Position numbers and translations under genes: made by a program
Part shown: piece after piece, positions 1 to 64,000 of the stretch
How positions within the stretch are numbered: position 1 is the stretch's first letter
How the letters are laid out: each line of letters opens with the position of its first letter
The notes under the pieces: generated by a model
Databases searched by the model: none
What the model was told of the DNA's origin: nothing
The model's input: only the letters and a program-made list of their open reading frames with translations
Source of the DNA: Chitinophagaceae bacterium
Lineage (GTDB): Bacteria > Bacteroidota > Bacteroidia > Chitinophagales > Chitinophagaceae
Assembly (NCBI GenBank): GCA_019747705.1
Contig: JAIEQM010000019.1
Coordinates: 1,921-65,920 of the forward strand
Direction: 5' to 3'
DNA: 64,000 nt

Positions 1-353
1 TCAAGGTAACTGATATAACCATTCAGAATTCGTTCCACTTCATTGATTTTTACTCTGTACAATGATAATTGTTCATCTGAAATATAATTGCAATCGAATG
101 CATCAATCAGGTGATTTAATGATTCGCTTAAAGAACCTCTGGCGATGATACTGAATCTTAGTCTGTCAGGAAATGTTCTTCTGCCATGACCTTCAGAAAT
201 TTGAGCAGGAACAGAACGAATGCTTCGCACAAGCTGGTCAGCCAACCTGAACTTTTCTTCATTAGGGAAAGATTTTACAAGTTCAAAAATTTCTTTTTTC
301 ACTTCCCTGGCTTTTTTCCAAACGTCCAATTCCTCAAAACCCTGATAAGACAT
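1..353 (-). CDS. four-helix-bundle protein (TIGR02436 / 23S rRNA intervening-sequence protein, Avd-like); C-terminus runs off the left edge
   Basis: Own minus-strand translation from the ATG at 353-351: MSYQGFEELDVWKKAREVKKEIFELVKSFPNEEKFRLADQLVRSIRSVPAQISEGHGRRTFPDRLRFSIIARGSLSESLNHLIDA... This is the typical signature of the family. It is absent from the ORF track because there is no stop inside the window. Confidence 0.7.
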   Translation of the reverse strand, partial: MSYQGFEELDVWKKAREVKKEIFELVKSFPNEEKFRLADQLVRSIRSVPAQISEGHGRRTFPDRLRFSIIARGSLSESLNHLIDAFDCNYISDEQLSLYRVKINEVERILNGYISYL

Positions 354-429
354 AACGATTTATTTATAGTTACACATTTCCATTCAACTTCATCAACTCA
401 GTCAACTTCATCAACTATTCCTCCAACCA

Positions 430-1224
430 CTACTTCCCTTTAAACACCGGCATCCGTTTCTGCAAAAACGCATTAATCCCTTCTGCATAATCGTCTGTTT
501 GCGCTGCTTTTTGCTGAAACTCATCTTCCAGCAGCAACTGTTCTTCCCAACTATTGGTGAAGGAATGATTCAACGCATGTTTGGAAAAAGCCAATCCTTT
601 GGTGGGCATTTGTGCCAATGTATGTGCCAGCTTTTTGCTTTCTTCTTCAAAGGTTACATCAGGAAATACTTTATACACCATACCTAAACGTTCGGCTTCG
701 TTTGCAGAAACTTTATCACCCGTCATCATCAAGGCGCTTGCTTTTTGCCAGCCGATTAATCTGGGCAATGTAAAGGTGCCGCCGCTATCTGGTATCAAAC
801 CAATTTTTGAAAATGCCTGGATAAATGAAGCTGATTCAGCAGCCACCACCACATCGCAACACAATGCAATGTTAGCGCCTGCACCAGCAGCAACTCCATT
901 CACAGCAGCTACAACAGGCTTGGGCAAATTGCGGATGCGTTTTACAATGGGGTTGTAATGTTCAGATAAAATTTGAGCGATTGTTATCTCCTCCTCCTTG
1001 GAGGGAGGTTGGGAGGGGGCCAACTCACTGATGTCCTGACCTGCACTGAATGCTTTTCCATTGCCTGTGATATAGACACAACGCACTTCATGCAGCGATG
1101 CACATTCATCCAAACGGTTTTGCAAAAGCAAAGCCATTTCACGGTTGAATGAATTAAATTTTTCAGGGCGGTTGAGATGGATAGTTGCAACCGCATCTTT
1201 GATTTCAAACTGAACAGGGGTCAT
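430..1224 (-). CDS. enoyl-CoA hydratase/isomerase (crotonase fold, PaaG-like)
   Basis: 264 aa with crotonase motifs: GNGKAFSAGQD, PKPVVAAVNGVAAGAGANIAL, EGINAFLQKRMPVF. Confidence 0.85.
   Translation of the reverse strand: MTPVQFEIKDAVATIHLNRPEKFNSFNREMALLLQNRLDECASLHEVRCVYITGNGKAFSAGQDISELAPSQPPSKEEEITIAQILSEHYNPIVKRIRNLPKPVVAAVNGVAAGAGANIALCCDVVVAAESASFIQAFSKIGLIPDSGGTFTLPRLIGWQKASALMMTGDKVSANEAERLGMVYKVFPDVTFEEESKKLAHTLAQMPTKGLAFSKHALNHSFTNSWEEQLLLEDEFQQKAAQTDDYAEGINAFLQKRMPVFKGK
988..1021 (+). repeat. GC-rich hairpin + G-tract element (family A-like) inside the enoyl-CoA hydratase CDS
   Basis: ctcctcctccttggagggaggttgggagggggcc: stem CCTCCT/GGGAGG followed by GGTTGGGAGGGGG. It encodes LAPSQPPSKEEE on the gene strand. 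Confidence 0.45.
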
Positions 1225-1239
1225 AATTCAAGTTTTTTA

Positions 1240-1317
1240 GCGCAGAGAAAGGAGAGGCAGAGTTTTCGCAGAAAGAAAATGAAGCTCTGCGTTATCTCTT
1301 TTTCTCTGTTCTCTGCG
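1240..1317. repeat. imperfect palindromic CGCAGAG/CTCTGCG repeat element (copy 1)
   Basis: gcgcagagaaaggagaggcagag...ctctgcgttatctctttttctctgttctctgcg. It fills the gap between two convergent/adjacent minus-strand genes and is related to 24929-24981. Confidence 0.55.
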
Positions 1318-1324
1318 TTTGGTA

Positions 1325-3988
1325 TTACAGTTTTATTACTCTCATATAATCAATCATCGCCCGGTTAACATCCACATTCATATTGTTATTCCATTCTTCA
1401 AACTCAAGGCGCAATTGATTGGTTCCTTTTTTCAAATTTACTTGATAACTGTTGCTCCAGCCCCAATCGCTCCATTCATCAGCGCCACGCTGGGGAAATA
1501 CATAAGCGCCAATGTAATTGGTTCCGCTATACAAACTGCGGAGTGCACATTTGTTATCGGTATTCCAGGGGCCGCTGCCATTGGAGTAGCGAAAATCAAT
1601 CAAATACATTCCATCTGCATCAACATTTACATTGATGGTAATGGACTTGTTTGCTGCGGTTGAAATTTCAACAAAACCATTGCCCGAATAATTAACGAAT
1701 GGCAATGCTGCTTTTGCAGCAATGGTTTCCATTTCTATTTTTTGAACGGATGCATTACTCACAACTAAAACCGGTTCACTTGTAAAGGATTCCACTTTGT
1801 TTTTATCTGCTGCTGTTACTTTGTATTCAGTAAATGAACTGCCGGTGAATTTGTAATTGGGTTGTTTTACTTCTGCTGCTTTTACTCCGTTCCTGTAAAT
1901 GTTGTATTGCACAGCGCCTTCAATAGGCTTCCATTCAAGCATTGTTCCGTTTTGTTTTACCTGCGGGTCGGGTAATGTAAATGTATTGGCAACTAAATTG
2001 ATTTTATTACTGCTGAACGGTTGATTATCCATTTCAATTTCAATACTGTGATTTCCGCTTGTGGTTGCAGGTAATAATGCATTAGGCAAATCTTTTCCAT
2101 CGAGTTTAATGGAAACAATTTTATTTCCTGTTCCTTTTACAGTAATGTTTAAAACAGCATTTCTGTATTTAAAATTGCTGAGTGTTTTGACGCCGCTGTA
2201 ATTTGCTGGAACAGCCGGCGCAAAACGAATGCCATCTGTTTCAAAATGAATGCCCATGAACACACGATGAACCATGGCAATATTTCCTGCCATACTCCAT
2301 AGCATACGGTCGCTGTTGATTTCTGTTCCGTTGAAATCACCCGTTGCCGCCACCATGTTTTCATAGTTGGTTAAGAATAATGCTGCAGCCCGATAGATAG
2401 CTGCCAAACCATGATTCAATGCCGCTTCATTCCCTGCTTTTGCAGCAGCTAAATTCCAATACGATTGTACAAAGGGCCAGATGGCATTGTTATGATAAGG
2501 CGGTATGCCCGGTATTTGCGGATAAATACAGGTAACACCAAAATCAGTTAATGGAGATTTTTCAAAAATGGTTGCTGCCTGTTTTTCATCTGCCACATCA
2601 AACAATACACTCAATGCTTCACCCAATGCTTCAAAGCGTGGTGATTGATTCAAATAAAGACGACCATACAAATATTGAGCATAGTAACCTTTATCTTCCA
2701 TCCACAATTGTTTGTTGATGGCTGCTTTGATGGTGTTGGCAGTTTGTTCATATACATCAAATGGCTGTTGTAATTCTTTCGCCATCATGGCTAAAATTTT
2801 ATGTGCCTGGTAATGCACCACATTGGTTCCCAAATTTTGCGAAACATAAATATCCATATTGCTCATCCACTTGGGATAGGTTTGTTCACGCCAATCAAGA
2901 AAAGATGACTCACCTTTGTACAAGCCTGTTTCACTGTTCAACAACACTTTTGCATCATCGTCCAATGTGTTTTTGATGATTTCATATACCAGCTGCAGCC
3001 AGTCTTTATCACCTGTTGCTTTATAAATTTCCCATGCAGCCAGCACCCATGTAGTGCGGTCGCTGCTCACGGGCCATGCACCGCCGCTGCCCGTATCCTG
3101 GATGATGCGTTTGCGTTTTACTTTTTTGAGTAATGAAATTTTTGCAATATCAGGTTGATGATAAGCAAAGGCGAGGAAGATGCTGTAGCTGATATCTCTG
3201 GTCCATACGCCGCCCCATTTGGCACCGGTGCGGAAGGTACTGTCGGCTTCAATATTTTTCAATGCCTCTTCCATTGATAAATTGAATAGTGCATCAACAA
3301 TAGGTTGTTCTGATTTATAAGAAGGTTTTTGTGAAATATCCAAACTCAGTTTCCATTCTTTTTCTTTATTCTCTTCTTCGTTATACGGATTGAATTTGAG
3401 TGTGATGGTGTAGATGCCATCTTTATCATCATCCTTTAACTGCAATCCTTTATTGCTGAGGTTTACAAAATCCCATGAGAGTGGTTCGCCAGCACCTGCA
3501 ATGTAAAAGCCCTTGAAATCGGCTTTGGCTACTTTGCTTCCATCGTATGCTTCATAATAACCTTTTTCTTCAAACTGTTTGAGCACAGGATTCATATCCG
3601 CACGAAACGTGTATTCATAATTCACAGGTAAATAAGTAGTGGGTGCAGCAGGCGATGGTTCGGGCAGTTGACCAAACACAACAACAGGCGATTCTTTTTC
3701 CTTATTGATGATTACCCAATGGTCGTTACCCGGCGCCAGTTCATTATCTTTTTCGTTAATGCTGAATTTGAATTTGATGAGTCTTGAAAAGGCAGCGCTT
3801 GCCGGGCTTTTGTAATTGGATTTGATGTGAGTAGAAGAAATGACAGTAGCAGTATTGCTGCCCTGCACCACTTTGTCTTTATACAATGTAAATGCATCTG
3901 ATTGGTAGAGGATGTCTTTGTTTTCGTTTTTACAGGAGCTGAGCATGGCAATTAAAATAAATACAGCAAGCTTTTTCATTCTGTTCAA
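1325..3988 (-). CDS. secreted glycoside-hydrolase-like protein ((alpha/alpha)6 six-hairpin type) with C-terminal CBM6/35-like module
   Basis: 887 aa with a lipoprotein-like signal (MKKLAVFILIAMLSSC). The central region (WGGVWTRDISYS, GSGGAWPVSSDRTTWVLAAWEIY) looks like a six-hairpin glycosidase. The C-terminal ~130 aa look like a carbohydrate-binding jelly roll. Confidence 0.55.
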   Translation of the reverse strand: MNRMKKLAVFILIAMLSSCKNENKDILYQSDAFTLYKDKVVQGSNTATVISSTHIKSNYKSPASAAFSRLIKFKFSINEKDNELAPGNDHWVIINKEKESPVVVFGQLPEPSPAAPTTYLPVNYEYTFRADMNPVLKQFEEKGYYEAYDGSKVAKADFKGFYIAGAGEPLSWDFVNLSNKGLQLKDDDKDGIYTITLKFNPYNEEENKEKEWKLSLDISQKPSYKSEQPIVDALFNLSMEEALKNIEADSTFRTGAKWGGVWTRDISYSIFLAFAYHQPDIAKISLLKKVKRKRIIQDTGSGGAWPVSSDRTTWVLAAWEIYKATGDKDWLQLVYEIIKNTLDDDAKVLLNSETGLYKGESSFLDWREQTYPKWMSNMDIYVSQNLGTNVVHYQAHKILAMMAKELQQPFDVYEQTANTIKAAINKQLWMEDKGYYAQYLYGRLYLNQSPRFEALGEALSVLFDVADEKQAATIFEKSPLTDFGVTCIYPQIPGIPPYHNNAIWPFVQSYWNLAAAKAGNEAALNHGLAAIYRAAALFLTNYENMVAATGDFNGTEINSDRMLWSMAGNIAMVHRVFMGIHFETDGIRFAPAVPANYSGVKTLSNFKYRNAVLNITVKGTGNKIVSIKLDGKDLPNALLPATTSGNHSIEIEMDNQPFSSNKINLVANTFTLPDPQVKQNGTMLEWKPIEGAVQYNIYRNGVKAAEVKQPNYKFTGSSFTEYKVTAADKNKVESFTSEPVLVVSNASVQKIEMETIAAKAALPFVNYSGNGFVEISTAANKSITINVNVDADGMYLIDFRYSNGSGPWNTDNKCALRSLYSGTNYIGAYVFPQRGADEWSDWGWSNSYQVNLKKGTNQLRLEFEEWNNNMNVDVNRAMIDYMRVIKL

Positions 3989-4091
3989 TTTACAAAGGCA
4001 AGCTAAGAAATTATCATCTTAGTTTGTTTTGTTGTTTTTAGTAATTTAGAGAACCTTAACGGCGGCTCCGTTTCAACGAAAAATTAACTGT

Positions 4092-6329
4092 ATGGTTCAT
4101 AAGCTGCGTCATTTTACTTCTGTTTTTTTTGCGGGCTGTTGTTTATTGATTTCTACTGCAGGCGTTGCACAAAAAATCTATACAACTAACGACTCCGTTC
4201 GTATTTATGAGTTGCTTGATAAAGCTGATGAGGCAGATAACTCCGGCAATCTTGATGAATCTGTGAAGTATGCAAATGAGGCACTGGCCATGAGCCGCAC
4301 TGTAAAAATGATGCGGGGCGAAGGGTTTGCATTGCTTAAACTTGCAGACTTAAAATTAAAAAAAGAAGGAACAGAAAACATTGTTGATTTGTTTAATGCT
4401 CCTTTAAAAATTGGCGAGCATTTGAAAGACAGTTTTTTAATTGGGTTAACCCATCATCAAAAAGGGCAAATGTATTTGAACAGTGCAAACTATAATGAAG
4501 CTGATGATTGGTTTGAACATGCACTGAATTATTACCGGCCTGATAAAGAAGCTCATTACCGTGCGCTGGTGTTCAATGAACGGGGGTATATGTTTGACCG
4601 GCAGGGAGAATATGCCAAAGCTGTTGATATGTATTTGCAGGCCATCCGTTTTTTTGAAAAAGAAAACAATGAAAAGGAAATTGCGAATACACTCGGAAAT
4701 ATCGGTGTGAGCAATTTCAGAATGGGTAATAAAGAAGAAGCTATTACTATGTTTAAGAAATCTGCAGCACTCCGTGAAAAACTGGGCGATGCAAAAGGTT
4801 TGGCAGCAACCTATGGTAATCTTGTAACTGCTTATTCAGGCATATCATTAGACTCTTCTTTCAGATACCAGGAAAAAGCAATTGCCAATGCACAAAAAAC
4901 AGGTGTAAAAAATAACCTGGCACAGGCTTATGCCAATGCTGCCACATTACTTACACGAATGAAAAAATATAAAGAAGCGGAAGAATACCTGCAAAAAGCC
5001 ATCCAGTTGTACAAAGAAGTGGGCGACCGGTTAAAAGTGGGTAATCAGTATATAGGTCTTGCAAACCTCCAACAACTCTTAAATGATTCAGCAAAGGCGG
5101 AAGAATATTTTAAAGAAGCAGAAGCCATCGCATCGTCACAAAAAAACAAACTGCTCTTTCAATCGTTGTACCAGGCCAAATCAAACTTTTACAACGCAAG
5201 AAACAATTACAAACTTTCGTATGATTATTATAAACAGTATTACAATTACCGTGACAGTATTGTAAATGAAAAAAACACAGCCACCATGGCTGAGCTGCAA
5301 ACAAAGTATGAAACTGAAAAGAAAGACAATGAAATTGCCAGGCTCAGTACCGAACAAAAAATAAAACAGCTTGAAATAGAAAAGCAAAAAGCGGTGATTG
5401 CAGGAAACCGGCAACTGGCAGAAAAGAAAGAAACCCAAATTCAATTATTACAGCAGCAGCAATTATTGCGGGATGCGCAACTGAAACAGCAAAAAGAAGA
5501 CCTTGATAAACAGGTGTTGCTCAACAAAACCAATGAACAGCAACTCCTCCTCTCTGTACAGGAATTACAGATTGCCGAAAACGAAAAGAAGATAAGAATG
5601 CGGCAATTAGATAAAGAACGATTATTAAGAAACGGAATTATAGGTGCGGCTGTTCTCATACTGCTGGTGGGAGGGTTGTTGTTTAACCGTTACCAGCTCC
5701 GCAAAAAAATTGAAGAGCAGCAGGCATTGCTGGAAGTACGGAATAAAATTTCAAAAGATTTGCATGATGATATCGGAAGCACACTTACCAGTATCCATAT
5801 CCTCAGTAACGTATCTGAGGAGGCTATTGAACATAATCCGCAACAGGCAAAAGCAATGATTCATGATATTGCCATGCAAAGCAAAACGATACAGCAAAAC
5901 ATGAGCGATATTGTTTGGGCCATCCGGCCGGATAATGGTAAGATAGAAAATCTTTCTGCAAGAATGCGTGAATACATCGGGCAAACACTGGAGCCGAATC
6001 AAGTTAAAACAACCTTCACAGTGAATGAAGCAATACTGGGCACAACACTTACCATGGAATTCAGAAAAGAATTATTACTCATCTATAAAGAAGCAATTAA
6101 CAATATTGTGAAACACTCCGGTGCAACAGGTGTAACCATTGAGCTTGAAGGAACAACCCATCAACTCGAAATGCGTATTACAGATAATGGCCGATGGAAA
6201 GAAAAACTAAAAAGCAGCGGAACAGGAACCTACAGTATGAAGCAAAGGGCAGAAGTTTTGGGAGGAAGCCTTGCCATTACTGGTTCTGATACAGGAACAG
6301 AGGTAAAGCTTACCGTTCCCCTCCCATAA
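4092..6329 (+). CDS. TPR-repeat sensor histidine kinase (HisKA_3 + HATPase_c, NarL-type partner)
   Basis: 745 aa: signal/TM, many TPR-like repeats, a coiled coil, a TM segment, then LHDDIGSTLTSI (H-box) and GTGTYSMKQRAEVLGG (ATPase G-box). Confidence 0.85.
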   Translation: MVHKLRHFTSVFFAGCCLLISTAGVAQKIYTTNDSVRIYELLDKADEADNSGNLDESVKYANEALAMSRTVKMMRGEGFALLKLADLKLKKEGTENIVDLFNAPLKIGEHLKDSFLIGLTHHQKGQMYLNSANYNEADDWFEHALNYYRPDKEAHYRALVFNERGYMFDRQGEYAKAVDMYLQAIRFFEKENNEKEIANTLGNIGVSNFRMGNKEEAITMFKKSAALREKLGDAKGLAATYGNLVTAYSGISLDSSFRYQEKAIANAQKTGVKNNLAQAYANAATLLTRMKKYKEAEEYLQKAIQLYKEVGDRLKVGNQYIGLANLQQLLNDSAKAEEYFKEAEAIASSQKNKLLFQSLYQAKSNFYNARNNYKLSYDYYKQYYNYRDSIVNEKNTATMAELQTKYETEKKDNEIARLSTEQKIKQLEIEKQKAVIAGNRQLAEKKETQIQLLQQQQLLRDAQLKQQKEDLDKQVLLNKTNEQQLLLSVQELQIAENEKKIRMRQLDKERLLRNGIIGAAVLILLVGGLLFNRYQLRKKIEEQQALLEVRNKISKDLHDDIGSTLTSIHILSNVSEEAIEHNPQQAKAMIHDIAMQSKTIQQNMSDIVWAIRPDNGKIENLSARMREYIGQTLEPNQVKTTFTVNEAILGTTLTMEFRKELLLIYKEAINNIVKHSGATGVTIELEGTTHQLEMRITDNGRWKEKLKSSGTGTYSMKQRAEVLGGSLAITGSDTGTEVKLTVPLP

Positions 6330-6374
6330 TTATGGGATGCTGTAAGCAGTAAGAAATCTTAATTTTATTTTTCT

Positions 6375-7010
6375 ATGCCCGTGCGTTTGTTATTATATGA
6401 GGATAATGAAAATCTGAGAAACAGTTTGGTGTCTCTGCTGCAATGGCAGGCAGATATGGAGTTAATTGCTGCACTACCTGATGCACAAACGGTAGTAAAT
6501 GATATTGAAGCCTGCAAGCCCGATGTGATTTTGATGGATATTGATATGCCTTTTACCAATGGCATTGCTGCATTAAAGCAGGTTAGAAACATTCATGCAG
6601 AATTGCCGGTAATTATGCTCACCGTTTTTGATGACAATGAAAACATCTTCAACTCTATATGTGCAGGCGCCAATGGCTATATCCTTAAAAAGAATTTTGA
6701 CCAGATTGTTCCGGCTGTTAAAGATGTTCTCAGCGGCGGGGCCCCTATGACGGGTTCAGTTGCAAGAAAAGTATTGGCACTCTTTCCACGTCCTGCGCAA
6801 CATAAGAGTGAAGAAGAGCAGCTTCTTTCTATTCGGGAAACGGACATTCTGCAATTGCTCATTAAAGGGTATAGTTATAAAATGGTTGCAGATGAACTGG
6901 ATATTGCTTTAGAAACAGTTCGCTCTCACATCAAAAAAATTTACAAAAAACTGCAGGTAAACAGTGCAACGGAAGCAATTTACAAAGCTTCAAAAAACAA
7001 ACTGGTTTAG
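6375..7010 (+). CDS. response regulator, REC + LuxR/NarL-type HTH
   Basis: 211 aa. Receiver motifs (LLYEDN, ILMDIDMP) and a C-terminal LuxR HTH (LSIRETDILQLLIKGYSYKMVADELDIALETVRSHIKKIYKKLQV). Confidence 0.9.
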   Translation: MPVRLLLYEDNENLRNSLVSLLQWQADMELIAALPDAQTVVNDIEACKPDVILMDIDMPFTNGIAALKQVRNIHAELPVIMLTVFDDNENIFNSICAGANGYILKKNFDQIVPAVKDVLSGGAPMTGSVARKVLALFPRPAQHKSEEEQLLSIRETDILQLLIKGYSYKMVADELDIALETVRSHIKKIYKKLQVNSATEAIYKASKNKLV

Positions 7011-7151
7011 TCTTCTGCTCCACAATTTCTCTTTTTTATATTTTAATGATTTGCAGTACTGCCATGAATATGGGATTGTACAGGTTTTATGTGCATTCTA
7101 CTTTTAGCCTGTAATTATTCAAAAGGTTTTTCAATAAAAAAATTAAAATCA

Positions 7152-7754
7152 ATGAAACGAAAACTCCTTGCAGCATTCTTCTGTTGCGCATCACTGCAAC
7201 TTGCAGCACAAAACCTGGTTCCCAATCCGCAGTTTGAATTACTGCGTCCCTCTTCTAAAGAATATACCTTTCAAAATCCGCAAATGGATAAAAATGAAAA
7301 AACCTGTAACGATTTTGCGAATGCATTATTCCGTTATTCACCGGCACAAAACTGGACGATATGGCTGGGCAGTGCTGATTGCAGGAATGGTGTAATGACA
7401 GAGCTGGTAAGTGCTTCTTCCAACTGCGTTCCGCCATGGCCGAACTTTGTAATGAAAAACATGATGCATGTAAAAACTACCGGTGGCGGACAGGGTATTG
7501 TAAATACTGATATACCCGGCGGAACAGCCCTCGTAAAAATCACCTGCTGGGTATATGTGATTAAAGGCAAAGTTGATTTTGCCTATGGCCCTACCGGTAC
7601 AGGTATTGTAAGAGCTTTTTCAACCACTAACTGTAAATGGGAGAAACTCGAAATGATAAAAAAAGGTACGGAAGCCTGTAACCAAATAACAGTTTATTCC
7701 AAAGATGCTGATGCAGAGTTTTATATAGATGCAGTATCAGTAATAAAAATGTAA
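7152..7754 (+). CDS. secreted hypothetical protein, CBM4_9-like jelly-roll flavour
   Basis: Start moved to MKRKLLAAFFCCASLQLAAQ (signal peptide). It begins NLVPNPQFE and ends EFYIDAVSV, as many carbohydrate-binding modules do. Confidence 0.6.
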   Translation: MKRKLLAAFFCCASLQLAAQNLVPNPQFELLRPSSKEYTFQNPQMDKNEKTCNDFANALFRYSPAQNWTIWLGSADCRNGVMTELVSASSNCVPPWPNFVMKNMMHVKTTGGGQGIVNTDIPGGTALVKITCWVYVIKGKVDFAYGPTGTGIVRAFSTTNCKWEKLEMIKKGTEACNQITVYSKDADAEFYIDAVSVIKM

Positions 7755-7758
7755 GAAC

Positions 7759-8580
7759 ATGATTCATAAATATACTTTTCTTTTTCTGCTTGCTTTCTGT
7801 TTTTATGTTACAGGTTTATATGCACAATCGCCCGATGCACGTGTGTGCAATTGTTTTACCAAAGCCATCTCTGCAGATTTTATGCTGGGCACTAAAGCAG
7901 GTTACGGACGTATTGCTTTGTTTCTTTCAAGAGATATGGAGTTAAAACCCAATCAATCGCAACCGGTAAAATTTACATTTCCTGCATTGGAAGCAAAGCA
8001 GGGATGCACTGCCTCCTATACTTTATACATAGCAGATGAGCGTGGAGCAAAAATATATGAAGCAACAGGCCGTAACAATGAGTTTACCCATTCATTCAAT
8101 GACTGCAGTAAAACATACGAAGTGCGTTTGGTGGCAACAGCCAAATCTGTAAACGGCGGAGATGGTAATTGCAGCAGAAGTATTAACATTAAAGTAAAAT
8201 CTGTTTGTAATACTGTTGTTTGTGAGTGTTTTAATCAGAAAGACAGTAAGGCAATTAGCGGGGATATTAATATAAACGGAAGTATGAATTGTTTACCTGT
8301 GCAAAATAATCAACGCCGTTATATATTAGGTTTTGGCATAAGCAATAAATCAAATTGTGTGCTCAATGTAGAATCAATCACTGTTCATGGTCAAACCATT
8401 GCTGTTCCTGCTTACAATACAGCACCACGTTCAGAAACAAAAGGAATCTCATTGGGCTTTTCAACACCGATGAGCCAGGGCGCACCTGCTGATTCAAAAG
8501 TAACGGTGGTGGTTCGTTACAGTTTAAATGGAAGAAAATGTTCAGTTACTATGGACTTACCTTATAACAATTGTAATTAA
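7759..8580 (+). CDS. secreted Cys-rich hypothetical protein with two internal repeats
   Basis: 273 aa with a signal peptide. The two halves each start with VC(N/E)CF..KAIS(A/G)D (VCNCFTKAISADF and VCECFNQKDSKAISGDI). Confidence 0.6.
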   Translation: MIHKYTFLFLLAFCFYVTGLYAQSPDARVCNCFTKAISADFMLGTKAGYGRIALFLSRDMELKPNQSQPVKFTFPALEAKQGCTASYTLYIADERGAKIYEATGRNNEFTHSFNDCSKTYEVRLVATAKSVNGGDGNCSRSINIKVKSVCNTVVCECFNQKDSKAISGDININGSMNCLPVQNNQRRYILGFGISNKSNCVLNVESITVHGQTIAVPAYNTAPRSETKGISLGFSTPMSQGAPADSKVTVVVRYSLNGRKCSVTMDLPYNNCN

Positions 8581-8598
8581 AAAACTAAAACCTGAAAT

Positions 8599-9624
8599 AT
8601 GAAATATCTCAAACAAGTTATAGTTGTTGCAATTGTGTTGTTTGTTGCACTTGAAACAACAGCACAGGAACAACCTAAAAAACCCAAAGTGGTTAAAACT
8701 GCCGAAAAAGTAAATCAAAAAACACAGAAGGCATCAGAAGCGAGTAATGAAGTGGAGAATCAATCGCAACAAACAGCTGCTAATGTGCAGAATGTGGTGA
8801 ATAATGCCAAAGCAGTAATAAAAATTTTTGAACCCATTCTCCGTTTCCGTTTAAAAAAGCAAACCATAACAGCACCAACTGATGTTGCCGTAAACAATAC
8901 CCCATTTCCGCCAAACCCGCCTGCAGAACAGCAGCCTGCCGCACCGTTGCCTGATTATAATAACCCTGCTGTTTTTGTAACACAGAATGATATTACACAG
9001 GGTGTGCCCATTGTTGCAGAAAGCCCGGCATACAATACTGATGGTACAGCAAACCTCGGCAGCCAGAATAATAAAAAAATCGGCTGCTATATTGATGTGA
9101 TGCGTGCAATGATAATGGATGAGATTGATGCAGCGGGTCAATCTAAATCAGTTGATTTGATTTTTACAGCCACGAACGCTTTTAACGAACAGGTGCCGAT
9201 GTATGCTTTTCTTACTCCCTCTTATGTAAAGAATGATGGAGCAGCATATAATTTTTTTAAAGGAACAAAATATAAAGACCGTAACATTCCACCTGCCTCA
9301 TGGGATGAAGTGAATGAATCAGAAGTGGCAATGACTGCATTAAGCGGTGAACAGTTTGAAAAAATTCAAAACAACAACCAGTTAATGGCTGTGGTAAAAC
9401 AAATTAAAGGTTTTGGGCAAAAAGTGGAAAGCCGCACCAAGCTGGAAGGGAAAGTGATTGCCATTAAAACAGAAATGGGCGACCGCACAGCTTATGGGCT
9501 CATCTATATTGTAAATCATTTTGGAACAACAGGTGATAATGGATATTTGAAAGTTAAAATTAAAGTTACCGGAGTTGGAAATACCGGAGATGGTACTGCT
9601 GATGGTAAGTTCTATCAACAATAA
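8599..9624 (+). CDS. secreted hypothetical protein (low-complexity Q/N/P-rich N-terminal part)
   Basis: 341 aa with a signal peptide (VLFVALETTAQ). No family recognised. Confidence 0.55.
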   Translation: MKYLKQVIVVAIVLFVALETTAQEQPKKPKVVKTAEKVNQKTQKASEASNEVENQSQQTAANVQNVVNNAKAVIKIFEPILRFRLKKQTITAPTDVAVNNTPFPPNPPAEQQPAAPLPDYNNPAVFVTQNDITQGVPIVAESPAYNTDGTANLGSQNNKKIGCYIDVMRAMIMDEIDAAGQSKSVDLIFTATNAFNEQVPMYAFLTPSYVKNDGAAYNFFKGTKYKDRNIPPASWDEVNESEVAMTALSGEQFEKIQNNNQLMAVVKQIKGFGQKVESRTKLEGKVIAIKTEMGDRTAYGLIYIVNHFGTTGDNGYLKVKIKVTGVGNTGDGTADGKFYQQ

Positions 9625-9645
9625 TAATTCATCACAAAAAAAATT

Positions 9646-10416
9646 ATGACAATGAAAAAAGCATCATTACTTGCATTATCTTTTTTAGGTACATCTGTAC
9701 TGTGGGCTCAGCACCCTGTTCAGCCAAAAGTATCAAAGCAGGTCATAACAACACAAACTACAAGGAACACAAATAGCGGAGTAGTAAGTGTAAAGCCTGA
9801 AGACATTGTGGAAGAACTATGCCCATCTGCATTGCTTCGTGGCGACAGGGAATTTGACGGAAACGGTCCAAGAATTAAATGCGAAGTGAAAATTAGCTTG
9901 AACAGAGACAGTACACAGGTATGGGCTGATATTTATTTCTGGGCACAGGAAACGAAATCAGACTGGAGTACAACTGAAAGGACCTGGCGTAAAAAAATAT
10001 ATGATGCCCCTTATGGAAAGAAGATTGCTAAAATAAATTCAGACCGTGCATCACGCACACAGTTTATAAGTCCCAAAGCCGGCATGCAAATTTTTGTACC
10101 TGGCCAGGATGTTTCACAGGCTCTTTATAATTTCCTTGATTTTACAGATGTAAACGCTGCGGTACTTCAGGCATTTGGTTTTACTCAAAATGATAAAGCC
10201 GGGCTTTCTTCAATTATAAAAGCAACTATTGACAGGGGAAACACCATTGTTCGGGTTCCCCCTGTTGAAGGAACATTGGTAAAGTTCTTTCATATTGTTG
10301 GAGATACAGGAGCACAGGATATAAGCGAGGATGATAACTGTAATGATGATACAAGGATTGTAAAAATTGAATTTTTTCCAATTCGCCTGGAGTTGCAAAG
10401 CAGAACAGCAAGATAA
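9646..10416 (+). CDS. secreted hypothetical protein
   Basis: 256 aa with a signal peptide (MKKASLLALSFLGTSVLWAQ). No family recognised. Confidence 0.55.
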   Translation: MTMKKASLLALSFLGTSVLWAQHPVQPKVSKQVITTQTTRNTNSGVVSVKPEDIVEELCPSALLRGDREFDGNGPRIKCEVKISLNRDSTQVWADIYFWAQETKSDWSTTERTWRKKIYDAPYGKKIAKINSDRASRTQFISPKAGMQIFVPGQDVSQALYNFLDFTDVNAAVLQAFGFTQNDKAGLSSIIKATIDRGNTIVRVPPVEGTLVKFFHIVGDTGAQDISEDDNCNDDTRIVKIEFFPIRLELQSRTAR

Positions 10417-10481
10417 CCTGCTGCTCAGTTAAAAGATAAATGAAGAAGCCATAAACAATTTTGAAAAACCTGAACCTGCGT

Positions 10482-11123
10482 TTACACATCAAAACTAATC
10501 ACACTGTGATGTTTTAATAAATACGTATTCACAATGTCGTAATTGTATTTGGGCGCACCAATACGATAGGTATAAACGGCTTCATTGTTTTCTTTAATCA
10601 TTTTCATACAACGGAAATTTACATTGTGTGAAGCAAAAAATGTTTCCATTTCTTCTTTAAATATTTGCTCGGTACCATTCGCTCTTATTTTGTAGTCTTT
10701 TACTTTGTGCAGTTTATTGATGAAGCGCTGCACAGGTTCCAGCACAAACAAGGCCACAACCACCATGCTGCTCACAACAAAAGCCAGAGGGTAATTATGA
10801 TAACCGATAGACATACCCAATGCTGCTGTAATCCAAATCAATGCTGCAGTGGTTAAACCATTTACTGTAATGCCTTCTTTAAAAATTACACCTGCGCCAA
10901 TAAAGCCAATTCCTGTAACAATATTGCTGGCAATTCTGTCGGGACTGATAGTATTGCTTTCTTTTGATAAGATGGTGTATAAGCAGGAGCCTACACAAAT
11001 AAAAATCATAGTGCGAAAACCTGCGGGTTTACTGCGAAACTCCCGTTCAATACCAATGGCAGCGCCAATGATGAAAGCAACTGAAACCTGTGCCGCTTCT
11101 TCTGCGTAAATGGTAAAGTCCAT
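10482..11123 (-). CDS. MgtC/SapB family membrane protein
   Basis: 213 aa. N-terminal AFIIGAAIGIEREFRSKPAGFRTMIFICVGSCLYTILS is the MgtC signature. Confidence 0.8.
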   Translation of the reverse strand: MDFTIYAEEAAQVSVAFIIGAAIGIEREFRSKPAGFRTMIFICVGSCLYTILSKESNTISPDRIASNIVTGIGFIGAGVIFKEGITVNGLTTAALIWITAALGMSIGYHNYPLAFVVSSMVVVALFVLEPVQRFINKLHKVKDYKIRANGTEQIFKEEMETFFASHNVNFRCMKMIKENNEAVYTYRIGAPKYNYDIVNTYLLKHHSVISFDV

Positions 11124-11202
11124 AGCAAGAAATTGTTATAGATTGAAGGTAGGAAGAAAAGCGGTTACTTGTCAGGCCACTCAAAGAGGCCAGACAAGTA
11201 AC

Positions 11203-11697
11203 TTAATGACACTTAAAATAATCAAACGGCTCTTGGCAATCATTGCATTGATACAAAGCTTTGCAGGCGGTGCTGCCAAATTCGCTGATGAGGTTGGTGT
11301 GCTGCGAATTACAGTGAGGGCATGTTACATTATCGTTTGGCCATCTGGAATGGCCTGACGAATATTGCGGCGGTGCAATACCGTATTCTTTCAACTTTCT
11401 TTTTCCCTCTTCACTCATCCAATCAGTGGTCCAGGCGGGAGAAAGTACGGAAGTAACTTTTATATTTTGTATTCCATGCTCAGCAAGTGCAAGCCGGATG
11501 TTTGTTGCAATCATATCCATTGCGGGGCAACCATTATAAGTTGGTGTGATAAAAACTTCCACACTTCCATCATCTTTTAACTGCACATCACGCAAAATGC
11601 CGAGGTCGTTGATGGTGAGTACAGGAACTTCAGGGTCAGTTACTGTTTCTAAAATTCCAAGCAGCAATTCTTTTGATATGTTTGCTGTGTTTACCAT
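11203..11697 (-). CDS. paaD: 1,2-phenylacetyl-CoA epoxidase subunit PaaD
   Basis: 164 aa with DPEVPVLTINDLGILRDV and a C-terminal CPxC...CxxC cluster. Operon context; overlaps the paaC end by 7 nt. Confidence 0.85.
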   Translation of the reverse strand: MVNTANISKELLLGILETVTDPEVPVLTINDLGILRDVQLKDDGSVEVFITPTYNGCPAMDMIATNIRLALAEHGIQNIKVTSVLSPAWTTDWMSEEGKRKLKEYGIAPPQYSSGHSRWPNDNVTCPHCNSQHTNLISEFGSTACKALYQCNDCQEPFDYFKCH

Positions 11698-12497
11698 TGT
11701 GAGTTGGGATAGGCTCTTTGCAGGTATTGCAAATCAGCAAGAATATATCCGAGGTGTTCCGTGTGTGTACCTGTTTTACCGCCTGTTTGCATGAATACAG
11801 CCCCCCCACCCCCCGAAGGGAGGATTAAAGCAGCTTCTGCAAAAACTGTATTCACTTTTTCAGTCCACCTGTTATTAATATCATTGAAATCAATATTCAA
11901 ATGCAATTCATAATCTGCAGCTATAAACATTTCGCCTGTATAACACCACAGTTCATTAATGGCATGCAGCATCCGTTGTTTGCTTTCAGCAGTACCATCA
12001 CCCAAACGAATGACCCACTCACTGCTCCAGCGCACATGATAGTTGGTTTCTTTTAATGATTTGGTTGCAATGGCTGCTATGTGTTCATCATTATGATGTT
12101 GCAGTTGCTGAAATAGCAATTGCTGAAACTGGCTGTATAAATATTGGCGAAGGATGGTTTGTCCCCAATCGCTATTGGGTTGTTCTGCAAGAAGAAGGTT
12201 TTTGAATTGTCGCTCTGTGCGTAAGTATGCTAATGTGTCTTCGTTCACCTCATCCCCAACCCTTTCTCCCTGAGGAGAAGGGGCTTTTACGCCCTCCGCT
12301 TTTTTTGACTCGTTGATTAGTTGTGCAGCATATTGATAAAACAATCTTGCCTGTCCTAATAAATCCAATGAGATATTTGTTAATGCAATATCCTGCTCCA
12401 GGATTGGGCCATGCCCGCACCATTCACTGTTTCTGTGAGAGAGAATGAGTGTGGTATCGGCTAAGTGCAGCAGGTAATTTATGAGTGGGTTATTCAT
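11691..12497 (-). CDS. paaC: 1,2-phenylacetyl-CoA epoxidase subunit PaaC (carries two hairpin-element insertions)
   Basis: 268 aa with LLHLADTTLILSHRNSEWCGHGPILEQDIALTNISLDLLGQAR and C-terminal GGKTGTHTEHLGYILADLQYLQRAYP. Operon context. Confidence 0.85.
   Translation of the reverse strand: MNNPLINYLLHLADTTLILSHRNSEWCGHGPILEQDIALTNISLDLLGQARLFYQYAAQLINESKKAEGVKAPSPQGERVGDEVNEDTLAYLRTERQFKNLLLAEQPNSDWGQTILRQYLYSQFQQLLFQQLQHHNDEHIAAIATKSLKETNYHVRWSSEWVIRLGDGTAESKQRMLHAINELWCYTGEMFIAADYELHLNIDFNDINNRWTEKVNTVFAEAALILPSGGGGAVFMQTGGKTGTHTEHLGYILADLQYLQRAYPNSQW
11800..11825 (-). repeat. GC-rich hairpin + G-tract element, family A, in frame in paaC
   Basis: Gene strand ATCCTCCCTTCGGGGGGTGGGGGGGC encodes ILPSGGGGA. 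Confidence 0.7.
12246..12284 (-). repeat. hairpin element, family B, in frame in paaC
   Basis: Gene strand GCCCCTTCTCCTCAGGGAGAAAGGGTTGGGGATGAGGTG encodes APSPQGERVGDEV. It is near-identical in architecture to 27369-27407. Confidence 0.7.
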
Positions 12498-13587
12498 TTT
12501 CTGCTTTTTTTAATTCGTTATCCCATTCTTCCGGCGTAGGAAGTTCTGTTTGAATTTCAGATGGCAGTTCCATATAAGTAAAACTGCTGATTCCTATGGG
12601 GTTCGCAATATCTTTCAGTGAAAAATCAACAACTACATTGTCTTTGTTTTTGCATAACAGGATGCCGATAGCAGGTTTATCCTCTTTACCTTTTATTGTT
12701 TCATTAATGGCATTGATGTAAAAATTCATTTTCCCTGCATGCTCAGGTTCAAATTCATTCATTTTTAAATCAATAATAATGAACCGCTTTAAATGAATAT
12801 GATAAAACAGCAGGTCAGTCTTAAACTCCCTGTTACCCGCTTTGAGCACATATTGCCTTCCCAGGTAAGCAAAGCCCCTGCCCAGTTCCAGTAAAAATTC
12901 AGTGATATGCTGTACTAATTTTTTTTCAAGCTCAAGCTCTTTTACTGTGGCAGAGAGCGACAGAAATTCAAAATTATAAGGGTCTTTGAGTAATTCAATT
13001 GCCAAATCACTGTCTTCTTTCGGCAAAGTGTTTTCAAAATTGGTAACAGCTTTTCCCTGCCGTTTGTACAAGCCGCTTTCTATTTGATATTCTAATACAG
13101 AACGGCTCCAGTTGTTGAGAATGGTTTGTTGAACGTAAAACAGAACTTCTTCTCTGTCCTTAACTTTTTCAATGATAAAAACATTATGCTTCCATGGAAT
13201 TTGAGAGCAGAACTTTATTATCTCCGGCAAATTCGTTTGTCCCCCAGGCCGGGGGATAACTAAAGCATCAATTTGTCCCCCAGGCCGGGGGACAAATTGA
13301 AATGAAGCGTAAAACTGATAAAACTTTTTTACTGCGAATAAATTTGTGCGGGAAAACCCGCCCATATCCGGAAAAGCGGCCTTCAAATCTTTGCTTAGCT
13401 GTTCAATAAAACCGCTGCCCCATTTGCTCAATTCCTGTTTCTCAGTTATTTGTTTGCCGAGCTCCCAATACAATAATATTAATTGACTGTTTACGGCAAC
13501 GGCCGCCTTTAATTGCCTTTGTTTGATAACAGCTTTTAAATTTGTTATCCAGTTTTTGTATTCTTTATTGTTTGAAAATAAATCCAT
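12490..13587 (-). CDS. DUF1016 / YhcG-family PD-(D/E)XK nuclease, inserted between paaB and paaC
   Basis: 365 aa. The N-terminal AVAVNSQLILLYWELGKQI...WGSGFIEQLSKDLKAAFPDMGGFSRTNLFAVKKFY is typical of YhcG/DUF1016. The C-terminal IIDLK...EPEHAGKMNFY is a PD-(D/E)XK-like core. Confidence 0.75.
   Translation of the reverse strand: MDLFSNNKEYKNWITNLKAVIKQRQLKAAVAVNSQLILLYWELGKQITEKQELSKWGSGFIEQLSKDLKAAFPDMGGFSRTNLFAVKKFYQFYASFQFVPRPGGQIDALVIPRPGGQTNLPEIIKFCSQIPWKHNVFIIEKVKDREEVLFYVQQTILNNWSRSVLEYQIESGLYKRQGKAVTNFENTLPKEDSDLAIELLKDPYNFEFLSLSATVKELELEKKLVQHITEFLLELGRGFAYLGRQYVLKAGNREFKTDLLFYHIHLKRFIIIDLKMNEFEPEHAGKMNFYINAINETIKGKEDKPAIGILLCKNKDNVVVDFSLKDIANPIGISSFTYMELPSEIQTELPTPEEWDNELKKAENE
13236..13297 (-). 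repeat. two tandem copies of a perfect GTCCCCC-AGGCC-GGGGGA hairpin, 36 bp apart, in frame in the DUF1016 gene
   Basis: The 21-mer tttgtcccccaggccggggga occurs at 13236-13256 and 13272-13292. It encodes VPRPGGQ ... IPRPGGQ. Confidence 0.8.
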
Positions 13588-13600
13588 TGCAGTTACGGCA

Positions 13601-13984
13601 TTACATATAATTCACCTCATCCGGTAATTGATAAAACGTTGGATGACGATATACTTTATCAACCGCAGGTTCATACAACTCACCTGCTTCTTCAGGGTTA
13701 CTTGCAGTAATGTATTTACTTTCCACCACCCAAATACTTACACCTTCCATTCTTCTTGTATATACATCTCTCGCATTTTCAATAGCCATCTGCGCATCTG
13801 CTGCATGCAGGCTGCCTACATGTTTGTGGTCTAATCCCTGTTTGCTTCTGATAAATACTTCCCACAAAGGCCAACCCCCTCCGCCCCCTGAAGGGGGAAC
13901 TTGAGAGCTTTCATTTTTTATTTCTCCTCCTGAATTAGTATCAGGAATATCACCGTAATAAAATTTTCTGATTAAGAAGTTCAT
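13601..13984 (-). CDS. paaB: 1,2-phenylacetyl-CoA epoxidase subunit PaaB with N-terminal extension
   Basis: 127 aa. The core WPLWEVFIRSKQGLDHKHVGSLHAADAQMAIENARDVYTRR...YRHPTFY is canonical PaaB. About 35 extra N-terminal residues contain a hairpin element. Confidence 0.85.
   Translation of the reverse strand: MNFLIRKFYYGDIPDTNSGGEIKNESSQVPPSGGGGGWPLWEVFIRSKQGLDHKHVGSLHAADAQMAIENARDVYTRRMEGVSIWVVESKYITASNPEEAGELYEPAVDKVYRHPTFYQLPDEVNYM
13869..13900 (-). repeat. GC-rich hairpin + G-tract element, family A, in frame in the paaB 5' part
   Basis: Gene strand GTTCCCCCTTCAGGGGGCGGAGGGGGTTGGCC encodes VPPSGGGGGW, directly fused to the conserved WPLWEV. Confidence 0.75.
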
Positions 13985-13995
13985 GAAAAATAATT

Positions 13996-14502
13996 TTATT
14001 GTTTAAAACCAATTCTTGTTCTGTTTTTAAAATCTTCTTCTGTTTGTTTTTCTGCAACCAAATATTCAAGTGCTTTAAATATCTCTTTAAAATTTTTACT
14101 ATACTTTTTCTCAAGCTTTATTATTTTTTCGTACAGTTCTTTATGTGCCAATGCGGTTTGCCTGATTAACACAAATGTGCGGATGATAATGATATTTACC
14201 TGTATTGCCTTTTCACTGTTTAATACGCTTGATAGCATAGCAACACCCTGTTCTGTAAACACAAAAGGTTTTGCGCCGCCTAATTTACTTTTTGATGGTA
14301 TCACAAATTGTGATACCATATTTTCAATTTCTTTATCGGTCAATTGAAACATGAAATCGGAAGGAAACCGGTGAAGATTTCTTTTAACCGCCTGTTTCAA
14401 AACCCTTGTTTCTACTTCATACATTTCTGCTAAATCAAAATCCAGCATTACTTTCAAGCCACGGATTTCATAAATCTTAGTTTGTATAACCGATAGCTGC
14501 AT
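13996..14502 (-). CDS. ORF6N-domain protein (KilA-N-related DNA-binding family), inserted between paaA and paaB
   Basis: 168 aa. IYEIRGLKVMLDFDLAEMYEVETRVLKQAVKRNLHRFPSDFMFQLT...FVFTEQGVAMLSSVLNSEKAIQVNI is the ORF6N signature. Confidence 0.75.
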   Translation of the reverse strand: MQLSVIQTKIYEIRGLKVMLDFDLAEMYEVETRVLKQAVKRNLHRFPSDFMFQLTDKEIENMVSQFVIPSKSKLGGAKPFVFTEQGVAMLSSVLNSEKAIQVNIIIIRTFVLIRQTALAHKELYEKIIKLEKKYSKNFKEIFKALEYLVAEKQTEEDFKNRTRIGFKQ

Positions 14503-14550
14503 ATAATAGAATTTATGGCTATAGAATTTGCTATAGAAAATTAGTTTTTA

Positions 14551-15528
14551 TCAGGCTGCCTTTAAAGCCCCGGAATTTATCCCGCCATCAGCGGGAGGGG
14601 TTTGGGGCTTCTTCTTCTCCGCATGCGCCATTGCTGCTTCTCTCACCCATTTACCATTTTCATGTGCTTTACGCCGTGCATCTAATCTTTGCTTATTGCA
14701 GGGGCCATTACCTTTCACCACATTCCAGAATTCATCCCAGTTAATTTCACCAAAATCATAATGCTTTCGTTCTTCATTCCACTTTAAATCTTTATCAGGC
14801 AGAGTCATTCCTAATACTTTTACCTGCCCGGCAATCATATCTACAAAATTCTGACGCAACTCATCATTGGTTTTGCGTTTGATTTTCCATTTCATGCTCT
14901 GGTCGCTGTTGGTGCTTTCACTATCCTTTGGCCCAAACATCATGAGTGAAGGCCACCACCATCTGTTAATCGCATCCTGGCACATGGCTTTTTGTTCAGC
15001 CGTTCCTTTACTTAAAACCAATAATGATTCAAAACCCTGCCGCTGATGAAAACTTTCTTCTTTGCAAATACGCACCATCGCACGTGCATATGGACCGTAG
15101 CTTGTACGTGTGAGCATCACCTGGTTCATAATAGCAGCGCCATCCACCAGCCAGCCGATGGCGCCCATATCAGCCCATGTTAATGTGGGATAATTAAAGA
15201 TGGATGAATATTTTGCTTTGCCGCTGTGCAGGTCATTTATCATTTCATCCCTGCTCATACCCAATGTTTCAGCAGCAGAATATAAATACAAACCATGACC
15301 TGCTTCATCCTGCACTTTGGCAATTAATATTGCTTTGCGTTTGAGTGATGGGGCACGGGTAATCCAGTTGCCTTCGGGCAGCATACCTACAATTTCGCTG
15401 TGTGCATGCTGACTGATTTGCCGGATGTTTGTTTTTCGGTACGCATCAGGCATCCAATCCTTAGGTTCAATTTTTGTTTCAGCATCAATTTGCTGTTGAA
15501 AGTGTGCTTCTAAATCGTGGATAGACAT
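14551..15528 (-). CDS. paaA: 1,2-phenylacetyl-CoA epoxidase catalytic subunit PaaA
   Basis: 325 aa ferritin-like di-iron protein: [37 protein letters not shown]. Confidence 0.9.
14579..14608 (+). repeat. GC-rich hairpin + G-tract element in the 3' tail of paaA
   Basis: atcccgccatcagcgggaggggtttggggc: stem TCCCGC/GCGGGA then GGGGTTTGGGG. It encodes the tail [11 protein letters not shown] just before the stop. Confidence 0.65.
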
Positions 15529-15620
15529 GGCAGGAATCTTTAAGCAACAAATTTACGGAAAGCGAACGCCTGTATGCAGTTCTTGTTGAAAGTATTATTT
15601 ATAGAAGGCGATGATTTGCA

Positions 15621-16703
15621 TCACTTCACATCAAAATCCACCACTACCTTTTCTGTTTTGGGATGGCTTTGACAGGTGAGTATATAACCCAATGCAATTT
15701 CTTCATGGTCTAAACCCCAGTTTACATCCATTTCCACTTCGCCTTCTACCAGTTTGGCTTTGCAGGTGCAGCACACACCGCCTTTGCAGGCATACGGTAC
15801 ATCAGCGCCCTGTTGCATAGCGGCGTCAAGAATGGTGGCATCACTGCTGAGCGGAATATCAAACAAAAATGTTTTTCCATCCAGCTTCATTTCTATTTTA
15901 GTTGCAGGAATGTTTTCACTTGCAACTTGTGCCTTGTTACTTGTGCCTTTATTTTTTTTTTCCGTAGTAAACAACTCAAAGTGAATGTTTTTTTCATCCA
16001 CGCCATGTGCTTCTAAAAATTCCTGCACTTCAAAAATCATTTGTTGCGGGCCGCAGAGAAAAAACTCATGAGCATGTTTCAGGTCAACTAATTTTTCAAA
16101 AAGATGACTGCACTTGTCTTTGGTAATTCTTCCGAAGTTGATGGCCGCATCAGTTTTTTCCCTGCTTAAAATATGAATAAGGGTGAAGCGCTCCATGTAT
16201 TTATTCTTGAGGCCTTCCAGCTCTTCAAAGAAAATAATACTTGAGCGGCTTTTATTTCCATACACCAATGTAAAACTGCTGTTAGGTTCCGTTGCCAATG
16301 TTGTTTTGATAATGGACATGATGGGGGTAATGCCACTTCCTGCTGCAAAAGCCACATAGTTTTTTTTGTGCGATGCATCAAGCGGTGTATTGAATTTACC
16401 CAATGGCGTCATCACTTCCAGAACATCGCCTTTCTTAAGTTGTTCATTGGCATATACACTGAATAATCCGCCATTTACTTTTTTAACAGCTACTTTGAGT
16501 TTGTTTTCCTGCGGACTTGTACATAAGGAATACGTACGTCTTACTTCTTCACCGTTGAGCGTTGTTTTGATGTTGATGTTTTGTCCCTGTGTGTATTTGA
16601 AATCTTCCTTCAAAGTTTCAGGCACATCAAATTCAATGGAAACGCAATCAGGAGTTTCTTTAATGATATTTTTTACAGCAAGCTTGTGGAAGTGTACAGC
16701 CAT
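15621..16703 (-). CDS. paaE: 1,2-phenylacetyl-CoA epoxidase reductase subunit PaaE (FNR-like + 2Fe-2S ferredoxin)
   Basis: 360 aa with RTYSLC (flavin), GSGITP (NAD) and a C-terminal CKGGVCCTCKAK...C plant-type ferredoxin motif. Confidence 0.9.
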   Translation of the reverse strand: MAVHFHKLAVKNIIKETPDCVSIEFDVPETLKEDFKYTQGQNINIKTTLNGEEVRRTYSLCTSPQENKLKVAVKKVNGGLFSVYANEQLKKGDVLEVMTPLGKFNTPLDASHKKNYVAFAAGSGITPIMSIIKTTLATEPNSSFTLVYGNKSRSSIIFFEELEGLKNKYMERFTLIHILSREKTDAAINFGRITKDKCSHLFEKLVDLKHAHEFFLCGPQQMIFEVQEFLEAHGVDEKNIHFELFTTEKKNKGTSNKAQVASENIPATKIEMKLDGKTFLFDIPLSSDATILDAAMQQGADVPYACKGGVCCTCKAKLVEGEVEMDVNWGLDHEEIALGYILTCQSHPKTEKVVVDFDVK

Positions 16704-16709
16704 TGTTTT

Positions 16710-17300
16710 TTATTTCCGCAATCCATCAATTAAAATCATCACCATATTATCTTCCAGTTCTTTGGCTGAAATTTTTGAAGTGGAGCGGTGCCAGCTTTCA
16801 ATACCACTAACGGCATGCAGCATTACAAGAATGGCTGTAGGGGCGTCAATATTTTTTATTTCGCCTTTTTTAATTCCTTCTTCCAGCAGGGAGGCAAACC
16901 GTTTGCGGTAGTTGCGGCGCTGGTTATGAAAATTGGTGCGGTAAGGTTCTTCCAGGTGTTTCCACTCACGGTCGCTCACAATTACTTCTTCATAGTTTTC
17001 AAACATCTGGTGAATATGAAAACGAAGGATAAGTTCTGCTTTTGCCAGCGGGTTTTCCTTACCGGTATCCACTTCATCAAAATAGGTATTAAAACGGTTG
17101 GCAATTACAAAACAAATAGATTCCAAAATTTCATTTTTGGAACGGATATGATTGTAAAGACTGGCAGCTTCAATGCCGATATTTTCAGCAAGGTCACGCA
17201 TACTGGCAGCTCCAAATCCTTTTTCACGGAAAAGGGCGGCGCCGGCTTTTACAATAATGTCTTTGCGGCTTTCGTTTTTGGCAACTTTCAATTTTCCCAT
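16710..17300 (-). CDS. TetR/AcrR-family transcriptional regulator heading the paa operon
   Basis: 196 aa. N-terminal HTH: IVKAGAALFREKGFGAASMRDLAENIGIEAASLYNHIRSK. Confidence 0.85.
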   Translation of the reverse strand: MGKLKVAKNESRKDIIVKAGAALFREKGFGAASMRDLAENIGIEAASLYNHIRSKNEILESICFVIANRFNTYFDEVDTGKENPLAKAELILRFHIHQMFENYEEVIVSDREWKHLEEPYRTNFHNQRRNYRKRFASLLEEGIKKGEIKNIDAPTAILVMLHAVSGIESWHRSTSKISAKELEDNMVMILIDGLRK

Positions 17301-17479
17301 GAGGCAAAAATAATTGGTTTATGCTGAGGAAGTTAAAAAGTTTTTTGCAGCAAATTTTTAAGCCCTTAAGCCAAAATACCGTGGAGTGGGTATTGAAAGG
17401 AGCCTCCCTCATTTCTACATTAGCAGTGTAAAGAATGGTTACCCAATCTCTTTAAAATAATAACTCTAAAACAATCAAC

Positions 17480-17950
17480 ATGAAAAAGAAACCTTTTGTT
17501 CATTGGTCTTATTGTGCTGCATTTTTGACAGCAGTTCCGCCTCTTTAAAGGCGCAAACCGACTCCCTTTTACTACGAGTCTGTTTCCAACCCCGGCAAAA
17601 CCATTAATTTCCTGATCGGTTTCTAGTACACCAAAAACGAGTTTATTACCCGTGATGATGGAACCGGTTACACAAAAATCAAAATGGTCATTATTAACAA
17701 AGAAGGAGCCGATCTTTTTAAATGGAGCGATTACAAAATCTATGTAATGCTTAAAAATGGCGATCTCTTTTACAATTATACCACTAAGGCACAGGATGGA
17801 GACCTTGCCTGCACATGGACAGCACGTGCAGGTGAAACCCATGTTCAATACCTGTGCTTTGATAAAGCATTTGATGTAAACCAGATTGACCGTGTATGGC
17901 CGGGCATGAGCGATAACAAATTTTTTGATCTTGTAAGAAGCGACAAATAA
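17480..17950 (+). pseudogene. degraded gene for a small secreted protein (in-frame TAA at 17546, TAG at 17624, probable frameshift in the signal peptide)
   Basis: One frame reads MKKKPFVHWSYCAAFLTAVPPL*RRKPTPFYYESVSNPGKTINFLIGF*YTKNEF...LVRSDK*. A neighbouring frame gives a better signal peptide (LVLLCCIF..SASLKAQTDS). A rho-independent terminator follows. Confidence 0.5.
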
Positions 17951-17980
17951 CAAATAAGAGCGTTTTCGTTTTCATATAAG

Positions 17981-18010
17981 GCGCCGGTTATTTCAAACCG
18001 GCGCTTTTTT
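17981..18010 (+). terminator. rho-independent terminator
   Basis: gcgccggttatttcaaaccggcgc followed by tttttt. Confidence 0.75.
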
Positions 18011-18083
18011 ATTACCCTTAAAACTGTAATTGGTTCCAACACTGTTACCCATTACCTTTGCCCCGTTTAAAAAATTAACCGCT

Positions 18084-19007
18084 ATGTCTTTAATTGTTGT
18101 TGGCTCAATGGCCTTTGATGCACTGGAAACCCCCTTTGGAAAGAGCGATAAAATTGTAGGCGGCGCTGCTACTTATATTGGATGGAGCGCTTCCAATTTT
18201 ACAAGGCCCATTCACCAGATTTCAGTGGTGGGCGGCGATTTTCCGCAGAGCGAACTGGATGCATTGAGTGCACGTGGCGTAAATGTGGAAGGCGTGCAGG
18301 TAAAGAAAGATGAAAAAACTTTTTTCTGGAGCGGCCGGTACCACATGGATATGAACACACGTGATACGCTCGATACACAATTAAATGTACTGGCTAATTT
18401 TGATCCCATAGTGCCGGACAGCTACCAGGGCTGTGAATTTTTAATGCTGGGCAACCTGATGCCGGGCGTACAAATGCGTGTAATTGAACAGTTGAAAGTG
18501 AGGCCGAAGCTGATTGCCATGGACACGATGAATTTCTGGATGGAAACAGCGATGGAGGACCTTGAAAAAGTAATTGCAAAAGTGGATTTGCTTTTTGTAA
18601 ACGACAGTGAAGCCCGGCAACTGAGCGGCGAATTTTCATTGGTAAAAGCAGCCCGCTCTATTATGAAAATGGGTCTCAAATATTTAGTGATCAAAAAAGG
18701 TGAACACGGCGCCCTGCTGTTTCATGAGGATAAAGTATTTTTTGCGCCTGCATTGCCATTAGAGGTTGTGTTTGACCCCACGGGTGCCGGCGATACGTTT
18801 GCCGGAGGTTTTATTGGTCATATTGCCAAAACAAAAGACCTGAGTTTTGAAAATATGAAAACAGCCATTATTGTTGGCAGCGCCATGGCCAGTTTTTGTG
18901 TGGAGAAGTTTGGTACACAACGCCTCAAAGAAATTTCAAAAGCTGATATTGATGAACGTATTCAGCAATTTGTACAACTGGTGAATTTTGATATTGAACT
19001 GGTGTAA
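18084..19007 (+). CDS. PfkB-family carbohydrate/nucleoside kinase
   Basis: Start moved to MSLIVVGSMAFD. Contains the C-terminal DPTGAGDTFAGGFIG (PfkB signature 2). Confidence 0.85.
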   Translation: MSLIVVGSMAFDALETPFGKSDKIVGGAATYIGWSASNFTRPIHQISVVGGDFPQSELDALSARGVNVEGVQVKKDEKTFFWSGRYHMDMNTRDTLDTQLNVLANFDPIVPDSYQGCEFLMLGNLMPGVQMRVIEQLKVRPKLIAMDTMNFWMETAMEDLEKVIAKVDLLFVNDSEARQLSGEFSLVKAARSIMKMGLKYLVIKKGEHGALLFHEDKVFFAPALPLEVVFDPTGAGDTFAGGFIGHIAKTKDLSFENMKTAIIVGSAMASFCVEKFGTQRLKEISKADIDERIQQFVQLVNFDIELV

Positions 19008-19045
19008 GGCGCAGCAAAGCTTTATTTTTACTGAAAGCTTTTGTT

Positions 19046-19948
19046 TTGAAACAACTCTTTACCGCCACTATTCAGCATTTAAAGCAGAGCTTTTCATTCT
19101 TTACTTTTTTCCTTTGTTTTATTACCATTGCTGTTGCCTGCTGCAGTAACTATTACGGTTATTTTAAACTTTGGCCTGTTCATGAGTCATTTACAAAGTC
19201 ATTCTTCTTCCTGTTTGTTTTATTCTTTGTGTTTTTTACAGCCGGGCTGGCATTTACACTGCTGAATAAACACACAAAGCCGGTTTGGAACAATCATTAC
19301 AAATGGATTTTTATTGCAGCCCCTGCAGTGTTTGCATTAAAGGTGAGCCTGCCCTTTGATGAGTTATTGCTGAATCATTTTTCGGCGGCGTATCAACTGG
19401 CATTTCATAAAGCTGCTGCCTGGATGGGTGGTTTCCTGTTTACAGTTCCTGTATTAATGCTCTTGTATTATTTGTTTGAACAAAAATGGAATCTTTATTT
19501 CATTAAAAAAACAAACTCTTTTACGCCTTACTTAGTGCTGTTGCTGTGCATGGTTCCCCTGCTTTTATTTGCATCTGCACAAACTTCCTTTCAGCAGGTA
19601 TATCCGAGAAGTAAAGATGTGGCAATGGCATTGGGTAATTCTGCCACACCATTTCATTACATTTTTTTTGAGTTGGGTTATGCTATGGATTTTATTACGA
19701 TTGAATTGTTTTTTCGTGGTTTACTGATTGCAACCGTAAGCCGTGTGCTGGGCATCCGTTGCATTATTCCTGTGGCATTATTTTATTTTTCCATCCACCT
19801 GGGCAAGCCGATGCTGGAAGCCATCAGCAGTTTTTTTGGAGGATTAATTTTAGGGGCTGTGAGTTATGAAACCAAAAGCATCTGGGGCGGATGGATGGTA
19901 CACTTTGGTATTGCTTTGCTGATGGAGTTGCTGGGGTATATTATGTAA
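19046..19948 (+). CDS. CPBP-family intramembrane glutamic endopeptidase (CAAX protease-like)
   Basis: 300 aa, polytopic, with IELFFRGLL and FSIHLGK...FFGGLILG motifs. Start uncertain. Confidence 0.65.
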   Translation: MKQLFTATIQHLKQSFSFFTFFLCFITIAVACCSNYYGYFKLWPVHESFTKSFFFLFVLFFVFFTAGLAFTLLNKHTKPVWNNHYKWIFIAAPAVFALKVSLPFDELLLNHFSAAYQLAFHKAAAWMGGFLFTVPVLMLLYYLFEQKWNLYFIKKTNSFTPYLVLLLCMVPLLLFASAQTSFQQVYPRSKDVAMALGNSATPFHYIFFELGYAMDFITIELFFRGLLIATVSRVLGIRCIIPVALFYFSIHLGKPMLEAISSFFGGLILGAVSYETKSIWGGWMVHFGIALLMELLGYIM

Positions 19949-20058
19949 TACCAATTTTAAATATAATATAGCCCAATAAAATAAGTGTTAAACTGTTGAA
20001 ACGTATAATACCGCAAAAAAACAAACTATGGACTATATAATAACTGTAAGCGGTATAA
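19946..20058 (-). repeat. ~113 bp TIR-bounded intergenic repeat, copy B
   Basis: The reverse complement aligns over its whole length with 41688-41800 (e.g. TTATTGGGCTATATTATATTTAAAATTGGTA vs TTATTGGACTATATTATTTTAAAAATTGGTA). Ends are TAATACC...GGTATTA. Confidence 0.75.
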
Positions 20059-20121
20059 ACACTATTTCTTTTAACAACTGCATCATCTTCCTTTTATTAT
20101 TTTTACGTTTAAAGAACCCGT

Positions 20122-20940
20122 ATGAAGAAATTTATTTTAACACTGATACTCATAGCTGCTGTTAATGTATTTGTAACAGCACAAACAGTAAGAGAGGCCC
20201 GTAAGAGCGTTGAATTGAAAATGCCCGCCGGCGGCGGTGATAACGGAGGAACAGTTGCCATTAATCTCAAAAGCAGGAACCTGTATGCCACCATTACGGG
20301 TAACAAAACCTACAGTATGGCTTTCTTTAATAATACAGGTGAAATGGTTTCCCCACCGGATATGGCGTTGATGGCGGATATACGTGGACTTTGGTACAAC
20401 CCTGCACAAAAAACATTTCACGCCAATACATTTGGCGGTGGCTGGGTAAGTTATACCATGGATGAAGCGGGCATACCTTATGATGTAAAACCTTTGTTTC
20501 CGGGAGTTACACAACCAACGGCCAACAGTGTGGGTGTTTACAACCAGAGAGAGAATGTGGTTTATTTTTTAAAAGGATCAGTGGTAGTTACCTATGATGC
20601 CACTACCGGCAAGCAGATTCCTGAAAAGACGTATGCACTCAAGCTGGGTTACACCAAAAAAAATCCGGCGCCTGCTGATTTTAAAATGGATTCCGCACAA
20701 ATCAATAAAAATTATAATTCCACCACAGTTGTATTTACCGGCATTAACAATGCTGAGTTTGGCGTGTTAAACGTACAGTCAAAGGAAATTGAACTCTACA
20801 GCAAACAGGATGGATTGATGTACCAAAAACTACGGTTAACCACGGATGCTTATGTGCGTGATAAATTCAATTTTGCATTTGCCAATAATACGTTTTTCCT
20901 TTTTGATAAAAGCAAGCGTGCCTGGGTGGGATACCGTTGA
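20122..20940 (+). CDS. secreted hypothetical protein
   Basis: 272 aa with a signal peptide (MKKFILTLILIAAVNVFVTAQ). No family recognised. Confidence 0.55.
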   Translation: MKKFILTLILIAAVNVFVTAQTVREARKSVELKMPAGGGDNGGTVAINLKSRNLYATITGNKTYSMAFFNNTGEMVSPPDMALMADIRGLWYNPAQKTFHANTFGGGWVSYTMDEAGIPYDVKPLFPGVTQPTANSVGVYNQRENVVYFLKGSVVVTYDATTGKQIPEKTYALKLGYTKKNPAPADFKMDSAQINKNYNSTTVVFTGINNAEFGVLNVQSKEIELYSKQDGLMYQKLRLTTDAYVRDKFNFAFANNTFFLFDKSKRAWVGYR

Positions 20941-21100
20941 TAGTTTTCAGTGCGGATGAGATTGAATAAAAAATCATTTCTCTGCTTGTTTATCAAATTT
21001 CATTCATCAGCAACAAAACATTAATACACCGTTCATAGTTACATCATGATGTGTTCATACAGATGAGGGAGCTTTGCTTCATCATCTAACACCTCAAATC

Positions 21101-21472
21101 ATGAAAAAAACTATTTTAGTAATGTTTCTTTTTGTTTCGTTCAGTTTATTCCTGCAATCATTTGCACATCCTGTTACTGCAGCAACTGAAACGGCTGTTG
21201 CTTATGCCGGCATTAAAGAACAGGGAGTTGCATTTGATGTAACATGGAACAATCATGAAGGAAGCACTGAAATCATCATTAAAGACAAAGACGGAAATGC
21301 GATTTACCGGAATACATTTACAGAAGCTGCAATGAAAAAACGTTTTTATCTTCCCAAAGGTGAAAATGAACAGTACAGTTTTATCATCAGCAATGGCAAA
21401 AAAAGACTAGAAAAGAAATTCCTCATCAGCACCAGTTTTGTTGAAACGGTAAATGTAAATGAGCTGAAATAG
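21101..21472 (+). CDS. small secreted hypothetical protein
   Basis: Start moved to MKKTILVMFLFVSFSLFLQSFA. A terminator follows. Confidence 0.55.
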   Translation: MKKTILVMFLFVSFSLFLQSFAHPVTAATETAVAYAGIKEQGVAFDVTWNNHEGSTEIIIKDKDGNAIYRNTFTEAAMKKRFYLPKGENEQYSFIISNGKKRLEKKFLISTSFVETVNVNELK

Positions 21473-21493
21473 CAAACAATTTATGCAGAACAT

Positions 21494-21522
21494 GGCGAAC
21501 CGGTAACCGGTTCGCCTTTTTT
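21494..21522 (+). terminator. rho-independent terminator
   Basis: ggcgaaccggtaaccggttcgcc followed by tttttt. Confidence 0.8.
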
Positions 21523-21536
21523 ATTATTTTTACTGT

Positions 21537-21731
21537 ATGCAGCAATGTTTGTTTTGCGGACATATGGTTACGCTGGTGCATGTGCATGGTCATTATCAAT
21601 GCCCTGTTTGTTGCACCAATGCACTGCCCTGCTGCGATGGTGATAACTGCCATACGAATATGCTGATGGATGATCATGCAACAGAAAAGAACAACCCTGG
21701 CGAAGAAGTTTTAACAAATTTGGAACAATGA
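21537..21731 (+). CDS. small Cys/His-rich (zinc-ribbon-like) protein
   Basis: 64 aa: CLFCGH...HVHGHYQCPVCC...CCDGDNCH. Confidence 0.4.
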   Translation: MQQCLFCGHMVTLVHVHGHYQCPVCCTNALPCCDGDNCHTNMLMDDHATEKNNPGEEVLTNLEQ

Positions 21732-21760
21732 AACGGCTACCTTAACTGAAACAAAATACA

Positions 21761-22198
21761 ATGATCAAATCCAAAATTCTGCAGGTAATTGTATTGGTGA
21801 GTTTTGTTTCCCTGATTGTGTTGTTTTTATTTTACAGAAGCGGAAAATTAGACAGCTATTTGCCAGGCTCCAACTCACCGGCTGATGCAAGTATAAATGC
21901 CAATACACTTATTGAAACAGAAACTGACACACTACCGCCAAAAAAAGATACGTTAACTCCTGAGATGCTCCCTTCATCCAAATCAATGATGGTAGTTCGC
22001 AGTAAACCTTCAAAAACAAAAGACACATCCGGAATAAAAAAGATCCCTGATTCATTAAAGCTGAAATCACCTCCTTTATTCAGCGGTTCAAAATCAGGCT
22101 TTATTGTTGATCCTTCAACTTTTAAATTTGATACGCCTTTGTTTAAGATTGATACATCATACAGACCTGTTAAGAAAAAAAAGAAAGATAAACAATGA
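21761..22198 (+). CDS. membrane-anchored hypothetical protein (S/P/K-rich)
   Basis: 145 aa with an N-terminal TM segment. Its stop overlaps the next gene's start (ATGA). Confidence 0.5.
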   Translation: MIKSKILQVIVLVSFVSLIVLFLFYRSGKLDSYLPGSNSPADASINANTLIETETDTLPPKKDTLTPEMLPSSKSMMVVRSKPSKTKDTSGIKKIPDSLKLKSPPLFSGSKSGFIVDPSTFKFDTPLFKIDTSYRPVKKKKKDKQ

Positions 22199-23001
22199 CC
22201 TTTCTTAATGTTATTTTAGCAACAGGGGCCAGTTTGCTTTTTTTATCACTGGTATTTATTCCGATGGAAAAAGTGTTTCCTGCAAAACCGGAACAAAAAA
22301 TTTTCAGGAAACACTGGCTGCTTGATTTATGTTTTTTTGCCGGGCAGTATTTGTTGTGGGGAGGAATTGTATTAAAAGTATTAACATGGCTCAATCAATG
22401 GTTGCAGTACATTATTCCTGCCGGCATCAGAACAACTGTTGCATCGCAACCTTTATGGTTACAGGCACTTGAAGTTTTATTGTTGAGTGATGTATTGATT
22501 TACTGGGGCCACCGACTGCAGCACAAATTTGATTTTCTCTGGCGCTTTCATAAAGTACATCACAGTGCAGAACATCTTGATTGGCTGGCTGCACACCGGG
22601 AACATCCGCTCGATTCAATTTATACTATCGGCATTATTAATTTACCCGTATTTATTTTTGGTTTTGATCTGGATGCCATTTCGGCCATTGTTGCTTTCAG
22701 AGGAATATGGGCCATCTATATTCACTCAAATGTTCGATTACCAATTGGTCCGTTAAAAATGTTAATTGGTTCTCCGGAACTTCATCACTGGCATCATGAT
22801 CTTGAAAGAGACCGTGGCAATTATGCCAATATTTCACCATTGATGGATATTTTGTTTGGCACTTACGTTTGTCCGGATAAAGAACCTGAGCAGTTTGGCA
22901 TTAAAGAACAACTTCCAAACAATTATATAGGTCAGTTACTGAACCCGCTGCTACCTAAAAAAATTTGGAACAAGGTTGTAAAGAACAAAAGACTTTCATA
23001 A
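22195..23001 (+). CDS. fatty acid hydroxylase / sterol desaturase superfamily protein
   Basis: 268 aa membrane protein with histidine boxes HRLQH, HKVHH, HHWHH. Confidence 0.8.
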   Translation: MTFLNVILATGASLLFLSLVFIPMEKVFPAKPEQKIFRKHWLLDLCFFAGQYLLWGGIVLKVLTWLNQWLQYIIPAGIRTTVASQPLWLQALEVLLLSDVLIYWGHRLQHKFDFLWRFHKVHHSAEHLDWLAAHREHPLDSIYTIGIINLPVFIFGFDLDAISAIVAFRGIWAIYIHSNVRLPIGPLKMLIGSPELHHWHHDLERDRGNYANISPLMDILFGTYVCPDKEPEQFGIKEQLPNNYIGQLLNPLLPKKIWNKVVKNKRLS

Positions 23002-23180
23002 TTATTTACGCTCTGCTCATTATTGCATAAACGATGAAGTGTGCGACGCAAGGAACGATGCCCATAGCTGCAACAGCCGGTTACCAATATCTTCTTCCTG
23101 TCATCTGCCAGCCGGCAGACGTGGAAAATTAAAAGCCGCAAATGCGTTCAATCCAATATTTTTGCGGTCAAATTTCAACC

Positions 23181-24824
23181 ATGCCAAAAAATAATTCCAT
23201 TAAGTCAGTTTTAATTGTAGGCAGCGGACCCATTGTGATTGGCCAGGCCTGTGAGTTTGATTACTCCGGCTCACAAGCTGCCAGGAGTTTGCGTGAAGAA
23301 GGCATTAAAGTGATTTTGATAAACAGCAACCCGGCTACCATTATGACTGACCCTATGATGGCCGACCGTGTGTACCTGCTGCCTTTAACGGTTGAAAGTA
23401 TTGAACAGATTTTAGAGGAAAATCAAATTGATGCCGTATTGCCTACCATGGGCGGACAAACAGCACTTAACCTTTGTAAAGAAGCAGATGAACTGGGCGT
23501 GTGGGAAAAATACAATTGCAAAATGATTGGCGTGGATGTGAAAGCGATTGATACAGCAGAAGACCGTGAAAAGTTTCGCCAGCTGATGATTGATATTGGA
23601 ATTGGTGTGGCGCCCAGCCGTGTGGCCAACTCACTGCTGGAAGGAAAGGAGTTTGCACAGGAAATTGGTATTCCGCTGGTGATACGGCCTTCATTTACAT
23701 TGGGGGGAAGCGGCGGAAGTATTGTATTTCACAAAGAGGAACTGGATGCTGCACTGGAAAGAGGATTGAGTGCAAGCCCCATGCATGAAGTGCTGGTGGA
23801 AAAAGCATTGATAGGCTGGAAAGAATTTGAACTGGAATTACTGCGTGATATGAATGATAATGTGGTTATCATTTGCACGGTTGAAAATTTTGATCCTATG
23901 GGTGTGCACACGGGCGACAGTATTACCGTAGCCCCTGCCATGACGCTGAGTGATACGGCTTTTCAAAACATGCGCAACATGGCTATTAAGATGATGCGGA
24001 GTTTGGGAAATTTTGCCGGTGGTTGTAATGTGCAGTTTGCCATGAACCCTGAAACGGAAGAAATTATTTCAGTTGAAATTAATCCACGTGTGAGCCGCTC
24101 ATCTGCACTGGCAAGTAAAGCAACGGGTTATCCTATTGCGAAAATTGCGGCAAAGCTGGCCATTGGTTATTCACTGGATGAATTGAAAAATCAAATCACA
24201 CAAACCACTTCTGCCTACTTTGAACCGGCGCTGGATTATGTAATTGTAAAAATGCCACGCTGGAATTTTGATAAGTTCAAAGGTGCTGATGACAGGTTGG
24301 GTTTGCAAATGAAAAGTGTGGGTGAGGTGATGGCGATTGGAAGAAGTTTTACGGAAGCGGTGCAAAAAGCCTGTCAGAGTTTGGAGAACAATGCTGTGGG
24401 TTTGGGTTATTATGGTTTGAGTTTGAAACATGCAGAATATCTGATTGAATACATTAAAGTGCCGAAGTGGGACCGCATCTTCCGTATTAAAGATGCGCTG
24501 ATGGCAGGTGTGAGTGTAAAGACGATTGTGGAAGCCACCAAAATTGACCGCTGGTTCATTTATCAGATACAGGATATAGTGAATATGGAGAAAGAGCTTG
24601 CCAAACATGATATGCAATCATTGCCTGAAAGTTTGCTGCGTGAAGCCAAACGTATGGGTTTTGGCGATGAGCAGATTTGCCGCATTATGAAAGAAGATGC
24701 CAGCGAAGATGAACTGTATGAGAAGCGTAAAGCGTGGGGTATTACCAGGGTTTATAAAATGGTGGATACCTGCAGTGCAGAGTTTGAAGCCAAGACGCCT
24801 TATTTCTATTCAACATTTGAGTAG
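23181..24824 (+). CDS. carB: carbamoyl-phosphate synthase large subunit, N-terminal half only (first ATP-grasp + oligomerisation domain)
   Basis: Start moved to MPKNNSIKSVLIVGSGPIVIGQACEFDYSGSQA. The product is collinear with CarB through ...TCSAEFEAKTPYFYSTFE, then a stop. No second-half sequence occurs in any frame downstream. Confidence 0.85.
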   Translation: MPKNNSIKSVLIVGSGPIVIGQACEFDYSGSQAARSLREEGIKVILINSNPATIMTDPMMADRVYLLPLTVESIEQILEENQIDAVLPTMGGQTALNLCKEADELGVWEKYNCKMIGVDVKAIDTAEDREKFRQLMIDIGIGVAPSRVANSLLEGKEFAQEIGIPLVIRPSFTLGGSGGSIVFHKEELDAALERGLSASPMHEVLVEKALIGWKEFELELLRDMNDNVVIICTVENFDPMGVHTGDSITVAPAMTLSDTAFQNMRNMAIKMMRSLGNFAGGCNVQFAMNPETEEIISVEINPRVSRSSALASKATGYPIAKIAAKLAIGYSLDELKNQITQTTSAYFEPALDYVIVKMPRWNFDKFKGADDRLGLQMKSVGEVMAIGRSFTEAVQKACQSLENNAVGLGYYGLSLKHAEYLIEYIKVPKWDRIFRIKDALMAGVSVKTIVEATKIDRWFIYQIQDIVNMEKELAKHDMQSLPESLLREAKRMGFGDEQICRIMKEDASEDELYEKRKAWGITRVYKMVDTCSAEFEAKTPYFYSTFE

Positions 24825-24928
24825 CTGAGAGATAAAAGAAGAAAGAAGTAAAAGCGATTGAACCCTGACGGAGGCGTTGGGGTTTTTTATTTTCGAGAAC
24901 ATCAATTGAACATTTCTTTCTCAGTTGG

Positions 24929-24981
24929 CTCTGCTTCTCTGCGTGCTAAAAATCATGCAGAGGCAAAGAGAGGGAAGAGAA
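24929..24981. repeat. CTCTGCG/GCAGAG palindromic repeat element (copy 2)
   Basis: ctctgcttctctgcgtgctaaaaatcatgcagaggcaaagagagggaagagaag. It shares CTCTG(C/T)TTCTCTGCGT with 1300-1318. Confidence 0.5.
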
Positions 24982-25039
24982 GAATGATAATTCCATTGTC
25001 ATTATAAAATATAAACTGATTTAACTGTGTTTTGATGAA

Positions 25040-25777
25040 TTACTCCTGTTGATTATTTGAATCTTTCAGCATCTTCATCAGCTCCTTCATCTCCGGCTCA
25101 CTTAAATACCTCCATTTACCAACAGGAATACTTCCGAGTTGGATATGCATAATACGTATGCGTTTGAGCTGTATCACTTCATAGCCAAACACTTCACACA
25201 TTCTTCTTATTTGCCGGTTCAATCCCTGTTTGAGAATGATGGAAAATGTTTTGCCGCTGAGGGTACGCACTTTGCAGGGAAGTGTGGTGGTACCGAGAAT
25301 GTTTACACCTTTACTCATTTTAGCAGCAAAGTCGGGCGTGAGTTTTTTGTTAACGGTAACAATGTATTCTTTTTCATGTTCATTACCTGCACGGAGAATT
25401 TTATTGACGATATCACCATTGCTGGTGAGAAAAATTAATCCTTCTGAATTTTTATCCAACCGCCCGATTGGAAAAATTCGTTTGGGATGATTGATAAAGC
25501 GGATGAGATTGGTTCGGTCTTTTTCATCAGTAGTGGATGTAATGCCAATGGGTTTGTTAAAGGCGATGATGAACTGCTCCTGCCTGGCTGTTTTTTTTAC
25601 TTTGAGCAGTTCATCATCAATATAAATTTTATCATTACTACTCACTCTTGCCCCGGGCAGGGCAATGTTGCCGTTAACTGATACACGAGCCTGTTCAATG
25701 AGTTTATCTGCTTCTCTCCGGCTGCAGTAACCGGTGGAGGAGATGTATTTGTTGAGGGAGATTTTTTCTTCGGGCAT
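25040..25777 (-). CDS. RsuA/RluF-family pseudouridine synthase (S4 domain + catalytic domain)
   Basis: Start moved to MPEEKISLNKYISSTGYCSRREADKLI (S4). Catalytic motif GRLDKNSEGLIFLTSNGD. Confidence 0.85.
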   Translation of the reverse strand: MPEEKISLNKYISSTGYCSRREADKLIEQARVSVNGNIALPGARVSSNDKIYIDDELLKVKKTARQEQFIIAFNKPIGITSTTDEKDRTNLIRFINHPKRIFPIGRLDKNSEGLIFLTSNGDIVNKILRAGNEHEKEYIVTVNKKLTPDFAAKMSKGVNILGTTTLPCKVRTLSGKTFSIILKQGLNRQIRRMCEVFGYEVIQLKRIRIMHIQLGSIPVGKWRYLSEPEMKELMKMLKDSNNQQE

Positions 25778-25855
25778 TGGTGCAAAAGTAAGTAATGAAA
25801 CGGTGATGATAGTCTCCAATAAAAAGCTTAATTTACAGTAGTAAAAACGATCGAT

Positions 25856-26077
25856 ATGTCTGAAATCATTCAATTGAAAATAAAAAAAGAATATGCAGCT
25901 TCTTTAATTGAGCATCTTAAAAAAGAAGAGGCTATTGAAGTAATTGAAGATTATATGGATGAAATTCCTGATTGGCAAAAAAAAGCAGTGCTTAAAACTT
26001 TAAAGGAAGTGGAAGAAAACCCATCTCTTGCCAAGCCGTGGGATGAAATAAAGAAAAAATATCAGCGGCCTGAATAA
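25856..26077 (+). CDS. putative antitoxin (addiction-module component)
   Basis: 73 aa, acidic. Its stop overlaps the start of the downstream toxin by 1 nt (TAATG). Confidence 0.55.
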   Translation: MSEIIQLKIKKEYAASLIEHLKKEEAIEVIEDYMDEIPDWQKKAVLKTLKEVEENPSLAKPWDEIKKKYQRPE

Positions 26078-26367
26078 TGTTATTTGCTGTTGAACTTTCT
26101 CATGATGCAATTGAAGACCTTGATGCTGCTTTTGAGTACTATAATGAGGCATCTTATGGCTTAGGGTATGATTTTATTAATGTTATAGACAACTACCTGA
26201 ACCGTATTTCAAAATTGCCAACAGCTTCCGCTATCCGATATAAAAATGTGAGGGTAAAACCAATTGAAATTTTTCCGTTCACTATTTACTACATAATTCA
26301 GGAAGATTCGAAAATTCTTGTGTTGAGAATTTTTAACACCTGGCAAAAACCTTTCTGGAAAGATTAA
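26077..26367 (+). CDS. type II toxin-antitoxin system RelE/ParE-family toxin
   Basis: 96 aa. Has AIEDLDAAFEYY...FPFTIYYIIQEDSKILVLRIFNTWQKP, typical of Bacteroidota ParE-like toxins. Confidence 0.7.
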   Translation: MLFAVELSHDAIEDLDAAFEYYNEASYGLGYDFINVIDNYLNRISKLPTASAIRYKNVRVKPIEIFPFTIYYIIQEDSKILVLRIFNTWQKPFWKD

Positions 26368-27368
26368 ACATCCATCACATCTCTTTGTTCTTCTGCTGTT
26401 TTCTTAAATGCCTTGTTTACCAGGTACACACCGTAAAGTGTTACCAACCCGCCAATCATTAATACAGTAGTAAGCTTTTCATCAAAAATTAAAGCGCCCA
26501 GCAATACAGCAACAACGGGGTTAATGTATGCATAAATGCTGGCCTGCTCTGTGGGTAAATGCTGTAAAGAATATAAATAAGCAATAAATGCAATGATGGA
26601 ACCAAATACCACCAGGTAAGCAATAGCGCCCCATGATTGCCATGGAATATTGGGCGCCGGAATAAACTTAGGATCAAACGCAGAAATAAAAAACAAAGAT
26701 AATCCTGCAATTACCATCTGGAAACCCAATCCAAAATATGGATTGAATTTATTAGCGTGTTCTTTAGTATAGAGTGAACCAAAAGCCCATGTCCATGTAG
26801 CAATTAAGCTGAGTATGATTCCAAAACGAAAATCAGGGTTGAGAAAGTCTTTTAAATGATCATAAAAAATAATACACACACCTGCAAAACCCAGTATCAA
26901 ACCCACAATAGCTTTAGCTGGAATTTTTTCTTTGCTTGAAAACAAACCAATAATTACCAGCCATAATGGAAAGATGGCGCCAATGATTGAGCCCAAACCT
27001 GCCGAAATATATTTTACACCCCATGTACTCAAACCATTGCTGCAAACAAAATTTAAAAATGCCAGGATGATGAGCGGAAAAATATCTTTTGCTTTGGGCC
27101 ATGAGTGGCCTTTAATAAAAAAATAAGCGAGATAAATACTGCCGCCAATCATTTGGCGGATGCCGGCCATTTCCAGCGCAGGCATATGCTTCACGCCCTG
27201 CTTGGAAGCCAGCCAGGTAGTGCCCCATAATATACTTACCACTGCCAGTGCAAAAATAGCTTTGGCCCCTGTTCCTTTTTGACGTATGGTTAACGGATTA
27301 AGCGCTGATAAACTTTTTACAGCATCAGTTGCAGTGTTGATTGATTTATTGAAACTTGGTTTACGCAT
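26364..27368 (-). CDS. EamA/DMT-family transporter
   Basis: 334 aa with about 10 TM segments and two EamA-like halves. Confidence 0.8.
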   Translation of the reverse strand: MRKPSFNKSINTATDAVKSLSALNPLTIRQKGTGAKAIFALAVVSILWGTTWLASKQGVKHMPALEMAGIRQMIGGSIYLAYFFIKGHSWPKAKDIFPLIILAFLNFVCSNGLSTWGVKYISAGLGSIIGAIFPLWLVIIGLFSSKEKIPAKAIVGLILGFAGVCIIFYDHLKDFLNPDFRFGIILSLIATWTWAFGSLYTKEHANKFNPYFGLGFQMVIAGLSLFFISAFDPKFIPAPNIPWQSWGAIAYLVVFGSIIAFIAYLYSLQHLPTEQASIYAYINPVVAVLLGALIFDEKLTTVLMIGGLVTLYGVYLVNKAFKKTAEEQRDVMDV

Positions 27369-27407
27369 ACCTCATCCTCCATCTCCTTCTCCTTAAAGAG
27401 GAGGAGC
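27369..27407 (-). repeat. hairpin element, family B, directly upstream of the EamA start codon
   Basis: Minus strand GCTCCTCCTCTTTAAGGAGAAGGAGATGGAGGATGAGGT, compare 12246-12284. Confidence 0.7.
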
Positions 27408-27530
27408 GGTGCTGTATATCACTATTCTTCATTTTGTTCATCCAAATCATCTATTGAACTGTAATCAAAAAAAATTAAACCACCCTCATTTTATAATTAT
27501 CTGTAACAAGCTTGGGCTGCGCCAAGCAAT

Positions 27531-27560
27531 CCTGCCCCTTGGGGGGGAGTTAGAAGGGGC
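27531..27560 (+). repeat. GC-rich hairpin + G-tract element abutting the purH stop codon
   Basis: cctgccccttgggggggagttagaaggggc, immediately 3' of the purH stop (27561-27563). Confidence 0.55.
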
Positions 27561-29156
27561 TTAATGTTTAAAATGCCTCATCCCTGTAATCACCATTGCT
27601 AAGTTATGCCCTTTGCAATACGCAATGGAATCATTATCACGAATAGAACCTCCCGGCTGAATAAATGCTGTAATACCTGCTGCATGACCCATCTGCACAC
27701 AATCATTAAACGGAAAGAAGGCATCACTGGCCATTACTGCTCCTTTTAAATCAAAATTAAATTGCTTTGCTTTTTCTACTGACTGACGAAGTGAATCAAT
27801 ACGGCTGGTTTGTCCGCAACCCTTACCCACCAGCTGTTTATTTTTTACCAATGCAATGGCATTACTTTTTAGATGTTTGCAGACGAGGTTGGCAAAAATT
27901 AAATCTTCTTTTTCAGTTGAAGATGTTTCTCTGCCGCCTGCTTCTTTCCATTCAGTGTAATTACCTTCATCTGTTCCCTGTACCAGCACACCGTTGAGTA
28001 ATGATTTAAACTGGTCTTTGACAGAAGGCTGATTTTTTAATTGCAGTAAGATGCGGTTCTTCTTTGATTTTAAGATGCTCAATGCATCTTCATTAAACGA
28101 TGGTGCAATGAGCACTTCAAAAAATATTTCATTGATGGCATCGGCTGTTGCTTTATCAATTTCGCCATTGCAAACCAGCACACCGCCGAATGCACTTTCG
28201 GGGTCGCCTGCCAGTGCTGCATTCCAGCTTTCTTTTACTGTTGAGCGTTGTGCCACACCGCATACATTAGTATGTTTGATGATGGCAAAAACGGCCCCCT
28301 CCGCCCCCCGAGGGGGAACTGCTGCTGCACCTGCCCCGCTTTGCAACGATGCTGATGAATCATTGAACTCTCTTATGAGTTGCATAGCAGCATCCACATC
28401 AACGAGGTTATTGTAAGAGAGTTCTTTTCCATTCAATTGTTGAAACAGTTCATCAAGATTACCATAGAACCGTGCAGTTTGATGCGGATTTTCGCCATAG
28501 CGTAAAATCTTTTCTTCTTGGTTGAAAGGAGTTTCAATTGCCGATTGATGAAAATAATTGCTGATGGCCGTATCATAAGCCGTACATACATCAAATGCTT
28601 TAATGGCAAAACTTCTTCTTTGTTCATAAGAGGTTTCGCCATTTTGATTGCGAAGGATTTCTTCAAGCACTGCATATTCTTTTTTGGCTGCCAGCACCAC
28701 CACATCTTTATGATTTTTGGCAGCAGCACGGATCATGGAAGGCCCGCCGATATCTATCTTTTCAATAATGGCTTTTTCTTTTTCATCATCTCCGCCTTGA
28801 AAGGCGGAGCTATTCACCGCTTGCACGGTTTCTTCAAACGGATATAAATCCACAATCACCAAATCCATTTCAGGAATATTGTACTGTTTCATTTCTGCCA
28901 GATGCTGTTCATCATCCCGCTTGCCGAGGATACCACCAAATACGGAAGGGTGTAATGTTTTAACTCTGCCGCCCAAAATGGATGGATAGGTTGTAAGATT
29001 TTCAACCGGCACAACAGGAATACCCAGCTTTTCAATAAAACTTTGTGTGCCGCTGGTAGAATAAAGAATAACACCCTGCTGATGTAATAACTGAACGAGA
29101 GAATCCAAACCATCTTTATAAAAAACAGAAATGAGTGCTGATTGAATTTTTTTCAT
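27561..29156 (-). CDS. purH: bifunctional AICAR formyltransferase / IMP cyclohydrolase PurH (with internal ~22-codon insertion)
   Basis: 531 aa, collinear with PurH: ALISVFYKDGL, GGRVKTLHP, DIGGPSMIRAAAKNH, IIKHTNVCGVA, MASDAFFPF, GGSIRD, RHFKH. Confidence 0.95.
   Translation of the reverse strand: MKKIQSALISVFYKDGLDSLVQLLHQQGVILYSTSGTQSFIEKLGIPVVPVENLTTYPSILGGRVKTLHPSVFGGILGKRDDEQHLAEMKQYNIPEMDLVIVDLYPFEETVQAVNSSAFQGGDDEKEKAIIEKIDIGGPSMIRAAAKNHKDVVVLAAKKEYAVLEEILRNQNGETSYEQRRSFAIKAFDVCTAYDTAISNYFHQSAIETPFNQEEKILRYGENPHQTARFYGNLDELFQQLNGKELSYNNLVDVDAAMQLIREFNDSSASLQSGAGAAAVPPRGAEGAVFAIIKHTNVCGVAQRSTVKESWNAALAGDPESAFGGVLVCNGEIDKATADAINEIFFEVLIAPSFNEDALSILKSKKNRILLQLKNQPSVKDQFKSLLNGVLVQGTDEGNYTEWKEAGGRETSSTEKEDLIFANLVCKHLKSNAIALVKNKQLVGKGCGQTSRIDSLRQSVEKAKQFNFDLKGAVMASDAFFPFNDCVQMGHAAGITAFIQPGGSIRDNDSIAYCKGHNLAMVITGMRHFKH
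28293..28319 (-). repeat. GC-rich hairpin + G-tract element, family A, in frame in purH
   Basis: Gene strand GTTCCCCCTCGGGGGGCGGAGGGGGCC encodes VPPRGAEGA. It is nearly identical to the paaB copy. Confidence 0.8.
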
Positions 29157-29368
29157 GTGTTCCTTTTTATTTTAAATTTTTGCCACAACTTGTCCCGTCA
29201 TCTGCGGGATAGTATAATCATTAAAAATTATCATCCCGGTTGGTATAAAGGCGGGCTGCTAATTTTTAATGATTATTTCATGTTTGGAAGAAACTTTACC
29301 ACGAAGTTGCAAAGTCACAAAGAAGTGACCTTAGAGTCTTCGTGTCTTTGTGGTAAAAAATTGAGCAG

Positions 29369-29376
29369 CAAAGGTA
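29369..29376 (-). promoter_or_regulatory. Bacteroidota -7 promoter box TAccTTTG for purH
   Basis: Minus strand GCTACCTTTGCTGC, just after the comEC stop and ~210 nt upstream of the purH ATG. Confidence 0.5.
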
Positions 29377-29381
29377 GCGGT

Positions 29382-31454
29382 CTACAGGTTCATCACAAAA
29401 GCGCCTTGTTCACTTGTTGTGTAAAACGGAATGTGCAAACGTTCGCAATCCTTTTGCCACAGTTTTATTTTCCACAAAGGATTGGAGCTGTCGAAAATGA
29501 TGAGCCCCGGTTCAATGCTTTTGATCAGTTGATCAATGTACAATTTTGGGTTTTTGGAAATGATCACAACATCAGCTTTAATTGTGGCATCCAATTCCCG
29601 GAACTGATAGCTTGAGTTGATAAAAACAATTTTCTTTTGCCTGATGTTTAAAACTGCTTGTTCAAATAAGTTGGGAGGGAGTGAATGATGATATGTGCGG
29701 TACAAAATACGGGATGGTTTTAAATGAAAATTTCTTAAAAACCCATCCTGCAGCAATACCGTATCACCATTGAACAAATACTGATTACCCAGCATAATGT
29801 CTGCAGCCGCATGTTGCGATAAATTGTACACCACCAGTTTTTGCTGAGTCCTTGCCCGGTATTCATATAAAGCCTGTACACCAAAAAAGAGAACAAGAAA
29901 ACCTAAACTCCATTTTAATGCTGTTGCATTTTTCTGTAATAACCATACTGCTGTTGCAGCAATAAAAAGATAGAGCAATACCGTTTGCAAAGGGCTGTGC
30001 TGAATACCATCAGTTACAGCAAACGAAAAATGATCCACCCATGTAATAAACCCGTTCATCCATTTTAATAAATAAGTGAGAATAACACCAACAGCATTTG
30101 AGAGAAACGGAGAGAAGGAAACAGCAATCAGTAATATCTCACCAAACAAAATCAAGCTGCTTAATGGCACCGCCACAAAATTGGTAATAAGAAATAAATT
30201 CGGCGCCTGGTGAAAATGATACATACATAACGGCAGTGTAAGAATTTGTGCTGATAGTGTAACGGCACAAAGTTGCCATCCTTTATCCAGCAGCATATTG
30301 GAAATGCTGAACCAGTGATAGATGGGTTTCATAAACAGCACAATACTAAGTACTGCAGCATACGAAAGCTGAAAGCCAACATCCCACAATAAAAACGGGT
30401 TCCATAAAAGCATGATGAATGCAGAAAGGGCCATGCTGTTATAAATATTTCCCTTCCGGCCTGCTATATCTCCCAATGCAATAATGGTAAACATAATGGC
30501 TGCTCTTACAACCGAAGCACCCGCACCCGTGAGCAAACTGAAAATCCAGAGTAGTGCAACCGCAATCAACGGTTTCAGCCATTTCAATTGTTTCTTTTTG
30601 TCTAATGGTTTTAACAGAAAAAGCAGCAGCCAGTAAATTAACCCTAAATGCAAACCACTGATGGCAATTACATGCACCACCCCTGTATTGCTGTATGCCT
30701 GTACCAAATCCCTGTCCAGGTCATCACGATAGCCAATCAGCAATGCTTCAGCCACACTTACTGATTCATCACCTTTTATATTTCTACGGATTACATCAAG
30801 AATATATGCTTTGGTATCAAACAGCCATTTATAAAATGCAGATTGCTTGGTTTGAGAAAGAATAGTGTAATCCCTGCTGTTTAAAAATAATTGATGAGTG
30901 ATACCATTGAAAAGAGCATAACGTTTGTAATCAAACCCTCCCGGGTTGCCTGCATTTTCAACCAGCGGAATGAGTTTATCAGTTGCAAGAATGCTTCCGT
31001 ATTTTAATGAAGGCGGGATACTGTCTTTTCTGAAATAAAGCATCAGGTCACCACTCACCTTCTTTGCTGTTCCATTATGAATAACCGTTTCAAACGTTGC
31101 AAGCGCTTTAAATGATTTTTCTTTTTCAGTTAATGGTTCTTTTAAACGGATGGTTACAATATCTTTTTCATGATAATTATTTCCCATCCATGCAGGTTCA
31201 TGCCAAACCTGTTTGAACCAAACCAATACAATTCCCGGGGCTATACAAAACAAAGTGATTATAATGCCTGGCAACCATTCATGAAAGAAATACAATTTTT
31301 CTGAAAGAAGAACCCGGAGAATAAACACCAGCCCCGCAGCCATCAGCAAATAAAAAGCTGCAGTGTAATACAATTGAAAATACCAGGCTGCAAGTATGCC
31401 TGCAGTTAATGGAAGAAGCAAACGCAGAAAAGGGATATTTCTCCAAAGCAGCAA
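29382..31454 (-). CDS. comEC: ComEC/Rec2-family DNA internalisation channel protein
   Basis: 690 aa, polytopic. The Competence-domain region reads NTGVVHVIAISGLHLGLIY...GAGASVVRAAIMF. Confidence 0.85.
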   Translation of the reverse strand: MLLWRNIPFLRLLLPLTAGILAAWYFQLYYTAAFYLLMAAGLVFILRVLLSEKLYFFHEWLPGIIITLFCIAPGIVLVWFKQVWHEPAWMGNNYHEKDIVTIRLKEPLTEKEKSFKALATFETVIHNGTAKKVSGDLMLYFRKDSIPPSLKYGSILATDKLIPLVENAGNPGGFDYKRYALFNGITHQLFLNSRDYTILSQTKQSAFYKWLFDTKAYILDVIRRNIKGDESVSVAEALLIGYRDDLDRDLVQAYSNTGVVHVIAISGLHLGLIYWLLLFLLKPLDKKKQLKWLKPLIAVALLWIFSLLTGAGASVVRAAIMFTIIALGDIAGRKGNIYNSMALSAFIMLLWNPFLLWDVGFQLSYAAVLSIVLFMKPIYHWFSISNMLLDKGWQLCAVTLSAQILTLPLCMYHFHQAPNLFLITNFVAVPLSSLILFGEILLIAVSFSPFLSNAVGVILTYLLKWMNGFITWVDHFSFAVTDGIQHSPLQTVLLYLFIAATAVWLLQKNATALKWSLGFLVLFFGVQALYEYRARTQQKLVVYNLSQHAAADIMLGNQYLFNGDTVLLQDGFLRNFHLKPSRILYRTYHHSLPPNLFEQAVLNIRQKKIVFINSSYQFRELDATIKADVVIISKNPKLYIDQLIKSIEPGLIIFDSSNPLWKIKLWQKDCERLHIPFYTTSEQGAFVMNL

Positions 31455-31518
31455 TGTGAAAAATTTGGAGATATAAGATAAAAATTATGTTTCATTTGCA
31501 AAACATAAAATTCAATTT

Positions 31519-31992
31519 TTATTTTTCACCCAATAAATTTTTAAGAAAAGCAATTTGCCCCAAATGATAAATATTGTGTTGTATCAACCCATTGAGCAAA
31601 AAGCGGTAATTGTAATCCCTGTTGGGTAACTTTTCACTCAGCAATGCATCATCCTTTGTTTGCAAAACAGCCACCAGTTCTTTATGCGTTTGTTCCAGCT
31701 CTTCTATGGCGGCATTCCATGTATGCACTTTGGGGTCAATGCCCCGCCAGTTGGCCGGTATTTCGCCCACATTGCCTTCAGCGATCTTTCCATTTACAGC
31801 ATCCACGGTAAAATGCATCCAGGCAATCATGTGGTAGAGTATTTCAATAGCTGCATGAGAATTTTTAGGATTGATGTACACCACCGCCGGGTGAATTTTT
31901 TTGAGCATGGTTACCACTGCATCACCATACCAGGGCTGTACATACATTACATTCTCCATATTGCGGATGATGGACTGAAGTTCTTTATTCAT
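31519..31992 (-). CDS. DinB-superfamily protein
   Basis: 157 aa four-helix-bundle metalloenzyme-like, with the conserved His pattern HMIAW...H...H. Confidence 0.7.
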   Translation of the reverse strand: MNKELQSIIRNMENVMYVQPWYGDAVVTMLKKIHPAVVYINPKNSHAAIEILYHMIAWMHFTVDAVNGKIAEGNVGEIPANWRGIDPKVHTWNAAIEELEQTHKELVAVLQTKDDALLSEKLPNRDYNYRFLLNGLIQHNIYHLGQIAFLKNLLGEK

Positions 31993-32043
31993 ACATGAAA
32001 GTTACAAAGGATTTTTTTACCCGGTTTATGACCACATAAAAAA

Positions 32044-32075
32044 AGAGGCTGTCTCAAAAGTCTGAGACAGCCTCT
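32044..32075 (-). terminator. rho-independent terminator downstream of tsf
   Basis: agaggctgtctcaaaagtctgagacagcctct (13 bp stem) followed on the minus strand by a T-run. A half copy (ttttgagacagcctct) lies at 32139-32156. Confidence 0.75.
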
Positions 32076-32180
32076 TGTTATTCGGTAAGGTGATGGAGAA
32101 AGTTTTCGTTTATGCGATTCTCAAAGCCTTCATTTTACTTTTGAGACAGCCTCTCTTCATTTATCATTTGCATAAAACAA

Positions 32181-33017
32181 TTAACCTAAAGCCACTCGCT
32201 TAAACTCCGTCACTTTCACATCGCCTGCGCTCTTGAGGTAATCACCCACGCTCATGCTACTGTCTTTTACAAAAGCCTGTGCTGTTAATGTTTGCTCTTT
32301 AAAGAATGCATTCATTTTTCCTTCAGCAATTTTAGCCATCATTTCTTCAGGCTTGCCTGCCATTTTAGGATCCTGCTTCATCAGTTCCATAATAATATCT
32401 TTTTCACGTGCCACCACATCAGCAGGAACACTTGCAGCATCAACCGCCACAGGGTTCATGGCAGCAATCTGCATAGCCACATCTTTACCTGCTTCTTCAG
32501 CTTCTTTGCTCATACCCACCAGTACACCCATACGGTAAGCGCCATGAATATAAGATGCCACATAAGGAGCTTCAATTCTTTCAAAACGGCTGATGCCAAT
32601 TTTCTCACCAATAGCCGCCAGCTTATCATTGATCATATCGGCAACTTTTGCACCGTTGATCACCACTTCATTCAATTCATCTGCACTCTTAACATTGTTG
32701 GCAACTGCTGCATCAGCAATAGATTTTGCAAACGCAACAAACTCAGCATTCTTACTTACAAAATCTGTTTCGCAACTGATGCAAACAACAAAACCTGTTT
32801 TGTTATCGCTGCTGGTAGCTGCAATCACAACGCCTTCTTTTGCTTCACGGTCGCTGCGTTTGGCAGCCACTTTTTGGCCCTGCTTGCGCAACCAGTCAAT
32901 AGCAGCTTCAAAATCGCCATTGGTTTCAGTTAACGCTTTGCGGCAATCCATCATACCGGCACCTGTTGCCTGGCGGAGTTTATTAATATCCTTTGCACTG
33001 ATTGTTACTGTAGCCAT
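32181..33017 (-). CDS. tsf: translation elongation factor Ts
   Basis: Start moved to MATVTISAKDINKLRQATGAGMMDCRKAL (canonical EF-Ts N-terminus). Confidence 0.95.
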   Translation of the reverse strand: MATVTISAKDINKLRQATGAGMMDCRKALTETNGDFEAAIDWLRKQGQKVAAKRSDREAKEGVVIAATSSDNKTGFVVCISCETDFVSKNAEFVAFAKSIADAAVANNVKSADELNEVVINGAKVADMINDKLAAIGEKIGISRFERIEAPYVASYIHGAYRMGVLVGMSKEAEEAGKDVAMQIAAMNPVAVDAASVPADVVAREKDIIMELMKQDPKMAGKPEEMMAKIAEGKMNAFFKEQTLTAQAFVKDSSMSVGDYLKSAGDVKVTEFKRVALG

Positions 33018-33076
33018 AATTTCAATTTGAAAACCTGCCAACCGGCAGGTTGGTTTATAAATTTGAGTATTTTAAA

Positions 33077-33122
33077 AATGCTTTCTGCAAAAGTTCATCA
33101 ATAAACTCAGGCAGAAAGCATT
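33077..33122 (-). terminator. hairpin/terminator between rpsB and tsf
   Basis: aatgctttctgc...gcagaaagcatt (12 bp arms) followed on the minus strand by TTTTTAAAAT. Confidence 0.5.
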
Positions 33123-33186
33123 TTCATTTTGTGTTATTGTTAATAACTGAAGTATTCTTCTTTACATCCTACCTCTCACTTCACTC

Positions 33187-34077
33187 TTATCTTGCAGAAG
33201 TACGTTTTTGTGTGCTGGGTACACGGCGCTTGGGGCCACCGGCGCCACCGCCTGCTGTGTTACCACCACGCCCACCGGCACCACGGCCGCCACGTCCGCC
33301 ACGCTCTTTACCTTCTTCACCACCTTCATCAAACTTGGACCCACGGTCAGTTACTTCTTCTTCTGTTTCTTCTTCTTTTTCAACCTGGCGCTCAGCAAGA
33401 CCTTCTGCAATAGCAGCAGTAATGTATTGTGTAAGAATGGCAATCGATTTTGTTGCATCATCATTACCCGGAATAGAGAAATCAACTTTATTGGGATCGC
33501 AGTTGGTATCCACCAAACCGAATGTAGTTACACCCAAACGCTTGGCTTCAGACAAAGCAATATGCTCATGGCCAATATCCACCAGGAACAAAGCAGCAGG
33601 AATACGGCCCATGTTGGCAATACCGCCCAATACTTTTTCCATCTTTTCTTTATCACGGCTCAGTTGCAGACGCTCTTTCTTGGTGATATTGTCAAACGTA
33701 CCATCGTTCAGCATTTTTTCAATGCTCTGCATTTTCTTCACGCTCTTGCGAACGGTGTTGAAGTTGGTGAGCATACCACCCAACCAGCGGTCGGTTACAT
33801 AAGGCATGTTCACCTTTTGTGCACACTCGGTAACAATTTCCTTTGCCTGCTTTTTAGTAGCCACAAACATGATTTTTTTACCACTGCGTGCAATTTGTTT
33901 CATAGCTGCAGCAGCTTCCTGCAACCCTTCAACGGTTTTGTTGAGGTCAATGATGTGAATGCCTTTCTTTTCAGCAAAGATGTAAGGCAGCATCCTGGGG
34001 TTCCACTTCTTTTTAAGGTGACCAAAATGTACACCTGCTTCGAGTAACTGCTGTTGTAATGAAGTGTTATTTTCCAT
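33187..34077 (-). CDS. rpsB: 30S ribosomal protein S2 with Gly/Arg-rich C-terminal tail
   Basis: 296 aa with LLEAGVHFGHLKKKWNPRM and a conserved core. Tail: GGEEGKERGGRGGRGAGGRGGNTAGGGAGGPKRR. Confidence 0.95.
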   Translation of the reverse strand: MENNTSLQQQLLEAGVHFGHLKKKWNPRMLPYIFAEKKGIHIIDLNKTVEGLQEAAAAMKQIARSGKKIMFVATKKQAKEIVTECAQKVNMPYVTDRWLGGMLTNFNTVRKSVKKMQSIEKMLNDGTFDNITKKERLQLSRDKEKMEKVLGGIANMGRIPAALFLVDIGHEHIALSEAKRLGVTTFGLVDTNCDPNKVDFSIPGNDDATKSIAILTQYITAAIAEGLAERQVEKEEETEEEVTDRGSKFDEGGEEGKERGGRGGRGAGGRGGNTAGGGAGGPKRRVPSTQKRTSAR

Positions 34078-34170
34078 TATGAATTGTTTATCGTTTTTAG
34101 TTTTTTGTTTTGTATCAGGATGTGTGGAAGCAGTTTTATAAAAACCACCGGCACATAACCATAAACGGTA

Positions 34171-34560
34171 TTAACGTTTAGAGAACTGGAAGCTTCTGCG
34201 GGCTTTCTTCTTACCAAATTTCTTACGTTCAACACCACGTGGGTCACGCTTGAGCATGCCTGCTGCTTTTAACACAGGGCGGTACTCTGCATTTACTTCC
34301 AGCAATGCACGGGCAATACCCAGTTTTACTGCTTCGGCCTGGCCTTTAATACCACCACCGGTAGCGTTGATCTTTACATCAAACTTATCTAAAGAGTCAA
34401 TACTCTTTAAAGGAGCTTCCACCTGGTTTTGCAAATACACCAGGCTGAAATATTCTTTGTAGTTTTTATCGTTCACAGTAATAGTACCATTTCCCTTGCT
34501 GATGAACACTCGGGTAATGGCTTCTTTACGGCGACCAACTGCATTTTTTTGCTTTTCCAT
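34171..34560 (-). CDS. rpsI: 30S ribosomal protein S9
   Basis: 129 aa ending KKFGKKKARRSFQFSKR. Confidence 0.95.
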   Translation of the reverse strand: MEKQKNAVGRRKEAITRVFISKGNGTITVNDKNYKEYFSLVYLQNQVEAPLKSIDSLDKFDVKINATGGGIKGQAEAVKLGIARALLEVNAEYRPVLKAAGMLKRDPRGVERKKFGKKKARRSFQFSKR

Positions 34561-34573
34561 TTCTATTTTTTTT

Positions 34574-34597
34574 ACTCCCCTTCAGGGGATGGGGGTT
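34574..34597 (+). repeat. GC-rich hairpin + G-tract element between rplM and rpsI
   Basis: actccccttcaggggatgggggtt, abutting the rplM stop codon. Confidence 0.65.
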
Positions 34598-35040
34598 TAG
34601 AATTTCAGTTCTTTTGGTTGTTGTGCTTTGTGGGCATGCTCTGCGCCGGCATACACAAACAACTTCTTGTACATCCTGCGGCCGAGGCGGTTTTTAGGAA
34701 GCATCCCTTTTACTGCACGCTCAATTACCACTTCCGGGCGGCGACGCATCAGATCTTTTGCAATTTCAATACGCTGACCACCGGGGTAACCGCTGAAGTT
34801 GTGGTACTCTTTGTACTCTTCTTTGTTACCGGTAAATTTTACCTTACCGGCATTAATTACAATTACATAATCTCCGCAATCAACATGAGGAGTGTAATAA
34901 GCTTTGTTTTTGCCACGCAATACCGCAGCAATCTTGGAGCACATACGACCAACGGTTTGATTGGTGCCGTCAACAACGTACCAGTTACGCTGCACGGTAG
35001 CCTCGTTCGCATGTTTAGTAGTGAAATGTAGTTTACTCAT
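34597..35040 (-). CDS. rplM: 50S ribosomal protein L13
   Basis: 147 aa with [25 protein letters not shown]. Confidence 0.95.
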
Positions 35041-35139
35041 TGTTTTTTGTTTTTATTTTTCCGCTTTGGCTTTTAGCGGCTGCGGAACCACGCCATCCCG
35101 TGGGTTTGTTTAAAAAATCCCGTTTTTTACAACGGGTCG

Positions 35140-35147
35140 CAAAGGTA
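35140..35147 (-). promoter_or_regulatory. Bacteroidota -7 promoter box TAccTTTG for rplM-rpsI
   Basis: Minus strand GCTACCTTTGCGACC, ~100 nt upstream of the rplM ATG. Confidence 0.55.
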
Positions 35148-35349
35148 GCGGCACTGCAACCAATAAACCAAAGAAAAAAGGAAGTATTTTTAAAGACACT
35201 TTTGCAAAGCGCTGGTTTTCAATTGAATTTTTGCTCAAAATTTTTTATGGCTATGAATTTCCCGCCAGCGCCACTCTAAAAACAAGGTAAAATTTGAAGA
35301 AAAAAGAAATGTGGGGCTGTGAGCTTCTGTTAATAATGGAGCTTTTGTT

Positions 35350-35452
35350 CCATCCCCTTCAGGCTCCGCTTCGCTTCGGCCCCGACCGTTAGTGTCGGGG
35401 CTGGCTCGTCCCTCGCCACCTTTCGGGCATGGCAGCCCTTCAGCAATAAATC
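35350..35452. repeat. ~100 bp GC-rich island with nested hairpins
   Basis: ccatccccttcaggctccgcttcgcttcggccccgaccgttagtgtcggggctggctcgtccctcgccacctttcgggcatggcagcccttcagc. Includes GCCCCGAC-CGTTAGT-GTCGGGGC. Confidence 0.4.
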
Positions 35453-35467
35453 ATTATCAGCAATAAA

Positions 35468-35490
35468 AACGGCGGCCGAAGGCCGCCGTT
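35468..35490 (-). terminator. rho-independent terminator after the DUF3857-like gene
   Basis: aacggcggccgaaggccgccgtt, followed on the minus strand by TTTTATTG. Confidence 0.75.
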
Positions 35491-35512
35491 CAATAATTAT
35501 CATCTGTTTTCA

Positions 35513-37738
35513 TCACTTCGGCATCAGCAACACATATTTAAATATCTGGTCATGGGCCGCATCCACAAAAGCCAGCAACTCATTCCATTTTTCTTTGGGC
35601 ATATTTCGCTGGTTGTATTGTTTTATAACAGTAATGTGCACCACACCATTTTCTTCTTTTGCTTCACAACTGAATTTGCCCGTTTCGTTTTCAATATTCT
35701 TATTCAGCTCTTTTAAACCCTTAACAGCATAACCTGCAGGCACGGTTAAATGAATGTTCCAGGTAAACTTTCGGGGATAGCCCATGTAAATATCTTTGGT
35801 GCGGGTGCGTTCTTCACCGGTTATATGCAACTGGTCGCCCATTAAACCGGTGAGGTTGAGCAATAATTTTTTTCCTGCATGTTTGGTCATATTACCCAGT
35901 TCAAAATCTTCTATTATCTGCAGGTTTTTTTTCTTTAAACTCCGGCCATCACTTACAATACGGAAGTTTTTATACTTCACTGAGCTGTTGTATTCATTCT
36001 TTAAACTGTTTTCCACCTGTTCGGGCTTGGCCGTTTTATATTCTTCTTTCAACGCCTGTACTGAAGTGTAATATTCATCCAGTGCACGGCCTGTTAAATT
36101 TTCAGCAAGCGAAGGACCATTAAAAATTTTAAAATCATCCAGCATATACGTAGTGAATTTTACACGGTCATCAACTTCTCTTGATTTGTTGATGCCGGTA
36201 TAAGTGCAGGTACGTGCTACAATCATTGTTCCGGTGGCCGGGTCATAGCTTGCATTACTATCAAACTGTGAACTGTTGTCTGCCACTTTTGAATCCGGTA
36301 ATGTAATGGGGGTTATTTCCTGGTCGCCTGTTTTGCGGTTGGGTTCACCAATTACATAAGCTTCATTGCCCAGCAAACTTTCCACCAGTTCATCAGGATT
36401 GGAATGATCCGTACAGTTGAAAATATATTTATCTCTCAGCTTTACCACATAACGTATTTCTTCATCAAACAAAATATCTTTCATGCTGCCCATCTTATTA
36501 CTGCAGGTAATAATGAGTGAAGTCTGAATGTTTCTTTTATCCATGAACGCACGAAACATATAGGCAAATACTGCATCAGGCAAATAGTTATTGCGGAACA
36601 AACCCTGGTTGCGGATACGGTAATAAATATTTTCAACATACCGGTCTTCGGGCAAATCGGCCCAGCCGTCTTTTTTCATTTGTGCAAACGAATAGTTTAC
36701 AAATGCATCTGCACTTGTGCCGCTGCTGTTAATGGGATAGTTCCTGGAAAAGGAATAATTGGCCCAGGCCACTTTTGCCAGTTCATCTTTACTGAAGCCC
36801 TGTTTCAACTCCCCTTTATCACCAATGAGTGATACATTCTGCACCTTGCTGCTGTTGGCATAAATTACCTGGAACTTAACAAGCGGATTAGCAAGATAGG
36901 GACTGATGAAATTAACATCTTTTACCGTGCCCCTGTCTTTATCTGTAAACACATAACGGAAAAAGCCTGATGCTTCACTGTTTTCCTTTTTAAATTCAGG
37001 CGCACCGTTTAATGAAAGGGATTTAAAAAATGTTTTATCATCGGTATCAATACTGATTTCATTAAACATAACGGGATAACGCTTGCTGCACAATTCATAC
37101 TGCGGATCAAACTCCACATAACCCGTACCTTTTACATTGAGTTTGCTTTTGGTATAGGCCGTATACTCCAGTACATCGCCTGCTTCCAGGTTGGGAACTG
37201 CCACTTTATAATATCGTGTTTCAGAAGCTGAATTTTTATCAAAAAAACTCTGGTAGAATTCCGGCGCTTCACTTTTACTTTCAATTTGCACCGCATCACT
37301 CAAATCAACATCCACAGCTTCGCCGCTGTGTTTGATAATTTTGGCAGCAAAGCCATCTTCCCTTTCGCCAAAACGGAAATATACTTCCATAAAGGTTTGA
37401 ACGGCATTGCGGTCCTGCAGCTTTACTTTAAAATGTACAGCTTCAAATAAATACACAAATGCTTTATTGCCGCTGAACAATCCGCTGGTACTTTGCTTAT
37501 CAAATGTAATGCTGCGTTTATACCCGATGATTACGGCGCTTTCGTTTTTCCATTTATCCGGCGCTGCAGAAATGCTGAAAGCAGGATGATTATCCGTATG
37601 TGCTTTGGCGTTGGTTGACAGTACTTCTAAAAAATCTTCATCAATAATACTCTGTGCATGGATGGAAATACAAAACGTGAGCTGAACAAAAAAGAGCAGG
37701 CTGTATTTCAAAAATGAATTGGGTTTCATGCGGGGCAT
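35513..37738 (-). CDS. DUF3857/DUF3858-like secreted protein (inactive transglutaminase-partner type)
   Basis: 741 aa with a signal peptide. Translationally coupled (TAATG) to the upstream transglutaminase-like paralogue; this pairing is typical in Bacteroidota. Confidence 0.5.
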   Translation of the reverse strand: MPRMKPNSFLKYSLLFFVQLTFCISIHAQSIIDEDFLEVLSTNAKAHTDNHPAFSISAAPDKWKNESAVIIGYKRSITFDKQSTSGLFSGNKAFVYLFEAVHFKVKLQDRNAVQTFMEVYFRFGEREDGFAAKIIKHSGEAVDVDLSDAVQIESKSEAPEFYQSFFDKNSASETRYYKVAVPNLEAGDVLEYTAYTKSKLNVKGTGYVEFDPQYELCSKRYPVMFNEISIDTDDKTFFKSLSLNGAPEFKKENSEASGFFRYVFTDKDRGTVKDVNFISPYLANPLVKFQVIYANSSKVQNVSLIGDKGELKQGFSKDELAKVAWANYSFSRNYPINSSGTSADAFVNYSFAQMKKDGWADLPEDRYVENIYYRIRNQGLFRNNYLPDAVFAYMFRAFMDKRNIQTSLIITCSNKMGSMKDILFDEEIRYVVKLRDKYIFNCTDHSNPDELVESLLGNEAYVIGEPNRKTGDQEITPITLPDSKVADNSSQFDSNASYDPATGTMIVARTCTYTGINKSREVDDRVKFTTYMLDDFKIFNGPSLAENLTGRALDEYYTSVQALKEEYKTAKPEQVENSLKNEYNSSVKYKNFRIVSDGRSLKKKNLQIIEDFELGNMTKHAGKKLLLNLTGLMGDQLHITGEERTRTKDIYMGYPRKFTWNIHLTVPAGYAVKGLKELNKNIENETGKFSCEAKEENGVVHITVIKQYNQRNMPKEKWNELLAFVDAAHDQIFKYVLLMPK

Positions 37739-39708
37739 TATTTGCTGGTTACAGTAATATAGTTTTCACTGAAGGACTTGATTTGCTGCAGAAAAGTTTT
37801 CCACTCAGCAAAGTCTTTTACATACACCGTGCTTTTTTTAATGAGCAGTTTCTTTTTTAAGTTAATCTTATTACCGCTGATGATATACTCGCAGGTAAAA
37901 CTGTAACCGTCTTTATTAATCTCCAGCTTTTCCGGCACATCAGTAAATTTTTTATTGACAGGTATGGTAAGTGAAAGCTCATCTTCAAAACCGGTAACCC
38001 AATCCAGGTCATATCCCCTTGTTCGTTTTTCATTGGGCATATAACGCTGCAGGGTGGTGGGGAAGAAATCAATGTTCACATAATAATCCCCATCAATGGG
38101 GCTTACATTGTTATTCAAATTACTCTCCCCCTCAATTACAACAGGTATTTCCCTGTTCTTTAAATCACTTGTTTTTACAACTTTTGAACTGATGTTGGGG
38201 TTCCTGAATTCCAGGATTTCTTTTAAATAATCCTGCTGCTCTGTTACGGGCATATCCTGGTACACCTGGTGAAAATCTTTACGGTCGTTGCCGATATACG
38301 TAACTTTTACTTTGCCGTTTAAATTGCTTTCATTGAGTGTAAAATCAGCTTTGGTAATAATCTTATGGTCTTCGCCTGTGGTAAGCGGTACCATTTTAAT
38401 TTCAAATTTGTCTTTATTGGAAATCATCGCCTCCTTGCCCTGTATGCGGTATGCGTTTTCACCAAAGGGTGAATAGCTTTCTGTGCCATCTAAAAAATAT
38501 TCTTTACCTCCGTAATACAATGTGCTGATAGCATGATTATTGACACAAAGCACCGGCAATGTTTGTGAATATGGAATTTCCCGGGTTCCAATCCATGTAA
38601 AACGGGCATCATAACCTGCCAGCACCAGCATTTCTGTTAACAGGTTAGCCATGCCTTTACAATCACCATATTTTTTACTGAGCACTTCCTGTACGCTGGT
38701 GGGTATATAACCACTGTAGCCATCTTCATAAGCAATGTATTTGATGTTGTCCTGCACCCAGTAGTAAATGGCTTTTATCTTATCCGGGTCATTGGTCTTG
38801 CCCTGTGTAATGGATGCAACTGTTGTTTTTAATTTATCCGGTTCGTTGCCGGCCATTTTGTACAGGCGGTAGTTCCATGCATATACATCAGCCGCACTTT
38901 CAAAACCTTTAATGGTACCGTCTTTTGTTTCATACGATTTTACCTGGATGAGGATATGCGGCTCCGTATAAGAAAGACCAATACTTTTTGATTCGCTTTT
39001 ATATGGTGCAATATCTTTCAGCGTAAACGTATAAGAAGTGTATTTGCCGTCTTTGAGTTCTTTCTTTTCAATTTTATATCCATCAAAATTCATGGGTTTG
39101 AAATCTACCACCATTCCTGCAGGCACCTTGAATTCAATGATTTTTTCTTTTACCGGGTAGGCATCCCGGAAAAACACACGGGTGAGGTATTTGGCATCAG
39201 CATATTGTTTCTTTACAGCAATGCTGTTAACAGCGCCTTTCTGATAAAACCGGATGGGAAAAAATTTCACACGGCTGTCATCAAAAAAAATCCCTTCATC
39301 TGTTACAGACCGGTCAATAGGTTTTGATTTGAGCGCTATGTATTTGCCATTATACTTTACCGCTTTTGTAAAGCCCGTGATTTGTATAAACTTATTATAA
39401 TACTCCGGGTAAACCATGGACCCGAATTTCTTAAGCGCCAAAAATTCTTCATAAGTTTCTTCTGCAACATTTACCACTTTATCATTAAGCGCATTCACGC
39501 CTTTATCAAATACAAACACGGAATATGAACGAAGGCTGGCAATATCATTGTCCTTATACTTTTTGCTCATTTGCAGTGCAATAGCTTCATCTTCTGCATC
39601 CACCTGTGCAAAAACAGAATGAACATGCAGCAGCAAAACAGTGAGGAAGAAATACGAAACGACATTTCTCATACTTGCGGTTTTAAGAGGGATTTTTAAT
39701 GGGCTCAA
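37738..39708 (-). CDS. DUF3857 + transglutaminase-like cysteine protease domain protein
   Basis: 656 aa with a signal peptide and a transglutaminase core (KKYGDCKGMANLLTEMLVLAGYDARF). Confidence 0.7.
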   Translation of the reverse strand: MSPLKIPLKTASMRNVVSYFFLTVLLLHVHSVFAQVDAEDEAIALQMSKKYKDNDIASLRSYSVFVFDKGVNALNDKVVNVAEETYEEFLALKKFGSMVYPEYYNKFIQITGFTKAVKYNGKYIALKSKPIDRSVTDEGIFFDDSRVKFFPIRFYQKGAVNSIAVKKQYADAKYLTRVFFRDAYPVKEKIIEFKVPAGMVVDFKPMNFDGYKIEKKELKDGKYTSYTFTLKDIAPYKSESKSIGLSYTEPHILIQVKSYETKDGTIKGFESAADVYAWNYRLYKMAGNEPDKLKTTVASITQGKTNDPDKIKAIYYWVQDNIKYIAYEDGYSGYIPTSVQEVLSKKYGDCKGMANLLTEMLVLAGYDARFTWIGTREIPYSQTLPVLCVNNHAISTLYYGGKEYFLDGTESYSPFGENAYRIQGKEAMISNKDKFEIKMVPLTTGEDHKIITKADFTLNESNLNGKVKVTYIGNDRKDFHQVYQDMPVTEQQDYLKEILEFRNPNISSKVVKTSDLKNREIPVVIEGESNLNNNVSPIDGDYYVNIDFFPTTLQRYMPNEKRTRGYDLDWVTGFEDELSLTIPVNKKFTDVPEKLEINKDGYSFTCEYIISGNKINLKKKLLIKKSTVYVKDFAEWKTFLQQIKSFSENYITVTSK

Positions 39709-39864
39709 TTTACAAAGGCAGAAGTTGATTCACAAAACTTGTGAATGATTTTTTTAAGATTCCTAAACAGGGAAATTGCATAAATGCGTAAAGTGGAAAA
39801 TTCGTATGCTTTTAAAAAAAAGATGAAGTTGTCTTTTGTTGAAAAATCAGTGAGAAATCACTAA

Positions 39865-40713
39865 TTAATTTCCTGTGGGGCACCTGTAAGATGTAAAGTT
39901 GATCGTAATGCCCACCATGGCAGTTACATACTGATCTCTTTGTTTATTAAACCCACGCTGGTTACCGGCACGGCCAATTGGTGTTCCTGTTTCATAACTC
40001 CTGTCCTGCAAAAAAGAAGCCGGGGAGCCGGGTTTAAATGCAAATGCACCTGCATAAGTACCACTCACATCATCCAGGTAATCAGTAGAAGTAAAACGGT
40101 ACAGCACTTCAAAATGAAGGTTGGCGCTTTCGTTTATCGCATATTTTACGCCCATGCCCAGCGGGTAAGCAATGGCGGTGGTGGAATATGGTTTGAGTGA
40201 GGGATAAAAGGAAGAGCCCTGCCCTTCCGTACCCAGTGGTTGTAAAAAATATTTTGTATTGCCCAGGTAGGCATAGGGGTTAAACCCAAATACACCGGCA
40301 CCAAATGTGAGATAAGGCGTGAACCGTTCATCAGGATTGGTGGGGTTGAACTTGAAGAAATTAAAATCTCCCTGCAGTAAAAGCTCCCATATATTGGTAT
40401 TGAAACTGAGGTTACGGCGTTTTCTGAACTCGTTGTTTTTTTCATAAACATCGCTGTAACCCAATTGTGCAAAGTTGGCAGCAACACGAAAAGCTACATA
40501 ATCATTAATTTGTTTGCGAAAGAAAACTCCCCCCGCAATTTTAGGGCGGTTGAGCCTTGCAGTAGGGTTTAAATCACCAAAATAATGTGCCGCTCCCAAC
40601 TGGATGCCAAATTCGCCTTCGTGTTTGAAGCCTTCATATTGTGCAACAGCCGGGGCGCTGAATACGGTTGTAAATAAAACCGAAAGAAGAAAGCATTTCA
40701 TCACCTTCATCAC
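39865..40713 (-). CDS. outer-membrane beta-barrel protein (DUF6089-like)
   Basis: 282 aa with a signal peptide and alternating beta-strand pattern. Sits downstream of nadK, as in many Bacteroidota. Confidence 0.6.
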   Translation of the reverse strand: MMKVMKCFLLSVLFTTVFSAPAVAQYEGFKHEGEFGIQLGAAHYFGDLNPTARLNRPKIAGGVFFRKQINDYVAFRVAANFAQLGYSDVYEKNNEFRKRRNLSFNTNIWELLLQGDFNFFKFNPTNPDERFTPYLTFGAGVFGFNPYAYLGNTKYFLQPLGTEGQGSSFYPSLKPYSTTAIAYPLGMGVKYAINESANLHFEVLYRFTSTDYLDDVSGTYAGAFAFKPGSPASFLQDRSYETGTPIGRAGNQRGFNKQRDQYVTAMVGITINFTSYRCPTGN

Positions 40714-40789
40714 TGAATATTTGTGGTTTCGTTACCCAATAACGCAAATATCATGATTTCATTGGCAGGAGAAAGCATTTTTTTAGAGA

Positions 40790-41668
40790 TTAGTTTCTGC
40801 GGTCGAGCCCCCAGGAAAGTTTATTACGCAGTGTCTGCAAAAAATTATTCTCATTTAAACGAAGCAGGTTTACTTTAAAGGCTTCTTTTTTTACAGCTAT
40901 CTGTACATCTTTCTTTACAATTTCCTTTCGTGAATCCAGCGTGCACAGAAAACTGTCTGTGCGGCCTTCAATTTCAAATGAAATGATATTATTATCCGGC
41001 ACCACAATGGGGCGTACATTTAAATTATGGGGAGCAACGGGTGTAATTACAAAACTCCCTGAATCAGGAAACACCACAGGGCCGTTACAACTCAATGAAT
41101 AACCGGTGGAGCCGGTGGGTGTGGCTACAATTAATCCATCAGCCCAATAGGTGTTTAAGAATTCCCCGTTGAGATATGCATGAATTTTAATCATGGATGA
41201 TGTATCCAGCTTGTGCAATGCAAATTCATTTAACCCGTATGGTGTATCACCAAAAAGCGGCACATTACTGTCTAAATGAATCAGGGTGCGTTCATCTTTT
41301 ACAAAGGTGTGGTTTACCAGTGCGGCAACGGCTGTTTGCAATTCTTCCCGGCCAATACTTGCTAAAAAGCCCAGCCTTCCAAAGTTGATACCCAGCAAAG
41401 GGATTTTTTTATTCCGCACGAGGGTAACAGTATCTAATAATGTTCCATCGCCCCCCAGGCTGATTAAACACTCATAACTTTCATCGAGTTGTGCTGATGA
41501 ATCAAACAACCGGGGTTCTGTATTGAAATACATAACATCTTTTATCTGCAGATAAAAATCACGGAACAACACCGGTGTCATTTTATTTGCCTGTAACTGG
41601 TGCAGCAAACGCTCCACATCTTCTTTCTGCTCCTGCTCAAACACCCGGCTGTAGATAGCTACTTTCAT
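40790..41668 (-). CDS. nadK: NAD kinase
   Basis: 292 aa with GGDGTLL and TPTGSTGYSLS motifs. Confidence 0.9.
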   Translation of the reverse strand: MKVAIYSRVFEQEQKEDVERLLHQLQANKMTPVLFRDFYLQIKDVMYFNTEPRLFDSSAQLDESYECLISLGGDGTLLDTVTLVRNKKIPLLGINFGRLGFLASIGREELQTAVAALVNHTFVKDERTLIHLDSNVPLFGDTPYGLNEFALHKLDTSSMIKIHAYLNGEFLNTYWADGLIVATPTGSTGYSLSCNGPVVFPDSGSFVITPVAPHNLNVRPIVVPDNNIISFEIEGRTDSFLCTLDSRKEIVKKDVQIAVKKEAFKVNLLRLNENNFLQTLRNKLSWGLDRRN

Positions 41669-41687
41669 CGTTATTCAATTATTGATG

Positions 41688-41800
41688 TAATACCGCTTGC
41701 AATTATCATTTAGTCCACAGCTTACTTTTGTGCGGCATTATACACCTCAAAAGTTGAACACCTTTTTTATTGGACTATATTATTTTAAAAATTGGTATAA
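41688..41800 (+). repeat. ~113 bp TIR-bounded intergenic repeat, copy A
   Basis: TAATACCGCTTGCAATTATCATTTAGTCCACAGCTTACTTTTGTGCGGCATTATACACCTCAAAAGTTGAACACCTTTTTTATTGGACTATATTATTTTAAAAATTGGTATAA, which aligns with the reverse complement of 19946-20058. Confidence 0.75.
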
Positions 41801-41828
41801 TAGTTACATCCCGCAAAAAATGGTTTTA

Positions 41829-43322
41829 CTAAAAGTCTTTACGAACGTGCAAAAATAAACCGTTTTCACCCAACTGGTTAAAAGAATAGTCAAAGCGCAT
41901 TACAAAATCATAATAGCTGAGAATATCCAGCCCGGCGCCATAGGTATAAAGCAAACGGTTATTTAAAACCCCTGTGGTATAGAATGGAGTGTAGGCGCCG
42001 CCGATATTTCCGTGCACTTTACCAATAACACGGAAAGGAATTTTTTTGTACTTCTCATTTTTAATAATGAGCGTGGGCACATTTACCCTGAAGAGTTCCT
42101 GTGCTACGGTAGTGCGTAAGATACCTGCCAGCACGCCGTCTGCCACATAATACTCAAGCCCCTGTAAAAACATATCGCCATACCCCAGGGCGGGCATATT
42201 ATAACCGGGTTGTTTAAACGGAAGCTTAATAGTACCCAATCCGTAAATGGAAGTATATGTTTTTTCACCAAGTTTGATATACTTACCGCCTTTACCGTTA
42301 AACTGCCAGAGGTTCATGCCCTTTACACCCAACCCCCTTTGTAAAAATGAACCACTGAAAGCAACGCCTTTTAAGGGGTAGGCAATATTATCCAGGTTCA
42401 AATACTGGTAAGTATAAACCAGTTCGCCAAAAGCCTGTTTGGTTTTATTATCCGTAAAAAAAGGAAGGAACCCTTTTGACGAATTGGCATTAATAAGACG
42501 GGTAATCGTATCCGCAATGGTTTCATTTACATAATTAAGCCTTACGGAATGACGTTCATTGATGCCCTTACGAAGGGAGAAGCCGGTTTCAATTCTGAAA
42601 GATGTTCTTACAAAATCGTTGATTAAATTATTGGATGCCGGAAAAAAAACCTGTTTGTTACTATCTGTTGCAAAACTGGCCTGGCGACTGCTGGTATAAT
42701 AAATTCCAAACAGGAAACCTTTTTCAAGTTTTCGGTCAGCATAAGGTTGTTCATAAGATAACTGGTACTGGCGGTTATAGCCGTTTACATACCTGAAAGC
42801 TAATTTATCCCTGCGGCCGCTTACGTTGTCCCAGTTAAATTTTATTCCATAATTCACACGTTCAAGGCTTGCGTTTTGCTCTACCACCCATTGGTTCAGA
42901 TTACGGTCAACCAGCTTAAAATAGGGAATGGGAAAGATGTACCACCGCTCTTTTACAGTAATAATTAAATCAATGGATTCATTCGTCCAGTTTACAATGC
43001 CGGGTATTACTTCCAGAAATACCTGTGTATTTAATACATCCAGCCTGGTTTTATCCAGCAGGGCCATTAAATCTTTTACAGCAACAGTGCCTCCTTTTTT
43101 AAATGATACTTCCCGTAATATGATGTAATCCCTGGTAATTTTATTGTCTTTGAGGGTGATGCTGTTTACTTTTAGCACCGCATCCTGCGGCATTTGGGCA
43201 ATCGTGGCTTTGAGTTTTATTTTTGCAGTATCGTACAAAACAGATACCTGCGCCATGGCAAATGCAAAAGGTGCGGCCACCAGCAGAAGCATCCAATAAT
43301 ATTTTACAACCGTTATCTTCAT
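41829..43322 (-). CDS. Omp85/BamA-TamA-family outer membrane protein
   Basis: 497 aa: signal peptide, one POTRA-like segment, then a beta-barrel ending in an aromatic-rich ...LFLHVRKDF. Confidence 0.6.
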   Translation of the reverse strand: MKITVVKYYWMLLLVAAPFAFAMAQVSVLYDTAKIKLKATIAQMPQDAVLKVNSITLKDNKITRDYIILREVSFKKGGTVAVKDLMALLDKTRLDVLNTQVFLEVIPGIVNWTNESIDLIITVKERWYIFPIPYFKLVDRNLNQWVVEQNASLERVNYGIKFNWDNVSGRRDKLAFRYVNGYNRQYQLSYEQPYADRKLEKGFLFGIYYTSSRQASFATDSNKQVFFPASNNLINDFVRTSFRIETGFSLRKGINERHSVRLNYVNETIADTITRLINANSSKGFLPFFTDNKTKQAFGELVYTYQYLNLDNIAYPLKGVAFSGSFLQRGLGVKGMNLWQFNGKGGKYIKLGEKTYTSIYGLGTIKLPFKQPGYNMPALGYGDMFLQGLEYYVADGVLAGILRTTVAQELFRVNVPTLIIKNEKYKKIPFRVIGKVHGNIGGAYTPFYTTGVLNNRLLYTYGAGLDILSYYDFVMRFDYSFNQLGENGLFLHVRKDF

Positions 43323-43393
43323 TCCATCATTTTAGTGCAGGCGAACAGTAAATTTAGAGGTAAAAAACAAAAGAAGAAGGAAGTTTTGATGAA

Positions 43394-44053
43394 TCAGATA
43401 TTGAGGTAGTTCATCAAATGATCAAAATTGAGGCGAAGCTCTTCTTCTGAAAGGTTTTCGCCAAAGTATCGTACCACATTGTATTCATACCGTTCCAGTG
43501 TGGCCAGTATATCCTGTATATCGGGTTTGTTGATTTTAATGGCCACCATGAGCTGACCGTTTGCTTCATCCACCCATGTATTGAGGTGAATGATGCGTGC
43601 ATCATTGGTTTCTACAATTCGTCCCAGTTCGGATATTGAAAAATTGTTGGGCGCCATTTGTAAAATAATAATAGCCCCGGGTTCTGAAGCGCCGTTGTAA
43701 TGAACTGCCGCATTTAATAAATCATCAGCTGTAATAACACCGATGTACTCACCATCTTCTTTTACAACCGGCAGTAAATCCAGTTTACGCTGATGCATCA
43801 GTTTTAAAGGAGCCAGAAAAAAATCAGCTTCGTTTACTTTTACCTGTTCGGCCAATGGTTGAAAATTAATCACCGGTGTATCAGCATCAGCATCCTGCAA
43901 ATCTTCTTCTTTTATTAAGCCGGCCGATTTTTGATTAATGACCAGCGGAAGCTCAGCCACATGAAACTCATGCATTAAATCCAATGCCTGCTGAACCGTA
44001 TCAGTAGTTTGCAAGTGAGGAATATTGTTCGTTATCAGTTCGGCAGCTGTCAT
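43394..44053 (-). CDS. CBS-domain pair protein
   Basis: 219 aa with two CBS-like repeats (HVAELPLV..., LDLLPVVKEDGEYIGVITADDLL). Confidence 0.75.
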   Translation of the reverse strand: MTAAELITNNIPHLQTTDTVQQALDLMHEFHVAELPLVINQKSAGLIKEEDLQDADADTPVINFQPLAEQVKVNEADFFLAPLKLMHQRKLDLLPVVKEDGEYIGVITADDLLNAAVHYNGASEPGAIIILQMAPNNFSISELGRIVETNDARIIHLNTWVDEANGQLMVAIKINKPDIQDILATLERYEYNVVRYFGENLSEEELRLNFDHLMNYLNI

Positions 44054-44076
44054 TTTTTTGTGGATGGGTTTAAATA

Positions 44077-44850
44077 TCAGACGGGTACCGGTCTGCTGAG
44101 TTTCGTAAGGAACCCGTGTAATATTTCGTTAAACTCCTGAGGCTTTTCCATCATAGGAGCATGCCCGCAGGAATCGATAAAATGCAATTCTGAATTGGGG
44201 ATTAAACGGTTAAACTCCTTACCCACAAACGGCGGGGTAATGGTATCGTTGTTTCCCCATATCAATAACGCAGGAACTTTTATTTCATTGAGTTCTTCGC
44301 CCAGGTTATTTCTGATGGCGCTTTTAGCCAGGGCAATAATCTTAATTACTTTGGTGCGCTGGTTCACAATATCATATACTTCATCCACCAGTTCTTTGGT
44401 AGCCGTAGCAGGGTCATAAAAGGTAAGCTCCGTTTTACGTTTGATGTATTCGTAATCGCCACGCTTGGGGTAGGTATCACCCATCCCGTTTTCAAATAAA
44501 CCGCTGCTGCCGGTAAGGATTAATGATTTAATGCGCTGCTGGTGTTTTAAAGTATGCACCAGCGCCACATGCCCGCCCAGGGAGTTGCCCAGCAGGTGAA
44601 TATTCTCATACCCTTTGGCTTCAATAAACTTATGTACAAATTTTTCAAGACCACCCACAGTTGTATGCAGGAGATCCAGTTCAAACAGGGGAAGCATGGG
44701 TACCACAACGGTGTTATGCTTTTTAAAATATTCAATAAGGTCTTTAAAGTTACTCAGTGCACCAAAAAGCCCATGAAGCAGCACCAGTGGTTCGCCACTG
44801 CCTTCTTCAATATACCGGAATTTATCAAGATGTTTAATTTCGTAGTTCAT
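44077..44850 (-). CDS. alpha/beta hydrolase
   Basis: 257 aa with HGLFG, nucleophile elbow GNSLGG, and C-terminal CGHAPMMEKP. Confidence 0.85.
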   Translation of the reverse strand: MNYEIKHLDKFRYIEEGSGEPLVLLHGLFGALSNFKDLIEYFKKHNTVVVPMLPLFELDLLHTTVGGLEKFVHKFIEAKGYENIHLLGNSLGGHVALVHTLKHQQRIKSLILTGSSGLFENGMGDTYPKRGDYEYIKRKTELTFYDPATATKELVDEVYDIVNQRTKVIKIIALAKSAIRNNLGEELNEIKVPALLIWGNNDTITPPFVGKEFNRLIPNSELHFIDSCGHAPMMEKPQEFNEILHGFLTKLSRPVPV

Positions 44851-44929
44851 GCAGATGCAATAAGCAATTGTTATTTGCTAAAATAGTTGTTTTGGGCGAA
44901 AAACCGCAATTCAGTTTCAATCTGAACCT

Positions 44930-45469
44930 TCAATGAGAGATTTTTTCATTGACAGCGCTGAAAAAATGCTGAAGGTCTTCAAACATATCTTTAAACCATG
45001 GAATTATAACACCCAATCCTTCAATTACTTTGGGGCCCCGGGGCGTAATCCATTTCCATGTTACAGATGCATCAATACTGCTCTGTGAAAACAGCTTTAA
45101 CTGCTGTGCATAAAATAAAAATATACTGATGATGATAATATATAAAACAGCATATAAAAGTATGCCCCCTGTTTTATTGATCCATCCGAGAAAAGCAAAT
45201 TCAACAGCATTCTCAATTAATTTGGCTCCCAGCCGCACCAGCAGCGCCACTGCAATAAACACCAGTACAAAACTTACAACAGGCAACCACTTTGCACCAA
45301 TATTTGTTGACTGTTGCAACCATGCCGCCACAACAGCGCTCAGCTTTAATGCAGCGGCCAGCCCCGCAACAAATGCAAGAACCGAAAACAGGGCAACAAT
45401 CAACCCCTTCTGAAACCCTTTGATAACTGCCATTACAAGTGCCACAGCTACAATAATATCAATGATCAT
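44930..45469 (-). CDS. cvpA: CvpA-family membrane protein
   Basis: 179 aa. N-terminal MIIDIIVAVALVMAVIKGFQKGLIVALFS is typical of CvpA. Confidence 0.75.
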   Translation of the reverse strand: MIIDIIVAVALVMAVIKGFQKGLIVALFSVLAFVAGLAAALKLSAVVAAWLQQSTNIGAKWLPVVSFVLVFIAVALLVRLGAKLIENAVEFAFLGWINKTGGILLYAVLYIIIISIFLFYAQQLKLFSQSSIDASVTWKWITPRGPKVIEGLGVIIPWFKDMFEDLQHFFSAVNEKISH

Positions 45470-45474
45470 GCTTA

Positions 45475-45915
45475 TTATTTGAGCAGTTCTTTTACCACTG
45501 CACTAATGGTTTTACCATCTGCTTTGCCGGCCAGTTGTTTGGTGGCAGCGCCCATCACTTTTCCCATATCAGCAGCAGAAGAAGCGCCCGTGTCAATGAT
45601 TATTTTTTGCACCGCCAGCTTTAACTCGTCTTCACTCATTTGCTGAGGCAGGAATTTTTCAATCACTTTTATTTCCTCTTCTTCTTTCTGTGCAAGATCA
45701 GTACGGTTCTGCTGTTTAAAAATGTCTAATGAATCTTTGCGCTGCTTTACCATTTTCTGCAGCATTTTCAACTCCGCATCTTCTGTAACCTCTGTACCGG
45801 AAGTTTTTAATAAGAGCAATGCGGCTTTAATGGCACGAAGCCCACGGAGGCTTGCTTCATCTTTTGCTTTCATGGCCTCTTTCATTTCAGCCATTACCTG
45901 TGTTTCCAAACTCAT
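45475..45915 (-). CDS. GatB/YqeY-domain protein
   Basis: 146 aa with MKEAMKAKDEASLRGLRAIKAAL...VKQRKDSLDIF. Confidence 0.85.
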   Translation of the reverse strand: MSLETQVMAEMKEAMKAKDEASLRGLRAIKAALLLLKTSGTEVTEDAELKMLQKMVKQRKDSLDIFKQQNRTDLAQKEEEEIKVIEKFLPQQMSEDELKLAVQKIIIDTGASSAADMGKVMGAATKQLAGKADGKTISAVVKELLK

Positions 45916-45925
45916 AAAAAATGGT

Positions 45926-46279
45926 TTATTGATTTTGTTTCAATTGTTCTGCTTTAAATTTTTTCATCATGGTTTTTGCAAACTCTTTCATATCAGTACT
46001 TATATCTGTACTGTTGGTGGCACGCAAAAAAGAATCGGCCATGGTCATAAGCGTTTGATAATAAAAATCGGCCATTTCATCCACCATCATATCTTTTGTC
46101 CACAAATCAATACGGAGGGCGCTTTTATCAGCCCCATCCCAAAAAGAAATCATCATGGCTTTGGCACGCTGGTCCATATCAGCCGTGCTGTCAGTAGCTT
46201 TCCAGGTAATCATCTCCGGCACACGGCCTTCGTCCATCATTACATCAATTGAAATTGTGCTCTTGTGTGTCATATTCAT
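45926..46279 (-). CDS. gldC: gliding motility protein GldC
   Basis: 117 aa with ISIDVMMDEGRVPEMITWKATDS...MMISFWDG...LRIDLWTKDMMVDEM. Confidence 0.8.
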   Translation of the reverse strand: MNMTHKSTISIDVMMDEGRVPEMITWKATDSTADMDQRAKAMMISFWDGADKSALRIDLWTKDMMVDEMADFYYQTLMTMADSFLRATNSTDISTDMKEFAKTMMKKFKAEQLKQNQ

Positions 46280-46289
46280 TATTGAGCTG

Positions 46290-46297
46290 CAAAGGTA
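46290..46297 (-). promoter_or_regulatory. Bacteroidota -7 promoter box TAccTTTG upstream of gldC
   Basis: Minus strand AACCTACCTTTGCAGC. Confidence 0.45.
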
Positions 46298-46326
46298 GGT
46301 TTTACGAAGTGAAGTGAGGCGCTGTT

Positions 46327-47433
46327 TTACAACTGCGCCCCTTCATTTGCTGCTGCATACAACAGGCATTGCATTATTTTTTCTGCCGATGTACCTGCTG
46401 AAAATGCTGAGAGTTGCTGCTGTGCATTGGAAATAATCTTATTGCGGTACGTTTCATCTTTATACAGCAGCATCATTTTGTAAGCCATATCATCCACATT
46501 GTCAGCATCAGCATATACAAACAGCCCCTCCTGCTGCGAAAAATAACCGGGCTGGCACATCAATACCGGCACTTTGCATTGTAATGCCTCCTGGGGTAAT
46601 ACCCATTCATCAGTTTCAATTGCCAGTTGCAATACAGCATATGCTGATGCAACAATACCTGCTTTTTGTTCTGAGCTTACATGATTGCCTGTAAATACAA
46701 CATCTCCACGGTATTTGTAGGCAGCAAGTAAATCTGAAACAGCTTTATCCTTTAAAGGAGCCTCTCCCGCCACCACCAATTTCATATTTGATTGCAGCCT
46801 TTTTTTGAAAAATGAAAATGATCTGAGCAGATTGATGAAACAGTTCCCGGCCGATGCTGTGTGATTGATGAAAAAATATTCATGCCCCCCGGTTATTTCT
46901 TTTTTGATGATTTCACGTTGCTCCCATTCCACAGGTTGAAAGATAACATCCGGCACAAAAGGCGCTATAAAAATTTTTGTTTCAGGAACGTTCATACCGC
47001 TGATAAGAAATTGCTTCACGGGCCGGGAGCTAACCAGTATGCCTGCCACCAATGAAAGCTGTTTTGCAGAAATGTTCTTTAATTGCTTTACATGGCCGAT
47101 ATAAAGTACAAGGGGGATGTTTCCGGGGGTTTTCAAAAAGCGGCTGCTTAATAAAACAGCAGGTTTTATTTGCCGCAATCGTTTTTGAAAGGCTTTTTTT
47201 GCTTTGATTTTGGTTAGTAAATTTCCTGTTTTGATATAGTAAAAAATATTTTTTTTACTATCTGTCCCCTTATAATCACTTTTTTGTTCATTATAAATAA
47301 ACAATAAACGGCGCCCGGGAAAACCTTTTTCAATAAAGCTGCAAAGCGTTTTGTTAAATAAAAAAGTTTTATTCTCAAAGATTTCCCCCTCAAAAAGATC
47401 AAAAACGAAAATCATATGATAAAAAAAGGACAA
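46327..47433 (-). CDS. glycosyltransferase (GT-B, GT4-like); start uncertain
   Basis: 368 aa. The C-terminal half reads KLVVAGE...GDVVFTGNHVS...ASAYAVLQLAIETDEWVLPQEALQCKVPVL, typical of a GT-B C-domain. Confidence 0.55.
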   Translation of the reverse strand: MSFFYHMIFVFDLFEGEIFENKTFLFNKTLCSFIEKGFPGRRLLFIYNEQKSDYKGTDSKKNIFYYIKTGNLLTKIKAKKAFQKRLRQIKPAVLLSSRFLKTPGNIPLVLYIGHVKQLKNISAKQLSLVAGILVSSRPVKQFLISGMNVPETKIFIAPFVPDVIFQPVEWEQREIIKKEITGGHEYFFINHTASAGNCFINLLRSFSFFKKRLQSNMKLVVAGEAPLKDKAVSDLLAAYKYRGDVVFTGNHVSSEQKAGIVASAYAVLQLAIETDEWVLPQEALQCKVPVLMCQPGYFSQQEGLFVYADADNVDDMAYKMMLLYKDETYRNKIISNAQQQLSAFSAGTSAEKIMQCLLYAAANEGAQL

Positions 47434-47852
47434 AAGTAAACTTTCCTAAAACATGATACAGATTATTCAGTGCTGCTGAAATATCCCATCGTATAATCTG
47501 ACTGGTATAATGAAGAATTTCCAAGCATAAAATCATTGCAGCGCCCGTTGCAAATGCTAAAATGTTAGTGTAAATTTATAATCAGATAGAGTGAAAAAGA
47601 AAAGTCACCTCTATTCAGCTAAGGAGATACACTTATAAAGCAAAAATTCGTATGCAGAATTAATTTGAAAAATTAATACACTGCAGTAAAGTTTGGAATA
47701 ATAATTGTGTTATAGAACCACTGAATACAGGGAACCAAATTTCTCTTCCTAAATTATTGAAAATGAGTATTTGAAAATATTATTCTGCTTTTCCCCCACA
47801 GGTTGAGCATGAATGAAACTAGATGGTTTTACAATGTGGATTTTGGGTAAAC

Positions 47853-47885
47853 GACCCCGCTTTCCAGCGGGGTCTTCCTTTTTTA
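47853..47885 (+). terminator. orphan rho-independent terminator in a 540 bp AT-rich non-coding region
   Basis: gaccccgctttccagcggggtc followed by ttcctttttt. No ORF ends upstream of it. Confidence 0.6.
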
Positions 47886-47972
47886 AGGGTTTTCACCTGT
47901 TCTGTTTTTTAAAAAATAATTTTATGTTTGTTATGAGATTATAATTCCAGTATCCAATAAAAACCAAAAACT

Positions 47973-48440
47973 ATGAAGAAGCTGTTATTCGTACTTCTTT
48001 TAAGTTTATCCGTTACCGCATCATTTGCACAGGAAGAATTAAAATTTTCTTCAGGACGTGATAAGCATGATGGCAAACCACAACTGTTTGCCGGTCTTTC
48101 CCAAAAAATTTCAGTTAAAGCAGGATTCATTGATGAAGTGATGAATTCGAAAATGAACGAGGAAGTAACATTGCAGGTTGTTGAAGGTTTTGCTTTTACA
48201 GGTAAAGTCATTTCCAAAAGCAGCGATGTACCGGGTCTTGAAACAGTAACTGTTGAAAACAGCAGCAGGAAAGGTTTTGTATTAACGCTGTCAAAAATTA
48301 CAACACCCGTTGATGGTGTTACTTACCGGGGTATGCTCAAAGGACGTGATTTTAGTGATATACTTCTTTTAGAGAAAGATATTGTTACCGGGTTTTACCA
48401 ATGGATAAAGAAAAAATTATCGCAAGCCATATCTGACTAA
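47973..48440 (+). CDS. secreted hypothetical protein
   Basis: 155 aa with a signal peptide (MKKLLFVLLLSLSVTASFAQ). Confidence 0.55.
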   Translation: MKKLLFVLLLSLSVTASFAQEELKFSSGRDKHDGKPQLFAGLSQKISVKAGFIDEVMNSKMNEEVTLQVVEGFAFTGKVISKSSDVPGLETVTVENSSRKGFVLTLSKITTPVDGVTYRGMLKGRDFSDILLLEKDIVTGFYQWIKKKLSQAISD

Positions 48441-48508
48441 ATGAAATGACCTGTTTTTAAATCCGATACCTGACCGAAAATAAAACCGAAACAAAAAAAT
48501 CCAATCCC

Positions 48509-50107
48509 ATGAAACGCTTTTCCAATGCAACATGCGCATTAGCGCTGCTGTTTGCAAGCCTTACTGTAAAAGCCCAGATTCCCAAACTCAACAGCTACCC
48601 CCAGCAAACACAGGCTGCTATTTTCCTGGACTTTGATGGGCAAACTGTTACTTCCCCTTACTGGACGTCCACGCCATTTTATGCCACACCTGCCGTTTTA
48701 ACCATTGATCAGGTTACAAGAATATTTAACCAGGTATCAGAAGATTACCGGCCCTTTAACATCAACATCACTACTGATTCAACAGTTTATTTTGCAACGC
48801 CCTTTACCAAAAGGCAGCGGGTGATTATTACTGATTACAGTTCGTGGTATGGTTCAGCAGGTGGTGTTGCATGGACCAATTCCTTCCGATGGGGATTGGA
48901 AGTGCCTGCATTTGTGTTCAGCAATTTGCTCAACAACAACGCCAAAAATGTAGCCGAAGCCAGCTCACATGAAGCCGGTCACTCACTGGGGTTAGAACAT
49001 CAAAAAACGTATAATGCCAGTTGCGCACTTATTGCTGAGTATAACTCAGGCATTGGTACCGGCGAAATTGGCTGGGCCCCCATTATGGGCAGCAGTTACA
49101 GCAGAAATCTTTCGCTGTGGCACAATGGCACCAGCGGAAGTTGTTCATCTTTTCAGGATGATATTGCTACGATTGCCGGCTCCGCCAATGGTTTTGGTTT
49201 ACGCACTGATGATATTGGTAATACCACCAGCCAGGCAGCAACCGTAACAATAACGGGCTCCACTTTTGCCACATCAGGTATCATTAACAATACCAATGAT
49301 GTGGATGTATTCCGTTTTAATTTTTCACAGAACGGAAGATTAACACTCAATGCAATCCCTTTCAACATAGCAGGAGGCTTTCAATCGGCCAATATTGATA
49401 TGAAAGTGGAGTTACTGAACAATGCCGGGGTTCTTCTTAACCAATTTAACCCAAGCACCACTCTGCAAGCTACGATTGATTCGATGCTCAACACCGGTAC
49501 TTATTTTCTGCGTATTTCCAATGTAAGTAATGCCAATGTGAGCAACTATGGTATGCTGGGTAATTATAACATCAGCGGCAGTTTCCAGGCAGGTTCTACG
49601 TTACCCATTTACGATTTGCAGTTAAGTGCAAGAGTAAACAATAGCAAACATGAACTCGACTGGAATATTATTGCCGATGAACCTATTGAAACTATCAAAA
49701 TCCAGATTTCAACTGACGGCCGGAACTTCACCAGCCTGCAGGATGTAAATGGCAGTCTGCGCCAGTTCAGTTACCAGCCTCTTGAAAAAACAAAACTGTT
49801 TTACCGGCTGCATGTAACCACCGCTTCGCAGTTACAGTATTATTCCAATATTGTGTCGCTGCGGGCAGACAGGAGCAATGCCAAATACAACCTCAACAGC
49901 AATTTTATTAACGGCAACTCCATCGTAGTAAACAGCAATGGCAGTTATAACTGGAGATTAGTGGATATGAGCGGACGTCAGTTTGCCAGCGGCCGCATGA
50001 ATACCGGTTATAACCGTATTGATGCAGCAGCGCTGAGCAGCGGTATATACCTGCTGCAAATTATTGACGGCACTGAAATGAACACTGAAAAATTAGTAAA
50101 ACAATAA
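48509..50107 (+). CDS. secreted zinc metalloprotease (HExxHxxGxxH) with pre-peptidase-like domain and T9SS C-terminal sorting domain
   Basis: 532 aa with a signal peptide and SSHEAGHSLGLEHQ. C-terminal ...LSSGIYLLQIIDGTEMNTEKLVKQ is typical of Por/T9SS CTDs. Confidence 0.75.
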   Translation: MKRFSNATCALALLFASLTVKAQIPKLNSYPQQTQAAIFLDFDGQTVTSPYWTSTPFYATPAVLTIDQVTRIFNQVSEDYRPFNINITTDSTVYFATPFTKRQRVIITDYSSWYGSAGGVAWTNSFRWGLEVPAFVFSNLLNNNAKNVAEASSHEAGHSLGLEHQKTYNASCALIAEYNSGIGTGEIGWAPIMGSSYSRNLSLWHNGTSGSCSSFQDDIATIAGSANGFGLRTDDIGNTTSQAATVTITGSTFATSGIINNTNDVDVFRFNFSQNGRLTLNAIPFNIAGGFQSANIDMKVELLNNAGVLLNQFNPSTTLQATIDSMLNTGTYFLRISNVSNANVSNYGMLGNYNISGSFQAGSTLPIYDLQLSARVNNSKHELDWNIIADEPIETIKIQISTDGRNFTSLQDVNGSLRQFSYQPLEKTKLFYRLHVTTASQLQYYSNIVSLRADRSNAKYNLNSNFINGNSIVVNSNGSYNWRLVDMSGRQFASGRMNTGYNRIDAAALSSGIYLLQIIDGTEMNTEKLVKQ

Positions 50108-50149
50108 CCGCTTTAAGTTTCTTTTTGCTTACCTGTCCGATTACAAAAA

Positions 50150-50171
50150 AACTGCCCCGCATGGGGCAGTT
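50150..50171 (+). terminator. rho-independent terminator
   Basis: aactgccccgcatggggcagtt followed by cttgtttg. Confidence 0.65.
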
Positions 50172-50213
50172 CTTGTTTGTAAGAAAGGATGCTTACATTT
50201 GCTTTTTACAGAT

Positions 50214-50909
50214 ATGGAATATAATACAACAAGAAACCACCTCATTATCCGTGAATACGGAAGGCACATACAGAAGATGGTGGATCATCTTTTATCAATT
50301 GAAGACAAAAAACAGCGCCAGGACCAGGCACACCTGGTAATTGAACTCATGGGTTTCCTCAACCCCCATTTAAAAAATGTAGAAGACTTCCGGCATAAAT
50401 TATGGGATCATTTGTTTTTGATTGCCGGTTTTAAATTAGACGTGGAGAGCCCCTATCCGATTCCCACAAGAGAAACGCTTAAGGCAAAACCCCAGCGGCT
50501 CAGTTATCCCAAGCGTTACCCCAGGTACAATCATCTCGGAAAGAATATTGAAATTGTTATTGATAAAGCGCTGGCAGAAGAAAATCCTGATAAAAAACAG
50601 GGGTTTGCCAATGCCATTGCTTATTACATGAAGCTGAGTTATAACAACTGGCATAAAGAAAATGTGCAGGATGATACCATACAGGCAGAACTGCAGGCCA
50701 TTACCAAGGGTGAACTGGAGTTTAACAACCGGCCTTTTGTGCGCCAGTACCGGCCCAGTGATGATTTCAGGGATAACCGTGGCGGTGGTGGTAAATACAA
50801 AAAACATTTTCAGCAGCGTGGTGGCAGTGGTGGAAGAGATAACCGGAGCGGCGGCGGAAGAGACAACCGTAATGGCAGTGGCGGCGGAAAGTTTAAGAAA
50901 AGATATTAA
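50214..50909 (+). CDS. DUF4290-domain protein with RGG-rich C-terminal tail
   Basis: Start moved to MEYNTTRNHLIIREYGRHIQKMV (typical DUF4290 N-terminus, conserved upstream of murA). Tail: RGGGGKYKKHFQQRGGSGGRDNRSGGGRDNRNGSGGGKFKKRY. Confidence 0.8.
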   Translation: MEYNTTRNHLIIREYGRHIQKMVDHLLSIEDKKQRQDQAHLVIELMGFLNPHLKNVEDFRHKLWDHLFLIAGFKLDVESPYPIPTRETLKAKPQRLSYPKRYPRYNHLGKNIEIVIDKALAEENPDKKQGFANAIAYYMKLSYNNWHKENVQDDTIQAELQAITKGELEFNNRPFVRQYRPSDDFRDNRGGGGKYKKHFQQRGGSGGRDNRSGGGRDNRNGSGGGKFKKRY

Positions 50910-51010
50910 TAGCATCCGTGCAATTATAAATGATGAGGATATTGGGTTTGCTGTAACAGCGAACCCTTTTTCATTTTACATTGCAGCAGATTTGAGAACT
51001 TGTAATACCA

Positions 51011-51136
51011 ACCAGACATTAAAACTGCCAAACCTTATTGTCATCCCGACGAAGGAGACACCTGCTGAACAATATTACTAATGACTAACAGTTCCCTCCT
51101 TCGTCGGGATGACAATACAACTTTAATGTAACTGGT
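51011..51136. repeat. MITE-like palindromic element (21 bp perfect inner inverted repeat, extended imperfect arms)
   Basis: attgtcatcccgacgaaggag (51037-51057) is the exact reverse complement of 51096-51116. The outer arms accagacattaaaa / tttaatgtaactggt also pair. Confidence 0.7.
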
Positions 51137-51176
51137 ATATATTTATTCCATCACCAACAATCTAATCACTTAACTC

Positions 51177-52487
51177 ATGCATTCCTTTGAAGTAAGAGGC
51201 GGTAAAAAATTAAAGGGAGAAATTATTCCGCAGGGCGCCAAGAACGAAGCGCTGCAAATCATCAGTGCGGTATTGCTCACACCTGAAAAAGTAACGGTGA
51301 CCAATATCCCGGATATTATTGATGTAAACCTGTTAATTGAACTGCTGGGTGAAATGAATGTGAAGATCGAACGGCCGCAACGGGATACCTGCATTTTTAA
51401 AGCAGATGATGTGGATGTGGATTATTTACACAGTGAAACTTATAAAAAGAAAAGCGGCAAACTGCGTGGAAGTGTAATGCTGGCAGGCCCTATGCTGGCA
51501 CGTTATAAAAAAGCATTTATTCCCAAACCCGGCGGTGATAAAATAGGAAGAAGAAGAGTGGATACCCATATCATCGGTTTTCAAAAACTGGGAGCTGATT
51601 TTAATTATCATGCTGAAGATGGTTTTTTTCATTTAACCACCACCGGATTAAAAGGGGTTGATATGCTGCTGGATGAACCTTCTGTAACGGGCACGGCCAA
51701 TCTGGTAATGGCGGCCTGCATGGCCCAAGGCATTACTCATATTTATAACGCTGCCTGTGAGCCATATATACAGCAGTTGTGTAAAATGCTCAACGCCATG
51801 GGTGCAAAGATCAGTGGTATTGGAAGTAACCTGTTAACCATTGAAGGTGTGTCATCACTGGGCGGCGCCACACACCGTATTTTACCGGATATGATTGAAG
51901 TGGGTTCCTTTATTGGTTTGGCAGCTATGACGCAGAGTGATATCACCATTAAAGATGCAGGTATTGAACACCTTGGAATTATTCCTGAAAAATTCAGGCA
52001 GTTGGGTATTGAACTGAATTTTAAAGGCGATGATATTCATATACCGGAACAGGAGCTGTATGAAATACAACGTTATTTTGATGGCGGTGTGCTTACGGTG
52101 TATGACCATCCCTGGCCGGGTTTTACACCGGATTTACTGAGTATTGTTCTGGTAACTGCTATACAGGCCAAAGGAAGCGTACTCATTCACCAGAAAATGT
52201 TTGAAAGCCGTTTGTTTTTTACCGATAAGCTGATTGATATGGGCGCACAAATTATTTTGTGTGATCCGCACCGTGCCGTGGTGATTGGTTTGGAACGGGA
52301 ACAGCAACTGAGAGGGATTACCATGAGCAGCCCTGATATACGTGCCGGGCAGGCATTACTCATTGCTGCATTAAGTGCAGAAGGTAAAAGTATTATTCAA
52401 AACATTGAGCAGATTGACAGGGGCTATCAATACATTGACGAGCGATTGCGGAAGTTAGGGGCTGATATTAAACGTATAGAAGCCTGA
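51177..52487 (+). CDS. murA: UDP-N-acetylglucosamine 1-carboxyvinyltransferase
   Basis: 436 aa with GAKNEALQII, KPGGDKIGRRRVDTH, and PWPGFTPDL. Confidence 0.95.
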   Translation: MHSFEVRGGKKLKGEIIPQGAKNEALQIISAVLLTPEKVTVTNIPDIIDVNLLIELLGEMNVKIERPQRDTCIFKADDVDVDYLHSETYKKKSGKLRGSVMLAGPMLARYKKAFIPKPGGDKIGRRRVDTHIIGFQKLGADFNYHAEDGFFHLTTTGLKGVDMLLDEPSVTGTANLVMAACMAQGITHIYNAACEPYIQQLCKMLNAMGAKISGIGSNLLTIEGVSSLGGATHRILPDMIEVGSFIGLAAMTQSDITIKDAGIEHLGIIPEKFRQLGIELNFKGDDIHIPEQELYEIQRYFDGGVLTVYDHPWPGFTPDLLSIVLVTAIQAKGSVLIHQKMFESRLFFTDKLIDMGAQIILCDPHRAVVIGLEREQQLRGITMSSPDIRAGQALLIAALSAEGKSIIQNIEQIDRGYQYIDERLRKLGADIKRIEA

Positions 52488-52694
52488 GAATTTATGGATG
52501 GCCTGATTTTGCTCTGTAGATGGGGCGGGTATGGTGGTGAAGGGGGAGTTCGGGTTCGATATTTAATTTTCAGCTTTAGTTCATAACTTCAATAACACAT
52601 CTTTACTCAGCAGCAGTTACGGACTAACAACTTTCAAATACCATCACATCACAAGGTCGTAGCTGTTGTGTGTAACTTTACCAGATCCTGAAAT

Positions 52695-53513
52695 ATGAAT
52701 AGCTTTTCCAATATAGGTTTTCCCGTTGAGACAGAAGACGAATTTCAAACATTAGTTAAGTTTTGTTTTGATAATGGGCAATATATTAAATGCTCTGACG
52801 GAGAGCATATTATGTTTATTCAGACAAATCAGGAGCAGAACTTTATGGTCGATTGAATAAGCAGGATGAGATAATTGGAATGAACCCTCATTTTAATGGA
52901 AAAAGTAAAAGGAATTTTTTTTTAACAAGAACATATTCAAGACCAGAAAGCGAATTAGACGGCGCATTTCATTGTTGGGCTGACCCTGAAAATGAAAACG
53001 AACCGGAAAGCGGAGCCTACCCCTTTGTATTTGACGTTCCTAACTTTAAACCAATTGCAGAAATACATTATCCCAAAGACTATCAAATACAGCTTTCTGC
53101 ATTTGCCCGGGAAATAAATATTTACAATGATGAACAAGCATTTTCAGAAAAAAAATTCAATAGGTGACTGAGAAAACGATTTGAAGCTTGCTTCACAATC
53201 TTTTATACCAGACGGACTTTTTAATGAGAAAGAAAACAGTTTACCACAAGCCACCTGATTTTTTGCAGGAATAATTAAAGAGCGGGAACTCTTATCAAAG
53301 GGAAAAACAAAAGAAAATTTTTATTGGCTGCTTATTGAACCATTGGGAGGAGAAGTTGACATAGTATTTGACACCAAACTTGCTAATAAAGAACCCCGCA
53401 TCGGAGGTGTTGCTCAAGGAGTATGTTGGTTAAGCGGCAAACTAAATGATCCACCTTTTCAAGACGAAATGATTGAAACACAAAAATCATTTTGGCAAAA
53501 GCTTTTTGGCTGA
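52695..53513 (+). pseudogene. frameshifted remnant of an unknown gene in an AT-rich patch
   Basis: Three consecutive ORF pieces lie in different frames: MNSFSNIGFPVETEDEFQTLVKFCFDNGQYIK...; ...GMNPHFNGKSKRNFFLTR...EKKFNR; and ...IIKERELLSKGKTKENFYWLLIEPLGGEVDIVFD...FWQKLFG*. Confidence 0.45.
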
Positions 53514-53625
53514 CAGAAAAAAGCTGCACAGAACACGGGGTTCCTGCGTATTGATATGACACAGAATTAACCGCTTATATCAGGCTTTGTACAATTGAGG
53601 CGCACCGTTGAAAGAGTCACCGGTA

Positions 53626-54198
53626 TTACAACCCAATCGGCAGTTTCACCAGTTCATCATCCCATGCCATTACAAGATTAAAAAGCTTATCACTCACTTT
53701 TTCAAACACAATGGTAAAGGCTTCGTTCAATTCTGTCTGGCGGGTTACGGTGCAGTCAACACGCACCACATCTTTTTTGGCATTATAATTAAAAGCGCCC
53801 CAAATATCAGTTTCGGTGTTTAAGATCAGCGTCCATTTGTCCTGGTTTTCCAATGCATACAATGTATAGCGTCCTTTCTTAATGGTTTTGCCGCCCATTT
53901 TTACATCCCTGAAAAATTCAATCTCCGTTGCTTCATTGGCGCCGAGGCGCCACACTTTACCATCTTCCACCAGCTCACCAAACACTTTGCGTCCGTTTTT
54001 TTGCGGCCGGCTGTAAATAACCCTTGCCACCAATGGCTCCGCTGTTTTATTGGGCTGTATGCGCAGGATGGGATAATTCACCGGGTAATAACTCATATCC
54101 ATGGGCGATTTATCCAGCGGCGGAAACTTACTTCCGTTTTGCGCATTAACAGTTACAAGTGCAAAGAGGAACAGGCTGCAAAGGGTCAAATGTTTCAT
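53626..54198 (-). CDS. DUF2911-domain secreted protein
   Basis: 190 aa with a signal peptide and LDKSPMDMSYYP...VWRLGANEATEIEF...GRYTLY. Confidence 0.75.
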   Translation of the reverse strand: MKHLTLCSLFLFALVTVNAQNGSKFPPLDKSPMDMSYYPVNYPILRIQPNKTAEPLVARVIYSRPQKNGRKVFGELVEDGKVWRLGANEATEIEFFRDVKMGGKTIKKGRYTLYALENQDKWTLILNTETDIWGAFNYNAKKDVVRVDCTVTRQTELNEAFTIVFEKVSDKLFNLVMAWDDELVKLPIGL

Positions 54199-54406
54199 TC
54201 TTAATTTTTTTAGCTGAGCAAATTTAGAGAAATACGTTTATAAGCAGACGATGTTACAGCAGCAGCAGGTTTGCTGCAGACCCGCAAACATTTAACAGGC
54301 TGCTTGTTGCCGTATCAAAATCCTGCTGCTTTTAATCATCATGAGTACTGCCATTCAGCAGCTTTCAGTAACTTTCTGCCGGCTATTATTGCACATATTG
54401 TGTTTT

Positions 54407-55705
54407 ATGTATAAAGAAATTTTATATCAAACTGCTGCAGAAGCATTATCTGTTATCCAAAGCAACCAGCGGGTGTTTGTACACGGCAGCGCCCAAACAC
54501 CTTTATTCCTGTTAAGAGAACTGGCAAAACAGGCGCCCCGTTTGCAAAATGTAGAACTCACTTTTATTACCGTGCAGGGCGATATCACAATTGATAAACC
54601 GGAGTATGAAGGCATCTTCAACATCAACTGCATGTTTGTGAGCGAAAGTATTCGCAAAGCAGTGAATGAAGGCCGTGCTGACTTTATTCCTGTATTCCTC
54701 AGCGACATCCCTGATTTATTTAAGAAGGGTTATTTGCCCATTGATGTGGCGCTGGTGCAGGTATCACCGCCCGATGCACATGGCTACTGCTCACTCGGTG
54801 TGAGTGTGGATATTGCACGAAGCGCTGTAAACACGGCCAAACATATTATTGCACAGGTAAATCCCAGTGTGCCCCGCACGCATGGCGACAGCCTGATACA
54901 TGTGGAGCGTATTGATTGTTTTGTGTATTGTGAAGATGCATTGCCCGAAGTGGATTATGGAAGTAAGGTGGATGCTGATGAATTACAGATTGGAAAATAC
55001 ATTGCTGAAATGATTGATGATGGCAGTACACTGCAAATGGGGATCGGCACCATTCCGGATGCGGTATTGAAATCACTCACCAATCATAAAAATTTGGGTG
55101 TGCATACAGAAATGTGCAGTGATGGTATTATTGATTTGTTTGAACGGGATGTAATCAATAACACCCAAAAGAAAATCCATCCTTATAAAGCAGTAACCGG
55201 TTTTGCAGTGGGTACCAAAAAACTGTATGATTATGTAAATGATAACCCTGCTTTTGTTTTTTTGGATATTGATTATGTAAATAACCCTCATGTGATACGC
55301 CGCAATCCCAAAGTAATTGCCATTAACAGCGCTATTGAAGTGGATTTAACAGGGCAGGTATGTGCTGATAGTATCGGCACCATACAATACAGCGGTATTG
55401 GCGGGCAAATGGATTTTATGCGTGGCGCTGCCTTGAGCGAAGGCGGCAAACCCATTATTGCGCTTACTTCAAGAACAGCAAAAGGCGTGAACCGCATTAC
55501 CCCTTTTTTAAAACAGGGAGCAGGTGTAGTAACCACAAGAGGACATATTCATTATGTGGTTACAGAATATGGCGTGGCCAGTTTGTATGGAAAAAATTTA
55601 CGGCAACGTGCCAAAGCCTTAATGGATATTGCACATCCCGGTGACAGGGAAATGCTGGAGCGTGCCAGTTATGAACGGTTCAAACATTTTCCGGCTCATT
55701 ATTGA
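54407..55705 (+). CDS. acetyl-CoA hydrolase/transferase family protein (4-hydroxybutyrate CoA-transferase-like)
   Basis: Start moved to MYKEILYQTAAEAL. Contains GIGTIPDAV, EVDLTGQVCADSIG, GIGGQMDFMRGA. Confidence 0.85.
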   Translation: MYKEILYQTAAEALSVIQSNQRVFVHGSAQTPLFLLRELAKQAPRLQNVELTFITVQGDITIDKPEYEGIFNINCMFVSESIRKAVNEGRADFIPVFLSDIPDLFKKGYLPIDVALVQVSPPDAHGYCSLGVSVDIARSAVNTAKHIIAQVNPSVPRTHGDSLIHVERIDCFVYCEDALPEVDYGSKVDADELQIGKYIAEMIDDGSTLQMGIGTIPDAVLKSLTNHKNLGVHTEMCSDGIIDLFERDVINNTQKKIHPYKAVTGFAVGTKKLYDYVNDNPAFVFLDIDYVNNPHVIRRNPKVIAINSAIEVDLTGQVCADSIGTIQYSGIGGQMDFMRGAALSEGGKPIIALTSRTAKGVNRITPFLKQGAGVVTTRGHIHYVVTEYGVASLYGKNLRQRAKALMDIAHPGDREMLERASYERFKHFPAHY

Positions 55706-55736
55706 GATGGAAATGAAATTCGTTTAAAAGATGGGT

Positions 55737-56345
55737 TTAACCTTCTTCATCAGAACCTTCATTCAATTCAGTGATCCTGCTCTTCACATACAAAAACAAA
55801 TCAGGAAAAAAAAGATCATATTTTTTTTTCAGCTCCTCATAATATTCTTCAAACAAACGGAATGCAGTTTCACTTTCTGTTAAGTAGGCCGACCGCCGCA
55901 CCACACCACCCAAACTTTTTTCAATTCCCCATCTTGAATGATAATGGTATAACCAGTCTTGCTGCTGCATATGAGGAAACATGCGTGCAAAACGTTCGGG
56001 GAAAACTGCCCGGTGGTGGTTTAATGTTTCATACGTGAAGCCGGCAAACACTTTTAATGATTCATGGGAGAAATGCTGAGTATCGGTTGCCAGGAAATGA
56101 TCAAATACCACATCCACCAGCGCACCTGCATACAAACGGTAATCGCTCCTGAAAACTTCTTTGGCCTCTTTGATCACCGCATGTTCATCAGTAAACGTAT
56201 CAATAGCACGGTGCAATGCAATTCCTTTTTGTATTCCCTGCGGATAATCAAATTTCTTTTTGCCTTTTACAAAATCGCTGATCATATTGCCCACAAGCAG
56301 CTCAGGTTTATTGAAAGAGAGGTATGCATGAGCCAGGTAGTTCAT
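55737..56345 (-). CDS. acpH: acyl carrier protein phosphodiesterase
   Basis: Start moved to MNYLAHAYLSFNKPELLVGNMISDFVKG (AcpH signature). Confidence 0.8.
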   Translation of the reverse strand: MNYLAHAYLSFNKPELLVGNMISDFVKGKKKFDYPQGIQKGIALHRAIDTFTDEHAVIKEAKEVFRSDYRLYAGALVDVVFDHFLATDTQHFSHESLKVFAGFTYETLNHHRAVFPERFARMFPHMQQQDWLYHYHSRWGIEKSLGGVVRRSAYLTESETAFRLFEEYYEELKKKYDLFFPDLFLYVKSRITELNEGSDEEG

Positions 56346-56620
56346 CATCACAAGTTCGTACAAAAAACCGTTCATCATCACTGTATCCTGTATTTGACAA
56401 TGATGAACAAATTTTCTGAGACCTTTAAGGTTTCACCAAATCCTTTGCTGTAAAGGGGTTAGACAGAGAGCTCTTTGATGTTGCATGCCGTTGCTTACCT
56501 CTCATCACTGATTATTTTATTTTAACATCCGCTGATGCGGAATTACTTGCAAAGCGGTGTAACAAAAAATAGCTTTGATCCGTCAAACAGACAATCATTC
56601 ACTATTAAACCTTATTTATC

Positions 56621-57061
56621 ATGAAAAAAATGTTTGTATTACTGCTGGCTGCTGCCATTACAGCCACCTCATGGGCAACTCCTTCAAAAAGCCCCGTTTC
56701 AGAAAAAGTGTTAAATGCCTTTGCTTCAGAATTTAAAAATGTAACCGATGCAAGATGGGCAAGCGCTGAAGATTTTTACATTGTAACCTTTACGCTTAAT
56801 AAGGAAACTTACAAAGCCTGGTTTACTGATGAAGGTGGTATGGAAGCCCTGCAGCGCAATGTAACACTTGCACAAATGAATGTGCTCTCAGCTAAAGCAG
56901 CCGAAGAGCTGAAACAAAAAGGCGAACTGGTTTCTATTGTGGAAGTAAACCAAAAAGGAGAGTTGTATTATGTTGTAACAACTGATGATGCAAAAATGGT
57001 TTCCACTTACAAAGTGCAAATTGACGGTACCATATCCAAACTCTCAAGGAAAAAGAAGTGA
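56621..57061 (+). CDS. small secreted hypothetical protein (PepSY-like flavour)
   Basis: 146 aa with a signal peptide (MKKMFVLLLAAAITATSWA). Confidence 0.5.
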   Translation: MKKMFVLLLAAAITATSWATPSKSPVSEKVLNAFASEFKNVTDARWASAEDFYIVTFTLNKETYKAWFTDEGGMEALQRNVTLAQMNVLSAKAAEELKQKGELVSIVEVNQKGELYYVVTTDDAKMVSTYKVQIDGTISKLSRKKK

Positions 57062-57114
57062 GCGCCGGTAATGGTTGTTTTGGATAAGTCCTTTGCTGAT
57101 TGCAGCGGGTTTTT

Positions 57115-57798
57115 TTAATTCCATGTTCTGCCAAACACTTTTTGGAGCAATTGCGTTGTTCTTGCTTCAGCTTTGGTGCGGATGACGGTTTCCTGCTCTG
57201 CAATTTTATTAAACATGGCATTGGTTACCACACCTGCCAGCAGGTTATCAATATTCAAATTAAGATTTGCTTTATTGCCCAGCGCCAGTTTTGCCGGACC
57301 AATTAACCGGTTCCATTCATCAGCAATTTTATATTCGTTGAGTGAAGTGCGCATGATGGGTGTAACGGCAGTGCGCAGGCTGTCGCCCACTGTGGCACGT
57401 AAATAATCTGTTGCTGCAGTGCCGCCATTTTTTACAATGTTAATGGCATCACGTATGTTCATACGTTTAATACCGCTGATGAAAATGGGAATAGAGTTGG
57501 TTGCTGTTTGTGTGGCGGCGTTTGTAATTGTGCCGGAAAAACGTTCCACTTCATTGCTCAAACCCAGTTGCTGAAGTGTTTGCAAAACCTTACTCAGTTC
57601 CTGTGGCAGCACCGCATCCATCAGCATATTTTTATTGATGAGGGCATTGCCATTACTGGCGCCAATGGTGAGCATTTCTTTAATGGCATTGATGGCATCC
57701 CGTTCGCTGAGGATGTTTGCGGCTGCGTTTTGCAGTGTGGTGCAACTGTACAGAAAGAGTGTACAGTTAAGCAACAGGAGCGCTGTAATTTTTTTCAT
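57115..57798 (-). CDS. DUF4197-domain lipoprotein
   Basis: 227 aa with a lipobox (LFLYSC) and a repeated helical pattern typical of DUF4197. Confidence 0.65.
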   Translation of the reverse strand: MKKITALLLLNCTLFLYSCTTLQNAAANILSERDAINAIKEMLTIGASNGNALINKNMLMDAVLPQELSKVLQTLQQLGLSNEVERFSGTITNAATQTATNSIPIFISGIKRMNIRDAINIVKNGGTAATDYLRATVGDSLRTAVTPIMRTSLNEYKIADEWNRLIGPAKLALGNKANLNLNIDNLLAGVVTNAMFNKIAEQETVIRTKAEARTTQLLQKVFGRTWN

Positions 57799-58000
57799 GT
57801 GTTTATTTTCATTTTTTTGCCACTACTTGTACCGAACCATTCGGGATAGTAAGCCTATAATCATTGCTTATGGTAGGCATTGTTTATGGCATTTCATGAA
57901 GCAATCTTTTTCTATTGACGAAAGTTACAGCAGATAGTTGGTTGCTCATGGAAAATAATTTGCAGAAGGGCTGCCTGATTGAAGCGGAAATGAGGAAGCC

Positions 58001-58019
58001 TCCCGCCTTAAAAGCGGGA
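58001..58019 (+). repeat. TCCCGC...GCGGGA hairpin related to the paaA-tail element
   Basis: tcccgccttaaaagcggga has the same stem as 14580-14596 (tcccgccatcagcggga). Confidence 0.4.
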
Positions 58020-58154
58020 CGGCTGACGAGTTGCAGCGAAAAGCAGGAACACAGATGCTGTTGGTAATACAGCCCAAAGCCCCAATGCTTTTAATATAAA
58101 TTTTCATCTCCAAATTCTTAACAGCAGCATCATTCAAGTTTTATTTCAATCCAT

Positions 58155-58162
58155 TACTTTTG
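58155..58162 (+). promoter_or_regulatory. Bacteroidota -7 promoter box TActTTTG for the deoxyhypusine-synthase-like gene
   Basis: ccattacttttgcagc, ~100 nt upstream of the ATG at 58265. Confidence 0.5.
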
Positions 58163-58264
58163 CAGCTCTTTTCCGCCTGCGTAGTAAACTACGGCGGATG
58201 AAACGCAAAGTCTCCCGACGCTTACGGCCGGGATCAGAAGGCGGTCACTTTTAAAATTTATAAA

Positions 58265-59239
58265 ATGAACAAAGGACCCGTTTCAAATTTCATTCAGCAT
58301 CATTACCGTCATTTCAACGCTGCAGCATTAATGGATGCGGCCAAGGGTTATGAAACACATCTCAATGAAGGTGGAAAGATGATGATTACACTGGCAGGCG
58401 CCATGAGTACTGCTGAGCTTGGTATTTCACTGGCCGAAATGATTCGCCAGGATAAAGTACACATCATCAGTTGCACCGGCGCTAATTTAGAAGAAGATGT
58501 AATGAACCTGGTTGCACACAGTCATTACAAACGTGTACCCAACTATCGTGACTTAACTCCGCAGGATGAGTGGGATTTATTAGAGAATCATTACAACCGT
58601 GTAACGGATACCTGTATTCCTGAAGAAGAAGCATTCCGCCGTTTGCAAAAACATTTGCATCGTCAATGGAAAGAGGCAGAAGCAAAAGGAGAACGTTATT
58701 TTCCGCATGAATTTTTATACAAGACTGTTTTGAGCGGTGATTTAAACCCGTATTATGAAATTGATCCTAAAGACAGTTGGGTAGTGGCCGCTGCTGAAAA
58801 AAATATTCCCATTGTTTGTCCGGGTTGGGAAGACAGTACTACAGGAAATATTTTTGCAAGCTATGTTATTAAAAATGAACTGCAGGCAAGCACGGTAAAG
58901 AGTGGTATTGAATATATGGTGTGGCTGGCCGATTGGTACAGAAATAATTCAAGTGGTAAAGGTGTTGGTTTTTTCCAGATTGGTGGCGGCATCGCAGGTG
59001 ATTTTCCTATTTGTGTTGTGCCGATGATGTACCAGGATTTGGAGTGGCATGATGTTCCGTTCTGGAGTTATTTCTGCCAGATAAGTGATTCAACAACTTC
59101 ATTTGGTTCTTACAGCGGCGCCGTGCCCAATGAAAAAATCACATGGGGCAAACTGGATATCAATACACCCAGGTTTATTGTAGAAAGTGATGCCACCATT
59201 GTGGCGCCGCTGATTTTTGCATGGATACTGGGTTGGTGA
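58265..59239 (+). CDS. deoxyhypusine synthase family protein (homospermidine-synthase-like)
   Basis: 324 aa with MITLAGAMSTAELG, IISCTGANLEED, GGGIAGDFPI. Confidence 0.85.
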   Translation: MNKGPVSNFIQHHYRHFNAAALMDAAKGYETHLNEGGKMMITLAGAMSTAELGISLAEMIRQDKVHIISCTGANLEEDVMNLVAHSHYKRVPNYRDLTPQDEWDLLENHYNRVTDTCIPEEEAFRRLQKHLHRQWKEAEAKGERYFPHEFLYKTVLSGDLNPYYEIDPKDSWVVAAAEKNIPIVCPGWEDSTTGNIFASYVIKNELQASTVKSGIEYMVWLADWYRNNSSGKGVGFFQIGGGIAGDFPICVVPMMYQDLEWHDVPFWSYFCQISDSTTSFGSYSGAVPNEKITWGKLDINTPRFIVESDATIVAPLIFAWILGW

Positions 59240-59261
59240 TGAATAAAAGAATGAATAATTG

Positions 59262-59291
59262 AAGGTGATGTTTACAAGCATCACCTTTTTT
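59262..59291 (+). terminator. rho-independent terminator
   Basis: aaggtgatgtttacaagcatcacctt followed by tttt. Confidence 0.75.
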
Positions 59292-59447
59292 AATTAAGCA
59301 GTTTAATTTCTTCTTTTACTTTCTTAATATCATTGGCATACCTGTAAGCCGCCATTTTTCAGCGACAGTCTTCGGTTTCAACAGCTTTCTAACACAGTAT
59401 CTTGACAGAGAGTATTTTTACTTAAATTTACACCACATCATAACAGT

Positions 59448-60344
59448 TTGACAATGGAGCTATTTGGTACAGATAATCACAAAATCATTCACAGCGACGC
59501 TTTAGAAGCGTTACGGACACAGGTAGCAGACAACTCTGTTGACCTTATTTTCGCTGACCCACCCTATAATATTGGCAAAAACTTTAACGGACATATAGAA
59601 AAATGGAAAACAGAAGAAGCCTATTTAGAATGGTGCTACCAATGGCTTGACCTATGTATCCAAAAGCTAAAACCTAATGGCAGTTTTTATGTAATGACTG
59701 CAACACAGTTCATGCCTTATTTTGACATTTACCTTCGTAAAAAATTAAATATTTTATCACGGGTAGTCTGGTCTTATGACAGTTCAGGTGTTCAGGCAAA
59801 AAAGTATTTCGGCTCAATGTATGAGCCAATTCTTTTTTGCGTAAAAGATAAAGACAATTATACTTTTAATGCAACCGAGATTTTAGTTGACGCAAAGACT
59901 GGCTCGAAAAGAAAATTAATTGACTATCGTAAAGCTGTTCCGACTGTTTATAATTCTGAAAAAGTTCCAGGCAATGTTTGGGAATTTGCAAGGGTTAGAT
60001 ACAGAATGGATGAATATGAAAATCACCCAACTCAAAAACCTATTGCCTTACTTGAACGAATAATTAAGGCAAGTTCAAATAAAGGAGATGTAGTGATGGA
60101 CCCCTTCTCTGGAACATTCACAACCTGCTTTGTTGCAAAAGAACTTGAAAGAAACTCCATAGGGATTGAACTGCAGGATGAGTATGTAAAAATTGGCTTA
60201 CGCAGATTGCAATTAGCAAACGAATACAAAGGTGAAAAACTTCAAAAGGAAATCCGCACTTTTGAGAGTGGCAAAATTGCTACCATTCATAACTTAAAAC
60301 TATTTGAAGAGCCTAATGCAACATACATTCACAGCAAACATTAA
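59448..60344 (+). CDS. beta-class N6-adenine/N4-cytosine DNA methyltransferase (type II R-M)
   Basis: 298 aa. Motif IV (IFADPPYNIGKNF) precedes motif I (VMDPFSGTFTTCFVA), the beta permutation. Confidence 0.85.
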   Translation: MTMELFGTDNHKIIHSDALEALRTQVADNSVDLIFADPPYNIGKNFNGHIEKWKTEEAYLEWCYQWLDLCIQKLKPNGSFYVMTATQFMPYFDIYLRKKLNILSRVVWSYDSSGVQAKKYFGSMYEPILFCVKDKDNYTFNATEILVDAKTGSKRKLIDYRKAVPTVYNSEKVPGNVWEFARVRYRMDEYENHPTQKPIALLERIIKASSNKGDVVMDPFSGTFTTCFVAKELERNSIGIELQDEYVKIGLRRLQLANEYKGEKLQKEIRTFESGKIATIHNLKLFEEPNATYIHSKH

Positions 60345-61443
60345 ATCAGTCCTACAAAAGCATTTTGGCAAAGATGCGGATGAAGTATTTGATAAAAGCC
60401 AGCTAATTCAATACATAAATCTCAAAACCCGTTCAGCAAACAAAGGTTCAAAAGCCCGTTCAGGTTTCGCTAACCTGTACGCAATCTATGTAATCATTGA
60501 AGATTATATTGAAAAGGGATTTAATAAGGGTGGCAAATATGCAAAATATGATGGCGCAATATTCAGCCATCTATTCAAAAGACAAAGAGAGCTTCCTTTT
60601 GGCGGAAGTTTACAAAATCATGCCTTCAACAACAGGATGAATTCAGAGTTTCAAAAATACTTTCCTAACACCGAGTTTATTCCAATCCTTAGAAATCTTG
60701 AAACAAACCGTTATTGGATTAATGAGAATTTGCTAAAAGCGAAGGTTGGTAAAACAACTTATAACCTTGCCGCAGCAATAATTGAAATCATTGACGAGTA
60801 TTCAAAGACAAAACAAGATGCCTTTCAAAGATTCATCAAGGCATGTGAAGAACTTCAAAAAATTGAAGGCAAGAAACCAGCAAAAGTAATTGAATTTATT
60901 AGCGGACTGCTTGCTCCAAATGTTGATGCAAGATTATTTGAAATTGTAAGCTATTCAATTCTCAAGTTTTATTACCATGACCAAACTATTATTTGGGGCT
61001 ATGACATGGACAGCCTCAACAAGGAAAATTTAAAACTATACAAGACAGGAAGAACAAATGCAAATGATGGCGGCATTGACTTTGTTATGCGTCCATTGGG
61101 ACGGTTCTTTCAAGTAACAGAAACACTTGACTTCAAAAAGTATTTCCTTGACATAGATAAGATTCAGAAATACCCAATAACATTTGTAATAAAATCAGAT
61201 GAGAATGCAAAAGACATTCTTGCTAAAATAAAAGCCAATGCGACCAAAACATATGTGGTTACCGCTATAGTTGACAAATACATGAATTGCATTGAAGAAG
61301 TAATAAACATTCCGACACTGAATGAAAGATTCAAAGACGCAATAAAAATGGGTTGCCTCAACAACATCCTTGACGAGGTAATAACTCAAAGTAAAGTTGA
61401 ATTCGACTATACAGACACAGACGAAATTGAGGACGAGGAATAA
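60304..61443 (+). CDS. putative type II restriction endonuclease partner (family not recognised)
   Basis: 379 aa. It overlaps the methyltransferase 3' end in the same AT-rich cassette and has a possible nuclease core around NDGGIDFVMRPLGRFFQVTETLDFKK. The call rests mainly on context. Confidence 0.5.
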   Translation: MKSLMQHTFTANIKSVLQKHFGKDADEVFDKSQLIQYINLKTRSANKGSKARSGFANLYAIYVIIEDYIEKGFNKGGKYAKYDGAIFSHLFKRQRELPFGGSLQNHAFNNRMNSEFQKYFPNTEFIPILRNLETNRYWINENLLKAKVGKTTYNLAAAIIEIIDEYSKTKQDAFQRFIKACEELQKIEGKKPAKVIEFISGLLAPNVDARLFEIVSYSILKFYYHDQTIIWGYDMDSLNKENLKLYKTGRTNANDGGIDFVMRPLGRFFQVTETLDFKKYFLDIDKIQKYPITFVIKSDENAKDILAKIKANATKTYVVTAIVDKYMNCIEEVINIPTLNERFKDAIKMGCLNNILDEVITQSKVEFDYTDTDEIEDEE

Positions 61444-61541
61444 AACGGCGGCTTACATTGGGTTTGCTGCTATGCTGGCTGACGAATAAATCCTCATCAT
61501 TTTATCGCTATCAGCATTAGTCCGGGCTCGACGTTCAATGT

Positions 61542-62009
61542 TCAGCTTTTTATTGTTAACTTCAACTTCGGTTTTTCAATCAGCAGCGGTTCCGGGCCGG
61601 ACATTATAAAATACCAGCACAGCAGCAAGCCCTGCCCGTAAGATGAAATATGAAGATAAACAAGTACCGCTTTAAAAATCCATCCGCTGAATAATGCAGC
61701 TGGCCCGCTGATAATAACGGTGAGTACAAAATATAAGATAACCAGTATAACAGCGCCAATTACCGCTGCCAATTCATTTTTTAAAGAAAGAAATGCAAGG
61801 CCTGTGTATAGTAATGGAAACAAGATGGAGCCCAGGATGGTATAACTATCTGCGTTGCCCCTTACCGCCATTGCAATACAATCTGCAATCAAAAACATAA
61901 GCCCGGTAATAAGCAGGTTGTTGCGGCGTTTTTTGTGATAAATAGCAAGCAGCTCCATTTGTGTTTCTTTGTAACCTTCGTATGGCTCCAGCAGGTTTTG
62001 TTGCTCCAT
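61542..62009 (-). CDS. hypothetical membrane protein
   Basis: 155 aa with 3-4 TM segments. Confidence 0.5.
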   Translation of the reverse strand: MEQQNLLEPYEGYKETQMELLAIYHKKRRNNLLITGLMFLIADCIAMAVRGNADSYTILGSILFPLLYTGLAFLSLKNELAAVIGAVILVILYFVLTVIISGPAALFSGWIFKAVLVYLHISSYGQGLLLCWYFIMSGPEPLLIEKPKLKLTIKS

Positions 62010-62096
62010 AGTGAATTATTGTATTTAAAAATAAGGCATGAAACCCGAATACAGAAATTGCAGTTATATTTTTTACCTTGTAGTAAAATCAGGAAT

Positions 62097-62501
62097 ATGA
62101 AACATCTTATCTTCTTTTTCACTTTTGTGTTCACCGCTATGCAAACTGATGCACAGATTGATACTTCTAAAAAACTGATACAGTTAAAACCGGTTTACCA
62201 GATGCAGCGAACGTTTCAAACCATTCCTTCTCCTAAAGCGGTACTTGTAAGAAGCGATGCGTTTAAACTTAAAAATGAAATGATGCAGTTCAGGGATTCA
62301 ATTGCAGTAACAAGAACGGAGCTAGACCGGCTGATAAAAGAAGTGGATACCAAATTAGACAACCTCAGCGCAATGGATGAAATGGAAAGCCTGCGTTTGC
62401 AAATGGCTATGGACAGACTGAGTAAAATGATGAGCACGCTCAGCAATCTCATGAGAAAAATGAGCGAAACACAACAAAACATTACTCAAAACTTAAAATA
62501 A
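62097..62501 (+). CDS. secreted coiled-coil hypothetical protein
   Basis: Start moved to MKHLIFFFTFVFTAMQTDAQ. The C-terminal half is helical (MESLRLQMAMDRLSKMMSTLSNLMRKMSE). Confidence 0.5.
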   Translation: MKHLIFFFTFVFTAMQTDAQIDTSKKLIQLKPVYQMQRTFQTIPSPKAVLVRSDAFKLKNEMMQFRDSIAVTRTELDRLIKEVDTKLDNLSAMDEMESLRLQMAMDRLSKMMSTLSNLMRKMSETQQNITQNLK

Positions 62502-62505
62502 AATA

Positions 62506-62820
62506 ATGGACCATATCAGCAACATTCCCGTGCAGGAAATACGCCCCGGCTTTTTTGGAAAGATGATCCATGGTGAGAAAGGTACCGTAAGCATCTGGAA
62601 TATTAAACAGGGCAGCGCTTTGCAAACACATGAGCACGTGCATGAACAAATCACTCATATTCTTGAAGGCGAGTTACAGATGAATATTGGCGGCGAAGAT
62701 TTTTTGTTAACCACAGGTTGTTATCATGTAATTCCTTCTAACGTTCCGCACAATGCATTTGCAACAACGGATGTAAAGGTGATGGATTTTTTCAGCCCGG
62801 CAAGGGATGATTACAGGTAA
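62506..62820 (+). CDS. cupin-domain protein
   Basis: 104 aa with HEHVHEQITHILEGEL...HVIPSNVPHNA. Confidence 0.75.
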   Translation: MDHISNIPVQEIRPGFFGKMIHGEKGTVSIWNIKQGSALQTHEHVHEQITHILEGELQMNIGGEDFLLTTGCYHVIPSNVPHNAFATTDVKVMDFFSPARDDYR

Positions 62821-62896
62821 GCTGTTTTTAAAAAGTAAACCGGCTGATTGTAGTTAGCAGAACCCCGTTTCCACAACTCTACATTTGCATTCATCT

Positions 62897-64000
62897 ATGA
62901 ACTGGTTTATTAAACTCATCACAGAACAAAGCATTCCGCAAACAGTCATTATTTATGGTGTGGTGATTGCATTGGGCATCTGGCTGGGTAAGCTCAAAAT
63001 TTCTGGCATTTCTCTCGGTGTAACCTGGATATTGTTTCTCGGACTGATTATTTCTTATCTCGGCATTAACCTTAATCCCGAAACAGAACATTTTCTCAAA
63101 GAATTTGGATTGATTCTCTTTGTGTATTCCATCGGTTTGCAGGTGGGTCCGGGCTTTTTTTCATCACTTAAAAAAAATGCAGCGGTTACCAACGGACTGG
63201 CAGCAGGTGTTGTGGTACTTGGTGTACTCATCACTGTTTTATTTTTTGTTTTTACAAGTACTCCCATTACTGCATTAACCGGTGTAATGAGTGGCGCTGT
63301 TACCAATACACCCGGCCTGGGTGCAGCACAGGATGCAGCAAAGGATCTTCATATGGGAACAGATGCAGCATCTTTCGTTGCACTTGCATATGCTGTGGTA
63401 TATCCCTTTGGTGTGTTTGCCATCATTCTTTCACTTGTTATTCTTAAAAAAATATTTCGTGTTGATCTGGAAAAAGAGCGGGAGCTGCACCGCAAACTGG
63501 ATGTCATTAAAAGCAACCGCCCCGTATCAGTTCATTTACTGGTAAGCAATCCGCAGGTGGAAGGCAAACCACTGCGTACTATTTTTGATTTGCTCAAAGA
63601 ACCAATTGTTGTATCACGCATGCTGCAAAATGGTGAAGTGATTACACCCACACCGCAAACAATCGTACATAAAGATGATGTATTACTGGTGGTGGCGCAT
63701 AAAGATCAGATTGAAGTGCTGAAAATGATTATTGGCGAAGAAAGTGTTGTGAACTTAAAAGAAGCGCCGCAAAGCGAACTGATCTCACGCATTATTGTGG
63801 TAACACAGTCACAGGTAACCCATAAACGTTTGGGCGATTTGGCAGCATTGCATCAGCATGATTTTACATTAACACGTTTAAGCAGGGCAGGAGTTGAAAT
63901 GGTACCGCATGGCGATATTGTTTTGCAGTTGGGCGATCATATTAAAGTAGTGGGTACAAGAGAAGGTGTGGAGCAGGTGGGCAAAGCGCTGGGTAATGAA
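62897..64000 (+). CDS. YidE/YbjL-type putative transporter (AspT/AAEx family with TrkA-C domains); 3' end beyond the window
   Basis: Own translation from the ATG at 62897: MNWFIKLITEQSIPQTVIIYGVVIALGIWLGKLKISGISLGVTWILFLGL...GLQVGPGFFSSLKK...GAVTNTPGLGAAQ. RCK_C-like segments follow. No stop before 64000. Confidence 0.8.
   Translation, partial: MNWFIKLITEQSIPQTVIIYGVVIALGIWLGKLKISGISLGVTWILFLGLIISYLGINLNPETEHFLKEFGLILFVYSIGLQVGPGFFSSLKKNAAVTNGLAAGVVVLGVLITVLFFVFTSTPITALTGVMSGAVTNTPGLGAAQDAAKDLHMGTDAASFVALAYAVVYPFGVFAIILSLVILKKIFRVDLEKERELHRKLDVIKSNRPVSVHLLVSNPQVEGKPLRTIFDLLKEPIVVSRMLQNGEVITPTPQTIVHKDDVLLVVAHKDQIEVLKMIIGEESVVNLKEAPQSELISRIIVVTQSQVTHKRLGDLAALHQHDFTLTRLSRAGVEMVPHGDIVLQLGDHIKVVGTREGVEQVGKALGNE

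Follow-up and report, generated by a model that had tools for sequence, protein, structure and literature searches.

The question raised by this locus is why two intact genes, one encoding an ORF6N protein and the other a DUF1016/YhcG protein, each lie inside an operon for phenylacetate degradation, between genes for the subunits of one enzyme. We analysed a 64-kb stretch of Chitinophagaceae DNA (the window), taken from a MAG contig of 66.8 kb, in which the minus strand carries the gene order TetR-paaE-paaA-ORF6N-paaB-DUF1016/YhcG-paaC-paaD. All five subunit genes of the phenylacetyl-CoA epoxidase (paaABCDE) are present, intact and co-oriented, with Pfam and NCBIfam matches and open frames. 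The cluster is headed by a TetR-family regulator gene (16710..17300; Pfam TetR_N and TetR_C_24), followed by paaE, encoding the reductase subunit with FAD, NAD and 2Fe-2S domains (15621..16703; Pfam), paaA, encoding the epoxidase alpha subunit (14551..15528; Pfam PaaA_PaaC, E = 5e-97), the ORF6N gene (13996..14502; Pfam, E = 4e-35; PADLOC PDC-S05), paaB (13601..13984; Pfam PaaB, E = 1e-42; NCBIfam), the DUF1016_N plus YhcG_C gene (12490..13587; Pfam, E = 2e-39 and 2e-57; PADLOC PDC-S02), paaC (11691..12497; Pfam PaaA_PaaC, E = 2e-82) and paaD (11203..11697; Pfam PaaD zinc ribbon, E = 6e-23). The E-values of the nested and paa genes (4e-35 to 5e-97, and 6e-23 for PaaD) are far past chance. The PaaB protein has an N-terminal extension of 37 aa that the alignment shows to be kept across Chitinophagaceae, and an 18-bp inverted repeat right after paaD (11164..11202, minus strand; repeat search and sequence) is likely the operon terminator. 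An earlier note on this DNA had described these ORFs with gaps of 48 nt between paaA and ORF6N, 11 nt between ORF6N and paaB and 13 nt between paaB and DUF1016, and an 8-nt overlap of DUF1016 with paaC; our ORF check bore out all of these features and their coordinates.

Both nested genes can be assigned to families with confidence. The ORF6N protein (168 aa) is of the KilA-N DNA-binding type, and the description of its Pfam family gives it a DNA-binding fold. The ORF6N domain (PF10543; 120 bits against a cut-off of 27.8) is its sole Pfam match, no Virulence_RhuM domain being found in it, and the protein gives a full-length match to PADLOC PDC-S05 (PDLC04856; E = 7e-56, over 10-175 of 177). 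At 0.32, the GC content of the gene is the lowest among the window's 32 long ORFs, the window as a whole being at 0.41 ± 0.03. The second nested gene encodes a protein of 365 aa in which DUF1016_N (135 bits, cut-off 32.8) and YhcG_C (190.9 bits, cut-off 32.5) follow each other in N-to-C order, both above the Pfam gathering threshold, which places it in the DUF1016/YhcG family of PD-(D/E)XK nucleases as defined by PF17761 plus PF06250. The match to PADLOC PDC-S02 is near full-length (E = 7e-137), aligning residues 5-361 with positions 6-352 of a model of 355. Its predicted catalytic residues E234, D258, D273 and K275 are kept in the alignments: D258 and K275 do not vary across 69 homologues, and E234 and position 273 are kept in at least 90%, the latter as E in most homologues and as D in the window protein. 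All fold matches were to PD-(D/E)XK nucleases (AdnAB, MGME1, NucS/EndoMS and Cas4), at low TM-scores from a model of moderate quality with a pLDDT of 63, and our search found no solved structure or characterised relative of the protein. Homologues of DUF1016 are carried by 530 plasmids and by Wolbachia WO phages, and both nested genes belong to large families found in many contexts, plasmids and phages included. The 64-kb window holds no paralogue of either nested gene.

To place the arrangement among relatives, we compared the paa locus of the window (WIN) with about 170 related Bacteroidota paa loci (L-numbers), taking a junction as empty when its spacer was shorter than 250 nt. Empty junctions dominate, at 116 of 140 for paaA/paaB and 131 of 148 for paaB/paaC, so both ORF6N and DUF1016 have been inserted into an operon that is contiguous in most relatives, as had been supposed. 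The remaining junctions are occupied (24/140 for paaA/paaB and 17/148 for paaB/paaC), as are 22 of 116 at paaC/paaD. Other occupants of the same junctions are four-helix-bundle cassettes, the Septu genes PtuA/PtuB, and PIN, HEPN and HNH_3/NUMOD4 endonuclease-like genes; Septu, a confirmed defence system, sits at the same junction in L026, and HNH_3/NUMOD4 genes of homing type are found at paaE/paaA in L006, L011, L014, L020 and L172. The paa cluster of Bacteroidota is a recurrent landing site, or hotspot, for small genes of selfish or defence type. A repeat search found no flanking repeats or target duplications at the borders of ORF6N or DUF1016, and no degraded copies of either gene were found in any junction spacer examined.

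Orthologues of the ORF6N gene occupy the paaA/paaB junction in L009, L116, L144, L172, L176, L178 and L180, and those of DUF1016 the paaB/paaC junction in L082-L086. The two occur independently of each other, with ORF6N alone in L009, L144 and L172-L181. The four closest ORF6N homologues that were looked up (86, 77, 77 and 74% identity) all lie at paaA/paaB, while a more distant one from Lutibacter (66%) stands alone elsewhere in an unrelated context. Similarly, the nearest DUF1016 homologues (P0002, 78%; P0003, 74%; P0004, 68% identity) are all at the paaB/paaC junction, and the next ones (62-64%) have unrelated neighbourhoods. The synonymous divergence of DUF1016 (dS 1.2-3.2) is in step with that of the flanking genes (0.9-1.6 for PaaB and PaaC), and with a dN of 0.13-0.21 its dN/dS of 0.07-0.11 compares with 0.05-0.13 for PaaB and 0.07-0.13 for PaaC, values that are rough because dS is saturated in most comparisons; on these rough ratios, purifying selection on DUF1016 appears to be as strong as on the two enzyme subunits. 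Since the nearest homologues lie at the same junctions and the dN/dS of DUF1016 resembles that of PaaB and PaaC, the comparison indicates that neither insertion is recent. In a simple neighbour-joining tree, one DUF1016 carrier, L083, which has the gene together with a four-helix-bundle gene, falls outside the group of the other three carriers, and the tree fits one insertion followed by losses as well as two gains. The earlier note had stated that its reading would fall if the operon architecture were stably inherited and under purifying selection; such an architecture is found within a sub-clade and does not extend to the family as a whole. Long retention at a fixed position under selection is also expected of a recruited operon component.

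The history of ORF6N departs from that of its flanks in one pair of loci. Between WIN and L172, dS is 0.49 for ORF6N and 1.43, 1.97 and 2.55 for PaaA, PaaB and PaaC, and over the 21 comparisons made, the divergence of ORF6N is uncorrelated with that of PaaB (r = -0.03). This single sign suggests that diverged paa operons have traded ORF6N at the paaA/paaB junction on at least one occasion, homologous recombination in the conserved flanks being the probable route.

We scanned the cluster for signals that would separate the nested genes from the operon. No terminator-like signals above chance were found between the cistrons, nor any promoter-like ones in a sigma-70 scan, which is ill-suited to Bacteroidota, and the 48-nt paaA/ORF6N spacer (14503..14550, minus strand), in which the sequence shows AATTCTATAG direct repeats, holds no recognisable promoter or terminator. 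The Bacteroidetes-type motif TAnnTTTG is suitably placed only upstream of the TetR gene (12 nt) and of the paaA start (27 nt). Because no recognisable promoter or terminator separates the cistrons and the motif is suitably placed only at these two genes, it is plausible that ORF6N and DUF1016 are co-transcribed with the operon from the paa promoter. At the other end of DUF1016, the paaC start codon lies inside its last codons, and the resulting 8-nt stop/start overlap, ATGAATAA (12490..12497, minus strand), is common to all four lineages that carry DUF1016. Conservation of the overlap points to translational coupling of DUF1016 and paaC as the most likely arrangement.

Together, these results make it reasonably probable, in our judgement, that ORF6N and DUF1016 are independently acquired, old and selectively maintained accessory genes that ride on the expression of the paa operon in an insertion hotspot. 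The two genes would be unrelated to each other and no parts of the epoxidase, having been inserted separately into intercistronic spacers of paaABCD in ancestors within Chitinophagaceae and carried along with the operon ever since, intact and under purifying selection. Since neither gene has a promoter or terminator that can be recognised as its own, both would be transcribed from the paa promoter, and the ATGAATAA overlap would hinder clean loss of DUF1016 and so stabilise the arrangement. DUF1016 would have been inherited vertically, ORF6N would have been swapped at least once between diverged operons at the same junction, and the window would represent one filled state of a polymorphic landing site.

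Nesting of this kind has precedents. DUF1016, RhuM and ORF6N-type genes nest in type I R-M operons, where DUF1016 (pfam06250) lies between the core genes and is enriched beside targets of programmed inversion (PMC9881135); the likeness is that one co-oriented gene separates cistrons of a multi-subunit system, whereas here the host is a catabolic operon with no R-M genes nearby. In pLbaR, a conjugative element of Rickettsia felis, a solitary DUF1016 gene placed between traU and traW likewise "piggybacks" in a conserved operon and shows signs of lateral origin (PMC4316617), but its carrier is mobile, and the DUF1016 gene studied here has long been inherited vertically in a chromosomal metabolic operon. 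The PADLOC families PDC-S05 and PDC-S02 are computational candidates for single-gene anti-phage systems that are spread horizontally, and the likeness to defence islands consists of this HMM-level membership and of Septu at the same junction in L026; unlike island genes, those of the paa locus are single and scattered in an operon, not clustered, and neither a recombinase nor the boundary of a mobile element can be seen. As a caveat to a candidate defence function, the single PDC-S02 representative tested failed, in E. coli B, to protect against T4, T5 or T7, and the protective PDC-S05 representative bears a RhuM domain (preprint 10.1101/2024.09.26.614923). Candidate defence genes are usually sought in islands and mobile elements, and here two of them stand singly between genes for metabolic enzyme subunits, where they appear to rely on the operon for their expression and have long been kept. 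If this were general, island-based searches would overlook some accessory genes, and operon junctions would have to be counted among integration sites. Both families are very large, and at the paa locus empty, filled and decayed states form a natural series over many lineages, with which the entry and cost of such genes, and the roles of DUF1016 and ORF6N, can be addressed.

The decayed states belong to the four-helix-bundle cassettes. In the window, a gene of this family (TIGR02436/23S_rRNA_IVP, Avd-like), cut by the window edge, lies at 3..353 on the minus strand (NCBIfam, E = 5.6e-30, 103.8 bits against a cut-off of 24; local HMM, E = 8e-45), downstream of and co-oriented with a PaaG-like enoyl-CoA hydratase/isomerase gene (430..1224, minus strand; PaaG is the best match, below the equivalog cut-off). 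Just upstream of it lies a GTTGATGAAGTTGACTGAGTTGATGAAGTTGA repeat block (359..420, minus strand), whose motif type matches the inverted repeats flanking the L002 cassette; this GTTGAT-repeat arm is the only one in the window, and a partner arm would fall beyond the edge. Cassettes at paa junctions of relatives have flanking inverted repeats and decayed copies, and 6 of 8 fold with a closing stem of 18-61 bp, stronger than in all 200 shuffles. The family, with its arms, decayed copies and sporadic distribution in relatives, does behave as an "intervening" element, as had been proposed. In 23S rRNA, intervening sequences carry an S23p/four-helix-bundle ORF within a stem that is cut by RNase III (PMC4990558). 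The paa cassettes resemble them in protein family, complementary arms (one of which the 3-353 copy has), sporadic spread and decaying ORFs; they differ in lying in an mRNA operon rather than in rRNA, and ORF6N and DUF1016 have no flanking arms. A wider reading, which we offer tentatively and think somewhat improbable, is that the paa cluster serves as a dedicated landing pad on which a guild of small "operon-nesting" genes settles between cistrons and is expressed by read-through, the guild comprising the four-helix-bundle cassettes, ORF6N, DUF1016 and the PIN, HEPN, HNH and Septu genes. The cassettes would then be mRNA counterparts of the 23S intervening sequences, with flanking stems serving as RNase III sites at which the polycistron is cut. 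At the long-lived, domesticated end of this process would stand ORF6N and DUF1016, possibly as a phage defence induced along with the catabolic operon.

Free-standing homing endonuclease genes sit between conserved phage genes, as do seg and mob of T4, and the earlier note had likened the nested genes to these. DUF1016 would then cut the empty paaB/paaC site and be copied in by repair, ORF6N doing likewise or being helped by another factor. The predicted nuclease fold with intact catalytic residues, the empty sites in relatives, the exactly intercistronic and co-oriented insertion, the position of L083 outside the main carrier clade, the low synonymous divergence of the WIN-L172 ORF6N pair and the presence of HNH_3/NUMOD4 genes of the seg/mob type at paaE/paaA in five relatives are all consistent with such a history. 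However, DUF1016 orthologues have diverged as much as their flanks, showing no incongruence, at a dN/dS of about 0.1, and the closest DUF1016 at another locus is just 64% identical. Moreover, none was present at the 148 paaB/paaC junctions sampled without bias through PaaA or PaaB, which argues against a sweep; decayed four-helix-bundle copies were readily found by the same method that found no remnants of DUF1016 or ORF6N; and ORF6N has no nuclease domain. Active homing of DUF1016 is not borne out by these data, and we regard this explanation as unlikely.

We also consider it improbable that one or both genes were recruited into the pathway, ORF6N as a regulator of paa expression and DUF1016 in some other operon-linked role. 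That both have stayed in place while the lineages diverged widely, purifying selection matching that on the enzyme subunits, the tight spacing with its overlaps and the DNA-binding fold of ORF6N would all fit recruitment. Yet most paa operons of the same family are intact without either gene, the two genes occur without each other, other lineages hold quite different genes at the same sites, both families are found mainly in defence, mobile-element and plasmid contexts, and a TetR-type regulator is already present.

It is doubtful, too, that the genes are addictive selfish elements with no benefit to the host, whose loss would be harmful through a toxin-like activity or through the need for precise removal to keep paaC translated. 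The conserved stop/start overlap implies that most deletions would harm paaC expression, and PIN and HEPN genes of toxin-antitoxin type occupy the same junctions elsewhere, but selection spans the whole of DUF1016, catalytic residues included, which goes beyond mere read-through to the paaC start, and no partner antitoxin gene is present. Independent acquisition followed by selective maintenance remains the reading that we prefer.

The same region is rich in hairpins, and the earlier note was right that they cluster here: 7 of the window's 36 runs of at least 5 G or C fall between 12 and 14 kb, the densest 2-kb bin. The hairpins are embedded in frame in the coding sequences of PaaA, PaaB, PaaC and DUF1016, as a GC-rich one in the C-terminal tail of paaA (about 14560-14610; sequence), one in the N-terminal extension of paaB (13875-13897; alignment) and two hairpin-encoded indels in paaC (about 12246-12290 and about 11808-11830; ortholog alignment), all on the minus strand. 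That hairpins and nested genes share one insertion mechanism, or that the DUF1016 nuclease mobilises the hairpins, is very improbable: although the cluster is dense, ORF6N has hairpins no more than about 100 nt away on either side and the empty paaB/paaC spacers of relatives often have palindromes, the hairpins are coding indels that come and go among orthologues irrespective of DUF1016 (L176, L178 and L180 have them with no DUF1016 at the paa locus), no hairpin or repeat lies at the borders of either gene, and the ORF6N orthologues in L144 and L116 have no neighbouring hairpins. Within DUF1016 itself, a repeat search and alignment showed that the palindrome TTTGTCCCCCAGGCCGGGGGACAA occurs twice in the inter-domain linker (13236..13296), where the copies encode VPRPGGQ and IPRPGGQ and coincide with the conserved tandem x-Q-x-x-G-Q motif of the family.

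The paa region of the window comprises eight co-oriented minus-strand genes (positions 11203-17300), all assigned by Pfam with very small E-values: TetR (16710-17300), paaE (15621-16703), paaA (14551-15528), an ORF6N gene (13996-14502), paaB (13601-13984), a DUF1016/YhcG gene of the PD-(D/E)XK nuclease fold (12490-13587), paaC (11691-12497) and paaD (11203-11697). Together with Pfam, the ORF coordinates confirm the layout described in the earlier note, with spacers of 48, 11 and 13 nt around the two nested genes and an 8-nt DUF1016/paaC overlap (ATGAATAA) that places the paaC start codon within the final DUF1016 codons. An 18-bp inverted repeat lies 3' of paaD. A sigma-70 promoter and terminator scan, a method ill-suited to Bacteroidota, gave no signals above chance between the paa cistrons, and suitably placed TAnnTTTG motifs of the Bacteroidetes type occur upstream of the TetR gene and paaA only. 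Judged from this sequence layout, co-transcription of the nested genes with the paa operon is plausible. The 92-nt paaE|paaA spacer is empty, and none of ten other small ORFs of the window proved in Pfam scans to be a nested accessory gene. In Chitinophagaceae, the N terminus of PaaB is extended by a conserved stretch of about 37 aa with the motif RKFYYGDIPE (window 13874-13984 and orthologues), which is missing in Saprospiraceae and Flavobacteriia PaaB and in the Pfam model.

We compared this arrangement with numbered paa loci of related Bacteroidota, 80 collected from genomes via PaaA and 80 from metagenomes via PaaB, plus additional loci from the genomic neighbourhoods of homologues. Empty junctions, with a spacer below 250 nt, predominated at paaA|paaB (116/140), paaB|paaC (131/148) and paaC|paaD (94/116). 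Therefore, the ORF6N and DUF1016 genes are both insertions into a normally contiguous operon. In other lineages, different genes occupy these junctions, and the site does attract selfish elements. A complete Septu PtuA/PtuB pair occupies paaA|paaB in a Bacteroidia MAG (L026 8966-10644; PtuA E=5e-79, PtuB E=5e-50), and the next ORF resembles an FKBP-type isomerase; PIN genes (L047, L120) and a HEPN gene (L077) also lie at paa junctions. At paaE|paaA, five loci (L006 6393-6968, L011 7316-7873, L014 6653-7240, L020 7385-7936 and L172 2372-2923) carry a gene that combines HNH_3, NUMOD4 and helix-turn-helix domains, as phage free-standing homing endonucleases do. At paaC|paaD, 12 loci carry a CPBP/Rce1-like membrane protease gene (L004, L015, L094, L104, L125, L127, L133, L134, L140, L142, L156 and L162), and at paaA|paaB a small lipoprotein gene without a Pfam match is present in 10 (L004, L007, L010, L114, L117, L134, L136, L144, L166 and one more); both could be genuine accessories of the pathway and not selfish genes. 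One metagenome contig (L111) bears two paa clusters in convergent orientation: the first shows apparent frameshifts, and the second, on the opposite strand, is divergent in sequence (36-53% identity).

The earlier note had likened the nested arrangement to free-standing homing endonuclease genes; for the DUF1016 gene, we found no sign of homing. In a collection of 5.8 billion proteins, its closest three homologues (78, 74 and 68% identity), on independent contigs, all lie at paaB|paaC and share the 8-nt overlap with paaC. Homologues at 62-64% identity, the next in rank, occur in other settings: flanked by genes for a pfkB-type kinase and an amidotransferase, on a Ferruginibacter chromosome, or close to an integrase gene. 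The four junction copies differ from one another with a dN of 0.13-0.21 and a dN/dS of 0.07-0.11, comparable to PaaB (0.05-0.13) and PaaC (0.07-0.13), and dS was saturated to the same degree as in the flanking genes. Of the predicted catalytic residues, D258 and K275 never vary across 69 homologues; conservation of E234 and of position 273 is at least 90%. In a neighbour-joining tree of PaaB and PaaC, the window groups with two comparison loci (L082 and L086), with L083 near but outside. The divergence of DUF1016, and not that of ORF6N, tracks the flanking genes. None of 148 paaB|paaC junctions sampled without reference to DUF1016 held the gene, no remnants were detected in empty or long spacers of the comparison loci, and tblastn against the 64 kb recovered just the gene itself, with no paralogues. 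Together, these comparisons argue that the DUF1016 gene is an old, vertically inherited resident maintained by purifying selection, and not currently spreading. A PDB sequence search returned no solved structure (0 matches), and a structure model of moderate quality (pLDDT 63) gave weak fold matches to generic PD-(D/E)XK nucleases only, which contributes nothing over Pfam.

The ORF6N gene has a different history. The four nearest homologues examined for context (86, 77, 77 and 74% identity) all lie at paaA|paaB, as do copies in L009, L116 and L144; a Lutibacter homologue (66%) stands alone with housekeeping genes on both sides. The gene has a GC content of 0.32, lower than all long ORFs in the window, and dN/dS was 0.04-0.19. 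ORF6N divergence was uncorrelated with that of PaaB (r=-0.03, n=21), and between the window and L172 its dS was 0.49 compared to 1.43, 1.97 and 2.55 for PaaA, PaaB and PaaC, respectively. The low dS relative to the flanking genes and the missing correlation point to at least one lateral swap of ORF6N, at the same junction, between paa operons that had already diverged, most likely by recombination in the conserved flanking genes. No ORF6N remnants were seen in empty or long spacers of the comparison loci, tblastn against the 64 kb found no paralogues beyond the gene itself, and a PDB sequence search gave noise only. Since either gene is found in loci lacking the other, we rejected a two-gene system of ORF6N and DUF1016.

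Both proteins match candidate single-gene anti-phage families of PADLOC, DUF1016 to PDC-S02 (E=7e-137) and ORF6N to PDC-S05 (E=7e-56); no NCBIfam model matched either. In a preprint, one PDC-S05 member lowered T7 and T5 plating about 1000-fold, although that member has a RhuM domain, which the window protein lacks, and one PDC-S02 member gave no protection (10.1101/2024.09.26.614923). DUF1016 genes have been described between type I restriction-modification core genes and enriched beside programmed-inversion targets (PMC9881135), and a conjugative element of Rickettsia has one between traU and traW (PMC4316617). DUF1016 homologues are carried by 530 plasmids and by WO phages of Wolbachia; on two Bacteroidota plasmids they neighbour replication modules and further genes of a defence-like kind. 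The reading with the best support is that two candidate-defence genes, acquired independently of each other and with an inferred function, are expressed along with an operon that is a hotspot of recurrent insertion. The earlier interpretation stands for the accessory insertions, the selfish-element site and the intervening four-helix-bundle family, and not for homing by DUF1016 or a link to hairpins.

The four-helix-bundle family (TIGR02436, 23S_rRNA_IVP or S23p type) had been proposed as an 'intervening' element, and its flanking repeats, closing stems and decayed copies substantiate this. The window holds a single partial ORF (3-353), the only copy found by a local HMM search, with a PaaG-like gene upstream and one GTTGAT-type arm (359-420) upstream of the ORF itself. 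At the junctions of relatives there are 17 such genes, eight at paaA|paaB and nine at paaB|paaC, which form two orthologous lineages and a distinct L002 copy. Inverted repeats built from low-complexity motifs (GGAATTAGGAATTGGG..., AT-rich TGATTATTGATTA... and GTTGATAAGTTGA...) border those in L002, L003, L083, L100, L106, L107 and L152; neither in the window nor in orthologous loci do repeats of this type surround ORF6N or DUF1016. For six of the eight cassette spacers that were folded, the minimum-energy fold was closed by an 18-61 bp stem that was stronger than in all 200 shuffles. Long spacers without ORFs contained three decayed copies (L089 6381-6662, L091 5707-6001 and L071 8888-9392), two with internal deletions and one with an in-frame TGA (Ekhidna lutea). 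Flanking repeats persist on all three, pointing to a cycle in which such genes are gained, decay and are lost. In an unbiased sample of 1.58 Mb around 157 PaaA- and PaaB-collected loci, 20 of 30 matches fell inside the paaA-D span, a density of 5.1 versus 0.84 per 100 kb in the flanks (about 6-fold; binomial P=1.6e-6). The other ten share the strand of the operon and all lie near it, nine of them downstream of paaD. These cassettes fit what has been published on intervening sequences of 23S rRNA, whose S23p ORF lies within a stem cut by RNase III (PMC4990558), except that the setting here is messenger RNA. Otherwise empty paaB|paaC spacers often contain palindromes (L013, L014, L010, L009 and L011); the GTTGATA-type arrays of L013 and L014 are similar to repeats flanking some cassettes and may be what is left of cassettes since lost.

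GC-rich hairpins are indeed present, and densest in the 12-14 kb bin of the window. The earlier note had linked them to the nuclease, and we found no support for such a mechanistic link. Four hairpins (14560-14610, 13875-13897, 12246-12290 and 11808-11830) are translated in frame, for example as PPSGGGGG or KAPSPQGERVGDEV, and show up as indels when the variable loops of PaaA, PaaB and PaaC are compared among orthologues. Their presence among orthologues is independent of DUF1016, and none lies at the borders of ORF6N or DUF1016. The two palindromes of DUF1016 fall in a linker where the family carries a tandem x-Q-x-x-G-Q motif; the stronger one (13268-13300, minus strand, within coding sequence) scores as terminator-like, with a stem of 15 pairs and, after it, a weak T-rich tail. 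The paaB hairpin has a near-identical copy at 28295-28316.

What the first reader, a model, noticed from the sequence alone, without database searches (positions are those of the whole stretch)
28293..28358. About 22 extra codons, including a family-A hairpin element, inside a highly conserved stretch of PurH
PurH reads ...MQLIREFNDSSASLQSGAGAAAVPPRGAEGAVFAIIKHTNVCGVA. In the PurH proteins I know, the EF...(I/V)VKH(A/T)NPCG segment is separated by only a handful of residues, so about 20 residues here look inserted. The insert is the only GC-rich patch in the gene. It contains GTTCCCCCTCGGGGGGCGGAGGGGGCC plus a second GGGGCAGG-containing piece that resembles the element abutting the purH stop codon (27531-27560). 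An essential purine-biosynthesis enzyme carrying such an insert right before its formyltransferase-domain signature is a strong test case for whether the element is neutral, spliced or bypassed.
Basis: partly seen in the sequence, partly recalled or inferred. Interest (0 to 1): 0.7.

Follow-up and report, generated by a model that had tools for sequence, protein, structure and literature searches.

The report
Mobile hairpin repeat inside PurH
A 63-base remnant of a small mobile palindromic DNA element sits in frame inside the essential purine-synthesis gene purH of a Chitinophagaceae bacterium and is most likely translated as a floppy 21-residue loop, much as Rickettsia palindromic elements are; the same loops of PurH have been colonised repeatedly in related species.

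Summary
purH (27561-29156, minus strand) carries 21 extra codons (aa 269-289; nt 28290-28352), ending five residues before the catalytic Lys294-His295. Of 81 Chitinophagaceae purH alleles, 37 have no insert here ('EFxxTT|FA') and 44 carry inserts of 24 different lengths, all in frame.

The 3' 26 nt of the window's insert (GTTCCCCC-TCG-GGGGGC-GGAGGGGG) is the terminal module of a dispersed MITE-like family. It occurs in more than 120 metagenome contigs, with 39 inverted pairs against 3 in the wrong arrangement. Units are 75-254 nt, plus ~480-nt units carrying a DUF559 nuclease gene. A complete 192-nt relative sits between the purH stop and the eamA start (27369-27560) and is absent in close relatives. 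Other in-frame copies lie in PaaC, PaaB, PaaA and an enoyl-CoA hydratase in the same window.

The insert is most likely translated as a disordered loop. The frame is always kept, pN/pS is 0.4-0.9 against 0.07-0.12 for the gene, and AlphaFold2 predicts coil with pLDDT below 50. Nothing suggests splicing or bypass.

It works like Rickettsia palindromic elements, but in free-living Bacteroidota. PurH is a ~14-fold hotspot, partly through recombination; the cause is unresolved. Mobilisation by DUF559 is inference.

The parts
27561..29156 (-). purH, bifunctional AICAR formyltransferase / IMP cyclohydrolase, 531 aa. It is the host gene of the inserts.
   Evidence: ORF. Pfam PF02142 + PF01808. PDB homologues 4EHI, 3ZZM, 9OU7 and 1G8M. 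AlphaFold2 model matches PurH structures at E = 3e-43.
28290..28352 (-). Site-2 insert of 63 nt = 21 codons (ASLQSGAGAAAVPPRGAEGAV, aa 269-289), between helix 248-266 and strand 288-294, which ends in Lys294-His295.
   Evidence: Gap in PDB alignments. Empty site in 37 of 81 relatives. Same insert in four independent assemblies. Coordinates. Coil with pLDDT below 50.
28295..28320 (-). Hairpin-plus-G-tail module (GTTCCCCC-TCG-GGGGGC-GGAGGGGG). It is the right-hand terminal inverted repeat of the dispersed family and the only part of the insert that is a dispersed repeat.
   Evidence: It matches 24 of 26 nt of the terminus flanking DUF559 units and MITE-like units in metagenomes. The 5' 38 nt of the insert are private to purH alleles.
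28770..28823 (-). Site-1 variable segment (QAVNSSAFQGGDDEKEKA, aa 112-129; net +10 codons against 'ASTTDEKA'). It contains the hairpin CTCCGCC-TTTCAA-GGCGGAG (28788-28811) and an upstream hairpin ACCGT-GCAA-GCGGT.
   Evidence: 66 of 81 alleles are empty and 15 filled. It is not dispersed elsewhere in 2.36 Mb. Covariation: 96% paired, 4 pairs with changes on both sides, 0 of 500 shuffles reach the observed score.
27369..27560 (-). Complete 192-nt MITE-like element wedged between the purH stop (TAA, 27561-27563) and the eamA start (ATG, 27366-27368). It has a C-tail plus hairpin left terminus next to purH, an AT-rich centre, and a polypyrimidine/polypurine hairpin plus purine tail as right terminus.
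   Evidence: Empty junction CATTAATGCG in L082, L001 and L002, against filled junctions in the window, L081 and L083. Right terminus detected at 27373-27406 and left terminus at 27535-27559. A module follows the purH stop in about 16-22 of 81 loci.
13873..13900 (-). Module with a core near-identical to the purH insert (CCCCCTCCGCCCCC-TGAA-GGGGGAAC on the + strand). It is read as QVPPSGGGGG immediately before the PaaB domain.
   Evidence: The PaaB Pfam domain starts at residue 38.
11801..11825 (-). In-frame module in PaaC, read as ILPSGGGGAVF.
   Evidence: There is a 4-residue gap against E. coli PaaC 1OTK at this point.
12250..12283 (-). In-frame module in PaaC, read as APSPQGERVGDE.
   Evidence: There is a 20-residue gap against E. 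coli PaaC 1OTK at this point.
987..1017 (+). Module inside the PaaG-like enoyl-CoA hydratase gene (430-1224, - strand), read on the other strand as ELAPSQPPSKEEE.
   Evidence: Net +3 residues against 4FZW_C.
14579..14611 (+). Looser module (CCCGC-CATCA-GCGGG-AGGGGTTTGGGGC) forming the C-terminal tail of PaaA (…[11 protein letters not shown]…). Together with 13873-13900 it brackets the inserted ORF6N gene.
   Evidence: It did not pass the strict scans, so its membership is tentative.

Best explanation
The extra 21 codons are the in-frame remnant of a small, non-autonomous mobile palindromic element that landed in the DNA encoding a helix-to-strand loop of PurH.

The element family has 26-33-nt terminal inverted repeats. 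Each terminus is a C-rich/G-rich hairpin followed by a G-rich tail that repeats the 3' arm. Only the right-hand terminus plus 36-38 nt of now-private sequence survives in this gene.

The insert is transcribed and translated with the rest of purH. It adds a Ser/Gly/Pro/Ala-rich, probably disordered surface loop that the enzyme tolerates. Selection has only filtered for copies that keep the frame and lack stop codons.

Filled alleles then persist, shrink by in-frame deletion, and move between related lineages by homologous recombination within this highly conserved gene.

What is shown:
- The insertion polymorphism.
- Family membership of the core.
- The terminal-inverted-repeat architecture, and an empty/filled pair for a complete element next to the gene.
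- Frame conservation.
- Relaxed amino-acid constraint.
- The mosaic structure of the gene.

What is inferred:
- That the peptide is actually made.
- That the loop is surface-exposed and harmless.
- That the DUF559 nuclease carried by ~480-nt units with the same termini mobilises the family.
For: Insertion and polymorphism:
- PDB alignments show a 19-20 residue gap.
- 37 of 81 alleles are empty with conserved EFxxTT|FA, and 44 are filled.
- The same insert occurs in four independent assemblies.

Repeat family:
- The core recurs in the window against no shuffle matches.
- It occurs in more than 120 metagenome contigs of 35-48% GC.
- There are 39 pairs in the terminal-inverted-repeat arrangement, against 3 in the opposite arrangement and 6 in the same orientation. 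Units are 75-254 nt, plus a class at 479-482 nt.
- A complete 192-nt element sits at the purH|eamA junction, which is empty in L082, L001 and L002.
- Long purH inserts in L017, L025, L028, L034 and L043 have both termini.
- All five DUF559 genes chosen only by protein similarity are bracketed by the same termini.

Translation:
- There are 24 distinct insert lengths, all multiples of three and free of stop codons. Only 11 of 34 non-coding units have lengths that are multiples of three.
- pN/pS is 0.38-0.93 in the insert against 0.07-0.12 in the rest of the gene.
- Inserts are enriched in S, G and P.
- There are no Rfam hits.
- The AlphaFold2 model shows residues 267-285 as coil with pLDDT below 50, between helix 248-266 and strand 288-294.

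Generality: in-frame copies occur in PaaC, PaaB, PaaA and an enoyl-CoA hydratase in the window. In metagenomes they occur in LeuRS, an ABC ATPase, an OTC-like enzyme, acetolactate synthase and the E2 linker.

Recombination: the window's purH is closest to L082/L083 in the 5' third and closest to L204 (same insert) around and after site 2. All four site-1/site-2 combinations exist.
Against: - No target-site duplication is visible at any clean junction, so classical cut-and-paste transposition is not shown.
- Only 26 of the 63 nt belong to the dispersed family, and the origin of the 5' 38 nt is unknown.
- The predicted RNA fold is no more stable than shuffles (z = -0.28).
- Synonymous divergence within the insert (0.16-0.35) is well below that of the gene (0.56-0.69). 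This could mean nucleotide-level function rather than neutrality. The neighbouring site-1 insert does show compensatory stem changes.
- PurH is ~14-fold enriched for modules over its flanks and no target motif explains it.
- There are no transcript or peptide data.
- Surface exposure rests on a medium-confidence model (mean pLDDT 70).
Confidence: 0.8

Rival explanations
1. This rival concerns history only. One or a few ancient insertions of a full-length element into the PurH loop, followed by differential in-frame deletion, concerted evolution of the two termini and inter-lineage recombination, produced all the variants. In this view purH is not a preferred target; it merely retains and exchanges old inserts.
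For: - Nearly all filled alleles share the same right junction (…GGC(C/T)-GTN|TTTGC).
- L017 and L025 share homologous internal sequence but have diverged right termini.
- L018, in a distant clade, shares the private AAGCGGGGC(A/T)GGT segment with the window type.
- The gene is a mosaic.
- No target motif exists.
Against: - Empty and filled alleles alternate between sister taxa all over the tree, and the empty ones keep identical TT codons.
- Remnants sit at two or more positions in the loop, before TT (L008, L045, L057, L077) or after it.
- Both orientations and several distinct terminus subfamilies occur within one clade of at least 83% identity.
- The same subfamily appears at site 1 in L050 and at site 2 in L058, L064 and L075.
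- L017 has perfect 27-nt termini, which suggests a young copy.
Confidence: 0.3
2. The insert is a lineage-specific functional feature. It could be a regulatory or interaction loop of PurH, or an mRNA or DNA hairpin kept for expression control or recombination, rather than a passenger.
For: - Synonymous divergence in the insert is 2-4 times lower than in the gene.
- Stem and tail are more conserved than the loop among the four alleles.
- The site-1 hairpins show significant covariation.
Against: - The insert is present or absent among relatives at 90-94% identity, with no other change to the enzyme.
- The peptide is nearly unconstrained, with pN/pS up to 0.93.
- Inserts of 3 to 54 residues and unrelated sequence occupy the same loop.
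- The core is a dispersed repeat that is mostly intergenic.
- The fold energy is unexceptional.
- Low pS is equally well explained by recent spread through recombination.
Confidence: 0.1
3. The insert is removed before or during translation, as an intron-like sequence, an intein, or a translational bypass element like T4 gene 60 or mitochondrial byps. The mature enzyme would then lack it.
For: GC-rich hairpin inserts in AT-rich coding sequence are the hallmark of bypassed elements in some yeast mitochondria (background knowledge). No expression data exclude this here.
Against: - All 44 filled alleles, with 24 different lengths, are multiples of three and free of stop codons. Removal would not require that.
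- 63 nt is far too short for an intein or a group I/II intron.
- There is no Rfam hit at either threshold.
- There is no stop codon after a take-off codon, and the flanking codons (TCA … GTT) do not match. This follows directly from the sequence.
Confidence: 0.03
4. Assembly or binning artefact: a repeat read-through was wrongly joined into purH in this metagenome-assembled genome.
For: The window comes from a MAG contig (MBX9782201.1). Repeats of this family often break assemblies, and many DUF559 units lie on contigs of 0.5-1.5 kb.
Against: The same 63-nt insert, with 5-13 substitutions, is present in three other assemblies from different projects (ENA and JGI). The reading frame is intact and the flanks are collinear with 80 other purH loci.
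Confidence: 0.01

Closest known systems
Rickettsia palindromic elements (RPEs; Ogata et al. 2000, 2002, as summarised in PMC10969869)
   Same: - Short palindromic repeats inserted in frame into unrelated housekeeping genes and read through as extra peptide segments compatible with the fold.
- Found in both coding and non-coding positions.
- The mobilising enzyme is unknown.
   Different: - The host is a free-living member of Bacteroidota (Chitinophagaceae), not an obligate intracellular alphaproteobacterium.
- The termini have a distinctive hairpin-plus-G-tail design.
- Only about 12-14% of copies of this subfamily lie in long ORFs, against nearly half for RPEs.
- The purH copy is a 26-nt solo terminus rather than a ~150-bp element.
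- The family has a candidate autonomous form carrying a DUF559 gene.
- Sequence relatedness to RPE consensus sequences was not tested.
REP / REPIN elements with RAYT transposases (PMC3116915, PMC3337134, PMC3733652)
   Same: - A 25-30-nt GC-rich palindromic unit occurs as singlets and as inverted doublets separated by a spacer.
- The same units flank a small protein-coding gene.
- Copies often lie directly after stop codons.
   Different: - The flanked gene is a DUF559 / Vsr-like PD-(D/E)XK nuclease, not a Y1 HUH transposase.
- There is no GTAG or CGTC tag in the unit (sequences).
- The units enter coding sequence in frame, whereas REPs are extragenic by definition.
Bacterial MITEs in general (Correia, ERIC, BOX, Nezha; reviews PMC10969869, PMC3184786)
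   Same: - Terminal inverted repeats, small size, no coding capacity and many copies.
- Occasional in-frame intragenic copies.
- A longer relative shares the same termini.
   Different: - No target-site duplication is seen at clean junctions.
- No known transposase is associated.
- The internal sequence of the 75-254-nt units is not conserved, and often is just a terminator-like hairpin.
Free-standing or intron-borne homing endonucleases of the Vsr/DUF559 clade (PMC3424549)
   Same: - A small selfish PD-(D/E)XK nuclease gene is wedged precisely between or within conserved housekeeping genes: nuoD|nuoH, miaB-like|sigma-54 activator, smpB|sdaA.
- Inserts recur next to highly conserved sequence blocks of purH.
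   Different: - No intron or intein context.
- No conserved target motif in 152 flanks.
- No nuclease gene in or near purH, and no DUF559 gene in the window.
Mitochondrial GC clusters and translational-bypass 'byp' elements of yeasts (background knowledge)
   Same: GC-rich hairpin mini-elements invading AT-rich protein-coding genes.
   Different: Byps break the frame and are skipped by the ribosome. Here every copy keeps the frame and lacks stops, so read-through suffices.

Membership tests
PurH (AICAR formyltransferase / IMP cyclohydrolase) | N-terminal MGS-like IMPCH domain plus C-terminal AICARFT domain | tested here: met
   Pfam PF02142 + PF01808. Full-length alignment to 4EHI, 3ZZM, 9OU7 and 1G8M. 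The model matches PurH structures.
PurH (AICAR formyltransferase / IMP cyclohydrolase) | Intact catalytic Lys-His in the KH(T/A)N(V/P)CG motif. The catalytic assignment is background knowledge from avian and human ATIC. | tested here: met
   K294, H295, T296, N297, V298, C299 and G300 are invariant in 32 and in 120 relatives. The insert ends at residue 289.
Rickettsia palindromic elements (RPE) | Repeat copies inserted in frame in unrelated protein-coding genes and kept as open reading frame | tested here: met
   PurH (two sites), PaaC (two sites), PaaB, PaaA and the enoyl-CoA hydratase in the window. LeuRS, ABC ATPase, OTC-like enzyme, ALS and E2 in metagenomes. 44 of 44 purH inserts are in frame.
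Rickettsia palindromic elements (RPE) | Element of ~100-150 bp able to fold into a long hairpin | tested here: inconclusive
   This holds for full-length purH inserts in relatives (dG -50 to -81 kcal/mol) and for metagenome units. The window's copy keeps only one 26-nt terminus, and its fold is not better than shuffles.
Rickettsia palindromic elements (RPE) | Insertion points lie at the protein surface and are compatible with the fold | tested here: inconclusive
   The AlphaFold2 model puts residues 267-285 in a coil with pLDDT below 50 between a helix and a strand. No coordinates were available to measure exposure or distance to the active site.
Rickettsia palindromic elements (RPE) | Sequence similarity to one of the RPE consensus families; Rickettsiales host | not tested
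   No RPE sequences were compared. The host is Chitinophagaceae (record titles). It is filed as 'works like', not as a member.
MITE (miniature inverted-repeat transposable element) | Terminal inverted repeats bounding a short non-coding unit present in many copies | tested here: met
   39 pairs in the inverted arrangement against 3 and 6 in the other arrangements. Units are 75-254 nt. More than 120 contigs carry the core.
MITE (miniature inverted-repeat transposable element) | Target-site duplication flanking the element | tested here: not met
   TAA|element|ATG against TAATG allows at most 1 nt of duplication. There are no direct repeats at ten clean units. Only position +1 is biased in 152 flanks.
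MITE (miniature inverted-repeat transposable element) | Autonomous relative with the same termini encoding a transposase | tested here: inconclusive
   Units of ~480 nt with the same termini exist, and all five DUF559 genes sampled blind carry those termini. However, DUF559 is a Vsr-like nuclease with no demonstrated transposase activity.
REP / REPIN-RAYT | Palindromic unit tagged by GTAG or CGTC at one end (PMC3733652) | tested here: not met
   The consensus A-CCCCCTCCGCCCCCTRAAGGGGGAAC contains neither tetranucleotide nor its complement (sequences).
REP / REPIN-RAYT | Units flank a RAYT (Y1 HUH transposase) gene | tested here: not met
   The flanked gene is DUF559 (Pfam E = 2e-29). Whether a RAYT exists elsewhere in these genomes was not tested.
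REP / REPIN-RAYT | Inverted doublets plus singlets, mostly extragenic | tested here: met
   78 of 179 modules are in doublets and 101 are solo. 77 of 94 and 119 of 136 exact-core copies lie outside long ORFs.
Intein / group I or II intron / translational bypass element | Sequence removed from the RNA or protein, or skipped; no requirement for frame; splicing or take-off/landing signals present | tested here: not met
   All lengths are multiples of three with no stops. The insert is 63 nt. There is no Rfam match. The flanking codons do not match and no stop follows the 5' junction.

The most novel reading that the evidence does not exclude
The purH insert is a footprint of an undescribed class of mini mobile element in Chitinophagaceae. 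Its autonomous form is a ~480-nt unit made of a DUF559 (Vsr-like PD-(D/E)XK) nuclease gene between two hairpin-plus-G-tail termini. Its non-coding derivatives (75-254 nt) and solo termini spread without target-site duplication. They land at stop/start junctions and, in frame, inside essential genes. Particular loops of PurH are preferred landing or retention sites, and the hairpins are kept by nucleic-acid-level constraint even inside coding sequence.
Probability: 0.35. Interest if true: 0.75.

Novelty: new variant of a known kind. Interest (0 to 1): 0.55.

Why it matters
- It extends the Rickettsia phenomenon of selfish palindromes in protein-coding genes to free-living Bacteroidota. A 2024 review could only call that extension 'conceivable' (PMC10969869).
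- It provides a large natural experiment. One loop, five residues from a catalytic Lys-His of an essential enzyme, tolerates 3 to 54 extra residues in dozens of species. That marks a permissive site for protein engineering.
- It is a caution for annotation and alignment of Chitinophagaceae proteins, where Ser/Gly/Pro-rich 'low-complexity' segments may be repeat-derived.
- The tight and unbiased association of the termini with a DUF559 nuclease gives a testable candidate for how such TSD-less palindromic elements move. That question is still open for RPEs.
- The covarying hairpin inside coding sequence at site 1 shows that DNA- or RNA-level constraint can override protein-level constraint in such inserts.

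Tried and rejected
- **Generic repeat finding** did not detect the family, because the copies are too short and too divergent.
- **My first strict hairpin-plus-tail scan** had low sensitivity; it caught only 2 of about 20 modules at the purH stop junction (against 72). I repeated the enrichment test with a permissive uniform detector.
- **Rfam** gave only chance-level hits in the purH region and nothing at gathering thresholds in the whole window. There are no tRNAs.
- **Fold energy** of the insert region is not better than shuffles, so thermodynamics is not used as evidence.
- **The first AlphaFold2 model**, from 32 sequences, was too poor to use (pLDDT 57.7). A 120-sequence alignment gave a usable one.
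- **A sequence-specific homing target**: I considered this because both coding sites precede GCC-ATY-ATY-RAA. I rejected it because 152 flanks show no motif beyond position +1.
- **Phage carriage**: only 8 viral contigs have the core.
- **Literature searches** for such repeats in Bacteroidota, Chitinophagaceae, Ferruginibacter or Lacibacter, for a DUF559-repeat link, and for ATIC Lys266/His267 returned nothing relevant.
- **The site-1 hairpin as a dispersed repeat**: rejected, because it occurs only in purH.
Full report
**1. The observation**

The minus-strand ORF 27561-29156 encodes a 531-aa PurH whose sequence contains the quoted peptide. It has the MGS-like and AICARFT_IMPCHas domains and aligns end to end with solved PurH/ATIC structures.

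In those alignments the segment SSASLQSGAGAAAVPPRGAEGA faces a gap of 19-20 residues (4EHI, 9OU7). For 3ZZM the alignment breaks into two pieces there.

The DNA under it is the most GC-rich stretch of the gene, at 0.62-0.65 in a window that averages 0.40. Against the nearest relatives with an empty site, the net gain is exactly 21 codons. This is ASLQSGAGAAAVPPRGAEGAV, residues 269-289, nt 28290-28352. The insert ends five residues before the invariant Lys294-His295 of the KHTNVCG motif.

**2. The site is polymorphic, and the insert is not an artefact**

Close homologues at 74-94% identity range from 500 to 563 aa. I extracted the region between NNLVDVDA and IIKHTN from 80 purH loci of Chitinophagaceae genomes plus the window. 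The results:

| Site 2 state | Alleles | Detail |
|---|---|---|
| Empty | 37 | 14 residues, A.QLI.EFxxTTFA, AT-rich and unstructured |
| Filled | 44 | 3 to 54 extra residues, 24 different lengths |

Every filled allele is in frame and free of stop codons.

The window's own insert type is present, with 5-13 substitutions, in three further assemblies from other projects (L204, L081, L205). A misassembly is therefore excluded.

A second site in the IMPCH domain behaves the same way. There, 66 alleles are empty (EETVASTTDEKAIIEK) and 15 are filled (+6 or +10 residues). The window carries the +10 form at aa 112-129, nt 28770-28823.

**3. What the insert is**

Its 3' 26 nt, GTTCCCCC-TCG-GGGGGC-GGAGGGGG, recur almost identically at 13875-13900. 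Related forms occur at 987-1017, 11801-11825, 12250-12283 and 27373-27406, where shuffled sequence gives none.

Modules in those loci are arranged as follows:

| Arrangement | Count |
|---|---|
| Terminal-inverted-repeat pairs | 39 |
| Opposite arrangement | 3 |
| Same orientation | 6 |
| Solo modules | 101 of 179 (56%) |

Unit sizes run from 75 to 254 nt, with a discrete class at 479-482 nt. The short units have unrelated interiors, often a terminator-like hairpin.

The ~480-nt units carry a 120-aa DUF559 protein (Pfam E = 2e-29). To remove selection bias I searched for DUF559 homologues by protein sequence (482 with E ≤ 1e-20, many on 0.5-1.5-kb contigs). I then fetched five from long contigs. 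All five are bracketed by the same termini. They are wedged between nuoD|nuoH, a miaB-like gene|a sigma-54 activator, and smpB|sdaA.

Mobility of complete units is shown directly next to the gene in question. The purH stop and eamA start overlap (CATTAATGCG) in L082, L001 and L002. In the window (27369-27560), L081 and L083 they are separated by a 192-222-nt element with both termini.

The long purH inserts of L017, L025, L028, L034 and L043 likewise have both termini and an AT-rich centre.

The window's insert keeps only the right terminus. Its 5' 38 nt match nothing but other purH alleles, so the proposed GGGGCAGG relationship is not supported.

**4. How it most likely works: read-through**

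Three lines of evidence point to a translated passenger.

- **Frame.** There are 24 different lengths, all multiples of three and all stop-free. Only 11 of 34 non-coding units of the same family have lengths that are multiples of three, as expected without constraint.
- **Constraint.** Among the four alleles with this insert, pN/pS is 0.38-0.93 inside it and 0.07-0.12 in the rest of the gene. Insert peptides are enriched in Ser, Gly and Pro.
- **Placement.** An AlphaFold2 model from 120 homologues (mean pLDDT 70, pTM 0.58) puts residues 267-285 in a coil with pLDDT below 50. The coil lies between helix 248-266 and strand 288-294. The model matches PurH crystal structures.

Removal at the RNA or protein level is unlikely. 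The insert is 63 nt, has no Rfam match, has no stop after the 5' junction, and has no matching take-off and landing codons. That the peptide is actually made, and is harmless, remains inference.

In-frame copies elsewhere show this is a property of the family:

- **PaaC:** 20- and 4-residue gaps against 1OTK.
- **PaaB:** the copy sits directly before the Pfam domain.
- **PaaA:** the C-terminal tail.
- **PaaG-like hydratase:** one copy.
- **Metagenomes:** LeuRS, an ABC ATPase, an OTC-like enzyme, acetolactate synthase and the E2 linker.

Overall only about 12-14% of copies lie in long ORFs.

**5. History and the hotspot**

On a PurH tree built with the inserts masked, empty and filled alleles alternate even between sister taxa. 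Remnants occupy at least two positions in the loop, occur in both orientations, and belong to several terminus subfamilies within one clade. The same subfamily appears at site 1 in L050 and at site 2 in L058, L064 and L075. This argues for several independent insertions.

The gene is also mosaic. The window's purH is closest to L082/L083 in its 5' third and closest to L204 (same insert) around and beyond site 2. All four site-1/site-2 combinations exist. Homologous recombination therefore also spreads filled alleles.

With a permissive detector applied uniformly:

| Region | Modules | Density per 100 kb |
|---|---|---|
| Inside purH | 42 | 31.5 |
| purH stop junction | 12 | – |
| 10-kb flanks | 30 | 2.3 |
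| Shuffled control | – | 0.5 |

A module follows the purH stop within 0-6 nt in roughly a quarter of the loci. No target motif explains this. In 152 oriented flanks only position +1 is biased, with T at 72%. The cause of the hotspot is unresolved. Candidates are retention in the only tolerant loops, recombinational spread favoured by the high nucleotide conservation of purH, or an unknown local feature.

**6. Signs of nucleic-acid-level constraint**

The site-1 insert is not a dispersed repeat, yet its two hairpins covary across 11 species. In that alignment 96% of cells are paired, four pairs change on both sides, 0 of 500 shuffles reach the observed score, and slid controls give 30-58% paired.

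In the site-2 insert the stem and tail vary less than the loop. Synonymous divergence is 2-4 times lower than in the gene. Recent spread by recombination would give the same result, and the fold energy is unexceptional.

**7. Comparison with known systems**

Functionally this is the Rickettsia palindromic element phenomenon: in-frame palindromic repeats in housekeeping genes. The most recent MITE review treats it as special to Rickettsia and only 'conceivable' elsewhere (PMC10969869).

Architecturally the family resembles REP/REPIN elements, with singlets, inverted doublets and units flanking a small gene (PMC3116915, PMC3337134). However, it lacks the GTAG/CGTC tag (PMC3733652), and it flanks a DUF559 nuclease rather than a RAYT. 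It meets the MITE criteria except for target-site duplication and a recognised transposase.

DUF559 belongs to the Vsr clade of PD-(D/E)XK nucleases, which includes a homing endonuclease (PMC3424549). A selfish role is therefore plausible but untested. Searches of the held literature found no description of these repeats in Bacteroidota or of a DUF559-repeat association.

**8. Verdict**

The best explanation is an in-frame, translated, nearly neutral remnant of a mobile hairpin element in a tolerant loop of PurH (confidence about 0.8).

It is a new variant of a known kind: it works like an RPE, in a new phylum, with a distinctive terminus and a candidate nuclease partner. Two points raise interest above the ordinary. 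One is the repeated colonisation of the same loops of an essential enzyme. The other is the blind-tested DUF559 association, which makes the long-open question of how such elements move experimentally approachable.

Noticed in passing
window 11203-15528: The phenylacetate operon paaA-paaB-paaC-paaD (all minus strand) is interrupted by two extra genes. One is an ORF6N-domain gene (13996-14502) between paaA and paaB, bracketed by modules at 13873-13900 and 14579-14611. The other is a YhcG/DUF1016 PDDEXK-nuclease gene (12490-13587) between paaB and paaC. PaaB has a 37-residue N-terminal extension ending in the element-encoded QVPPSGGGGG.
   Followed up: partly
L110 620-1101, L112 1930-2408, L137 548-1028, L113, L177, L181, L214-L219: Discrete ~480-nt units consist of a 120-aa DUF559 nuclease gene between the same hairpin-plus-G-tail termini. 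They are wedged exactly between housekeeping genes (nuoD|nuoH, miaB-like|sigma-54 activator, smpB|sdaA). Two copies are frameshifted. All five genes sampled blind by protein similarity carry the termini.
   Followed up: yes
window 28770-28823 (purH site 1): A second in-frame insert in purH is not a dispersed repeat but forms two hairpins that covary across 11 species (CTCCGCC/GGCGGAG, CTCCGGC/GCCGGAG, CCCCACC/GGTGGGG, CACCGGC/GCCGGTG). The changes swap the encoded residues on both arms.
   Followed up: yes
L083 about 11585-11615, downstream of the purH stop: The left terminus of the purH|eamA element in L083 carries a nested ~30-nt insertion. The insertion is itself a small hairpin (GTAACC-TTCGTTCCTT-GGTTAC), so mini-elements insert into mini-elements.
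   Followed up: no
L219 about 975-1040: The right terminus of a DUF559 unit is tandemly duplicated (…GGGGGCGGAGGGG-TAAACAATTTTAAACC-AAGTTCCTCCTTTAGGGGGCGGAGGGGG).
   Followed up: no
L204 about 895-925; window 28295-28320: In L204 the 5' arm has mutated to CCTCC, which is complementary to the tail GGAGG rather than to the adjacent G-run. The MFE fold of the window copy also pairs the C-arm with the tail. This suggests two alternative hairpins per module.
   Followed up: no
window 51036-51117: A different palindromic element: 29-nt arms that are 90% complementary (TATTGTCATCCCGACGAAGGAG…), separated by 24 nt (I8).
   Followed up: no
window 35353-35439: An intergenic GC-rich patch with internal hairpins (for example CCCCGAC-CGTTAGT-GTCGGGG), followed at about 35470-35490 by a terminator-like hairpin. 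It has no Rfam match at gathering thresholds.
   Followed up: partly
window 29145-29214 and 57787-57851: The 5' region of purH, including its start codon, shares a ~70-nt block at 74-90% identity with the 5' region of a DUF4197 gene (57115-57798, minus strand). The block contains a small hairpin (TCCCG-N7-CGGGA). It may be a shared promoter or leader element.
   Followed up: partly
window 19948-20056 and 41690-41798: A 109-nt inverted repeat at 82% complementarity, with arms 21.6 kb apart. It is the longest repeat in the window (I1).
   Followed up: no
window 29214-29276: An AT-rich inverted repeat with 25-nt arms at 92% complementarity and a 13-nt spacer, between the 3' end of comEC and the purH promoter region. 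It is probably a terminator (I16).
   Followed up: no
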